Shown here: positions 1 to 64,000 of the stretch, piece after piece
Layout of the letters: each line of letters starts with the position of its first letter
Numbering within the stretch: the stretch's first letter is position 1
Source: Hydrolagus colliei
Lineage: Eukaryota
NCBI GenBank assembly: GCA_035084275.1
Contig: CM068755.1
Span: 14,074,001-14,138,000, forward strand
Length of the DNA: 64,000 nucleotides
Direction of reading: 5' to 3'
Notes under the pieces: model-generated
What the model was told of the DNA's origin: nothing
Database searches by the model: none
Seen by the model: the letters and a program-made list of their open reading frames with translations, nothing else
Made by a program: the position numbers and the translations under genes

Positions 1-775
1 CAGAAAATGCACTTCCTACGAGCAAATAACTTTGGAATTTGTTAATGAATTAATCTCTAAAATTATTTGCCTTTTTTAAAAAAAACAAAAATGGAGCAGA
101 ATTGGCTCTGACTGATTTCACAAGGTCCATAAGAGTAGGTATCTTGGGAAATGGTCATTCTGTTTCAGTAGGGGGTGCTCTTACATTGGGTACATTACAT
201 TGTACAGGGGAAAGGTCTGAATTGCATTCATCATGTTTGTTATTTGATCTGAACGGGCAGATACTTTTTTTTAAATTAAATTTTTGGCCTTTAGTAAACT
301 TGTACTTTGTGTCCCCTCCTGAAGATACCTTTGATTAGAAACCCCAGTAGTATTCGTACTTATTGCAATGTGGTGAAACCTGAGAAATGTTTTTTTTTGT
401 ATCTTACCTTGCACACTTGAAGGGCGAAACACTTATGGTCTACGTTGTTAATCTGCTTTTAGATGTATGTCTTATCCCATAGCAGTTGACTAGGTGAGAA
501 TCCAGGTTGAAATAATTTGTGAAACCTTGTCATTTGGTTTGTCAGGTGACCAGATGGGAGATATTTTTGATACTAAACTTGAAGTTTTGGTTAAAACAAA
601 ACGGGAACGCTTTATAAAATGGGAGCATGTGAGATTAAAGCAGTTGTATTTTATTGTTCAGAAAATGAGACGGTTACCTATTTGTTAGTCTACAAAGTAA
701 TGAGTGTCATTATAGATAATTAGTGTGACTGCTTCATAATCTCTATAATACCATGAGCTTTTTTTCCTCCCCTAG

Positions 776-878
776 GGTTTTACAGACAGTCCTCATTATG
801 GTGAGCACTTGAATGACAGTCGATTAGGATCCCATGAAGGATTGTCACCAACACCGTTCATGAACTCCAGTCTAATGG
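776..878 (+). CDS. TCF12: TCF12 exon ~5 (103 nt, phase 0-1): [35 protein letters not shown]
   Basis: ttcctcccctag acceptor, G|gtaagt donor, peptide matches the HEB N-terminal region. Confidence 0.95.
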
Positions 879-1400
879 GTAAGTAGGTAATTCTTTCCAA
901 GTAGACTCTCAAAGCCTCTTTGGTCAGGAAAAGCCATTTGTCATCACTTGTCTGAATTGATATGTCATGCAAATGGAGGCGACTGCAGGTTTGTGACAAT
1001 CGTGCTGGGTGATGACCTTCTCCATGGACTTTGAGCCACATCATCAGTATTATTTTCATCACAAAAGATTCTTCACTTAGCTTTCTGTGAAAGGATTCTT
1101 AACAAGCACCCACAATCATAGCAAACTCTAGTGTGATGAGTCCTTTCTGCTTGTGTAAGAATTGGGAGGTTGTTGGCTGCTGGGCTTCTGTTATCCCTTT
1201 TCTAGTTTTCGATTCAGTGTTCCATTCCTTCATCAACATTTTGTCTTTCGCAGCAATCTTATAAGCTTATTATTGAAAGTTAAGTTATTTTAATTCAGTG
1301 ATCCTGTTGTTAAACATTGAGATTATTGATGGGAACTTTTAAAATAAGGATCCCCATTGTGCGATCTCAACCAGAAGACAGACTTACGTGTTTGTGTTTT

Positions 1401-1631
1401 TATATAAATATATATATATGTATATAATATATATATATCAGTCTTTTCTTTGAGAAGAACAAGCTGGTTTGGGGTAAGGGTGTCTCATTAAAATCTGTGA
1501 TTCTATATATTGGCTGGCAGGAAATGTATTTCTGCCCCACCCCCCAAAAAAAACACACACTAAACTCCACATACATACACACACACACACATCACACAGA
1601 CACATTGCATACACACATACACAAACACACA
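1401..1631. repeat. (TA)n at 1401-1438 and (CA)n at 1553-1631 microsatellites
   Basis: Direct reading. Confidence 0.9.
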
Positions 1632-4600
1632 ATCTTCCTCAAAATACTCTGGAGGTGAAGCTTTGTGGTGCTGCACAGCACCCTGTGTGGCACTTCAGAG
1701 ATCTGAACAAGCTTGATTGAGTTAATGTCACCTGAGGCAATGAATCAAACCTGGCATTCTGCCTGGGTGACCAGTGAATGTCATACCCTGAGAGCGAACA
1801 AGCAACTCGTTTGGCCTTTTTGTACAAGAGCATCCAGTTTTATCAAAGATGTATTTGTTGTACCTCCCAGTAATACGTATTACAAGTTTCTCCATCTCAA
1901 AATAGTCCCAACCTCTTTTCCAACGAAAAATATTTAGCCTTTTCACATCTGTGTCACACACAGTAGGAGTACATTAAATGCAAACTCTTGCAAATGTGAC
2001 GTTAATCTTGTATTTTCCTATTTAACGTCGATACACAAAATCTGTTTAGTTGGAGACTTGTTATTCCTTCCGGATCATTTTCCATGACCAATCGAAAGAT
2101 ACAACAGTACATCGTTTGCTTTCGGGATCTTGAAATGCAATGTTCAGTACTTTGTGCTTGGTGACGAGTGAATTGTGTACCATATCACAACTATGTTTGC
2201 AATTGTAAGTCATGTATGACAACGTAGGTTGAGATGGCAATACATATGTACATGACCTATTTATATACATTTTGGATGATCTCAGCATTGACACTTAAGC
2301 AGCAACCATGGCAATCTAATTGGATTACTTAAATCCAAATCCCGGAAGCCTGCAATTTATTTTCAGAATCTTTTCCTCGCTTTGTCTTTATTAATCTTTG
2401 GTCGAAGGCTTGGGCTGAGTAAATGGAAGAAAAGTTAAGGAAATGCCAGTTTGTTTCACAGATCATGCTGACTCCAGTTCAATATTTAAAGTCCAACCAA
2501 AGTCACACTAAATTGCGTATGCCAGCGAACAGAACTGCTGCGCGCGTAGTTGTTAATTAATTGTTGAGTTGGCGAGTGCAATTTCTCTCACTGACCTACT
2601 TGAAAGCTTATATTGCTTTACTTCCGATTGCGACTTCGCACATGATAGTATTGCGTTTGAAGTGTCAAGCGAGATCTCACTTTTCAATGCAAGGCAAAAG
2701 GGTTGGGGGCGGTGGAAAAATCAGGAAGCATGTCTGTTCTTGGGTCAGTGCAGATCAAGAATGCAATACAATATTACATTTGTATAGCGCCTTTCCCGTC
2801 GGGAAGACCTCCCAAGACGCGGGTGTGCGTGTTGGCGAGTAACCACAAGTCACCGTGAAAACCTGAGTAACACCGCAGAGAAGGCTAGCTATGATCTTTA
2901 GCAAGTGCTATCAGCCTCCAGCAAAACAAGAGCTATTGCCATCTGTTGCCAAGAAGTCCAGCGACAGTCTGCAAGAAACTAGTGAAATGATTTGAGGTAT
3001 TTTTAGTGTGGCACACTGCCATGAATTGAGTGTGAGCCAGCACGCTGTGAAAATTACTGCGTTTTGCATTTAGGAAGAATTGATTACTGGTGAGAGTTGG
3101 GGATGTGCTGAATTTATATTCTTTTCAGTTTCTGTTCCAGTCTGTTCCTTTTGAACAAAATGATGGTGCCAAAGGTATAATAAAAAAAAAGCAGCTGCAT
3201 TCTTCAGGTTGTAAGAAAACCAACGCCGCTTAGCTTACTGCCTCCACTGACCTCGAATGTATTGTTTACATTTAGAGCCATTCAAAATTGTCAGTGAATG
3301 TTTCCGTGCAGTAATATTATAGCCGCGAATCTACGAGCAGAAGTACGTCGTTTTGAGCACAGAGTTAGCTCGCCGCTGGCTGTCTTATTATTTTTTTAAA
3401 ATTTATATACCTTTTTACGCGGCCCATTTAAAGTTTGTGCTGGAACCAAAATAAAGTGAAATGAAGTAATAATGTGACACAATTTAAAACGTAGGGATAT
3501 TTTATGATTCTTACGGGTTATGTAGCTGGAAGAGAAACTCAAAAATATTGTCCATGTGAACTGTGGACGTTTCTCAACTCTGGCATCTGTCCATCATCGA
3601 GCAAAAGGTTGGACCACCCTGATCTAAGGCATTATGACTCCATATGTGTTTAGCTTTGTCACGAGGTTGGGGTGGGGGAGAAACCACTGATTGTCAGACA
3701 GGTGCATAATTTACAACTCTTCCTTCTCAGGCTTTGGGGTTATCAAAACATGCGAGAAAGAGTGACAGACACAGGATTTTATGGCTGTTTACTTTGCAAA
3801 CTCCACTGGCTTTTGTGGGCTGTTGTTTTTTTTGTTGACTACTGACATTATGACTGTTTTATGGAAAGGAACCTTTACTTATTTTACCCACCAACTGCTC
3901 ATCTAATCACTTCTGACACAAATAAAATTAACTAACAGGAGTTTTGCAGTAACACAATTGACAACTGTCTGATTGGGATTTAGCCTAGTATTATCCTATG
4001 ATTGATTAAGCAAGCCAATCCTCAGATCTGCATCACTGAAGTCACCCACATTATTTACTGTACTGTCTAACCTGTCTAAATTTATTTACTTTGAAAAAAA
4101 ATGATCTTTATTCGTTCTCCACTGATAATGTGCAGCATTGAGCTTAATGAAGTACTTAAAATAAAAGGACATTTAAAAGTATTTCCGGTTGGAGTTGTTT
4201 TGCACAGGAGATGAAGTTGCTGTGAAATTGGTATTTATTTTTAAAAAAATAAACAGAGCAATTCTGTTTCATTTGTACTGTGAATGTTTCTACGGCTTTG
4301 ATGGAACGATTCCTTTCATACAAACACATTGGCAAAGTGGCTTTTGTTTTTACCAGCATGGCAGTTTAACCATGAGTGAAATATTTCAATCTGGCTTCCA
4401 TTTTCGTGCTCCGAATATGCAAAATCTATTTATCTGCTTGATGACTGACTGTTAATGTACCTACCAGTTGTAGTCATTAACGGGCGCATTTCAAACCGTT
4501 TTTGTGAAAACAATGGTCTGTTTTCCTTTTTCTTATTTAGATGTGAACTTCCCACCTGTTGTATAAGATCTTATAATAGACTCTCTCAGTTTAGCCTACA

Positions 4601-7506
4601 TCAACAGTAATTGGTCCTGACTTGATGCGGGGATTGAATGCTGTTGATATGCACCACAAATCTGTGGAATGTCACTGGCAGGTCTCTCTAAGGTGTGAGT
4701 GGTACAAACTCTGAGAATAGTGCTGCAACAACAACAACAACAAAATGACATGTATAGAGTGCCTGTCACATCGGGAGGACAGCCAAAGACCCTGAAAGAA
4801 CTCAAAAGGCTTGCTGACATGGATTTCATTACAATTTGAACTGCCTCCTGTTTTGGGATGCTAGTAATCCCCACTTATGTTTTACAAAACTTCATTTTTT
4901 TTAATGTTGTGTGGTAACAGTGTCTGTAATATTGTTTATTTTAAATACTGTATGTATTTTACCATTGAAATTACTGATACCCCAGATTAGCCTGTTATTA
5001 TTCCTTCTTGGTTGTCTACCAGAATATAAATGGAGGTGAAAGGGAACACATTCCAACTGACCTAATGAGATTGAAACTGTCCCATTAATTGGGACTTCAG
5101 GACATGTGGTAGCACAATTTTCAGCCAATATAACTGATTGGGCTCATCAGCCATAGTAAGTCAGGCAGAGTGCTGCTCTGTAAAGAGAGGTAGCTTTCTG
5201 AACTTGAGATGAACTGTAAAAAAAAAACCCCGATTTTACAAGTTAATACCAGTCTATAGAGAGATAGCAAATGTTAACGCATCAGAGAGGTGAACAGTGA
5301 CTGAGATGCTACTTGTACACAGACCAAAATAGATATTACACAGCAAGTGGTGTGATATCTTCACTGCTGAGAAAACCAAATTAATAACTGTCAAATTGCT
5401 GGCTTGAACTGTCAATCTGGACAGTTTTCCTTTGGGAATGATACCTGGTATAAACCCATGACTAAAGGAAGGTTGTTGAAACAGGTAGTGGAGTGAGTTC
5501 AACTCCTTTCGGTTCTCCCCATCATGCTAGCAGCTGCCTTTGAAAAATTAAAAGCTCATTCTATTTCGGCAGGGGCCATTTTGAGTCCATCTATTATATG
5601 GACTCCTGAGTTACATTATATTAGCCTCCTGAGAAATTCTCCATAAGGCAGTAACCTAGAGAAGTTTGTATGTTTTCTGGCATACGTGACAGGGCGAACA
5701 GCCATTTGACTCTGCAAATTAGATGAATTTAAACGTCTCATCTGAGGCAAAATGTACTCAATATTGTCAACCAGATTCATGACTTGACTTGAAAAAGAAC
5801 TTACAGCCAGAATAAAATGCTGGTATACATTTCTGGATGTTGTCTGCAGATATGCCAACTATCTTCAGGTCTCAGTGCCTTTGGAAGAAATGTTGCCATT
5901 TGATTTGCTTTACAGTGTTGTGGCTGAAGTTTGGGCCGTTGCGTATGGTAGTGCTGTGAGATGAATTGGACCATTAGGCACATCAGGCTCTTGTTATTGC
6001 TTTGTTGAATGGTTAATGCCTTTAATGTATGAAAACAAATCACTTTCAGAGTTCAGTACATTACTGAATGCCATGTTAGCAAAACTTGTATTTATGAAGG
6101 TTAACACTGATATTTCAACATGTGATTTGACCATGCTTAACCATTGAGAGTGTTGGTTGATGGCACAACAAAGCTGGTCTTGTTAACATGTAGGTGGGGG
6201 GCCATGATTAGGACATAGTGCATGGCATACGCCAAAGCCTATAACTGCACAAATAAGACTGACCTTCAATATGGCTTTGCATTATGAGTTAGAGCTACAA
6301 ATGAGATACTATACATATTTCTGTAAACTAGACTAGTAGCTTTACTCTGCTTTTGGAGCTTTTTTGTTGTTTCCCTCAATTGTAGGTTAATCATTTAATT
6401 CTCATCAACACTGTGGCACACCAATGTAAGTATGAGCAATGATGGGAGCAAACCTGTGTAATTCTAAAATAATTTGAGTTTAGCTGTGGACCGAAATTTA
6501 TTTGGAGGATGAAAGGAATATTGTCTTATGCCCGGGCAGTTCCATGTGCCTCTCAGCTTTTATTACATATGTAATTTATTGGACAAAGGTAGTTTTTTCC
6601 AAAGTATTGTTCTAAATGAATTCTGCTCACACTAAGGAATTACACTCATCTGTTTTTCATTTTCTTTTGATGAGACATAATGGGCTTCCAGGAAATTAAA
6701 TTATGGACTCATTTAGCGACAGCAGAAAGTGTGGTGGGCTTTTATTGCCTACGGTTTGTGTGCGTTCGAAGGGAAATCTGCATTACGGCTAGATTCTGTT
6801 CTCAATCTTATGAAGAAAAATAAATCGTTGAAAGCTTTCGCTCTACGTTTATGATTGGCCGCCGAAGCTTATCAAGGTTCAGCATCAAGTTAATGTCCTA
6901 TGCACAATCACCGCAGCAGGTGTCTGCTTGGGTTTAAATTCCCCAGAGAGATATCTCTGTTCCAGTTAACAGCTGTGGTGATGGCAGTAGCAATGACTGT
7001 CATCAATTGCTGATCATGTGCAGAATATCAGGTATCACAACCAGGTGTTTCCAGGTAGTATTCTCCTCCCGTTGTAACTGTGTTGGACCCTGCGCGCAGA
7101 GTTTAAACAGCTCTCCGCATTTTGGTGGCTTACAGGAATCAGCCTGTTGCGAAGAATTGTGATTAACATCAACAATCTTTTTGATATGCAGTATTTAGTT
7201 TGGGGGTTTAAAATCCTCTTCACACAGTGCTGATCATAAGGGTGACTGTATCAAATGAATATTTAGCATAGCAGCTGAATACTATCTAGTTATTTAGATA
7301 TGAACTATCTTTGCTAATGACCATCCAGATTCCTCAGAAATTTCTTCAGCGCGGGCTCCTACTAAATTTATTACAAATTTATCCATGTCCTGTGTAACAA
7401 AACACAAACTAAAATGTACCAATTCAGAAGGGTGAAGATACTGTACTATTCTTTTAGCTTTTCTTTGAGGATCCTGATTGTGTCACTGCGCATGCCTTGG
7501 TTGGAA

Positions 7507-7610
7507 AATAATAATAATAATCCTTGCATTTGCCATGGCGCTTTTCACATCTTCTGGACGTCTCAAAGCGCTTCACAGAGTGAATTGACTGTATATTTGT
7601 GGGCGAAAAA
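7507..7610 (-). mobile_element. SINE/L2 3' tail fragment (similar short tails at ~2765-2820, 4725-4800, 14735-14775, 19090-19180, 21085-21157, 36890-36955, 48330-48365, 54328-54393)
   Basis: Tail motif GTGAAAGGCGCTATAT..ATGCAAG followed by (TAT)n or (TTG)n, in either orientation. Confidence 0.7.
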
Positions 7611-9591
7611 GGAAACGTGAATGGCTGTAACGCAAGGAAGAAAATGAAAACATTCTCATTGATCCTTTTTTGTACACAGGTAACCTTTAGTCTGTAAAAT
7701 CTGAAAGCTAAACTATAAAGTCAGCCTTATGGAAATAATTTGTGAAGTAATATTCTGCCCTTTGACTTAAGGGCTTTCAAATAATATTAAATTCCTAAGA
7801 TTAGATGACACTGGCCTGTCTGCCCACAGAGCTGTGTGTTCGTCGATAACTAAAATTACTAACGGGTGTTAGTGTGAAAAGTGGAGAGCCGATGATGCTT
7901 TCAAGTTAGACACTGGGAAGTGATGCTTTTTAGATCTGTGTTACCCCAGTTAGCTCAAGGGTATATGTTTCTCTTATTGGATTCATCAGTGCATGTACTA
8001 GTGAAAAGGCTCACTTTCCTCCTGTGGCCTTCCTCTCCCTATCGTGCTCGTGTCTGTCCTGGAGGGGTATGCAGCTGCGTAGGATCAGCTGCACAAAGCT
8101 CTGAGACTTTGCATTTCAATCCGCCCGAGGAAGCTTCTGTGGGAAGAGTTGGGGGATGGGGAGAGGAGTTGGTGATGTAACATGCGCACGTAGTTCCTGC
8201 TGAAAGGCATACTTGATGATTATAATTATTAGCATTCTGAACGGTAAATTGCATAAAGCAGCAGTGTGATTACATGGTAATTTCTGTAATTCTCTAAATG
8301 CACAGAAAATATGTTCCGCACGATTTTTTTTCACAAAGTTGAGGTGTCTTTGCTGCAATTGGAGTTTTATTTTGAGAAAAAAAAACTTAAAACGTCCGCG
8401 TATTGCTCAGATGTATTGGTATTGATTCATCGCTCGGCAGATGAGTTTCAAGCTATTGAATGTTGTCTTGAAAGGGACTTATGCGTGCCCAATACTGCTC
8501 GTCCTCCCCATGACTGGGAAAGTACCCAATTCCTGGTGGTAAGTATGCTAGGTTATACATAATGCAAATCTCAACGTGTAGAAAAGTTGTGTTGGTTTGC
8601 CTTTGTTGCCACTTCAAAGTTTTAATCTATTGGCCTTATATTGAATACATTAGAAGCATGCAGTGTTAAAATCACAGGAAAGGGAGACCATTTGGCCTCA
8701 AGTCTGTGTGCGTGTTTTTTTTTATCCACTTAAGCCAACTAATCTGATTTCATTCCAATGTTAATTTCCCTCATCATTCAATATTCTTATTGAGCAAAAA
8801 GATTTCAGCGATTGACATGAGGTTAGCATTATGTATTGGAATGCTAGGAGTACAGTTATGTTTTTTCTTAGGGGACATCTCAATTTCCACTCGAGCCCTT
8901 TTTTTTTCCCATTTGTGGATTCATAATGTAATCCGTAACTGATTGATAACCATTGTTACACAGGATGGAATGCTTACGAATTCGACCACTATTTGCCTGT
9001 TGAGATGGATGTTATAGATCCATGTCACTGTTTGGGAAGAGAAGAGGATTTCTCTCAATATTCCCGCCCAACTGTCCTCCAGATAATTGGTCATCACACG
9101 TCATGGCTGTACATGAGACATTGCTGTGTGCAAATTGGCTGTCGTGTTTTCCTGCAAATAGTCACTACACTTTACAGCAATTACCTATGAAGTGCTTTGA
9201 TATGTTATCGAGTGCAAGTACGGTATTATCTCTATGCAAAAGCAAAATTGGCATTCCTGATGCATTCTAGGTAATTTATTAAATCTTTAACTTTTAACAC
9301 AATACTATGCAAGCCATATGTTTGCTAATTAGTCTGTCAATCTATCATAACCTTGGATGCATTACCAAAGGAAAGTAGTTACATATGTGTCCAAGTAAGC
9401 TTAGTGCGGATCCAAAACCAGGGTACAAATGCACAAAGCAATTAATCTTTCTGTTTAACATCTTTTCATTTTATTGTAAGATGTAAAATGACAAGGGATG
9501 CATTTATTTACATGTTTCATTGTTGAAAGTGGGTAAAGTAGTTTGCAATCAATTTGGATGTTTGGATAAATCATAGAGTCAGTCAAAGAGG

Positions 9592-9791
9592 AATAATAAT
9601 AATCCTTGCATTTGGTATAATGCTTTTCACATCTTCTGGACGTCTCCAAGCGCTTCACAGGACATACTGTAAAGTGAATTGATTGTAAATTTGTGGGCAA
9701 ACACGGCAGCCAATTGCGCACAGCAGTGTCCCATAAACAGTTGTGGACTGAATTGACTAATCGTATTTATTTTGAGGGATTATTATTAAGC
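9592..9791 (-). mobile_element. 5'-truncated SINE, same family
   Basis: Reverse complement of body and tail (ggcagccaattgcgcacagcagtgtccc). Confidence 0.85.
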
Positions 9792-10487
9792 ATTTTATTA
9801 TTATTAGGAATGTTGAACAAGTGCACTTGTCTATAGTGTGGTGCCCGAGTAGAATAAGTAAATTTGCTTCTGGTGTTTGAAGGGGTTAAAATCATGGGAG
9901 GCAACTGAAGCTTGCTGCTCTACCCTGTGGTATTATTCTTTCACTTTGTTGGGTCAGACCGCAAGATGAATTTGTTTTACAATATCCTTTTATGCCTTTC
10001 CGAATCATTTTAATTTGCCGTGTTCTCCTTGCGTACAAGTCGGCGTGCGTAATGTTTTGGATACTTGACCTTATCTACATCCCTTGTCGTGCTGTCGAAT
10101 CGTGGCTTTGTTTTGGGTGGATTCTTTTAAAACGGCGATTTAACACCGAACTGAGATTTTACGTGATAATAATAGTGAATGGAATAAACCCACCTCCCCC
10201 CCCCCCCCCACCCTCCCGGGCTCGGTGCAGTGCGTACTACTTTAGGCTGATGTTGCAGCCACTCTTGCGTGCTGCGGTTAGATTACAATAATATACAGTA
10301 AATTGCCTTGCTCTCATCAGTACAGTACTTTATTAATATGCACAACATGACCATTTCCAGTGGAAGGTTATTAGTTTGCTAGTTTGTATCCTCCAGTGAA
10401 TGAAATGATGTGTGATTATGAAGTCATCAGGCATGGACCAGTAAAACTCGAGAGAGCCTCCCTCTTTCTCAGGTCCTCAGGGTGCCA

Positions 10488-10643
10488 NNNNNNNNNNNNN
10501 NNNNNNNNNNNNNNNNNNNNNNNNNNNNNNNNNNNNNNNNNNNNNNNNNNNNNNNNNNNNNNNNNNNNNNNNNNNNNNNNNNNNNNNNNNNNNNNNNNNN
10601 NNNNNNNNNNNNNNNNNNNNNNNNNNNNNNNNNNNNNNNNNNN
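10488..10643. other. Assembly gap (156 N)
   Basis: Run of n characters. Confidence 1.
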
Positions 10644-12759
10644 AGTGAATAGCTTGTGTTGGCTGGAGGATAGTAACAGTGAGAGGCTCTAAAGGCCAAA
10701 TTAGTCTTTTCCTTGAAACAGCGCAGCTCTCTGGAAAGGTCCAGGCCTTATTTTATTTGCATTACTCGTATGGTAAAGTAATTGCAGTCTGCTGGTCTGG
10801 GAAGCAATTTTATGGCACAGCAGACCAGAGATATTAAAATTCTAAACCGTGCTCGTGCACCGACCGAGATGGGCAGGGATGCGGGGAAAAAAATCTGCGG
10901 TTTTCAAATACTGTTTCTGTGGTGATTTTTCTAACCGAAATTGAAGTTTTTTTTATTTTCCGCACTAAGTTTCACCGGGGAAGGAGATGGGTGGGTGCGA
11001 CGTCCTTTGGATCGCTGGCCGTTGTTTAAAAAGATATTTGAGGACGCCAGCCGCCTCTCTTGCTTTACGCAGTATTGCTTAATCCTGGTCCATCCTCATA
11101 ATTGATCTATTCATTCCACCTAATGACTAATTATATATCACAGCATATCAGCAGTCGCATTCATCATCATAGAATGTAATAATCAATGACATTTCAACAA
11201 AGGAAAAAATAAATATGCAAATAAGGACTCATTAACATTTGCATGAGGAGTTTGAATAATCGTGTTGCTGACAAGGCTGTAATTAACAGAAATTGATGCT
11301 GAGATCAGGATTTGATCGTGTGTTTTCTCAGCATTTTATTGTTGTCACTGCGGGGGCTGAAATGAAGTTCTGCTCTAGTTGTATTTCCAGATATGCTTGA
11401 TGTGAGGTCTGCTCCCAGGTACACTAGACTTCTGGGAGTGCTTAATGTTATCTTTGACCTGCAAATAAAATAACCATGGCGGATGAGTTGCAAATCCCTT
11501 GTCATTAAAATATTCATCTTAAATTTCAGGAGAAATGTGTTTGAAATATTAGTTTATTTCAAATAGTTTTATTGGTTTGCATGTAAACATTGCTTTTATT
11601 GTCCAGGGTTGGTTTCCTCTCGCTCGTAAATGGACTGTTGCTGTGAAACTCCAATCTGCCAGAAATTCTTTCGCTGTTCTCTGGTTCTGAACATTTGTAT
11701 AATTTTGTTAGGTGTGGTTCATTCGCTGTAGATAAAATATGAAACATCCTTTGGAAAAAAACATTTAATTGGACAACATTCCTTGCCAACAAAACTAGCA
11801 GTTTAACCTTTATTTTACAATGCTTAGCAAATCTGGCTAGAAGTCGCAAACGCCCTGTTTTAGTCAGTTATTATTGCTATTAAATATCAGTTTCTTGGAA
11901 TCATAGAAATGTGTCTAATGTACTTAATTTATCTAGTATAATATGAACCATCTGCATTTTTACCCAGTTTCGCTACACGATTGCTTCCCTTTTCCTGTTC
12001 CGTTTTCTCTTATTGCCATAGATAGTCACAAAAATGCATAAAACACAATAAAGCTGTTTATGTCAGTGTTTTGGATGACTATGAGTGCTGATTGTAACAA
12101 GTTTGAGAAATTTCCTTTGTTGAATGTGTACGGTGCCATCTGGCTCAACATGGAACATTAACTTGAACAAGGATAATGGATTGTCGTGTATGGATACAAT
12201 TTCGCCTCTAGCTTCACTATAATTCATTCTGGTCAGGGAATGCTGGTTCGAAGGAAGGGATGCAGGTTATTTCCATATGTACATACCAATAGATTTATTT
12301 TCCTTCCTTCCCACTCACTCTCTCTCTCCCTCTCTCAAAGGAAAGGAAAGTTTCAATGTATTCCACAGATGGGAAGATGTTGGATAGTTAATTGGCTGTT
12401 TCGCTTCAACTAAATTCACTTGTGTCCAAGTGTTTTAACGTCGGAATGTATTTCTTGGAAAAGTATAATCAAATCGGTTTGAGGAAAATGTATATTGCTA
12501 TTTATACATTAGTAGCTGTGGCAATGTAGATTTTTTTTTTAATTGTTAAATACGGATTTGTAACCTAAGTAGATTTAAAATATGCAGTTGGGTTAAACAA
12601 AATAGCAAAAACCTTCCCCCAAAAAAACTTTGGGGATTTGCTAAATTTACAGTATTTAAAACAAAGTCATTAAAAAGAGAGAGAAGTTTCAATGAGGCCA
12701 AGGGGATAAGGACACAACACTCGTACAGAACACAACATTCTGTCTTTACAGCAGGTTTG

Positions 12760-12975
12760 AATCACAAATAGTTGGTTTCAGCCAGTGCAGTGTTTGTGGG
12801 TCATTTACAATTACCCTCAGTGCCCCTGGGTTAGGGAGTGGGAAATGACCCAGATGATTCTTATCAAGAGACTCCCATGTTTGCAAACATTGGATGCTAA
12901 CAGATTTGGGTTCAGCTGTGATGTCCATCCATGGTGGAATAACCTGTCAACTCTTTATGTCAAGGATCATGTCAA
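12760..12975 (+). mobile_element. Ancient AmnSINE2-like SINE relic (a weaker third copy at ~62270-62390)
   Basis: tacaattaccctcagtgcccctgggttagggag..ttcagctgtgatgtccatccatggtggaataacctg; shares blocks with 24410-24690. Confidence 0.6.
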
Positions 12976-15194
12976 AATGAAAAAAAAACACACACACTCG
13001 GGAGATATATTGGAGGGTGTTTTAGTGTCTGGAAAAGTTTCCCTGTGGAATGAAAATCAGTCAAATGCCTCCAGGAGAGGAGGTAAGAAGCAAACATGAA
13101 CTTGTTACGTTAAAAGGAACAGTTTAGAGGAAATAATTTTGATTTCGAAATACGCTTCATTCATTAGGTGTACAACAGAAACTCATTCACTTCCATTACC
13201 TGACATCCACTCACGCCATTTCTAGGCAACTTCAGGGGTGTAAGATTAACTTTACTACGTTTGAGGGAAAGTCTTTGACCAGTTTTTTTTAAACTATAAG
13301 GTATGTGTTCTTTTTCAATTCCTACTAACCAACCTGGAGTCTTGGAAGCGGAGTTTTCTTGAACAGTTTATAACGCAAATTTGGAGCCACTTAGCTTCCC
13401 ACCTCTTTCCTTATGGCTATTGAGAAATATAATGCTTTGTGTGTCTTGGCTTTCATTCACACCCTGCCCGCAAAGGAAGAACTGGAAATCTAGTGGGCCA
13501 CTATTTCAAAGAACAAGCAAAAACTGTTCAACAGGAGAAAATATTTGTATGTTTGCATTGTACAGATGTTTTCCAACATCCAATAATAGTTGAAATCTAA
13601 TCGTAGGGCTGAGCAGATAAACTTGACTGTCTAACACAGTTTGGCAGAATGCATGTAAAACGCATGTGAAATCATTTCATGTTTTCCCACTGAGAGCGGT
13701 CGCATCACTCATTTAGCCAGCTGTTTCTACAGAGATTCCGAATAATATCAGATGTCAGCTTTTTTTTAGAGGAACGCAAAAGATCCTAGATGATGAGCAC
13801 CGACGTGAAGCCTGTCTATTTCCTTGCTTGAAGCAGGAGTGACAGTATTATCAGGCTGAGCAAAGATGGTTAACTGTTGGATGAGATTTGAAACAACTTT
13901 TCATGTTGCAGTAGAATTTTTATTTTGGCAACTTCACACCCTCCTGTCAAGGATATGTCATTTTGTTCTGTTGAGTGGCACTACAAGAACCATGCTCTGT
14001 CTTAACTCATTAACTGATTGTGTAGGAAATGCTGACCAAATAATTGGATCGTCTCAATTTACCTCTATTGTGATGCTGTGAATTCACTAAGAATGTGATC
14101 TATGGTGGTTATGTGTATTATGATTGATAGGAAAAAAAGCTTTTCAAAAGCAGAAAGCAACAGTGATTAGAACGGAACTGTTTTTAAAAATGGTATAAGC
14201 TGCATAAAAGTGCAGTACATTAAATAACTACACCTCACATGTTTAGTTTTTCAAGACTTGCTTCAGTGCACTGCCACCTTTGAAGACCCAGTTTCAAGTA
14301 CAGTACTGTAGATTACATTCAGCTGCATTTACCATCACCTGGCAAACTAAATGCTGGTGGAAATTTGAATTTAGATTTAGTGGCAATTTTAATTAATGTG
14401 GGTAGATGGTAATAGATTGTGTGAAAACACCATGTAAATTGGCTCTTAAAATGTTGGCCTTTTATAAAAATGCTAAGATAGTGTTTTAAAAAAAAGGATA
14501 CTAGGTTATTGCAGAAAGGTATCACACAGTTGGAGCATGAGCCAGTTGCATTTGTGTTTGTTGCATTGCAAATACAAATATAAAAGCTTCCAACGTTATT
14601 TTAAACACTCTGAGAAGTAGCTCTGATTCTAAGTGGAAGGAATTCAGTTTTGCACATCTGGTTTCTTTAAATTTTTTGTCAGATTTCTGCTCAACTGATT
14701 TATTTGAAACTTAACACAAACAAACACAATAAATAAAATTACATTTATAGAGCGCCTTTCATGGTCGGGATAAAATCTTAATTTGAATAAAATCCAACTT
14801 GAGTTTGCCTTCATTGGACATTTGCTCGATTGCTTTTGGCTAAAAATCACCTTTTTTCTTTTAGCAACCCTTGATATTTAAAAACTGTAGTCACGCAGGG
14901 TAGAATGGAGCTAAGATGGAGTGCGGAGTATGATGAGGTAATGGTTAGGTTAAAGTCATGATTACAGATCACCGACCTCTGTAAGGATGTCTTAGTTTAT
15001 TACTAATCTTGCTGTGTGTTGTACTTGGCGATTTTCCTGTGCTGCTTTCCCATTGTTAATAGCTGAATGAGTAATTTGGCTCAAATAGGCTGGGTGGAGG
15101 GTGCATTAGTCCAGCAGCTGTGCTTACTGGCACGGGAAAGTTAACCTCTTCATTGCAGTCAGGTTGAGTTTGGAATATTTATTGGCAATACAAA

Positions 15195-15410
15195 TTGAAG
15201 ACTTGCCTTACAAGCATGGGATCTGTGTTCGAATCCAGGCAGGTCAGGGCGAAACCTTGGGCAAGTTTCCTTACTCCCCACAAAAAACACAATAATAAAA
15301 TTGGTCATTTCAATCCACGACTGTTTGTGGGGACACTGCTGTGCGCAATTAGCTACCGGGTTTCACCCACAAATTTATCAAATGCAAGGCAAGGATGATG
15401 ATTATTATTA
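15195..15410 (+). mobile_element. Internally deleted SINE, same family
   Basis: B box gttcgaatcc, ggtcagggcgaaaccttgggcaag, body; tail region collapsed. Confidence 0.8.
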
Positions 15411-16483
15411 AGACTAAATGCAAATCCAACATTCACAAAAGTTTTAAAAAAAAAAAAAATTCTTGACAAGTTAGTATGCATCGCATTTCTGAAATATGAT
15501 GCTGGTAAATACTAAATTTAGAAATCTTCACATTTATATGGTGCAGTATTTGGAAGTACAGGTGTTGTTCTGCGGTTGCTTTGATTGTGGCAAGCTTTAC
15601 AAACTTTTAACATATTTGTAGCACAGCGTTGTTTGGATTTAGCATAGAACTGTTGGTGAGAGGAAAATGCAGATTTTTCAAGTGGCAATTGTTTCCCTCA
15701 ATGTTAAGCCTGTGCCATATTTATTGCTTTAATATTTGGGTTGAAATTCGGCCCCCGCAAACAGTTTTTAGAAAGAGATTGATGCATTTGATTTTGTGTG
15801 TGGCTGGTTGCTACACAATTCCTCTTAAAGAGCTAATTATGTATGATTTACTAAATAAAAAGCTATTCTTTTGGTTAAAAAGGTGATTTGTAATTTTTTT
15901 TGTTTGCAAACAAGAGACAGCATCTCAAATGTTACAAACACGTGATAAATAGATTGTGATCAATAAAATAGCTTTTTTCATTGCCAAACACATGGTTTCC
16001 GTGAGGTTTATTCATTTTTGAAGTTGTATTTGGAAAGAGTGAAAGTGAGTGTTAAGCAACTGGGAGGTAATAAAAGTCCGTGATACATTAATGTTAATCC
16101 TGTAATTGTTAAGACAAACCATGTTAATTCCTTTATGCACCGAAATAAACCAGAAAAATGATTTCTGCCAAACTTGAACCACAGAAGGAAGTGATAGTGG
16201 CAGTTAAATCCCTTTTCCTCAATTGAACTAACTGGAGGTTTCTCGAAACATTTTGTTTTATGGATTTGCAGTCTTCAAAAGTGAAAAGCTGTATTCATTC
16301 TTTGTACGGTAAGAGGAGCAGCTGCCTCCAGCCTGTGTTTAAACCTTCCAGCCTCTGCGGCTGAGTTTATTTGTTCAGATGAGCGATCTTGTGGCTTCCG
16401 CTTCTTATTTTGACCCTATTTTGCAACAGCAAGTGGCAGAGTGTGACCAGATCCAGCAGGTGAATAGGGTCAGAGGTCCAAGC

Positions 16484-16554
16484 TGTGTGTGTGTGTGTGT
16501 GTGTATATATATGTACACACACAGATACATACACACATATAGGCACACACACAC
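16484..16554. repeat. Compound (TG)n-(TA)n-(CA)n quasi-palindromic microsatellite
   Basis: Direct reading. Confidence 0.85.
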
Positions 16555-18660
16555 TGAGTTAACACAAACACAAGTTGAAAATCCGGTGATAATTGGGGGC
16601 AATCTGGAAACTCCATTACTTTACACAATAAAGGACAACCCGTTAGAAAGGCTTTCTTCCTCCTATCCATCCCCCAACCCTCCACCAACTCTACACACTT
16701 AAATGAATGTGGATTTACTTAAAGCACGCACTATGCCACCCATATCACTCCCATTGACATCGAAAGTGTTTCTTATGTATGGAGTGCAAGGCAGTGACAT
16801 CAGTTGCGACACAATGGAAGTTGGCGTATTTTGTGTTCTGCGTAAAACCGACTCTGAGATACAGTATTTGACCCGAGCGACAGTATATAGTTACTGTGTC
16901 GTGTTCCAAATCCTATATTTGGTAACATGATGTTTATCATTAATCTTAACAGAAATCTGTGTAAATCTTTTGAGTGGGCTTGAAAGCTTGTGCTAATAAA
17001 TGTATTACTTTGTTTATCAAATGCCTGTCTAATAAACACAACATGGTGGCGAATACACTTTTATATTGCCGTGCCTTTCGTTTTTTTTATATGAACTTTT
17101 GTTGACTTGTAATCTGTATCCTGTCAGCTGCTGGCTTAATCACCTCGTTTGGTTGTTCAGAAAAATGCGACAAGTCATTCTTGCAGATGAATAAAACAGT
17201 TGCCCTGATTTTAAAAACATTTGACAGCAAACACGAATGTAATCGCTAAAATATTTATCTTGTTTTTCTTAGACTTCCTCATCTATTTACATGGTGGCTA
17301 CCAAAAATATCCTTCCGTTTATCTTTGTGCAAAATTTATTCTCGTGGGAAAATCGCTGATTCTAGTTAATGTGAGCAAAATGATTCGTGTTGCAATTTAT
17401 TTTGCTAACAGCACATTTACTTTGTGTTTGATAGCCTTTTCATGCCAAAGTGCTTAAGTAGGTTTCTTGAGAATTAGTGGTTACCTTAGAATAGTACAGG
17501 GAAATGTGATTTAAGCACATTGGATATAGCATCGCATCATGTACAGCTCAGGGTTTCTGTGGATCCCAAGCTAATTAGATCAATCTGGCTTCTGGTGCTT
17601 AATAGCTGGCTTCCCGAGCACACAAAAAGTCTGACCTTTGGGTTGCAAGTTGTATGGTTGCTGCGCATGTTCAAGAAATTGCATCTCGGAAATGACGTCA
17701 ATCTCATCTTGGAAGCTGGCTTTATTTTTCTCACCCACCTCTTTTGAAACACTGGCCCTGAGCTGTTGGACCCGGAGAATCACATTGTAATAAAGTTCCT
17801 CTGTAGAAACATCCAGGATGGAAGCAAATATAAAATAGTGCGTCCCGGTGCTTAATTGAAGTGTTTTTTGTTATGGGGGGGCGCGGGTGGGGAGAGAAGG
17901 AAAACAGCTTCAAAACACGTGTCAAAACTTTTTAAAATCTGCTGTGGAGTGCAGTTTTTTGGGTCGGCCGAGTGGGAAGATCCCTTATCCCCCAGTTGCT
18001 GGTCCCTTCCAAGTCCCGCTGTTGAGACCGCCACAGAAATTTGGCTCGATTCCGACTTTTCATTGCCAAACATGTCACCTTGGAGCCACTTCAGACCCCA
18101 CTTACCCTCCCCTCCTCCCCACCCCCCCTCACCCCTTACCCCCGCACACTCAGTGACAGTGCAGTAGAGGTGAGAAAGCCAGTGTATTTTAATGTGCATT
18201 AGAAACAAGATCACGCTGTCTATTCCGGAAACAATTGCTGGATATTTACAAGACATTACGAGTACTTAAAGAAAATTGAAACAAAGGAAAGTGCAGAAAG
18301 CCATGCAATTGGTCGCACGGACGGGAAATATGGATGTCTTTATGACACAGTAAAACTATTTATGTGGTTTACCTTGAATCACCGTGGATGTCAGTTTGCA
18401 AGAGCAGGTGTTCACAGTGTTGAGAGTATGCCTGTATATACAAATCATAATTTGACATTGGTGCATTGAAGCATTTTATACGCACGACAAAAAAAAGCCA
18501 CAAAATGTTAATACTTCAGTCAGGTGTAGTTAATGGGATAAGTTGGCATTCGGTGTTGATATACTTGTGAATTAAAGAGCCATCCACTTCTGCAATAAGT
18601 ATACCAGTCGACCAGATGAAGATGTATGTGCTGGATATGTTGTGACTATAGAATTACATT

Positions 18661-18960
18661 GTGGAGTCCTGTAACTCAGTGGTTAGAGCACTCACCTTAC
18701 AAGTCAGAAACCTGGGGTTCGATTCCAGGCAGGTCGAAACCTTGGTCAAGTTTTTTTACTCCACACGCCTAATAATAGTCCTTGAAAAAAATTGGTAATT
18801 TCAATCCACGACTGTTTGGGGGACACTGCGGTGCGCAATTGGCTGCAGTGTTTTGCCTATAAATATACACTCAGTTCACTTGTACAATATATTCTGTGAA
18901 GTGCTTTGAGACATCTAGAGGATGTGAAAAGCGCTATATCACAGAAGGATTACTATTATT
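18661..18960 (+). mobile_element. Full-length young tRNA-derived SINE with L2-type 3' tail
   Basis: A box TAACTCAGTGG, B box GGTTCGATTCC, body shared with other copies, (TAT)n tail, TSD attacatt at 18653 and 18958. Confidence 0.9.
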
Positions 18961-19469
18961 ACATTGATTTTTTAAAATCAACGTTTCTGCGATTGTAAAT
19001 TGCTGTACCGATAAGACTGTAATAAGACTCTGAATTAAAAAAAAAATGTTTTGATGGTTTCTACTCCAATTTAATAGGTTTTTAAAAAATAATCAATCAG
19101 TTCACTTTATAGTATATTCTGTGAGAAGTCTTGGAAGATGTGATCAGGCATTGTATCAAATGCAAGGATTATTATTATTACATTAATGTATTGTTTTCCA
19201 GTGGATAACCAAGGCACTATTGTTGCATTGCTAAGAAGCTCAGTTTCTGACATACTGAATTCAATTAAACTCCTTGATTTATTCAGCTGTTTTTGTAAAT
19301 TAGCTTAATTCCCATCAAAATACTGTATATGGATGTTTGACATACACTAGTGATGTTTTTTTTAATTCTTTAACCTTTTTTTAAAAACAAGTTTTCATTT
19401 TCATACATGTTTAATTTTCAATGACATTTCAAGAAAATTGCCAAGACAGAGTTGCTTATAGAGGCATAT

Positions 19470-19632
19470 ACATTTACAGCACGGAAGGAGGTCATTCAGC
19501 CCATTGTGTCTGCACTGGCTGTCAGAAAGAACAACCCATTCAGTTCCCAGTCACCATTCTCCTCTCTCCCATACTTTCCTTTTCCAAATATTTGCCCAAT
19601 TCCCCTTTCAAAAGTTACTATAAGTTCTGCTT
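19470..19632 (-). mobile_element. CR1 LINE 3' end fragment
   Basis: acagcacggaaggaggtcattcagcccattgtgtctg..ccaattcccctttcaaaagttacta, typical chondrichthyan CR1 terminus; resembles 58405-58620. Confidence 0.7.
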
Positions 19633-19870
19633 ATAGTCCCTCCTGATGTGAAAGGTGCTCTAGAAATGTAATCTTGTTGTTAATTGACTGTTGTCAATGG
19701 GCGATTTTAGTCAAGCTCCCAATCGAAGGGCACAGCATCTCGACCTGCGCCTGATATTCCTCTTAGTGTTAGCTCGAATACCATTTTTGTCTTATGGAGT
19801 TTATTGGATTGTTTTTTCCTTTAAAAATGCCAAATGTTATGGTATTTTCTATGTGCTTTATTGAGCATTT

Positions 19871-20187
19871 GTGGAGTCCTGTAGCTCATTGGTTAGAGCC
19901 CTCGCCTTACAAGCGTGAGACGTGTGTGTTGAATCCAGCCAGGTCAGGGCGAAACCTTACTCCACACGCCTAATAGTAATCCCTCCCAAAAAACACAATA
20001 ATAAAATTGGTAATTTCAATCCATGACTGTTTGTGGGGACACTGCTGTGCGTAATTGGCTGCCGTGTTTCGCCCATGAATATACAGTTAATTCACCTTAC
20101 AGTATATTCCGTGACGCGCTTTGAGACGTCTAGAAGATGTGAAAAGTGCCAAATCAAATGCAAGGATTATTATTGTTATTATTATTA
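19871..20187 (+). mobile_element. Full-length SINE, same family, ending ~60 nt before the exon 6 acceptor
   Basis: tRNA head, shared body, (TAT)n tail, TSD tgagcattt/tgagcgttt at 19862 and 20188. Confidence 0.9.
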
Positions 20188-20247
20188 TGAGCGTTTTCCA
20201 GCTTCTATACAATCCAACCCTACAAATGATTTTGTTTTCATTTTTAG

Positions 20248-20312
20248 GGAAAGTTTCAGAAAGAGGGCCACGGGCACCATATGGCAGAGACCCAGGAATA
20301 TCAGTGTGCCAA
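20248..20312 (+). CDS. TCF12: TCF12 exon ~6 (65 nt, phase 1-0): GKVSERGPRAPYGRDPGISVCQ
   Basis: tttttag acceptor, CAA|gtaagt donor; similar to HEB GKTSERG...RD.G...CQ; phases fit neighbours. Confidence 0.9.
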
Positions 20313-20414
20313 GTAAGTCTGCGGTTTTGTGGTCTAAACACCTCTTACACTATTGTTCGGTAGGTATTCTTGTTGAAAGCATTAGTGTGGAACATGTTTA
20401 AGAAAATAAAGCGT

Positions 20415-20817
20415 CTGTTTTTAAAGGAACACTTTCTCCTTCTGACAATCTGGGTTAGCTCGAGGCACTCAAAACCTAGAAGTACATTCAGGGCTTGATA
20501 CGGAGCAAAGCTCTCTTTATACACTGTCCAACCGCATGCCTATAAACACCGTGTCAGAAGAAGAACACTCCCTGTTGTTGTGATATTTCCAGATCCATCG
20601 TGAAACTGTCCCGTTTGTCACAAATTTGGGGGCAATTGTGCGTTTGGTGTGAGTGCATGTCCAGGAGGAACCGGTTTGATACTGCCCAAATTCCTTTCAT
20701 ACAGAAATGTTAAAATGATCAGAAAGATGACTTGCAGCCCGTTAGTCTAGGCTGGATTCAAACCTAGGTCCCAACGGTGAAAGGACACTGTTGTGACACA
20801 CTGCATTATTTACTCCC
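20415..20817 (-). mobile_element. Ancient LF-SINE-like element, near full length
   Basis: Reverse strand reads cctttcacc..gggacctaGGTTTGAATCCagcctagact...tttgggcagt...ggacagtgt..gagagctttgctc...gaaagtgttcc, colinear with the LF-SINE consensus as I recall it. Confidence 0.7.
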
Positions 20818-23800
20818 ACTTGTGGTGTCTCAAAATAAAATGACACTGATTATTTGTGACATTCAATTTATTCTGGAATATTTATAGCATCTGTTAAAAT
20901 AGGATCCGAAACCCACTTTGTACATGTGCAAATGGCAGCTGTTGGGATATGCTACCAGTTGAAAGCGCCTATCAATCTTTAGATTTAAGAAAGAAACCAA
21001 ATACTTGATTTGATCAAAAACCTTAAGGGTTTTACTTTAATTGTATCTACACTTGCTTACCATTTGAATTTGTCCTGACTGACGGTCCAGTGCCTTGGGA
21101 CGTCCTCCTGCCGTGAAAGGCACTGTACAAATGTAACTTGTTGTATTGTTGTTGTTTCACTTGTTGCCTCAAACCAACTGAAAGAGTTGGTTGATAAAGA
21201 AGTAGGAGAGGCAGCCCTTGATTGCTGATGACCAGATAAAGATGGGATGAGAGAAGCTAACATTGGGTTAATGTTGGATTTGTCGAAATTGTTCTACCCG
21301 TCCAGTGACAGCCACCCTGCACTTCAGCAAATTTGCTTGAAATTTTAGGGGAAAATAAATCTCTTCACCAGATCATCAGAAGTCTTGATGATGAGCCAGT
21401 GCCTTGAAGTGCTGACTTATTGGATCGCAGAGTCCACAACAGAATATTGACTTGGTTCATATCACGTTTTGGCCATGTCTCGTTACCACAGAACCATTAT
21501 AATATGGGACTGCTTCCAAGGTTGGTGAAGATATGGCTGCAAAGTTGATGTGGGAATTGCCAGAGAGGAGCAGTGCTCCATCGTTTTATTTTGTAGCTTG
21601 GCAACAGTTAAAGTTTAGGGATTTAATGAAACTTGTGCGGAAATGACAAGTTTGTTGGTTTCCAATGATTACAACAAAATAAGTTTGTTTTTTGAATCCG
21701 AAGATTCGGTAGCATTATTTTGTGTGTTGATAATCAAAGAACTCTGAGCTTGAATGTCATTTATTTGCATCTGTTTATTATGTTACCGTGCCTTAGTGCT
21801 CAGTACCCTAGGTTGCTGTCTTTTTTTTACTCCAGTGAGTTAGATTAGCCTGATTACTCTGGCAGGATGTAGTTGATGGATGACTGTCATTATCTCCTCA
21901 AGTCTGCAAGACATTTTAGCGTCAAAGATGATAATTAAAATTTCGGGAGATTGCCTTGAAGCCTTACTATCTTACAGATGTTTTTGTTGCTCAGTAAAAG
22001 AAAACTTTTGCCGTGATTGTTGGCTGTTGCAAAATCAGACGTTTGTCAAATTCGTACCTTTTGTTTTTTTGCCTCGCGCCTTCTTCCAAAAGTAAATTTG
22101 AATATGTAGTAATGCCCATTAGTTCAGCTTCAAGCCATGCAGGTTAGCGCAATCCATTTAATGGAACCTTGTCCAGGACAAAACACTGGAGAAAGCCTCG
22201 TAATTGGTTTCATTTTCTGCCGGCTCTTATTGATTACTCATTTAAGATTGTTTTGTTTGAAATAATCCGACTTTGCCAAACTGCTCCTGTCAACTTGAAC
22301 GATGGATACAGCCACAGCCTGGAGGGTTGGGGATTGGTTAGGACTTCATCTTAGTATTCTTAAATTCTAATTAATTTTCAAATTCCACCCACTATATTTT
22401 CTATGGGGAAGACAATGGATTTTTTTTTAACTGCAATTATACTCCCAAACGAAACAAAGTAATGGGGTGTGTTTTCAGATTATTTGTATTGAAGTTGTGC
22501 AGATTTTGCTACTGAAGTATATCCTTTACAATAAATAGGGTGCAATGTGGAGTAATTAAAAGGTTTAAGGCCATATTTCAAAATGGAAACCCCTTCTCTC
22601 CACCCCCCCCCCCCCCCCCCCCCCCCGCCCCATTGTCTATTCCAGACTAACTAGACTAACAGCTGAATATGACCAAAAAAATCAGACCTTCTGTATTAAT
22701 TATACCGAGGATTTGTTTAGTTAATATGAATTGGTATCACTAGTCTGGGACAGATGTGCAAAGAACTTCTTTTGGTCTTTTGTTTTTCAGTGAGAATTTC
22801 TCTTTGAATGTTCCAATATCCCAAAGGGCACTATCAAGCAGTAATCAATGGTGTAACACTGTTGGTCTAAAGTTGAGGTTGTAACATTTAAAAAAAAAGT
22901 TAAGATATCCCCAAATTTTCAAAATAATAGAGAACCAATTTGCCTGAAAATGTCTTTCTGAAAATAATCACCTACATTTTTGCCATACAATTTTATTGGT
23001 ATTGCAAGCATATTGCTCGCATATATTGCCTTGTTGAACAATATAACAAATCGACAAATCAGCAGTCTTTTATGAAAGTACACTTGTCAATCTGAATGGT
23101 GCATTGAGGCACTGATTTAGTTCTGATATTGTATTCAATTTATAGTAATTGTGAATACGTAGGCAAATTAAATTAATTGTATAGCTCACTGCTGTGTGTG
23201 TGTGTGTGGGTGGGTGGGTGGGGGGGGGGAGGGGTGGTGGTGGAGGAGGAGACCGGATTAATCCAGGAAGTGTGTGTAAAATACGGAGTTAAATAATTTT
23301 GACGCACGTTCTGAATTAATACAAAGTACATTTCTCACAATGAGTTGAAATATCTCGAGCTTTTGATGACACGTGTGTATTTTTTTTAAGTGGAGAGGAT
23401 TGGGACGTTGATTGATTTTAAAATGACAAGCTAATTTGAAAACCGCAGCTAAAGCCCCCTGGATCCATCATAAGAATCCTTTTGTATTGTTGGCATACTT
23501 CTTGACCTTGGGTTAATATTGCAGCATTCTACCAGCATCCATGACCAATTAGAGGAATGGCATGAGAGCTGCATGCTGAATTGGACATTAACTGATGTAT
23601 TTCATTTCGCTCCATTCTTGGAAATGTGTGTGTGTGTTTTTTCACGCATTGATCTTTGTGGGGGTGAATCGCGCTTTATTTCTCACTGTCAGTCGCTTTT
23701 CAAGGTGCTTACTTCAGAAATGATCTCCCATTTTCCGATTCGAAACATTCCCCCCCCCCACCCCATCCCCCCCAACCCACCACCCTGTATTTCAAAAAAA

Positions 23801-23938
23801 AACTTTCAATAGTGATTGAAATTCAACAGACTATGCTGTTGCTCTGTAATTTGTGACTACGTGAATTGGTACCAATAAGTGTTTCGAGAAGAGCAGTTGG
23901 TACAGAATTGTGTGATGGTTACGTTATTTGTCTTTCAG

Positions 23939-24074
23939 CCCAGTATTCTTCGATCAGAAGCTGGAATAAGCAGCCCTGTAACTTTGCCATCTTCAGGAAA
24001 GCCTGGAACTGTGTGCTTTCCTTTTACTGCCACAAATCCACGCAGAAGACCACTTAATGACTCTACGGCACTTG
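23939..24074 (+). CDS. TCF12: TCF12 exon ~7 (136 nt, phase 0-1): [46 protein letters not shown]
   Basis: tctttcag acceptor, G|gtttgt donor; SGKPG and RRRPL motifs (first half of the bipartite NLS). Confidence 0.92.
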
Positions 24075-24409
24075 GTTTGTATTTCCCATTAGTTCTGTGA
24101 GCTGGGGGTGACCGCAAATCTTCCTAGAAACTGCCAGATTGCAGCGGACATTTGAGTTGCTGTTCTTTGGCAACGATTGAATAGGGGCTAAACCATACAA
24201 TAGCTAGACCATACAGAACTTGGAGATTGTGGTTCAAAGTAACCAGCTCTCTAATAACTTCTTCTTTTTTAAAAAAAAGAAACATTTACCTCGTATATAA
24301 AAAACACACCGAATCAGGCTCTAGTTTTGGTGCCTGATTTTTATTTTGGTAACAAAATGTGGAGCTGGAAGTGTGTAGCTGCTTTTCTATTCCAATAACT
24401 CTTATTATC

Positions 24410-24690
24410 GCTGTGAGTGAATTGGTTTGGGTTGCAGCAGAGCAAAGACCCCATATGTTACCTGATCTCAGCTGGGGTTAGCATGCTACAATTGACCTAA
24501 GCACCTTTCAAGTGAGGGAGGAGTGGGTGGTGGGTGTGGGGGGGGGGACAAAAACAGCTAGGGTTCATAATAATGTGATCCCTGCAGGAAAGTGCACGTG
24601 TGTTGAAGTTGGGTGAGGGTAGGCTAAGCTTGACCTTGATATTCCCTTCCCTCCCCTACATCTCTGTACAATTACATTCTGCTGACATAT
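24410..24690 (+). mobile_element. Ancient AmnSINE2-like SINE relic
   Basis: ctgatctcagctgggg..ctacaattgacctaagcacc..gggagg..cagctagggttc..ccctgcaggaaagtg..gggtgagggtagg matches the recalled AmnSINE2-type consensus. Confidence 0.6.
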
Positions 24691-25369
24691 GCTACGCCAA
24701 TAGAAATTTACAGCCCACTGTGAGCGGGGAGAAACACGACATTTAGGTGAGAACGTATATCAGAGAACCCAACACGATTGTTTGAGTGAGGTACTAACCA
24801 GTTGTTGGAAATCCACGGATTCCGGCCCAACGCGCCTGCCTTCCAGAGAGAAGTTTTCAGCATCAATTCTTTACTAAAGAAACAGGCATGCAAATCCATT
24901 GGTTTGAAAATGAAGGGTGGAGCATATACAATTAAGCTGAAATTCTTCTCCCTCCATCGTCAAAACAAAAACCTTAGTCTGCTTTCTGTATGTGTCGTTT
25001 GTTTCCACCATATCTCACTGCTGCTTCCAAGGTGTGAAGAAATAGCATTTAATTTCACATATTACTGAATCGTAGCTGTCAAATGCATTTGTATATTAGT
25101 AGTTTATTTGTGCCTCTATAATTATTGAATGGAGTTTGACTGAAAATCAAATTTAAAAATTACTATGAAGCAATCAAACTGTGTTCATAATAATTGGTGT
25201 AGCCTCGTTTTCTTGCTACGCAGTCTCATTGTCCTATGGTCTGCGAGCTTTGGTCACAGATGTATGCAATCTGTAATATGTAACAAGATGGTTATTAGTC
25301 TTAGAAAATTGCCAATCAGTTTTCAATTGAACTGCGTGAAAATGCAAATTATATTTTAAAGATGAAAAG

Positions 25370-25524
25370 AAAAACGGAAAATGGTGGAAACGAACAGCAT
25401 TGTTGATCTGCATTTGAAAGAGAAAGGTTAGAAATAGTTCCAATGAAGGGTCCTACCTGAATTATTTCCTTTCTCTTTCAGATCCTAATTGATCTGCTTT
25501 AAATTTCCAGCATTTTCTGTTTTT
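25370..25524. mobile_element. Penelope-derived palindromic (inverted pseudo-LTR) element
   Basis: Outer arms 25370-25390/25504-25524 pair 19/21; inner arms 25415-25427/25468-25480 pair 13/13; related half copy at 35428-35504. Confidence 0.65.
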
Positions 25525-25984
25525 AATTTTAAATCTATTCTAGTTCTTTGGTGGCGGATGTTTGCGCCAGTGTTTTCTTGGCTTTAAGTTTGACGTAAAA
25601 CTTTTTGGAACACATTTGCGTTCTATCCGAGCGAAATAAAGAAGGCACAATTGATTTTTCCCCTCGTAATAAAACATGCCACAAAAAAAAACCTGATCAG
25701 ATATTTGATTTAAACTCCACTGCTGTCTTTGCCACTTGAAATCTTTCAGTCCTAGTACACTATCTGTCAGTCCAGAAAAGCATATCAACTTTCCCCATTT
25801 AGTCCTTCAGGGATTCCCTTTGAACATTTAGGGGAATTCTCCAATTCTAGTCCTGTAGGGATATTTTGCTGTCTGCTGATACCAATCCATTGTATAGAAT
25901 ACAATTATAATGCTATAATTTTAAAGCCAAAATAATGCTAAATTGCCATATCCTACTTATTGGATGTGATTTCTCTCTGTACAG

Positions 25985-26037
25985 ATCCCCCGCAGACAAA
26001 GAAAGTAAGAAAGGTGCCTCCTGGTTTGCCTTCTTCT
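25985..26037 (+). CDS. TCF12: TCF12 exon ~8 (53 nt, phase 1-0): DPPQTKKVRKVPPGLPSS
   Basis: tgtacag acceptor, TCT|gtgagt donor; invariant E-protein KKVRKVPPGLPSS motif. Confidence 0.96.
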
Positions 26038-26088
26038 GTGAGTATAGTTTTTTTGGTCTTAATACATTGTACGATTGGATGAACTAAA

Positions 26089-26275
26089 AATAATGATAAT
26101 AATCCTTGCACTTGATATAGCGCCTTATCACGTCCTCGCGACGTCTCAAAGCGCTTCACAGAATATACTATAAAGTGAATTGACTGTCTATTTTGTGGGA
26201 GCGAAACGCGGCAACCAATTACGCACAGCAGTGTCCCACAAACAGTCGTGGATTGAAGTGACCAATTTATTATAT
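26089..26275 (-). mobile_element. 5'-truncated SINE, same family, ~50 nt downstream of exon 8
   Basis: Reverse complement aligns by eye with 20003-20187. Confidence 0.88.
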
Positions 26276-29200
26276 ATAACCCTATCACCCCCAAGGAGGA
26301 TAATTATTTTGTTGCATCAGTTTAAAAAAAGAAAATAGGTTTTACAAATCCTGTGAATTTTACAAAAGTAAGGTATACAAGCTAGTATTTGTGCAGTTTA
26401 AATTTACAGGCCATGTCTAGTTGTTAGATTTAGTAATGATGATATGTGGCTTATTCGTACAATCTTACCCCTTGTCCTAGTCCTCTTGGGAGACAAGCCA
26501 GGACAGAAGCTGTCAAAGAAAATCTCCCGTACAGGTCTTTTGATGTTTAATTAGTCATTATGTTGCTGAACAGGAGGACAGACAGAGATTAATAGCTCAG
26601 AATCTTAGAAATTTACATTTATAATAATCCCAGTGGAGCTGAAGACATTAAGATTCTGAGGACACGTACAATTCAGATTGCCTCAGTAGGCTGAGGTTAT
26701 TAATATGCATAAATCACCAAGTCAGATGTTCATTGTGAAGCCCTAGTGGATTTTAAAGCCTTCATTAAGCCTTTCCCTAACTTCAGGCTTACATCAGAAA
26801 GGCTTTCAAGCAACTAGTTTGTTGATCCCTCTTTGCTCTAAAATTTATCCTTTGAGAATAAAATGCTTTGATGAAAAAAAAGGTTGCTAGGGTTTGGTAA
26901 AAATCATTAATGGCTCTGATAATCTAATGCTATAGGGTGTTCTGTGGCATTAAATGTGCTTTATTCTTTAAAAAACAAAATTGTGGCTGATTCTGCGTTT
27001 ATAATTCTGTACGAAATAAAAACCACTGCGTGCCAAGGGAAGCTTGGTGACTGAAACTAATATGAGGGACAGAGAAAGTGGTGTTGGCTTGCTGGGTAGG
27101 TCTCTTTGTTGTGTAAATGCATGTAAGGATTTTATTTGTCAGCACTTAACACATGGACGCAGGTGCACTTGGGATGAATCATAATTCAGTGTACGCTGAA
27201 TAGACTCGTCGATGCACGGGGTACGAACAAAGAGAGGATGAAGTGAAGACCATTTTTTTTTTGTGTGTGTGTGTGTGTGCGCTCCACATTGACTGTTTCT
27301 CACAAGTTATCTCATACGAGCTGCCTCTATTAAACCACAAAGGCTGATCCCGAAAAATATTCTTGACTTTCATTCCAGATGGGACCGTAGTAGTTAGTGT
27401 AGCTGTGGGCAGCTGTGTGCCAAACCTGCAGCCTACCTGGAAGCTGTGAGTGCAGCTGCAGATTCTCTTTAAAAGCTGTGCTTGCATAAGCATTTGGTCC
27501 ACTAGAGGCTGAATAGCTACTTGAAAAACAGAACAAACACAAAGCTTCGAATCATTATTCCCCAGGCCAGGAAAATTTGCATTAACTGAAGATAGTTTGC
27601 AATTTACATTTTTTATTACTGTTCACTGTTATAATTGATCGCAAAGCCTTCGAAAGGAAACGTGAGGACGCACGCCTTCATTGGCAAACAAAATTAAGGT
27701 ATAACCATTACCATCTTTTTAAAAAAAGAAGCCAGGATTTATCTGTACCTTTTCGTTTTACGAATTCTTGTGGCTCAGTGAACAGCCTGCACAAAGAAGA
27801 AACATATCCTGTCTGCTGTTCTTTTTTTGGCAAGTAGTTTAAAATACTTTATGTGGGAATAGGCTCTCTTCAGAACTTGGTATCCTGCAGACATAATCGC
27901 AAAGCCTGATGTGACATTTCTATATTAGCTGGGGTAGTTTATGAGTGAAAACTTCCCTTCAGGGAGTAGTACTCGCCAGATCCCTGCCAGTGAATTGTCA
28001 TCCGCTCTCGAAAGATTGTTCACACAATAATCTTGTCCTGTTGGATCTCGCGGTGAGCCAGGACCCAAGGAACATTGAGAAGACACAGACACAACCTCTG
28101 ATTTTCGAGCACAATCGGCTATTCTGTGGAATACCTCGGGTGATTATTCTATTTACAGTGCAATTGTGTTTGTCTAATGGTTTCCTATTACGGCAAACTG
28201 GAAGAGGATACACCCACTTAAATAAGGGGTAAGGTTCAAACACACGAACCTGTTGATTAAAGTGCCATCTACTGGAAAACCCAGAAGTTGCACCACTTTG
28301 CACCTGTTCAGAATTGTAGGGCTATCTAAATAGTTTACTCTAAAGTTACTTGCATATGTTTTGATTTACAGTATTATTTGGGGGGAGGTGGGGGTGGGGG
28401 GCCTAAATATTTAGTGTGATCCAAACTTTTTGACATTTCAGAATAAATTGAGGGGAGTTGTTAGCTTTGTTGCTCTAATGGTTCATTTACACGTGTGATC
28501 TCATGTCCCTTATGGATATATCTACAGAGAGCGAGACACACGATACACAACTGATGAACTAAACAAAGATCCTTTTGCAGTCATATCGGATGCTACAGTT
28601 TAGGCATACACGGTTCGATTTTCAAAAGATTTTAACTTTGATGCGAAAGGCAACTGATACACATTATGTTTTCAAAACATTTTTCTTCGATCTGGCAGTG
28701 GCATCTTCTATCACTTTTAACGTTTTGAGATAAAGGATAATTTAAATGATTGAACTGTGGGCCTCGTACCAGGTGTGTCATGAGAGGGGTGGCGGGGGGG
28801 GGGGGGGGGGGGGGAGGGGTAAAAGCATTAACCACATCTTTATGATCATATACAACATTGTCCATTAGGTTTCATGGTACTATCTTCAAGTCCTGTCTGG
28901 CCAGAAGTTATTTGATCATACATTAGGTGCTTATGTAATGAATAAGGGTGTTTTTGCCTTATCTGAAATGTGTTGGTTGAGTAGATATTTAGCCTTTGCT
29001 GTGTCTTGGCCGTTTGGAGGTGCTGTAGCATGAAGCAGCAATAGACATTTTCTGTCCCTGGTTAAAATGCAATGAAATGCTGATGCAGTGGTCTTAGATA
29101 ATCTAACGTAAAATGTGATCTCATGCAGAAATACATACAGTGATGAAAGTACAGCAAACAAATGGACTGGAATGTGAAATGGCTGTAGATGAAATCCATC

Positions 29201-32200
29201 GTGATAGATAGCCTTTCACGCTGTAGGCTACACAGCTAATAAGGTGATATCTTGATCTAAGAGGTAAATTTTTAAAAGATCACATTTTAACACTAGTTTA
29301 TTAGATCTTTACTGTACTAGTTTTTCAATGTGTACTGTATGTTTTTTTTTGTTACCATATCTGGGTGTTCTTAGCGATTTCTTTTGTGCCCCTGTTACGT
29401 TTAGACAGCCGCCCAGCGATTATAGTAAAGGCTCTCTAAATCGCATCACTTTTCTCGTGTTCTTGGAAAGGGATATCTCCCAAGTAATCTTTAGAGAACG
29501 AGAAAACGTGTGTCCTGTTTCTGGACTTAGTTGTGACTATGGAAGGGACTTCTGAGTCTTTATTCCAGCCAGTTGGCCTTTTTCTAAATTTTCATGAGCT
29601 CTTTCATAAGCTCTGCCGTGCAGTGAGATTGTCCTAACCAGCAATAGATTAATACAGAGTTGTTTGCAGTATTAAATGGGCATCCGTACACACAACTGTC
29701 CCCCGCCACCCACCAATTTTTTTTTACAATTATGATCAAAAGACAATTGGTTTGGATGTCAAAAGATCTTCAGCCCATCTGACCACATCCTTCCAACACA
29801 CCCACCCACCCTCCTGTCCTCCCCCACCACATCCAGCTGTAATTCAAAAGAGTCCAGTGCACATTTTTTCACTGGAGTGCTGCGTTTTAGGGTAATTACA
29901 AATGCAATGTTTTATTGACTGTTAGCTCTGTAGTTTTATATTGCTGCAAACTAGTGCTGTTACTTTACCAGTTAGGGTAACAAGCAACTTACCCTAACAA
30001 CTCCTGCAAAGGCAGCAAAGAAACTTGATAACACTAGGTGGCAGTGCCCAGAGGTCATGTTGTATAACATTAAAACCTTAGTGTAGATAATGTCTTATGT
30101 TTCCAAATTGATACTGAATACAGTGCACTGCAATATATTTTAACATGTTATCGGCTAATCATCAGATATAACCCGTTCAGTGCCTAAAATTGAGACAGTT
30201 TTAGTATTTACCTGAGCTGAACCTGGTGAATAGAGAACCAAAATAGCATTTCCTCCCATTCTGTGACTATCGATTGTTTTGTTTCATGATATTTCCAATA
30301 ACATTTTTCTGCATTACAATATATTGTTAACATTGCATTTGCTAAAATATACCTTACTTTCTGTTCTTGAAGACCACCACATTTCTGAAGTTTAATAAAT
30401 CACACTAATCCCTCCATTTGGTATTGCGACCTTCATGTGAGGAGCATGTTGAAAATTGCACTGTTTAAAAACAGTAGTAACTAGGTGTTATAGGCAATCA
30501 TGGCACAATTCTTTCAATTTAGTCGAGTAATTTCTCTATGCTTTGAAGTAAACTAACTCAAATTCACATTAAGTATTGCCGGATAAAACCATTCACATTT
30601 TAAAACGTTTCACTTAATATAACATGACAAGCATGAATAGTAAGGTCCTGGCGGGGTGGGGGGGGTGGGGGGGGTGTTTAGAAGTTACTTGATGTGATCT
30701 GTATGTTACTGTGTTTATTTGTTTTTCATTTTTTTATTCCACAACCAAAAAAACTGTTTGTAAATTTATAGCCATTGTATTGATTGATTTTTCCATACCC
30801 CATCTTCTCTTCCAATAGTAGTGTACATGTATAAGGTTTATCATTGTCACTTAGTCATTTAGATGGAATGTTATTGTGTCCCACTGGAACATTCATACAA
30901 AATGACTTCTCAGGTTGCCTCTTAAAGCATTAAAATGGGGAGCAAGAGATACCTAAGAAGTGTAGTTTTTTTTTAGATAATTTCGGAGTATTGTTCATAT
31001 TGTGATTATTCAGTACTACTGTACACTTTTCCTTCCAGCAATGCAGACATTTATATTTATTTTGAAACAATTGTGCTCGATTTGGGGGGAGAGGGGGAAA
31101 AACGATCAGAAGTGTACTCAAATTAGTCTGCGTCCCAGTGTATAAGAGTGCTTGATGGTGTAAAGATATTCTGTACCCCAGTGTTAAGCCTCTAAATACC
31201 TGCACATGTTGAATATTCTCCCAGGATAATAGTACTTGAAACAAAAATGGCACGACTTTTTAGAATTGCTTCATTTGAGGACACTGGCTCAGTAGAACTC
31301 CCTTCACCTTTCAATCGAGCCCAGACCAATGGGATCGAGGATCCTTGCTTGTCGGGACACTTAAGATCCTTACATCTGTTGGCAAGTTTGGTCAATTTGA
31401 CCCAGCTTCTTGTGTTTAAATCCCCCCCCAAAATTTGCTGCAAAATTTGGTATCCATTGGCACCCTGATTCAGTGGATGATTGGAATGTGCAATGGAAAT
31501 GTCACACTGGTGCAGTGGGATATTGCTGAGGTTTAAAATTAATTTTGCGATGTTCATGATAAACCTTTGGTCTGCACTTCATCTGGGCTGGAATTTTTTC
31601 TTGTTGCTAAAGCCGGGAAAGAATGCCATTTTCCCCATAAGGATGACGTCTGCAATGATCAGCCGAAATGCTTCTAAAGGCCCACCTCGCATCATTTTAG
31701 AATGCAAGTATTTTTTGATCCTTGTTATGTATAAGATTCCTGACTGTAAATGAGGTCAGGCGTTGCATTAATTCAGGTCATTTCTGCATGTCATCAAAGT
31801 GATCCCTTCTGTAAATTGCATGTCTGGCTGAAATAGTTTTCAAATCAGTACCGTCTCCAGCTGACCCTGGTGTCAGACGGAATCTAGGATTAACATTTCC
31901 TATGACGTTAATGGAACAAATAATTTCTCTTAACTGAGGTTCCATTGATCAGAAAGTGAAACATTTTTCAATTAAGCCACTCATAAAATGTAGTTTTAAC
32001 AGCGGTTTGCTTGTTGCTACAATTCAAGCCTGGCCTCGAAGCTGGAGAATTGAACAATTTTATGTTACGGTTAATAATTAGTTAATTCTATCTTTGTTTT
32101 TCCTTATAATTCTGCGCAGTGGTTCCATTTTTAAAAAATCTTGTGCACTACTAATGTCAACAGAGATTTCGGAGATGTGAATCCCTTTTTAACATATCAC

Positions 32201-32398
32201 TGTCTGATGAGACACAACACGTAAGGAGGTTTAGTGAATGGAATTGCTAATTGCAAATCAAAGCTTTTCCACTGGCCTCAGAGGACCAAAATAGGCCCTT
32301 GTGGTCTCTGGAGGAAGTTGCACGTCATTTTGCCTGGCATTTTATTAGCCTGACGCATATTGTTCTTTAGCAGCTGCTACTATTTTTTTTGCTAGAGT

Positions 32399-32514
32399 TG
32401 TGTGTGTCTGTGTGTATGTGTGTGTGTGTCTGTCTCCCTCTGTGTGTGTGTGTCTGTCTCCCTGTGTGTGTGTCTGTCTCCCTCTGTGCGTGTGTGTCTA
32501 CCTGTGTGTGCGTG
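32399..32514. repeat. Compound (TG)n / gtctgtctccct repeat ~1 kb upstream of HEBAlt
   Basis: gtgtgtctgtctccc unit repeated three times within a TG array. Confidence 0.85.
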
Positions 32515-32739
32515 TTTTCCGAGTGAATTTATTTATCCTGCTTTTTGTATGTAATTTAAAAAAAAACAATTTCAAGCAGCTTCCACGTGGGCTTGATTTT
32601 TTGAACTTGTCTCTGCGCAGCAATAAAAAAAAATGTTCAACTGTCTGATAAACAGGTAGCCTTTTGGCCTACACTTTTGCAGAGATTTTTTTTTAATCCA
32701 TACACTGGCTGCTCACTTGCAAGTCTCCCTCCCGAACTG

Positions 32740-33500
32740 TGTTACTTTCTCGGAATAAAGCCACCCAAAACCTTCATTTTCGCAGGCCCCTGGTTGTAAA
32801 AGCACCAAGCACTGAGCTGACATGCACTGTTTTGATGGTGGAGTGGGACTGCTTTGTTTATGTGGTTGCCCTGTCTCTCTTTCCTTTCTCTGCGCTGTAG
32901 ATGGAACACCACAGAGGTCACTTTTCTCTTTTGTTAAGTGGTGCTTTTGTTCACGTCTTTATTTACATTCTTGGAAGTGACTAGGGACAGAGGGACAGAT
33001 GGCAGTGTAGCCAGAAGTGCATCAGACAGTCTTTACTGCTACAAGTGTGCTAATTTAATTAAAAGAAAAACAGATTAAACGCAGACTTAGCTGTACTTGT
33101 TTATATTTTAGCTTCTGCTTCATTTGAAGAAGTTAACAGCCTAAAACTAGAAGTGTTACAGAATAGTTCCTTTAGATTTCCACAGATGTTTTTCTACTCC
33201 CTGCCCTCGTTTTAATATTTCTGCCTAAACGTTTCAAAATGGTCCTTTTTTTTTCTTGCTGTTGACATGGCTTCAATAACTGAATATGGAGTACAGCCAA
33301 TAAAGCTTAACTTCTTTCCCCGCCCCCACTACTATTGCGTAGAGTGGTTCAGCCCTACTTTGCATAAGTTCTTTCTGAGTAGATCCATGTGTGGAAAGAT
33401 ATTACTCAAGGAATTAGTCTGCCTGAAATTGTGCAGATGAATGTGTCGCACTGTTAAGTGCACATTTGCTGATCTCTCCGCACTAGATTTAGCCAGCAAC
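32740..33500 (+). promoter_or_regulatory. Putative HEBAlt internal promoter and 5' leader
   Basis: CCAAT at 33297 and GC box CCCCGCCCCC at 33318, ~180-200 nt before the ALT ATG; STAT-type TTCnnnGAA at 32747 and 32968; RUNX TGTGGTT at 32861; CAGATG E-boxes at 32996, 33183, 33434. Confidence 0.65.
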
Positions 33501-33569
33501 ATGTATTGTGCTTACACAGTGCCTGGTATGGGAGGAAATTCTCTTATGTATTACTACAATAGGAAAACG
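33501..33569 (+). CDS. TCF12: HEBAlt alternative first coding exon (ALT domain): MYCAYTVPGMGGNSLMYYYNRKT
   Basis: aacATG start, 23 codons, ACG|gtaagt phase-0 donor joining exon ~9; YYY motif typical of HEBAlt/TCF4-A. Confidence 0.95.
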
Positions 33570-36500
33570 GTAAGTGGTAGCTTTCTTTGTGTAACGTTTG
33601 TGTTAGAATTGGATAACCTGAATAGTGGCATAGATTTGTACAGAGCCATCGGGACTAGTAACTTAATGTAATTTCTTTTTAAAAAAAAAGAGGTACATGA
33701 TTATGGTTGAGATTCAAACGAGCAGGCATTTTTGAAGGATTCGGAACCATAGTACCAGCCAGTGCCTGTTTTCCTTCAGGATTCAATGCAGGATCATAGC
33801 GCTATAGACAGTGGCTTCGCTTGGTTGTTAAAACTGCATTAAAGTGTACATATGCGGAGTCTGAATATGATAGAAAGTGGCTTTGGACATTTGTTCGGAA
33901 GGCTGTCGTAAAATGTACAGATTGGATGGGTGGAGGAGAAACTTGTATTAATTTATTGGTGCTTTTAATCCCTTGAGTTGTGGAGTTGTGATGCAATCTA
34001 GTCAATTATTTGGTTTAGCTTTAAATTTTAGTTTTTTTTTGGTCATTAAGTAAACGATAAAGCGAAAAGATTCTGTTGTTTAAAAAAAATGTTTCGTTAG
34101 AATCTCTGGGAACAATTAAGAAACAGCCCACTGGTTAGCTGCGAGTTTCCTGTTTAGAAATGAGGTCCAGGAGCTGGCTTTAGCGTTGTTCCATCTGCTT
34201 CTAATCAAATCAGCATTCTTGACCCAACAGGGAGTCGAGTCCAATCTCAGCCATGTCACCGATATTCTCTTTGAAACCAAGGACCCTGTAAGCATTTATT
34301 GCACTTTATCCTGAAACACGGTGTGTGCTGTGGTTGTAGGAAGTGACCAATCGGCTCTTTCCGTTTTCCGTAGACTTTTGTTTTGAAAACTTGGAAGTCG
34401 AGTGAATGTACCAGGTACAATATCAAACGATTGAAAGATCCTTGTTACAATCAAAAGGATCTCTGTGGAATCTGATTATGTGGTTTTGCCACACAGCATA
34501 GATTTTTTTTATCTTGTGTCTTTTGCAAAGCAACTGGACGTTGACGAGCAAAATGAATCTGGATCGACTTGTTTAGAATGGATTGGAGATGCTGAAACGC
34601 TGGTACATAATTACAAACATGCAGTGTTGTGTGTTACTGGAGGGAGTCTTAGAAAGTTAATGTAATTTTTATGTTTTGCAGTATTGCTCCATTAGAACAT
34701 GTTCTTTGTTCTTGAAGCAGTAAAGCGGAGCTTTGATCTTTTGAGTATTTCCAGCTTGTGAGGGATAGTGGAGTTCAATACTGTTGAGGGCACCCACAGA
34801 AAATTGATAGCATATGCCTGCAGTAGGTCAAAGGGGGCCTTTATGAGCTTGCACAGTGAGTAAATAGATAATAAATTATGCCGGAGCCCTGTGTGCAGGC
34901 TTTAATGCTTTTAAAATCCACAGTGAATTGAAAAATATTTTTTTCGAAGGCGAGCAAAATTAAGGCAGCCCACATTATTTTGAGTAAATAATATTGTCAC
35001 ATCAAAAGGCACCATGAAGACTGAAAAGTATCTTTTGGAAAAAATAGAAGGAATTGGGGTTTAATTTGCTCAAATCTCATTTAATAATAATAGTCTTGGA
35101 CTTGTATAATTTCTGCCATCTGTTTTTTTAAAAAAAATCTGTCATTCTAATAAAGCTTTCATTTAAAAAGTTCCCATTGAAAATCAATTTTGGTAGTTAA
35201 AGAACCCTTTTTATTCAATTACAATTATAATTTAATTTTAACGATGGCAATCCTCCCCAGCTTGTGATCAGGATTGATTTTAAAAAAAAGGCCTAATTTG
35301 TGTTAGTTTTGATTTCAGTCATTTGGGCAATTCTATCAGGTTTATGTTTTAATTAATTCCTTTCTACATCGTAATCTCTGCCACTTTTAAGAAGCAACAT
35401 TATGACTCGGGGAGGGGGTGGGGGGAAGAAATGCAAATCCGCAGCAGGTTAATCAGCATTTGAAAGAGAAACGGGTTAATGGTTTGGGTAGGACCTTTCA
35501 TCAGGTCTTCCGCACAGCTGCTGTGAACGTAAATCTGTATGGACTGCAACATATTCTTTGCCCTGATAGGTGTATGTTGATGTCTTCTTAACTGCTGCCT
35601 CACAGTGCGTTGTTTTGTCATCTGCCCAGTTCAAAAACCGGCGGCGTAAAGCCGTTCAATCAAATGTTGTAGCCATTTTAAATCCCATTGCAACGTTACA
35701 ATTTAACAAAATAATTTTTGCAAATACCAGCTAATTGACTCTCCAGTTCCAGCTATATTGCTGCCAAGACCTGGGTCATCCCATCACTAGATTAATTTAC
35801 CTTTCCCTATTAGAAATTTTTAAGTGTGTGATTTCACACTAAACACAAAGTTAATTTATATCATTGCAATTGGAACCGCATTGAAGATTATTTTGTGTTG
35901 TAGAAAACTTTCCATCTAATTTGTTGACTGTTCAAAGTTTTGGTCTGAATTGGCCGTTTAATCCTTAAATTCGCTCAGCTATCCCAAAGATCCAATCCCA
36001 TATTATTGTAAAGATTCAGGTACATTGCTTCCATTAAATACGAGTGTATTAAAGAAGAGCATTAATGTGCATAACATTTCAAGTAATTATTGAGAAGTTT
36101 AAAGATGAGAGCATCAAAAAATGTGCTAGACTTGATTTGGGGATATTTATTCTAACCAGTTGTGGCATATTTAGCAACTGCACCTCTAGTGTCGTTCATT
36201 GAGGGATTAATGTAAAGTTTCATTCAGGGTTTATTGCAGTAATCACACGCGGTCAAATTAACTCTCTGTTATTATCACATTTCCAGTGATGTTTTGATGA
36301 GCGAATTACAAATCATGACATTGTGTCCTTGTATCTGCATGCAATGTTATTAAAGCAATGATATTGCAAAGCCCCAGCATTATAAACTGGAAAGTACCAT
36401 ATAGTTTCACATTGCAAATTCAACTATCGAGTCCAGGTACCAGTATTTTGTATAAACAAAGCAGCATCTTTGAAACATAAAACCTCTGAAGGAAAAGGTC

Positions 36501-39500
36501 CTAGTGGTGGGGCAGAGCTTAACTGTTTAGTTAACCACTTCAGCCTAGCTGTACACCACTGTCCAGACAATAGCCACATTTTGAAGTGTAGCAAAATGTA
36601 CAATAAAAACCTGAAGAATGATTCATCATCAAATGTGCTGTTTGATGCTTTGCTGAAGGATGCTCTATCTGACCAAATCATATTTCCTATAGAAGTAGAT
36701 TAGAAGATTATTTCCAGTAGTTAAACTTTGTTTATGGTATTGACATTTTCCAAAACATCGTGTTGCATCTTTATATTTGTGTTCATTGTGCTGCCTGCTT
36801 TGCCTATCCCCATTTGTTTATTCTAAGTAAGTAAATAGCGAAATGTGAGTGTTCATTTTGCATCATCACAAATTGAATTAATGAAGACAAAAAACAACAA
36901 CTTGCAGTTATATAGCGCCCTCCACACAGGGCAGAGTCTCAGAGCGCTTAACAATTGGCGAAGCTTGACCGAAAAAAAAACGAACAAAATTCACATTGAA
37001 ATATCCAATTGGGAAAAAAATGGTCAAATGTGTGTTGGTAATTCAATTGCATTTGTGTTTATTGAGGTCTTTAGTTTCAGTTTCCTTATTTGATCACTTG
37101 AGCTTAGTGCTGTCTTGGGTGAGTGGCGCATAAGATCCCTTAGAGGCTTCTACGACCCAAAATGTTTTTTGTGGTTCAATGAGATGGATGGTTTTCCGTT
37201 ATAGTGCTTCATTCTTTTTTCTTAATGATCATTTCACAGTTCAGTTTCTTACTGTATCTTGTTCTGGTTGTTCAGTTTTTCAAGTCGAAGATTGGAATAC
37301 TATATTAAAATTATTTTAACGGTTTAGTATTCATGTTTGATTTTGAGGTGTTATTGTAAATTCTAATCACATACGCAGATGCTCTGGTGATTTATATTTG
37401 ATCAGTATATTAACGATTACCATTTGCTTTCTGATCTCCCACCAAGTTTTAAATTTTAAAATGCTTTCAAAGAATCAGTGGAGGGATTTTAGCATTTGCA
37501 TGTTAATAGGATATCAGGTCTTCTCACAATGAGCTTTGGTAATTTCTGGCTTGGTATTTGAAGCTTTTATTAATGTATGACCATTTTGATTAGGGAATAA
37601 CCATAATTAAATGCATCTTTTACCATATGGTGTTGAGACAAGGTCAAAACTAAAGCCTATCTGCCAGATTTCACTGATATTGATCCTTCTGATCAATTTT
37701 ATTTTAAAAAAACAAAGTATACGTTTGTAACCCCTGTTATTTATGTGCATTATATCAGAATAATCCAATATATCTGTCAACTACTTCATTGTTAAAATTG
37801 GCTGTAAATAATGCAATTGTAAGCGATAAAACACTCACTCCCAACAGAGCAATTGTTGCACTTGCTAGCTAGCATAACGTTGGTGGAAATTAAAAGTTTA
37901 AAAATTAATGTTTAAATCTAATCTGAAAGCATTAAATCCTGTTGTCTCTATTGAACGATATGGTAGTTTGAGAGTTTTGTTGCCAACAAATAAATCTATA
38001 GTGTTTCTGTATCTGGATTAATGTGGCTTTCTTTCTGAAACCATTGGGGGGATGTTAAGTGTGTCGGCTGAAAAGGCTTTATTGGCTTTTTGCTCCACTC
38101 CTGTGCACAGCTCCTATTGAACTCAGCTCCCTGCTAGGCGGGCATGTTGTCTACAACATACTTTATCGATGTTTCAAAGTGAAGGTTACGGCCATTTCCA
38201 CCCTCACATCAAAGCGCGAGGGAGAGTGAACCAGGTGCATTGCGAGCCAGATCTATATTCTTTAAAATTGCACCCAGCCTATGAATGGCTGATCCATTCT
38301 CCCCCAAATCAATCTTGTCTTGTAAACTACGACCGATTTGTGAACGTTGCAAATTAGTCATGGAAAACAGCCGGGCCATTTAGAAAGAGTTGTTGATTCG
38401 TCTCAACTGGATATAATAACTATCGTAATAAATTCATGAAATTGTTTGCAGTAAGCGTGCAAACGCAACAGTTTATTGCAGTCCAAGGATTACTACTTTT
38501 GTTCTGGACCATGCCATAGAGGGTGACATTTTTTTTTCACGTTTGGTTGTGTAAGCTCTGCGTTTAGCAACAACAACATGAAAGTCATAAGCAGTCTGTA
38601 AAATCCAAAAATTGGCAACGATCTGCAGGTGATCAGATGACCAAGGATCTGGTTCTAATTTACAGGCTGTTCTGATTATAACCAAAAGAGACTTGGGCCT
38701 TCTGTGGTATTGGCTGAGCTTTCGGCCTCCATCTGCACATAATGAAATTATTGAGACCACATCAATAGGGTTTTTGCCGCACGGAGTCTTTGATCCCAGA
38801 TTGAAGGCTGGCACTCGTGCCATTTCATAACAGAACAGTTAAATTTCTATTTGCAATCGCCAAGAGGGATGCATATTTTGGACAGGCAAGAAAGTAGAAT
38901 GAAGAGGTTTGCAAAATGATTGCAATTCCCTTGCTTAAAGCCAAGATTACTTAATATATTGTGTGTGTGTCTATATATATATAAATATATATATAAAATA
39001 TGTCTTAAGATTTGGTCTGGTATTGAAAACTAAAAGCAGGTGGCCATTGTAAACATCTTAACACATTGGGGAAGCCTTAACATGTTCAGAAATTATAGCC
39101 GGATCTGATGTGAAATCTGTGTGCATAATAAGTCTGACTTCTTAATTATCTGATGCTTTTGTCTGTTGATCGAGACACATCTCTTCAATGAATTTGCCTT
39201 TCTGCCTTTGCTTCCAGGTGACAGTGATGGATTAACCAGCAGTTAGAGCATATGCTGTTTTAGTTTTGTCTGAAGTCACTCTTCCTGTTTTTAAACTAAT
39301 GTGTTTGTACTGATACATAGCAAAGAGATTTTTTTTTACTTGACTACATTGTACAAATGGTGCCATTGCAGTTATTTTTTTGCTGTGCACTTCTGGTCTA
39401 TCACATCTGCAGAAACTGTGGATCGATTGCGCATTTGTGGGGAGGGGATAATTCTCTAATGCTTTTACACCTGACAATACTGTTGGGCGCTTGCCAGTTT

Positions 39501-40028
39501 CAAATATTCACACACGACTTTGCGGAGGTAAAAGTTTGGGAAACAATTTGACAAATCAAATGGGGGGAGCTTTGCAAACACTGGACTTGAAAGGTTGTTC
39601 TGCATTCAAACTTAAGATCACACAGCTTGGGAGGGAGTTAGATTACATTTGGGTAAACTAATAATGCCTGAAAGGTTCATAAATTAGATTATATAATACA
39701 TTGGATTTATTGTGTATTTATATAAGTGCAGAAATTGTCGCCATTATTAAAAAAAAATTTGCACAGAATTTTTTTGTTGCAGTAAAAGACAGCATGGCCC
39801 CCAGAATGATTTTTGTTAAGCATCTGTTTACATGAATCTCACAGTCACATTTTGATTGAAGCGCACCTTTTATAATGCGTCTTTTCAATAAGAAAAACAA
39901 CAACATTGTTTTAAGAATGTGATCTTTTGTTGCAATCTTTTTCTGGGGATGCCTGAACTAGAAAATGTTAACTTATTTTCAAACTCAAATGATTTGGTGG
40001 CTAACTGCTTAAAATTATTGTCTTCTAG

Positions 40029-40277
<249 letters not shown>

Positions 40278-40365
40278 TAGATACCAAATACGTTTAAAAA
40301 CGTCTTGATACTGTATATGAAAACTTATTTTTGTCTTAATTATTTGTAATAATTCCTTTTAAAAA

Positions 40366-40572
40366 AAATTGGCCACTCACTTCAATCCACAACTGTTTAT
40401 GAGACACTGCTGTGCACAATTGGCTGCCTTGTTTCGTATAAAATACAGTCAATTTGCTTTACAGTATATTCTGTGAAACGCTTTGAGAGACGTCTCGAAG
40501 ACATGAGCTATATCTAGACATGAGCTATATCTAGACATGAGCTATAAGGCGCTATATCAAATGCAAGGATTG
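40366..40572 (+). mobile_element. 5'-truncated SINE in the GC-AG intron, carrying a 17-bp tandem repeat
   Basis: Body and tail match the family; gacatgagctatatcta x~2.8 at 40500-40546. Confidence 0.82.
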
Positions 40573-40663
40573 TTAGCATAATTCTGAAATATGGGCTTTG
40601 TGGAAAAAAAAATGCACTTTTTGATTAAAAAAATTTAAATAATAAAACACCTTTTTTTTTTAG

Positions 40664-40809
40664 AAGGGAATCACAATCATAATTCTTCTGACCTTTGGAG
40701 TTCCACAAATGGGATGAATCAGCCAAGTTATGGAGGAATGCTAGGAAGCTCTTCCTCCCACGTCTCTCAGTCTAGCAGTTACAGCAGCCTGCATGCACAT
40801 GATCGCTTG
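40664..40809 (+). CDS. TCF12: TCF12 exon ~10 (146 nt, phase 1-0): [49 protein letters not shown]
   Basis: Poly-T tract plus tag acceptor (TAGAAG tandem), TTG|gtaagc donor. Confidence 0.93.
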
Positions 40810-42199
40810 GTAAGCATGATTTGAGCTCAAGTAACAATCCTTGTTCCAGAGAATTGCAATACCCAGTTACTGCTACAGATAGTTTTATATCCTCCCCACA
40901 CCCCACCATCTTTTCCCAAAAGGTCTTCAGGTATCTCGTGAAACATTTACAAATATATGTATGTAAATAAATTGGTCTGGTTGTTACAGTGCCTGGCTTG
41001 CGTTCGAGGACATTTGCTTCAGTGAACTTGACACTTCCGCTATAAGAATGAGTTAATTTTAAAAAAAGAACTAAGGAGAGATGCACATTGACCTATGATT
41101 TCTGCAATGCAAAGTTTATAGTGGGCTGGTCTTGAGAATAGGCATGTCCTTCACACGACCATTGAGTGATCATCTCTTTCACATCTGGTTTGCGTTCAGT
41201 TTTGAATGTGTGCCTCGTGTTTTGAAATTCTGCAATCTGCACGGATTATTATTTATTTCATTAGAATAGGAAGAGCAGCTAGAAGGAATGAATGTACTCT
41301 GCCAACTCCTTACTAGAATTTGTTCCACAAATAGCTGCAAGTGTGTGTGAGAGAGAGATATTCGTAAATAACGGATAACCTTCAAGCTAGAAGAAAGTCC
41401 GGTGGGAATAACTGAGTTGCCTTAAGCTTAAGTCCAAACATTTGAATCTTAGAGGGGGCCGATCCAATCATTAAGATTGGAATGAACTTTATAAATTCAA
41501 CCAAGTTCTCCACTCCGGAATCTTTAAAAGTTTGAGCAGGATGCAATGAAATGTAACCACAATTTGTTTTCCATTGTGTCCAGTTCAAAAGGACACCTTT
41601 GTCAAAGGTACTTTGGCAATTGCTTATGTATCGGGGAAGTGAAGAAAAATTGTGCATTATTTTCATCTTGCTGGTGTCACTTGTATTAATACTGTGATGT
41701 GTTTAGTTCGATAAGTAATTTTCCAAGAGCCTTTCCGTGACTATTGTTCCTTTAAACCTTAATTATTCTTTGAACAAAAATGGCATAATGGGTGCCATAA
41801 ACATTACGCTCAGAAACATTGACTTAAGCTTAAACATCCAGCAGGTTCTCACTGAAGTCTTTCCCAGATGTATTTGTACAATTAAAGTGGCTTGTGAGCA
41901 AACCATTTCCTTGATCTTAATTTTTTTTTGAAAGTCTACGGAATTTGGAAAGGTTATTTGATTTCTATCTCTACCTTGAAGTTTTGAAATTGTTTCAGTG
42001 ACGTAACTTCTTTGTGCTCTTTGAAGACGACAAAATTGCCAGTTATCTGACAGTGTCAAGTGATGTAATGAGAAACCACAGCAATCTAGGTTCCACAAAG
42101 TCCAGGGCATCATATTAAGTATCTTCTGCATTTAATTTATGCTAAAAGTAAAACTCTTTTTTTCTGTTTTGTGAATTTTGTATTGAAGATATTCAGTTA

Positions 42200-42496
42200 T
42201 GTCCGCTCAGTCGGCATTGCCCTGCTCTATGACCTGCTTGCTCACTGTGGGCAGTCTGACCTTCAGCCTTTCTGCCTCCAGCCTCGAGCACCTTCTCTCC
42301 TCCTCCTTTGTCTCCTTTGTAGCCTATCTCTTGACCATCCTCTTCAATCATGCCTTCCCACCTCCACCCTTCACCCCACCCCACCCTCCCTTCCCCCCTC
42401 CACCCCCCGCCCTCTGCCTCTCTTGACTCAAACTCCCAACCCTTTGGATGCCCTCACGAGGCGTAAAACACTAAATCAATACAATTTGTTGTTGTT
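42200..42496 (+). mobile_element. L2 LINE 3' fragment
   Basis: Decayed TVGSLTFS...LTILFNHAF (L2 ORF2 C-terminus like TIGGRAFS..LKT.LF..AF) followed by an L2 tail and (TTG)n. Confidence 0.6.
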
Positions 42497-43817
42497 AAAA
42501 CTATATATAAAAAATATCGTAAAGAGTTGTAAATTTAATAAGCATCTTGGATCCAAATGGTTAGTTGCATTGGAGGGTAAATATTTTTCTTGAATAGACT
42601 TCTTGATCATCCCCCTCCTTCTCTACCTCTACTTTTATTCTTGTCTATTTTGAGTCTGAGACTGACACAATGTTGTGCACTTTCACCCATTAAATCTGGC
42701 CCACTAAATATCACGAAATCTGGATTAAGAATGTTGGCAAAGTTCATCCAATCAGTCTGGATTTAATTTGAATACAAGTCCGATGGGAGAAAGAACAAAC
42801 TGTACTACTCAGTCCTGTCTAGGGTTTTACAGCAGGAATAGAACTTAGAACTGATCACTTAATATTTTGAGATTTAAATCAGCGAGTGTCTAGTCTAAAG
42901 ACCTTTCTTTTCGACCCTGCTTTCAGTCATCATTCCTCTCCTCCCCCACCACCCCCCCGCCCCGCCCCAGCTTCCCCAGCTTGGGCTCCTAGTCAGCTCT
43001 GTGCAACACTTTTAAGCATTTTAATATATCCCTCCATTGCAAAAGGCGATATATAAACATAATTTGCTGTGGTCAGTCTGTAAACTGTAGCTTTATCCAC
43101 CACACTATAAAGGGTTTTCGCTTTTAATATGCTTCTTAAAAATAGTTAACAGAAAATTGCACAGAAAAGTGAATCTTTAAAAAAAAATTACTTGGACAAA
43201 GACCTGAACAAGTGCCTCAAGTGTTGCATTTGATGTCTTTCTGGTAAAAAAAGCATTACACACGGCTGGCCGAGAAACTGAACTCACTGAGGGGGCAGGT
43301 TTGAGATGAATGCACATCCTATATCACCGCAGCACCATTGGAACCAATGTACTATTGCTTGCTGGATAGCCTGTCTGTACTGTTTAAGATGTATTTTCCG
43401 ATCGGCCTTCCATGTAGCTCGACATTATGATTGAAGTGCTAGAATGTGTGCAGGCACAAATAAAAATACTGTATGGTTGTAAAGTTGTAGCTGCTTTCAG
43501 ATGTCACAATAACTTGTTCACTGAATTACTGCATGATTTGTAAATCCAGGTTTAGTTTTTTTTTACTGTTCAGTGTACAATCAAACGCCCTTTGATGTTC
43601 GAAGATTCTTTATCCACGTTTTCTTTATTATTCTTAAATGTATATATAGGGTCTTTAAGATCAAATGCGTCTTTTAGATACTTTGCTTTGCTGGACTAGG
43701 AACCAACGTTAAGCAGGTTATTACCTTTGCCGGTTGGGCATCAGCATTGAACTGGTTCCAATGTAATTGTGATTGATTTGTTCTTATCCAGGGCTGTCTG
43801 GTGTTTTTATTTTATAG

Positions 43818-43959
43818 AGCTTTCCACCACATTCAGTTTCACCCAGAGACATCAACCCCAGTCTTCCCCCAATGTCTAGCTTCCATCGAGGTACCAGCTC
43901 CTCTCCTTATGTTGCAGCCTCACACACTCCACCAATCAATGGATCAGAAAACCTTTTGG
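43818..43959 (+). CDS. TCF12: TCF12 exon ~11 (142 nt, phase 0-1): [48 protein letters not shown]
   Basis: tttatag acceptor, G|gtatgt donor; LPPMSSFHR motif. Confidence 0.95.
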
Positions 43960-44201
43960 GTATGTTCTAAGAACACATTGACATCCCACCCCCAAGTGGA
44001 AAATAGTGGCTAGCTGGTTAGTGTACATGTAAAAATTGTGTTGCGTAGCTTGCAACTTCGTGTCTTACTTAATACTTGGTAGATTTATTATGCAGTAAAC
44101 CTGATGTATGGAACAAAAATCCAGTTTTTCTTTTAACCACAATCTGATGTTTAGCTGAACGTTTGAATGAGTGTTTTATGCTCTAATTATGTTGTGCATA
44201 G

Positions 44202-44266
44202 GGAACAGAGGAAATACAACTGGGGGTTCACAGACAGGTGATGCACTTGGAAAAGCTTTGGCATCT
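44202..44266 (+). CDS. TCF12: TCF12 exon ~12 (65 nt, phase 1-0): GNRGNTTGGSQTGDALGKALAS
   Basis: catag acceptor, TCT|gtgagt donor; invariant SQTGDALGKALAS. Confidence 0.96.
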
Positions 44267-44452
44267 GTGAGTACTGAATTAAACCTTCTAGCATCTTTTA
44301 AAAAAAAGACTTGTATTGCCTGACTCCATTTTTTTATGGCTACCAATTTAATACTGACACCCCCGCCCGCCACTCCCCAACCAATCTTTCGAGCCAAAAT
44401 ACTGACCTCAAGTGCGGTTCATCTTCCAGTCTCTACTGACATGTCTGTTTAT

Positions 44453-44603
44453 TTAACCCTTTGAGGACAGCAGTGACATTTCTTCCCAAAAATGTGTGGT
44501 TGCAATTGTCCTGACGTTTAAAGAATAGCATTTTTGCAGATGTTTGTAGTAAACGTCCCCTACTTTGAAAGCTGCAAAGGACATTCAGTACTCAAAGGGT
44601 TAA
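44453..44603. mobile_element. piggyBac-type MITE (143 bp plus TTAA TSDs)
   Basis: TTAA-CCCTTTGAGGACAG ... CAGTACTCAAAGGG-TTAA; TIRs 12/14 identical. Confidence 0.8.
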
Positions 44604-47145
44604 CTCATATTTCCAGTGTAGTTTCATGGCTGAATTTGTATTTTTCATTGCGTTCTCTTTCAAATTGGCATTAGTGTTAACGCTTTTTAAAGAAAAGGAA
44701 AATAAAAAGCATATTTTCTAGTGAACAGTAATAATCATGAGCAGTCTCGTAAAACGCTCCTAATTTAGGGAAAATGCTGGTCCAGCTGAATTATCCAGAG
44801 TTTAACGTTATCTGAAAGGTATAACTGATTAGTCGCATTAGGTGGACTAAACCCTACGACTAATATTTAGATTATGGCATTTAAATATTCATAAACACTA
44901 AGCGGTACATAATCCCAAATGATAGTTGTAAAAAAAAATGTGGCATAGGGAAAGATGTCAGGCGGTGGTTTTCAAGCTTCAATGTGTGCTGAGGACTATC
45001 TTGCTTTCAATTACATTTTAGGCTTTGAAGATCTGTCCTGGAAACTTTCTGGATCGAGACCCGGTTAGAATTTAGATCACAGACCAGAGGGAGGAGATTA
45101 CCTTTTATTTGTGTGTGTTTTTCTTTAAAAAAAACAAAGTGCGTTGAATTGTATTTTATTTACAACGCATTGTTGGAAGGAAATGCTAATATGCACAGCA
45201 CATGCAAAACTGTAATGCACATCGTGTAATCATAGAATTGCTTTAGACCCATTTTCGGATTTGGACTTCCATTTATTTACTTTATCATTTGAAGGCTGAC
45301 GGCCGTGCACAGTTTTACAGGTTAGGGTTAGGTATTAAAAATTAAGTCCATGAATGAAGCCTATTGAAGATTCAGGCAGTGCTTTGGCATGTTCCACAGT
45401 GTGTCGGGTTGTTGAATGAACTAACACAGGTGCTCACGATTTCTGTGTTTATAGAACTACCTCGGTGGAGATAGCGTTCCTTTAAAACACACGCGCATAG
45501 TTTAAATACTGCACGATAAATATTGTATGTTCATTTGTTTATGAAACAGTACCATTATCCTGACTTTTCCAAAGACTGCATATCTCCAAAGTGGTGTATT
45601 CTTAAAAAAAACAGTAATGTTTGTGTCTGTTTAAATTTGTGAAAAGAGTAATTCAGATTGATCTGATCGTTGGTTCATAGTGCAAAATTGACCACTTGTT
45701 TTCTTATCCCCCCCCTCCCCCACCCCAGCCGGTTTATGTGTGAGACAGTTTTCTTTTACAGTTAGTGTCAAGAAGTGTGAAGGAAAACGGGCTCACACGC
45801 AGACTGTAAAATGTGTGTAAAAGTTTGATATAAATCCTTTCATGTCTGCTTGGTTCATCTGGAGCGACGTCCAGAAAATGTGATGGTTGCATGTGACTTT
45901 TTAGGAATGAATAAAATATACGAGCTTCTAAAATATAGTTATTAAATGGGAGGAGGAGAAAAAAAAGCACAGTGGGTTGCTGCGTTTTTCCATTTCTTGT
46001 GTTCTGCAGTTCTCCTACTAAAGATAAATTGAATTGCAAATAAAGCCCTAGATTTTATTCTTACCCCAACATGAAAACCTATCATAAAAACCTAAGTAAG
46101 ATTGCTAGGGTGGAAGAAAGTTGAATACAGAGCTATCCAAGGCTTACACAATCCAGTCCTGCTAGTATGAATAGTTACTATTTACGCCAAAGATAATAGT
46201 CTGGGCTGACTGTGAGCAGCTGTTATTTAGGTGGGTCTGTTTTAGGAATACTTATTCAGAAATCGTAGCAAATGATTTAGAAGTGTAGAGGAAACTTTCA
46301 TTGCAATAAATGTGTGAAAGTTGACAATATTACTGTTTACTTTTGTGCTTCACAAGACGTGTGAATGACTTGTGCAGGGAAATGGATTGCTTTTTCCTTC
46401 CCATTCGTCAACCAGAGATCAAGCCCGCTACCCCCAATCAGTTTTTGTTTCCTAGGCTGCACAAAACGTGTGTGATTCCATCCTTATCCCCAAAATCGTG
46501 AAGTAGGTGTGTACGCACTTGGGTTACGTTTGGGATTTGAGACTGCTGTGGATCATTTCATGAAAGCACTTTACGGACAGTGGAGAAAGGAGGCCTCCAT
46601 CTAATGGTTTTGCGTTGAATTCGAGCCAGGATTCCCTTGAAGCCACATGTTTAATGCACGAATCCACCGAACCCTACAGTCCTTTCGCGTTGGGTTTTTC
46701 CTGTGGATGGTGACGAGCTTGCGCAACTCTAAATGAGCCGACAATTGAAACAAGTCGGATGTTTGAAAGCCGAAAGTTGAGCTCCACTAGAAAGGTGACT
46801 GTGAGGCATCGAGTGCGGCAACTTTCCCTCACGTTTACCGCTTGGAACAAATCGGGTGGTTTTCAGAAGGAAAGGTCGGGACAGAAATGTTTTAATCTCA
46901 ATAGTGGGTGGGCATTGGTTGCAGCAGTAATGTGATTCTGTCATCCTGTATTGCTTGGCAGGAGCCACCAGGTCACTCCATAAATCATTTCTGTCAGGGC
47001 TGATGCTGATGCATTCCATCTGCTCTATCGCTGCATACCACAGTCTGTGGAGTACAAATCCCTCGTTCTCCCCAGTCCCATCTGTTTTCCCTGACTTCAT
47101 GCAATTGTTTCAACGCTAAATTTGTAACACCAAAGTTCTTTTGGA

Positions 47146-47323
47146 GAGTGGAGAGCGAGAGAGAGAGAGAGAGAGAAAAAAACATCTGTTGCAAATTATC
47201 AAGCGACTAAAACGCGTTTCCCAAGCAAACAAGCAGCGCCGAAAACATGTTGAGAATTTTCAATCCCAATTTGCAGCATAAAATTTGAGTTTCATCTATA
47301 TATATATATATATATATATATAT
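47146..47323. repeat. (GA)n at 47146-47176 and (TA)n at 47297-47323
   Basis: Direct reading. Confidence 0.9.
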
Positions 47324-49968
47324 GATCTAAAACTTGCCCTGTTTGTTGTTAAGCAGTTTGAGATAGTCACACAATCCATTTTCAGATTATATGCATTGAT
47401 AGCATGAGCGTGAACCTGTTCACTCAGTCATTCGAGTTCACAGAAGATATCTATGGTGTAGGGGGCACCCTTGTAAATAATCCCAGGTAGAGAAAAATTG
47501 CGGTGGAGCATTGATGTCACAATGAACCTTAACGACCGTGCTTTTATTCAGGAACTTCATTTCAAAACGGAACCAATTTGTCTTTGAAACCCATCTGGGT
47601 ATGTGCGTGTGTGTATATGCGTGTGTGGGTTGGGGAGAGGGGTGAGTGTTAAAGTAGTACAGTATTGGTCCCTCTTTTTCTGCAGGATCTTGGAGAACAG
47701 AGCAGTAAATAGATCATTGTGTTAGAGAGCATTCTTCAACCGAGCAGCGCCACCACAATGTAGGCAAATAAAAATGCTACTGAAATGAACATGTGGCTTC
47801 TGAGGAAAAGGAACTGTTCAACTAGAGTGGACAGCCTGGATTTGCCCTTGAGCCATTATGTTGTGCACCACTGCATTATACTAATTAAATGTTGTTTGCT
47901 AAAAGTGATATTGCACTTCTCCAGAGACTAACTGCGATACAAATATGTTGTTTGAAAGCCTCAATTGGGTTATCATTTTAATTTATTGCATGATTTCTGT
48001 TTTTATATGCAAATCTTGCCAGGAACTTTAAATCAATGACTTTGTTGGAAGTTCGTGATTTGTGTTACCGGAATACTGGTGCCAGTGCAGATGCTAAACT
48101 GTATTCTGTTTGAAATTTTGACTCTAGGTTTATTTGAAAATTTGTAATTTGCCGGAAAATTCTATAAATGTCGAATTTTATTTGTCAAATTTGAAAATAG
48201 CTACACGCGTAGATCTTTTACCAAAGGCCTATTCAACTTGTTTTGCCATTTTTATTTCGATCATCAGGGCATTGCATTCTTCCAGTTTCTTTTTCTTCAA
48301 TCTTATTTTAATAAATGATCTGCTAATCAGTCAACAACAACAACTTCGATTTATATAGCGCCCAGACTGAAGTGGACATTTTTATTGATTGCTTTTCTTT
48401 GTGCTCCATTAAATTGTTGGACCTGGACACTGTTGCGGTATGGTCTTCTTAATCTTTTTCTGCACCTTTCCCGTTAAAGTCATCAGAACCGCACCAACTT
48501 TATTTAAGAGAAAGTCTGGCAAACGGTTTAACGGTTTTCTAATGTGTCAAATGATGGCGCAGATTATAGCAAAACTGACCATTGCGTCACTTGCAGTGAT
48601 GACAGGACTGCAATGGTTCATGTCTTTTCTGCGTTTTCTCCATCCCCAAAACGAAAAAGAATTCCAAACCATTTTTAATGAAGATGGTGATTTTTTAGAA
48701 ATAAAACAGAATTATTCTTTGTTAAGAGTGTGAATCACATTTGCATATATTTCAATGTATTTCAAAAAACTGTGCAAATTACTACAATATTCTTTTCATC
48801 TGTATGCCCCAAATCTGATGTATTATAGCTGAAACATCTGGTTTATTTCAGCAGTTTGTGCCAAACTGGGAAACTTGAATCCAGTGTAGTTTTTTTAAAA
48901 AAAACAAAGCTTTGTCCATAACAAATTAAATTTATTTTTGTAGTTATTGAGATTTTGCTGTAATAGCTGTTTCAATTGCCCTGTTTCGCTGATTAGTATA
49001 TGCATGTAAAAGAGCTTTGGTAAACAAGCCATAAATGAAGGTCTCTTAAATTGTGATCTTGATAAAATTACCTGTACAAAGATGTGTAAAATCTGAAATA
49101 GGCTTAAAAATAAAACCTCCAGGGATAGACTGTGGGTAGCAGACCATTGCATTCATCTACTCATAATCCTTACCTTGGCAACCGAATCGTGAACACTTGT
49201 TAAGTGGAGCTTCATATATTGTGTAATAAAGAATGTTTACAGCAGAAGGTATTTGGAGGAATGGTTTCTGTCTGTTGGGTAGTTTATTCAATTACATCTG
49301 CAACTGTTTTACTGAAAAATGCTTTGCTGAGTTATAGGTTTCTCAAGAATTCCCAGTGCCAGGTTTTTTTGGGTTGGAAAAAATTAAAACTAGATGCATA
49401 AAAGAGCTTCATTAACTCACAGCCTCAATTTGTCTCTCTTCAACTTCAGCATCTGGTGGAAGAAGTAGATGTGTTTCATCATGAGGCCTTATATATTAAT
49501 GGTTGTGTGGATTATCACCTGACGAAAATATCAGCACGGAGTTTGAAATTTCCTAAGCGCTGTGTGCCCAGATCTTGCTCTGATGATGCCAAATCCTATT
49601 TGTTATGTTTGCAAGCATCATGTGGTGCCAAACACAGAATCTAATACCGAACTTTAACTTGCAGTGCGTTTGTTTAAATAGGTAGCAGGTTTCTTGAAAT
49701 GTGTTGATTCTTTTGTGCCTTTTTGTGACAGCAAAGAATGTATTCTGGGGGCTTGACGTGTTATTTGAAGGAAGCCTGTAGAATTTTAAGCCTTCCAAAA
49801 TGTTATGAACATTTTTATAGCCACTTGGATGTGGAGCCAACTGAGAGAATTAACAGATCCAGTTTTTGCAACTCGTTCGTTGCAAAATTGCTGCATTACC
49901 TACAGAAGAACTGAATCAAAATTTGGCAGATATTGCATTTGTACAATTTTCATGCAAGTAACAAGTGA

Positions 49969-50136
<168 letters not shown>

Positions 50137-50315
50137 TGACAACTCCCAGAGTTTACAGAGTCCTACGATCTAACAAAGTAGGAGCCACATCTCGATGGCT
50201 ATTACATCTATTGCATTTTTAAACTCCCAAAGTATTATGCCACTGACCAAAACGTTGACGCTTATTTAAGCCTGAAGCTATTCCTGTTTTACACATGACT
50301 ATTGACTGATGTTTG

Positions 50316-50455
50316 TTCCTCTGTATCTCTGCCACCTACTAAAATGTTACCAGTCTGCCCGTTCCCTCCGCTCAGCAAGCACTGGCCTGCTCCTTGTCCT
50401 GTGCTCTTCCCACTCCACCTTTGGTGGTCTGGCTTTCCGCATTTACAGCTGCTTG
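50316..50455 (+). mobile_element. L2 LINE ORF2 C-terminal fragment
   Basis: Translates PLYLCHLLKCYQSARSLRSASTGLL...STFGGLAF, the L2 PxYL..LL..Y.P.RSLRS motif. Confidence 0.7.
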
Positions 50456-51104
50456 AAACTTACATTTCGGGAGAATTGAATTCCGGCTGTGCTGATTTTT
50501 GACTATTTTGGAGCTCGGCATGTGTTTCAGGTTTCTAATCCGGCAACTTACGATTTCAATACCAAATATTTATATTTGACGTTGAGCCTTATCACGCTGA
50601 ACATTCTCGAGCTGTGGTTTACTTTGAAGTGCGGTGACTCTTGGGTGGGGAAATTACGACAGCTAATCTGTTTCAGTAAGGTCTCACCAACATCAATAGC
50701 TTGGTAGCCACCTTCCAAACTTTGTGAAGATCCAATGTAGGTTTTGGAAAACTTGAGGGCTGGGAGTGTCTACATTTACTGTACTTAATTAGCATTCGTG
50801 GAAAGTTAGTTGGAGTCCAATGCAAGTTGCTTGTAATGAATGCATTGCAATACTTTCCAGCTGCTCGATAATCCAAATGCTGTTTCAGGAGTTTTCCACG
50901 AAAACTATTGCCATAGAAATAATGCGGACCTCATGTTATTAACAACATTATTCTGGTTAAACCTGCGACGTTAGTCAATTTGACTAAACTTTCCACAGGA
51001 ACACTGTCATGATACCCACTGTATTGCTGTATACATTACTGTAGTTTGTATTGAACCTTCCGTTTAGATGGGCATATATTTTTTCATGCCGGTGTTGTGC
51101 TATC

Positions 51105-51448
51105 GTGGAGCTCCTGTGGCTCAGTGGTTATAGCACTTGTCTTGCAAGCTGGGGAGACCAAGCTGGGGAGACCTGTGTTCGAATCCAGGCAGGTCAGGGC
51201 GGAACCTTGGGCAAGTTTCTTTACTCCACACGCCTAATAATAATCCCTCCAAAAAAAAACACAATAATAGAATTGGTCATTTCAATCCACGACTGTGTGT
51301 GGGACACTGCTGTGCGCAATTGGCTCCCGCGATTCGCCCACAAATATATACAGTCAATTCACTTTGCAGTATATTCTATGAAGCGCTTTGGGACGTTGAT
51401 AAAATGTGGAAAGCGCTATATCAAATGCAAGGATTATATTATTATTAT
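51105..51448 (+). mobile_element. Full-length SINE, same family, with a 14-bp internal tandem duplication
   Basis: A and B boxes, shared body, caagctggggagac x2 at 51145-51172. Confidence 0.9.
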
Positions 51449-52629
51449 ACAATAAAGTCCTTCCTACTTGATTAGTGGCTCTTCCCATTGCATCTGTTAT
51501 CTATAGAACAGTTTATATGAGCGTCTTTTATTCAGATTAATTTGCTGTTGTTCAGTTATCTGATTTGCTGTGGAATGTTAAAGTATAGATGAGAAAAAGT
51601 GTCCGCTATATCAGGATCCATTGGATCCTGCCACGTACGCTTAAGTTTATCTCCGCTGCCTATCTCCAGATACACAGCTGATGTTAATCAGGCACCTTTC
51701 GCAAGACTGACTTTTCTTTGAACCCAACAGTTTGGGAAGTTACGAATTCTAGCACGGGCGAACTGTCTTACTTACCCAGCGAATTATATTTACCTTTAAT
51801 TCACGATGGAACACTGGTTACCAGATTATTTGTACGTAGAGTTGGAGAGCTGGCCGTGAATATTGAGTTGAGTTCCTTTTTTGGGGAAGGGAAAAAGTGC
51901 AAAGCTTTAGTTTGAATGTGTGCGCTGCTACTGAACAGCTGCTTCAGGCAGTTCTTACAGTAATAACGAAATGCTTCTTGTTGAATTGTGTAATGAGGGA
52001 TTAATGAGTTTCTCATTTGATTCGGTGGTCACATTCAGGATGAAAGTGCCTTGTGTCGATTTAATTTGCTGATCTTGCAGAAAGAACTGGAGATTTACAC
52101 AGGTGCAGTTTGCTGATTACAAAGCAGCGTTTCAAAGCTGTTAGCGAGAAAGACGTCCCCAAAATGTTTTAAATTGTACGTTTGTGTTACTTTTTTTTCT
52201 GGAGTAGGATTAGTGCAAATCCTATTTTAAAAATTTCCTAAAACTTTTCCTTTCTTCAAAGTTTGAATCTAGATGTCATTCACTTCACGACTTTAATCAA
52301 TTTTTACTCCTGTTCTCTGTTGGTGGGAAAACATTGTGAGGGATGCCCCTCTGAAACAAAAGGTATCAGGTTTGATACAGCAAAATCTTGGAATGATTTC
52401 ACGAGAACCTCTGGTTAGTGGTTTTAATAGGACTCAGCCTTCTGGCTAATTGAATTCCCACCTCCACGCCCCTCCATTAACCAACTGAATCAAATACAGA
52501 TTGCATTCTTAACTGTACCCTATGTTGTAGAAAGATGTCAGCTTGACTATTTGCTTGGTCAGTCAGCATCCGGGCCTTTGGGTCAGTTATTGATCAAATG
52601 TTACTGTCATTTAGCTCACAGTCTAAACT

Positions 52630-52955
52630 GATGTTCCAGTGAGGTTCTGGGGAGCACAGTTTTGTCAGAAGTGTGGTCCTTCTTGTCAGATATTAAAACA
52701 GAGGTTCCATCTGCCGATTCAGGGGGTCTTTTAAAATCCCCCTGATACTGTTTGAAAAGATAGAGGAGTTTTTCCCGATGTGCTGTCCCAACAATTCTCC
52801 AAATCCGCTGGTCATTTATTTGTGGACATTGCTGAGTGTGAACAAATTGGCTGACATGTTTGCTAGAGATAATAACGACACAGGTCAGCAAATGCCCATC
52901 GAGTGCTTTGGGATGCTCTGACGATGTCGGCATTATATTAAGTGTAAGCAATATT
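52630..52955 (+). mobile_element. Ancient Deu-domain SINE (AmnSINE1/SacSINE1-like); another fragment at ~9030-9240
   Basis: attaaaacagaggttccatctgcc..aaaatccc..tttgaaaagatagaggagtttttcccgatgtgctg..caaattggctg followed by an L2 tail. Confidence 0.65.
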
Positions 52956-54062
52956 ATTATTACCTAGAGAGATGAGAGTCCTCATTAGAGGGCCATTGTT
53001 GAGTGTGCACAAAGACATTGCGAGTTGCCAGGCACTACAGCAGTATTTCATTGATGACACATAGATTTTGCTACTACGGTGAGGAGACAAAAATGGGGAA
53101 AGAAGATTTATGTTACACGATTGCAGCCAGTTCACACTTGTGCATTTTGGAACAGCCGCAGGAATGAAATATACGCTTGAGAGAGTCCGGATTAAGCTGC
53201 AACTGGTTCAGAACTATTTTGGTCAATGATTCGGAGACAAATCCAGCCTTGGTTAGAAGGGATGTTCTGAACAACACAAATCTTGGTAGATTTAGTTTTG
53301 CCTAACAAGCAAGGAATGTACAGATCACCCAATATCCGATGAAGTGTTTAATATGAAATGCGACCACGTTCCCTCCCGAAAACTTTCAAACAGCTGTAAA
53401 ATGTAATTATTCTGAAATTAATCACCCCCAGTTTCTAAATGTGATGACTGCTCAGCATGATATGACTCCAACTGGTAGCAATCTAATGAACAGATATCCG
53501 TGCGTTTAACATGATTATCTTTTGTAACCGAGGTAGTCACTGAGTTTCTTGTTCAGAATATTTCTATTTTTCAAAACTCCTAAGCCGACTGCATGAAGGA
53601 AAATCAGCAAATATGAGTGCAGTTCAACCCATCATTGCTGAATGGTACCGTGTATAGTATTCAGTTTCGTTTTCATATTTCATAATAGATGTTGAAAGGT
53701 ACATTATTGTTTCATTTCATACCTGCTGAGTAATGCTCCAAATTGCATTTTGTGATGTATTTTCTGGTGAAAATGGGATCTGTTTACACCTTAAAATATT
53801 TCAAAGGATTGTACAGTACTATAAAGGTCTGATTATAGTCGCTTAGCATTGATTTATCTGAATGACACAGATTTTTCTTTCCAGGGAACCTGAACATATT
53901 TACTTTATTCGACACGCGTTTAGAAATGGAACATTCAGCCTTGCTCTTCCCGATTTGACGCATTGTGTTTGTGCGTCTGTGTGTTTTTCAAGCTTGTATC
54001 TTTTTTCAAAAAAATTGTACACCTAACATGCAACTTTCCTGTGGACATCTTGATCTAAACAG

Positions 54063-54133
54063 GTGCTAACCAGTGGTCGAGGCCAGGAGCGACCCCCTCA
54101 TCTCCCGGCTATGAAAACTCTCTTCACTCGCTG
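54063..54133 (+). CDS. TCF12: TCF12 exon ~14 (71 nt, phase 1-0): GANQWSRPGATPSSPGYENSLHSL
   Basis: aaacag acceptor, CTG|gtaaga donor; YENSLHSL motif. Confidence 0.94.
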
Positions 54134-54950
54134 GTAAGACAGACCTGACCCACTTTTGTGAAATCGTTTACTGCCAGCCGTAGTTTGAATATGAAAGCTT
54201 AGCATTGGTATATGGTTACCATACCACTGCAGTGCCAATCCTTCTAGCAAGTGAGCTGGAGAGAATCAGCAGTGAAGGTCGTAATCACTTGTTACCGATG
54301 TACCAACCCACTTTCCATTTTCACTTTCCAGCACCTTGGGACGTCCTCCCGACGTGAAAGGCGCTCCGCAAATGTCGTTTGGTTGTTGCTGTTTCATGCT
54401 TATTTTCTACAAGTAGATTTTGCTCCACTGATTTCTTTTAACTCTCCACTTTCCATTTTAACAATACATTGAGCTAATTTACTCACAGTGGAATTGATTC
54501 TCTTGGCAATCTTCTATATTTTGCAGACTATATATATTATAGTGCAGTCTTCCAACCACCCACCAAAAAATATATAATCTGAGGAAGGGCATCAGAATTG
54601 AGGTGCTAATAGGAGAGTTAGATTTCCACTAAGATGCAGAAAGATTTAGGGAAAGGGTCATTCTCCTAGTGGTTGGTGATCACTGATGGTGTGTGATCAA
54701 AGGCAGAAACTGTAGTTCAGATAGGGAAAATAAAAGCTGTGTGCAATTCACTTTCCATTTAAACAGCCTGCATGTCTGTATGCACTCTGAAATGAGCACG
54801 GAATCATTGATGACTAAATTTCCGTTCACTTTTTAACATTTTAAAAAATGGTTCCGCCATTCACTTATTTAACCCATTGGCTTGGCTTAGCTTTTTAAGT
54901 GTTTTTGTTTGTATTAATGCTTTTTGCTTGTTCTGTCTTGGCTTTACCAG

Positions 54951-55022
54951 AAAAATCGGGTTGAACAGCAACTTCATGAGCATTTGCAAGATGCAATGTC
55001 TTTCTTAAAGGATGTCTGCGAG
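54951..55022 (+). CDS. TCF12: TCF12 72-nt cassette exon ~15 (so-called ankyrin-like insert): KNRVEQQLHEHLQDAMSFLKDVCE
   Basis: Long pyrimidine tract plus ccag acceptor, GAG|gtacta donor, phase 0-0; TCF12-diagnostic peptide. Confidence 0.95.
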
Positions 55023-55485
55023 GTACTATTTATCTTACAACAGTACATTTCCATCCCTGATTCACCATTTCCAAATCAGTTGGGGCATCTGCATGAGCTG
55101 CAACACTCTTCCATGAATCTCTTCCGGCCTCGAAACACAATTTTTCACTTTCTTTTAAACCATTCCTTTTCACTTGAAGATTTACACATCCGATAAAGGA
55201 GCACATCAAACAACCGTTTGTTACTTGTGCTGGAGAAATCCATAAGATTTTAAATATATATATGTATATATCTAAAAAAAAACACTTTACCAGATATCCG
55301 CCCAATTTGAACTTATTTTTCCCACCAAATGCCTGTAGCTGCTGTTGCAACCATTTGTGTTTTTTTGTGGCCATTTTTTTTTTCTGGTTATACCTAACAC
55401 ACTAACGGACGCACACTGCATTTACCTTGATCAGACGTGTGCCAGAGAAAATATGTTTGTTCTATCACCGTATTTGTCTCAACAG

Positions 55486-55692
55486 CAGACTCGAATGGAA
55501 GATCGCTTAGACCGATTGGATGATGCAATCCATGTTCTAAGAAACCATGCTGTAGGGCCTTCAACAAGCATGTCTGGTTGCCATAGTGAAATGCATAGTT
55601 TACTGGGACCATCACAAAATGGGCCAATTGGAGGATTGCATTCAAACTATGGAACATCTGTGCTGGTAACTTCCAGCCGACAAGCATCAATG
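55486..55692 (+). CDS. TCF12: TCF12 exon ~16 (207 nt, phase 0-0), AD2 helix: [24 protein letters not shown]...SSRQASM
   Basis: CAGCAG tandem acceptor, ATG|gtaatt donor; [13 protein letters not shown] motif. Confidence 0.96.
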
Positions 55693-58404
55693 GTAATTAT
55701 TTTCTATATTCAGAAAGCAGAAAGGTGCCAAATTCTTTATTGACTGGTTTTAGTTTCTACCACAACAAATCGAAGGCAAAGTTGATTGCCGCAGCAGATA
55801 GCTATTGTTGAAATAAGGTTTCAATAACCTGAGTTGGATTTCGCAACGTCCACTCGTGCAACAGATCAATAAAATGAACCGTTCAGGTTTCACGCAGCAG
55901 TCAAAACATGTACGACGGCATTTGTAGCATAAGCCACAAACTTTGCCTTGCTACCCTTCTCCTTGCCTTCAAAAGCCACCCATGAGAAAGCATCTCTTTG
56001 ACCATGACTTCATCAATGACCTTGCATCTCTCATTTTCATTTCCTCCTTTGGCGTTGAGCTCTTCGGGACAGTTTACATGAAAGACGCTGGATAAATACA
56101 CATTGTCGCACTTTAAACTGCAACTATGTGCAATTGGACTCGCCACAATGTGTAAGAGTTTTTTTTGTTTGAGTTTATGTTGCAAGGCATTTCATTTTCT
56201 TATTTGAATATGTCAGTGATTGACTTCAGTAACTATCAACAAGTAGTGAAAAATCTCCCAAGGGTGATTTGTATGGTGGCTGCCAATAATGCCATGTGTC
56301 GTTTAACAGTCAGTTACAGGTTAAATTCTATTCTAAAATTGTGTTTTGCTACATGTGCAAATTGTGGTAACGCATAATCTGCTGCCACAATAAGATTACC
56401 GGCATTTCTACCACATTGCAATGTGAACATGTTCTGATTGGACAGCTGTTGTGAATTAAAATGTCTGAACAACACAGCAATTGTCAAACTCTCCCAATTT
56501 CTGAATCATCCACATCAAAGATAGGTTGATGCAACCATGTCAATCAGTACCCTTGTGCCTTTTTGGTTTGGCCAAAAGGTAAATTAGTGTCTCGCGACAG
56601 TTTTTGCCTCAAAAAACCTATTCTGTTTAATGTGGTTCCACTGTCTTACTTTGGAAGTGAGAATTTTGGAGGCTGAATAAATAAATGCATTTCATTTTTG
56701 GAGGAAGTTGAAATAACAGTTAGATCAGTCAAGAACCGCCAAAAAGTCACGGAAAGAATGGAAATGCTGGAAGAAAAGCAACAATATTTATAAATTTGAT
56801 TTCCGCTGTTAAAGGTACTGTTGACATGATTAGCGTTTTGGATTAACTATTTACAACAGTGCACAAGATCAATGTGAACATCAATCTAAAGAGTTTAATT
56901 CTTTTAAATAAATGGATTGCTTGTTAAATTTATTTCCTTGTGCCTACAAATTACTTCGTTTTATGTCAAGATTTTAAGTTTTCCATTCATTTTCCAAGTC
57001 AAAGAAAGTTATCTGCATTTGGAAAATCTAAGGATTTTATTATCTGTGTAAGTGTAGTTTGGAAATTGAAAGTTGTATTGAAAATATTTCGCAAATTGTA
57101 TTTTTAGTTGAGCTGAATTATCAGGAATAAATTGAAATCAAATTAACTTCATGCACATTTAATTTGAATAAATGGAAATGATTTATGTATGGGGTCAATT
57201 TGATTAAAATGTGCTCGTATATATGTTGCACTTTGCCCTACATTATGCAAGCTTAAATTTAGCACTTGGTGTCTTAAATTGAATTCACTGTTAATATAGC
57301 AAATTTCACTTATACAGTACTCACAAAAAAAATGGTTCTTGAGTGTTTGAAACAAGATGGGATAATTGTCTTAACACTTTCTCAAGTATATTTTTTGTGT
57401 ATACTACTTAGCGATCATTTATAAGGTGAGGAGGGTTGGTTCACTTTGGTACTTAGATATGGCTGATGTGACTGAATGCACTCATCTTGATATAGGGTGT
57501 CATGTATGCTGAAGGATTAATGATGGATATGTAAATGACCGATTATCAGGAAATGCTGTGCCTTAATTTGTTTGTGTAGGCATTATGGTTTCTATTTTGT
57601 TTTTCACACAATGGCTACATTTGCACTGTGGCAGGATTTGTTGTGCGAAACTTGTTTCGCAGAGTAATTCTTATTGTTGATGGCTAGGTCTCTGTCCTAT
57701 GGACCGTTGTAGTTAATAACGATAACACTCAGAATACTGCCGTAAGAAAAATCATCAAATTCACATTAAGTCTCTGAGTGTAGCCTGTCTGTAAATGAGC
57801 CAGTTTTGCAGGAGAAGCAAAACACCTTTCATGCTGTTAAATCTGTAAGAATATTAATCATTTTTCAAGAGTAAATGGGGGTTCTCTGGACAGCAGGAAA
57901 ATTGGGATAAAGTACACCTGCTTTGTGGTCCAAATGTATTTCTTCCCTCGTTCCTAATCCTGTAAAAGAAAACAGTGCAAAGCCTTGTGAGATTCTGCTG
58001 TAATCATATGGAGAAAATCATTTCCACAGAGGATATTTAGATTATAGTTGCATTTTTTGCAGATGTGTAAGAACTGGCACAAATGTCCTAGAAGTTTATG
58101 GAGGAAATGGGTAAAACAGGCTAGCTGGGCCCTGAGTTGCAGAAACTTGGAAAATTACTTTGAGAAACAGAGCTATTGGCCAAGACAACATGAACAGAGA
58201 AACAAGCTGCAGGAATGTGTTTAATTTGTGGTTCTGAAATTGATCTTTTTTTAGTAAAAGGGTTTGAGCACAGCTGTAGTGGAAGAATCAGTGGAGGGAA
58301 GCAATATGTACACGAGTCCCCAGATAGTATCAAATGATGGTACCCTCGTTGAAAATGTGGGAACCATTCATTTAACAAAAATTCATGGAGCAGATAGAAC
58401 CAGA

Positions 58405-58620
58405 GAAATTTACAACACATAAGGTGGCCATTCGGCCCATTGTGTCTCTGTGCTGACTCTTTTACAAGCAATCCTTTCAGTCTTATTGATCTGCCCTTTT
58501 CCCCCATTACCTCTGCACTTTACTTCCTTTTAGGTATTTTGTTCCATTTTGAAAGTTAATATGGATTCTGCCTCCCTATCCTACCTATTCTCTATGTGAA
58601 AAAATTCTAACCTCTCCATT
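58405..58620 (-). mobile_element. CR1 LINE 3' end fragment
   Basis: aggtggccattcggcccattgtgtct..ttttgaaagttaatatggattctgcctcc..gtgaaaaaattct. Confidence 0.7.
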
Positions 58621-60799
58621 TGCTTGTTTACTAACTATAGATGAAACACATGGACATCCACAGCCTGACTGTCTTCTGCCACCTTCTTCTCATCCAGTCC
58701 ACACTTCAGAAACATAGAATCAGATAGGAAATTACAACACCGGTCATTCCACCCAACTAGTTTGTCCGTATCTGTGCTTAGATTCTACAAAACTCCAACC
58801 ATCCTGCTTTAATCCTCTCTTGTTTCCCCTTTTATTGTCTTTTTCCCACATGGATGTAAACAATTTTAATCCAAACTTACTTGAGGCTGGAAATCTTCTA
58901 GTGGGTCTCGGAGGAAACAAGCATTCTCATCCTGTCACCAGAAAATCTTGTCCAAAAATGATCTGACCTTCCAAGGGAAGAGGAATTTTAAGCTGTTGTT
59001 GATGGGACCCACAAAATATTCCATGTGCCCAGATGGAAGTGAGGTGGAGATGGACCGACAGGACCATATTTAGAGACTGTTCGTGGCTGTGTTCATTGAA
59101 ATCTGAGAGAATTCTTGAATAGGATGGTTTTTAACTTGTCTGTAAATTCACTTTGCGACAAAGCGGACAAATACTCTGGACAGAAAATACAGTTGATTTC
59201 TGGTTTTTCTAGTATACGAGAGTAAGGCAGTCGCATCTCAACAGTGCAGTTTTTTTTGTGTTGCAAGGTCCTATTATAGTTTGAACCAATTCCAAGTTCA
59301 TTCTTGCATTTGGGAACAATTTATTCTAATTCTACAGTCATGGCAGTAAACATCAAAGCCTTTAGACCCCTGAGAATAATAAATTGGGCAGAATGTCAAC
59401 ATTCTATTCTTTATTTCCACAGTTCCAGAGCCATTGAGGTAAAAAAAAATTAATTGATAATTTTTACAGGGTTAGATAATACAAGATTTTCCTGTTTTTT
59501 TAGTTTGGTATTTGGACAGACGCATTGGTGAAAATCTTCTTTACATGTAAAACCACATAGATCTGTTTTTTAAAATAAGGTTTACATTGTATCAGGTTTT
59601 TGTAAAATCGTGCAAAACTGGTTATTTAGATGCGTGTAGATAGATTTTTAAATAATGTTTACAGCAACTGTGTGTGTGTATATATCCCTGATGTATTATT
59701 AATTTATAACACATTGCTTTAAAAATCACATTAAATCTCATGCATTCACTATTGCCCCAGCATAACAAATGCTTACATCATGCTGCCAGATGGCATGATG
59801 ACAATTTTAAAATATGTGTCCGATTTCCCGGATGCAATGTTACTGGGCAGCAATGGCTGCAGAATAGCTCACATCAAAAGAAGGTCTGAGGCTAGTCTGA
59901 GCCAGTTAGGAGTTCAGGAGTTTGTAATGATTACTTTCCAAAATAGATTTTGACAAATGCAATGTCTGTTTTTAAAACGCTGAACAGTGTGGTACCTTTC
60001 TGAAAGAATTGAATCCAATGAAAAAACTTAAAAGTCCACCTGTGTTCTTTTCCCTGGTTGTTTGTGGAGCACTTTTAGTTCAGGGTATTTTTTCTCAGGA
60101 TTTTCTCCCTTGACATGTGTTATTTACATGGTCAAAGATGGCAGCACAATAAGAACATACTATCTTTCAATAAGCATTTGGAAATTTAATGGGAAACCTT
60201 GGAAAATAGATATGATGTTTGCTTCCTTCAGTAAGCTAAACCTGAGCATATCAATTTCTTGCTGCTCATTTAATTGTTGGAAATACCGTAGAAGACAAGT
60301 TTGCTGAATTTTGTAATACCTCAGGATCCGGGTGGGATTTTTTCTTTCGTGTGATCGTATAAAAATCACAATTCTAAAATGAAAGTTATTGTAAGAACTG
60401 TGTGCAGATCTCTCACCATAATGTAACACAGTAGTGTTTTGGTGAAGACTGAACACACTATTTTTATGTAATTTCCCCAACTCCAGAAAGACATTTCCAA
60501 ATGCTTAAAATTGAATTATTCCTCCAATGTATAAAATGACTCTTGAGCTAGATTGTGTGTTAAATGCTATCACCACCTATCCACCATCGCCACCAGGTGT
60601 TCAGATTAGTAATAGCTTTTTGATTTGCTCCTTTAGCCTTCGCAATTTTTCAGATTGTGTATCACATTTATTTTTGTGTGGCTAATATTATATCTTTCGT
60701 GGGTAAATTGGAAAATTCCGCACCTAATTTTTCAGCTTGAAGTGTAGGAAAGAGTATACAGGACTAGAATGTGCAACTAGAATTGGAAGAAACTTGTAC

Positions 60800-61260
60800 A
60801 TTAATCGGACGATTTAATCATCCATATAAAACAAATCCGACTTGATCACAAAACTATCCCAATTGATTTCAAAGCGACTATTTGAAGTGGACAAAACCAA
60901 AGGGAATTTCTTTCCATCTCCTCGACAATGGATACTGAAAAATTGTTTTATGTCCCTCACCAGGAGATTATAATAATTAAATGGTTGTATTGAATTTTAA
61001 ATTCAGTTATTATCAGAAAATGAAAAATTACTAAGGTTTATGAGAGCAAATTGAGTTTTGTGATGATAAGAGGAACAAAGAATCCAGTAATTATATCTAG
61101 AGATGTGAGTACTATAATTACAACTCGAGTATGAAATAGTTAAACAGTTATAGAAAATTCATTATCAGGATATCAAGGCACCAACAATGGATGCTACTGC
61201 TTGGATCTCAAGTCAAGATTCTTGTATGAAAGGAGAGGTCTAACAGTGGGTTGCTAAACT
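60800..61260 (+). mobile_element. Highly decayed Penelope-like reverse transcriptase fragment
   Basis: Across frameshifts: SSI*NKSDLITKL, TMDTEKLFYVPHQE, QGT-TMDATA, resembling PLE motifs SYIKD..D.L.KL, TMDV.SLYT.IPH.E, QGTAMG. Confidence 0.4.
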
Positions 61261-62802
61261 CACTTGGCTTCAGTTGAGGTGACTAAATAGTCTATACTAA
61301 TTGAGGAAGGTTATCTGACGCTAATTTAGGGGTTAAAATAAAATGCTGCTTGTTTACTGTCACCTTGTGGTGAAATTAAAACAAATCGTTTAAGCAATGG
61401 GATTTATGAGATTCATCAAAATGGAGGAGAATACGCAACAATGTCAAAACATGTAACAAATCGTAGTTCTATTTTGGATGACAATAACAAAAGATGGCCT
61501 TTTTGAGCTTCTACACCTTTTGAAATCAATTTAGCATTATTAACATTTCACCAACTTTTGGGGGGGGAAAAAATTCAGAACAATTCTGTTCTTAAATCTT
61601 CATGCTTAGGAAAGAAAACACATTTTGAATAAGTCAGACATTCTGAACCAGTATAAAAGCCGAAAGCGATACCATTGCTAGTATGGTAAAACCTGATATT
61701 TGAACATATGCTATTTTAATTAGACGTCTTATGGGAGTAAATTAGGCATATGTGCGCCCAAGAGCAATTTGGGGGTTTGGCATTCACACTGGTATTTCTA
61801 ATGGGAGTTTACATTTCTGATGTTCTCAGTTTTCCAGCAAGTTTAAGTGAGTACATAGTGTGGTACTGAGTCATTCAGTTAATCAAGATACAAGCAAACT
61901 AAATAAACTCACCCCAGCCAGCATGGAATTGGCCATTACATCATCACACCTTCATTACAATAAATCCACTTGCGAACCAACCCGTTGAAATTGCAAAGTG
62001 AAGCTCCATCATTCTAGCCTGTGCTGGGCGCACATCTTTTCATTGGGTCATTGTTTGGCATTAACAAAAAAGCATGATTTCTGTGGATATCTCCTCTTTG
62101 CTTAAAATTGTCCCATCAAATGTGATGCATCAAAGCTCTCTCCCAATGCTGCAGCAGAACGCCTGTTCAAAGTGCGATACGGTTGCCTTCTTTTCCCTCG
62201 ATCATTCTTGCCTTTTCTCTCGATCATTCTTTCTTCACTCCCAACTCTTGGAAGAATGGAGCGTCCTTGCTGTCCTCATTGCCTTGAGATGCGGAGGGAG
62301 GGAGGAAAATATCACTCTGGATTCTTGCTTCTGATTTTTCTGAGCTGTGCACCTGTGGATGTTGTGATCAGATCATATTTAACTGTGGTTTAATTTTGTG
62401 TTGTGAGGTTGCGCATAAACTCTTTACAGCCTGCTGTGACTTACTGTGATCCACATAACTAAGTATTTTTTTTGTTTATCTGCTGTAATAAAAGTGAAGT
62501 ATTTTTTGATTACTGCACCATTCATATCATTTCAATGGCTTCATATTCATAGAGTTTTTGACTTTTTTTTATTCACAAGAAAGAATTGGGACAACAACAC
62601 ATTATTTAAACGTTATGACTAAAGCTGCGTGTTACAGCTTGCCAAATAAAGTGAATTGTTTTAAAAACAATTTATGCTGAAGCCGTGGAATAATAGTATT
62701 CCCGTTTCTTGATTTTAAAAAATATATATATATATATTTAACTATCCGTATGGTAATTATTCCATAGAAGGCAATAGTAGAATAAATTGTCGTCTTTTAT
62801 AG

Positions 62803-62917
62803 GTTGGTTCTCATCGGGATGAATCTGTCAGTCTCCATAACAGCCATTCGATCCTCCCCAGTACAGTTCCCCCAACAAGTACAGAATTAAATCACCATCC
62901 ACAGGATAACTGCAGAG
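62803..62917 (+). CDS. TCF12: TCF12 exon ~17 (115 nt, phase 0-1): VGSHRDESVSLHNSHSILPSTVPPTSTELNHHPQDNCRG
   Basis: cttttatag acceptor, G|gtatat donor; similar to HEB VGTHREDSVSL. Confidence 0.92.
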
Positions 62918-63077
62918 GTATATCTTAGTAACCTAACTCTAAATGACACCGTTGTGCATTTTATTGAATAATAAGTGAACCGATATAAATCTTTTCAAAA
63001 ATAATTTATGTTGTTTGTGCGTGGAAACCGCAGTTAACCTGGGGCTTGCTTTATTATTATTTATTTTGTGTGTATAG

Positions 63078-63240
63078 GACCGTCCAGTAGTTTGCAAAGT
63101 CAGGCTGTTGCCTTGAGTCAAGCTGATGTCAAACGAGAGGAGAAGGACGAGAATACACGGGACTCCTTCTCATCTGATGACAAGGGATTAGAAGAGGATG
63201 GATCCAAAAGTGATAAACTCCAATTGGGGGATAGATCCAG
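63078..63240 (+). CDS. TCF12: TCF12 exon ~18 (163 nt, phase 1-2): GPSSSLQSQAVALSQADVKREEKDENTRDSFSSDDKGLEEDGSKSDKLQLGDRS
   Basis: gtatag acceptor, AG|gtaaac donor; EKDEN and SSDD motifs; phase fits the bHLH exon. Confidence 0.88.
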
Positions 63241-63299
63241 GTAAACCGCACTGTGATCTTCTTAGGCAGTAAATCACTCATGCCGTTTTCAGTAGAATG

Positions 63300-63546
63300 T
63301 TATACACAGGGTAGCACCCCAGAGCGCTTGACAGTGGCGGAGAATGACTCTCAGCCGGAGGGAGTGGAGGGGTTACCCTTAGGCACGGTCGAATAGGAGG
63401 TCTTCACGCGCGAGGAACAGTGTTCCAGTGTTTCAGGATTTAGTGGGGGGAGAGTAAGCAGATCAGAGAGGTAGGGATGAAGGAGATTGGAAAACGAGTG
63501 TGAGGATCTTGAAATCGACCCATTCGTTGACATGGAGCTCGACCGG
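63300..63546 (-). mobile_element. L2 LINE 3' fragment in the intron before the bHLH exon
   Basis: Minus strand [12 protein letters not shown], then frameshifted HPYLSDLL. Confidence 0.65.
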
Positions 63547-63587
63547 AACGGATGTGATTCATACGGTGTCTTTATTTCCGAACGCAG

Positions 63588-63817
63588 TAATCATGAAGAC
63601 GACGACCTAAATCCCGAGCAAAAAGCAGAACGGGAACGGGAGAGGAGGATGGCAAATAATGCCAGAGAGCGTCTTCGCGTACGAGACATCAACGAGGCAT
63701 TTAAGGAGCTCGGACGCATGTGTCAACTTCACATGAAAAGCGAAAAGCCCCAAACCAAGCTACTTATTCTGCATCAGGCAGTCACCGTTATCCTCAACTT
63801 GGAACAACAGGTCCGAG
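63588..63817 (+). CDS. TCF12: TCF12 exon ~19, bHLH domain: (S)[76 protein letters not shown]
   Basis: aacgcag acceptor, G|gtcagt donor; canonical class I bHLH. Confidence 0.98.
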
Positions 63818-64000
63818 GTCAGTTGCACACCAGATACACTCCAGACTGCTTCTCAACATGTTTTTCGTGGTATATCGCCGTTTGTTATCCTTGTGTTATT
63901 TGTCTGGCTTTGTCTAGAAAGTGTCAGGCTTCCACTCTCTCAGTTCCCCACCAAAGTACTGTAGTTTGAAACGCATATCCTTGAGAGTTTTGCCTTCTAT

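Follow-up and report, generated by a model that had tools for sequence, protein, structure and literature searches.

The TCF12 locus and its TCF4 paralogue

The window analyzed here is a stretch of 64,000 nucleotides from Hydrolagus colliei (contig CM068755.1, positions 14,074,001 to 14,138,000 of the forward strand), and it contains the TCF12 gene of this holocephalan from exon 5 through the bHLH exon. A preliminary description, made from the sequence alone, had identified the gene as TCF12 and placed a candidate additional first coding exon inside intron 5; the gene and the position in intron 5 are confirmed. Exon 7 is 98% identical to that of Callorhinchus milii TCF12 and 73-80% identical to those of sharks and rays. 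TCF12 is known in long and short forms, HEBCan and HEBAlt (PMC3208247, PMC3346973), and the first coding exon of the latter served as our positive control. The exons needed for the argument are the following.

776 to 878, plus strand: TCF12 exon 5, which ends in phase 1.
20248 to 20312, plus strand: TCF12 exon 6, 65 nt, which needs entry in phase 1.
23939 to 24074, plus strand: TCF12 exon 7.
33501 to 33569, plus strand: HEBAlt first coding exon, which, like the region 32882-33094, matches the TCF4 gene of the same animal.

For comparison with the paralogue we took 120 kb of the TCF4 locus of the same genome, which lies on another chromosome (C1). This comparison recovered the HEBAlt exon (E 1e-11; 83% DNA identity to TCF4) and the region upstream of it (E 1e-9), in addition to exons 5, 7, 8 and 9. 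Three non-coding blocks, at 10361-10485, 11125-11344 and 12116-12187, also matched and are collinear in the two genes. No tile from 15.4-16.5 kb, which contains the candidate, matched TCF4; short exons can escape such a comparison, since exon 6 was also missed.

The candidate region is an island of unique sequence between a repeat that ends at 15386 and a microsatellite that starts at 16484. A comparison of the window against its own sequence and against 120 kb from another chromosome showed no repeat match over 15387-16483, and the only match of 15900-16500 in the genome is its own position. The non-repeat setting claimed for the candidate is thus borne out.

The candidate frame at 16260 and its expected frequency

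The signals on which the candidate was proposed are as follows.

16186 to 16193, plus strand: ETS-like motif AGGAAGTG; GGAAGT occurs 16 times on the plus strand of the window.
16260 to 16308, plus strand: candidate frame, ATG with 16 codons and one G, phase 1.
16309 to 16314, plus strand: donor GTAAGA, 8.7 bits, compared with 8.6 for the exon 5 donor and 10.1 for the HEBAlt donor.
16319 to 16462, plus strand: four CANNTG boxes, starting at 16319, 16376, 16430 and 16457.

Each of these elements is present in the sequence. The ATG at 16260-16262 has G at +4 and opens sixteen codons (MDLQSSKVKSCIHSLY) followed by one G; the frame ends at the donor ACG/GTAAGA (16308/16309) in phase 1, which suits exon 6 at 20248, 3.9 kb beyond the end of the candidate. 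When spliced to exon 6 the candidate keeps the frame open through exon 7, and an ETS-like site does lie upstream, with GGAAGT at 16187. The reading of 16260-16308 as a first coding exon is weakly supported.

The frequency at which such frames arise by chance bears directly on this reading. On an approximate donor matrix, eight plus-strand donors of intron 5, that of the candidate among them, reach its 8.7 bits or more, and two of the eight end an ATG frame in phase 1. The minus strand has seven donors at that score and two phase-1 ATG frames. One hundred Markov shuffles of the intron gave means of 6.6 donors, 0.98 frames of at least 8 codons, 0.61 of at least 16 codons, and 0.10 of at least 16 codons that also have G at +4. 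Expressed per shuffle, a frame of at least 16 codons arose in 47%, and one that also has G at +4 in 9%. Such frames are thus found at about the rate expected by chance, and the ATG-to-donor pattern alone is unremarkable.

The other phase-1 frame of the plus strand is an ATG frame of 79 codons at 12845-13082, which ends at the best donor of intron 5 (GAG/GTAAGA, 10.1 bits) and sits 0.7 kb behind the third of the conserved blocks. On anatomy it is as good a first-exon candidate as the frame at 16260.

The surroundings of the start codon are no more favorable to initiation. A favorable context has a purine at -3; the candidate ATG has T there, together with its G at +4, while this genome has A at the canonical, HEBAlt and TCF4-A starts. 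Six further ATGs lie upstream within 15900-16259 (360 nt). No TATAAA, CCAAT or GC box was found in 15400-16500, and CpG dinucleotides number 3-6 per 300 bp there, the median of the window being 5.

The same evidence bears on the proposal that the region harbors an internal start with a non-coding or otherwise coding first exon, for example one reaching to a second donor after 16459, in the manner of TCF4 exons 7a and 8a-d. The unique-sequence island, its two strong donors, the ETS-like motifs at 16187 and 16395 and the four E-boxes would suit such a start, and many TCF4 first exons are indeed non-coding (PMC8519306). However, the density of E-boxes behind the donor is equalled or surpassed elsewhere in the window, CpG stands at the median, and the region has no match in the paralogue; moreover, four of the eight top donors of intron 5 close an ATG frame of some phase, so that a frame of this kind is ordinary. 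We regard an internal start of this type as very unlikely.

Anatomy of a cassette exon

The preliminary description had noted, as an alternative, that a CAG acceptor ending at 16271 would produce a frameshifting exon of 37 nt. This acceptor is present, and the surrounding features form a more complete anatomy than that of a first exon.

16228 to 16232, plus strand: CTAAC, resembling the branch-point consensus, about 40 nt before the acceptor.
16249 to 16271, plus strand: T-rich tract and CAG acceptor, scoring 9.3 on an ad hoc scale on which nine real acceptors score 4.5-11.1.
16272 to 16308, plus strand: cryptic exon of 37 nt, whose inclusion would cause a frameshift and a stop in exon 7.
16460 to 16465, plus strand: second strong donor, CAG/GTGAAT, which with the 16271 acceptor delimits an exon of 188 nt with an internal stop.

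The candidate ATG lies within the T-rich stretch that precedes the acceptor at 16271; because of this position, and because of the T at -3, the 37-nt exon is the better-built object of the two. Intronic pseudo-exons and poison exons are characterized by a branch site, a pyrimidine tract, an acceptor, a strong donor and a length not divisible by three, all of which are seen here. The acceptor and donor are complete, and the premature stop that inclusion would give lies well upstream of the last exon junction. Nonsense-mediated decay is known to act on stops located at a long distance before the last junction. Poison exons that function are as a rule conserved, and they can be detected once this decay is blocked.

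A further ATG frame of 27 codons (16379-16459) closes in phase 0 at the second donor and would fit exon 7 or exon 9.

We assessed how unusual this arrangement is. Acceptor-donor pairs of this strength, when CTAAC is not required, occur at a shuffle mean of 1.5 per intron, with five on the minus strand, and the rest of TCF12 together with TCF4 contains 22 comparable pairs, none of which has CTAAC. When CTAAC is required, the site is the only one of its kind in intron 5, with a shuffle mean of 0.02 under strict and 0.31 under loose settings; these odds are flattered, as the thresholds were set at the values of the candidate itself. CTAAC is present at one of the nine real acceptors. The branch-site anatomy gives modest support to a poison exon, short of a demonstration.

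If the exon were a regulated poison cassette, splicing would insert 16272-16308 (or 16272-16459) between exons 5 and 6, and the resulting frameshift would send HEBCan mRNA to nonsense-mediated decay. HEBAlt, which starts downstream, would be spared, and the cassette could thereby tune the HEBCan/HEBAlt ratio. This proposal draws on an acceptor as strong as real ones with CTAAC at about -40, on the presence of two of the eight best donors of intron 5 behind that acceptor, and on the fact that both products are out of frame or contain a stop. Against it are the post hoc thresholds, the similar pairs elsewhere that lack a branch site, and the missing counterpart in TCF4. The study PMC12699894 deals with exon 15 of TCF12 and with an SRSF7 poison exon. 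Such a cassette is unlikely on present evidence.

The protein and transcript record

We searched for the candidate peptide in 224 TCF12 proteins, a set assembled from the best 120 of 3130 matches together with 15 of 24, 15 of 44 and 15 of 34 members of three large clusters. The set covers sharks, rays, twelve C. milii models, coelacanth, monotremes, turtles and birds, and is nearly devoid of placental mammals and teleosts. The peptide occurs in none of these proteins, the twelve C. milii models included, with a best local score of 24. Taken with the chance-level pattern and the T at -3, this result speaks against the original proposal of a coding first exon.

Exon 6 is contained in 183 of the 224 proteins, and in 165 of these it is preceded by exon 5. 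The sequence before exon 6 is otherwise a seven-residue insert in Narcine (10), sequence upstream of exon 4 (5) or Met only (2), and in a single catshark model exon 6 carries another short start; such isoforms are therefore annotated in the group. The C. milii models that begin Met-Gly-Lys fit a Met at the end of exon 5, and intron 5 contains only one ATGG/GT. No convincing position within intron 5 was found for the N-terminal pieces of the catshark and Narcine models.

An alternative N-terminus that precedes exon 5 in ray and catshark models was considered and set aside. It corresponds to an upstream exon (at a window position of about -23433) that the models translate in a shifted frame while skipping the next exon, and is probably an annotation artefact.

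Wider searches gave similar results. The 45-residue open frame around the peptide shares three words with no protein of 80-2000 residues, which is a weak test. In zebrafish, none of the 14 TCF12 transcripts in the S2 table of PMC6561585 encodes a product of the expected size, which we estimate at roughly 600-630 residues. A HMMER search with exon 7 over 1.84 billion representative sequences returned six matches, five of them TCF12 fragments that are uninformative about a start before exon 6. When metagenomes were scanned for a 19-base donor pattern, the one match fell on a gene-dense contig that does not look vertebrate and has no further similarity, and we take it as chance. A decay-targeted exon may exist unseen by these searches, because protein databases cannot show one.

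In the literature, mostly the non-subscription part, we found no description of a TCF12 first exon or poison exon in intron 5, although supplements or browser annotations could list one; the accessible text of PMC9666405 likewise holds nothing relevant to an exon in this intron.

Comparison with TCF4 exon 7b

TCF4 has first exons, 7a and 7b, at the equivalent junction (PMC3137626; Sepp, 2011), as the preliminary description had asserted, and the SCLHTL stretch that it mentioned is genuine, being found in human TCF4-G. The N-terminus of TCF4-G is encoded by human exon 7b, which lies less than 100 nt before exon 7 (PMC3137626). On the first-coding-exon reading, an internal promoter at about 16.1-16.2 kb and a coding first exon would yield an AD1-less, NLS-containing HEB as the TCF12 counterpart of human TCF4-G.

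Human TCF4 7b-I/TCF4-G enters at the same junction, the exon homologous to TCF12 exon 6, and in the same phase 1; it and the candidate are both predicted to give an AD1-less, NLS-containing product with a similar hexapeptide (PMC3137626). The two also differ. Human 7b can be retained and lies close to exon 7, whereas the candidate is separated from exon 6 by kilobases; 7b is supported by ESTs and RT-PCR (PMC3137626), whereas the candidate is known from sequence alone. HEBAlt/TCF4-A (PMC3346973) is a short internal first coding exon in an E-protein gene that removes AD1, as the candidate would be. However, HEBAlt is conserved across vertebrates and between the paralogues, has A at -3 and is present in many of the retrieved proteins, and the candidate has none of these properties.

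The likeness between SCIHSL of the candidate and SCLHTL is confined to one hexapeptide, with four identities and two conservative changes as judged by eye against the human sequence. Its rough chance is 0.001 for this frame and 0.02 over ten comparable frames, with 1.8 such likenesses expected over the whole intron. When set against the 7b-like site of the chimaera's own TCF4, the candidate region falls short of the shuffle mean, its score being reached in 199 of 200 shuffles, and the peptide stands at shuffle level against the 7b-like frame (997 of 1000 reach its score).

The right phase, the strong donor, the TCF4 exons at the equivalent junction with SCLHTL in TCF4-G, a hexapeptide improbable for a single frame, and the catshark model with its short start on exon 6 count in favor of a coding first exon. 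The chance-level pattern, the poor -3 context and the absence from the 224 proteins and from the zebrafish transcripts (PMC6561585) count against it, as does the 7b-like position 3.8 kb upstream that is described below. In addition, mouse cannot make TCF4-G, as one added nucleotide breaks its frame (PMC8519306; Nurm, 2021). We consider a TCF12 counterpart of TCF4-G at 16260 to be distinctly unlikely.

Conserved elements at 10.4-12.5 kb

The three non-coding blocks shared with TCF4 lie in the same intron as the candidate, some 4 kb upstream of it.

10361 to 10485, plus strand: conserved non-coding block shared with a TCF4 intron of this genome; 0 of 200 shuffles.
11125 to 11344, plus strand: conserved non-coding block shared with a TCF4 intron of this genome; E 3e-18.
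12116 to 12187, plus strand: third block shared with TCF4; 0 of 200 shuffles, and the top of a sliding scan of intron 5.
12446 to 12529, plus strand: ATG frame of 27 codons at the position that matches the 7b-like ATG of TCF4, ended by a stop and with no phase-1 donor.

The enhancers hs357 and hs623 of TCF12 are paralogous to hs376 of TCF4 (PMC3595034), and a third element, CNE3, occurs together with them inside TCF12 (PMC6561585). We take 11125-11344 to be the orthologue of hs623 because an hs623 mutagenesis primer (PMC6138899) matches 11263-11305 by eye. From its order, 10361-10485 is likely part of the hs357 orthologue. The block at 12116-12187 is likely to be the CNE3 of zebrafish and paralogous to the region upstream of TCF4 exon 7b. 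The likely orthologues of this enhancer cluster (PMC3595034, PMC6138899, PMC6561585) therefore occupy 10.4-12.2 kb, and the candidate downstream of them shows no detectable conservation in the paralogue. The stretch 10361-11344, which likely contains the hs357 and hs623 orthologues, can still be aligned within this genome with C1:151968680-151970990 of TCF4.

In TCF4 (C1:151982571-151982990) an ATG frame begins 286 nt behind the third block, and it is likely the 7b orthologue because it carries M-K-x-I, Q, I-I and A-R in the order of TCF4-G, as judged by eye. This frame lies 24 kb from exon 7 and has no phase-1 donor within 800 nt. In TCF12 the corresponding ATG at 12446 sits 310 nt behind the third block, and by eye the DNA of its frame is closer to human 7b than that of the candidate. 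The correspondence between 12446 and 7b is a lead only, as the likeness between the two chimaera copies is not significant beyond the shared core (29 of 200 shuffles). The 7b-like site of TCF4 aligns with the window at 12.1 kb and not at 16.3 kb. The TCF12 counterpart of 7b is thus likely to be found at 12.1-12.5 kb, 3.8 kb upstream of the candidate, and the earlier suggestion that the candidate itself is this counterpart, which also finds no match in TCF4, is not supported. It may be that the CNE3 enhancer of TCF12 and the 7b promoter region of TCF4 are paralogues.

Interpretation

Taken together, our data indicate that 16260-16308 carries real sequence signals and is probably not a functional exon. 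The reading we prefer, with a probability of about 55%, is that 16272-16308 is a chance pseudo-exon in TCF12 intron 5 that is normally skipped. The spliceosome would join exon 5 to exon 6 as a rule, rare products that include the 37 nt would be cleared by nonsense-mediated decay, and selection would not maintain the site. The ATG at 16260 would then be an incidental triplet in a pyrimidine tract. Such a pseudo-exon would be of little consequence, as introns contain many skipped sites of this kind.

The alternatives would carry more weight. A real first exon would define a third N-terminal class of HEB besides HEBCan and HEBAlt, and TCF4-G, now a curiosity encoded in human and broken in mouse, would look ancient. 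A conserved poison exon would offer a means of adjusting the HEBCan/HEBAlt ratio of a gene that is dosage-sensitive. A broader proposal is that an undescribed start in intron 5, either the candidate at 16260 or an exon under the control of the 7b-like element at 12.1-12.5 kb, produces an AD1-less, NLS-bearing HEB, and that this isoform class is older than the duplication of TCF12 and TCF4, as HEBAlt/TCF4-A is; we hold this to be distinctly unlikely. If the element at 12.1-12.5 kb did drive such an exon, the neural "enhancer" CNE3 would be an ancient internal promoter. The likely correspondence of the third conserved element of TCF12 to the TCF4 7b promoter region provides a lead that can be tested across vertebrates.

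Additional features of the two loci

An Rfam scan of 800-26500 found just two tRNA-like heads, at 18665-18737 and 19875-19947; both lie inside multi-copy repeats and are likely tRNA-derived SINEs. The TCF3/E2A locus was not found in two protein searches of the genome, and may be absent from the assembly or lie outside the scored candidates.

The non-coding block at 32882-33094 precedes the HEBAlt ATG by about 400-600 nt. It matches C1:152060494-152060703 upstream of the TCF4 MYCAY exon, and is likely to represent an ancestral promoter element shared by the two exons. In TCF4, the bHLH exon has an inverted partial copy about 0.5 kb behind it, at C1:152100102-152100230 amid simple repeats, which reflects either an inverted duplication that arose locally or an error of assembly.
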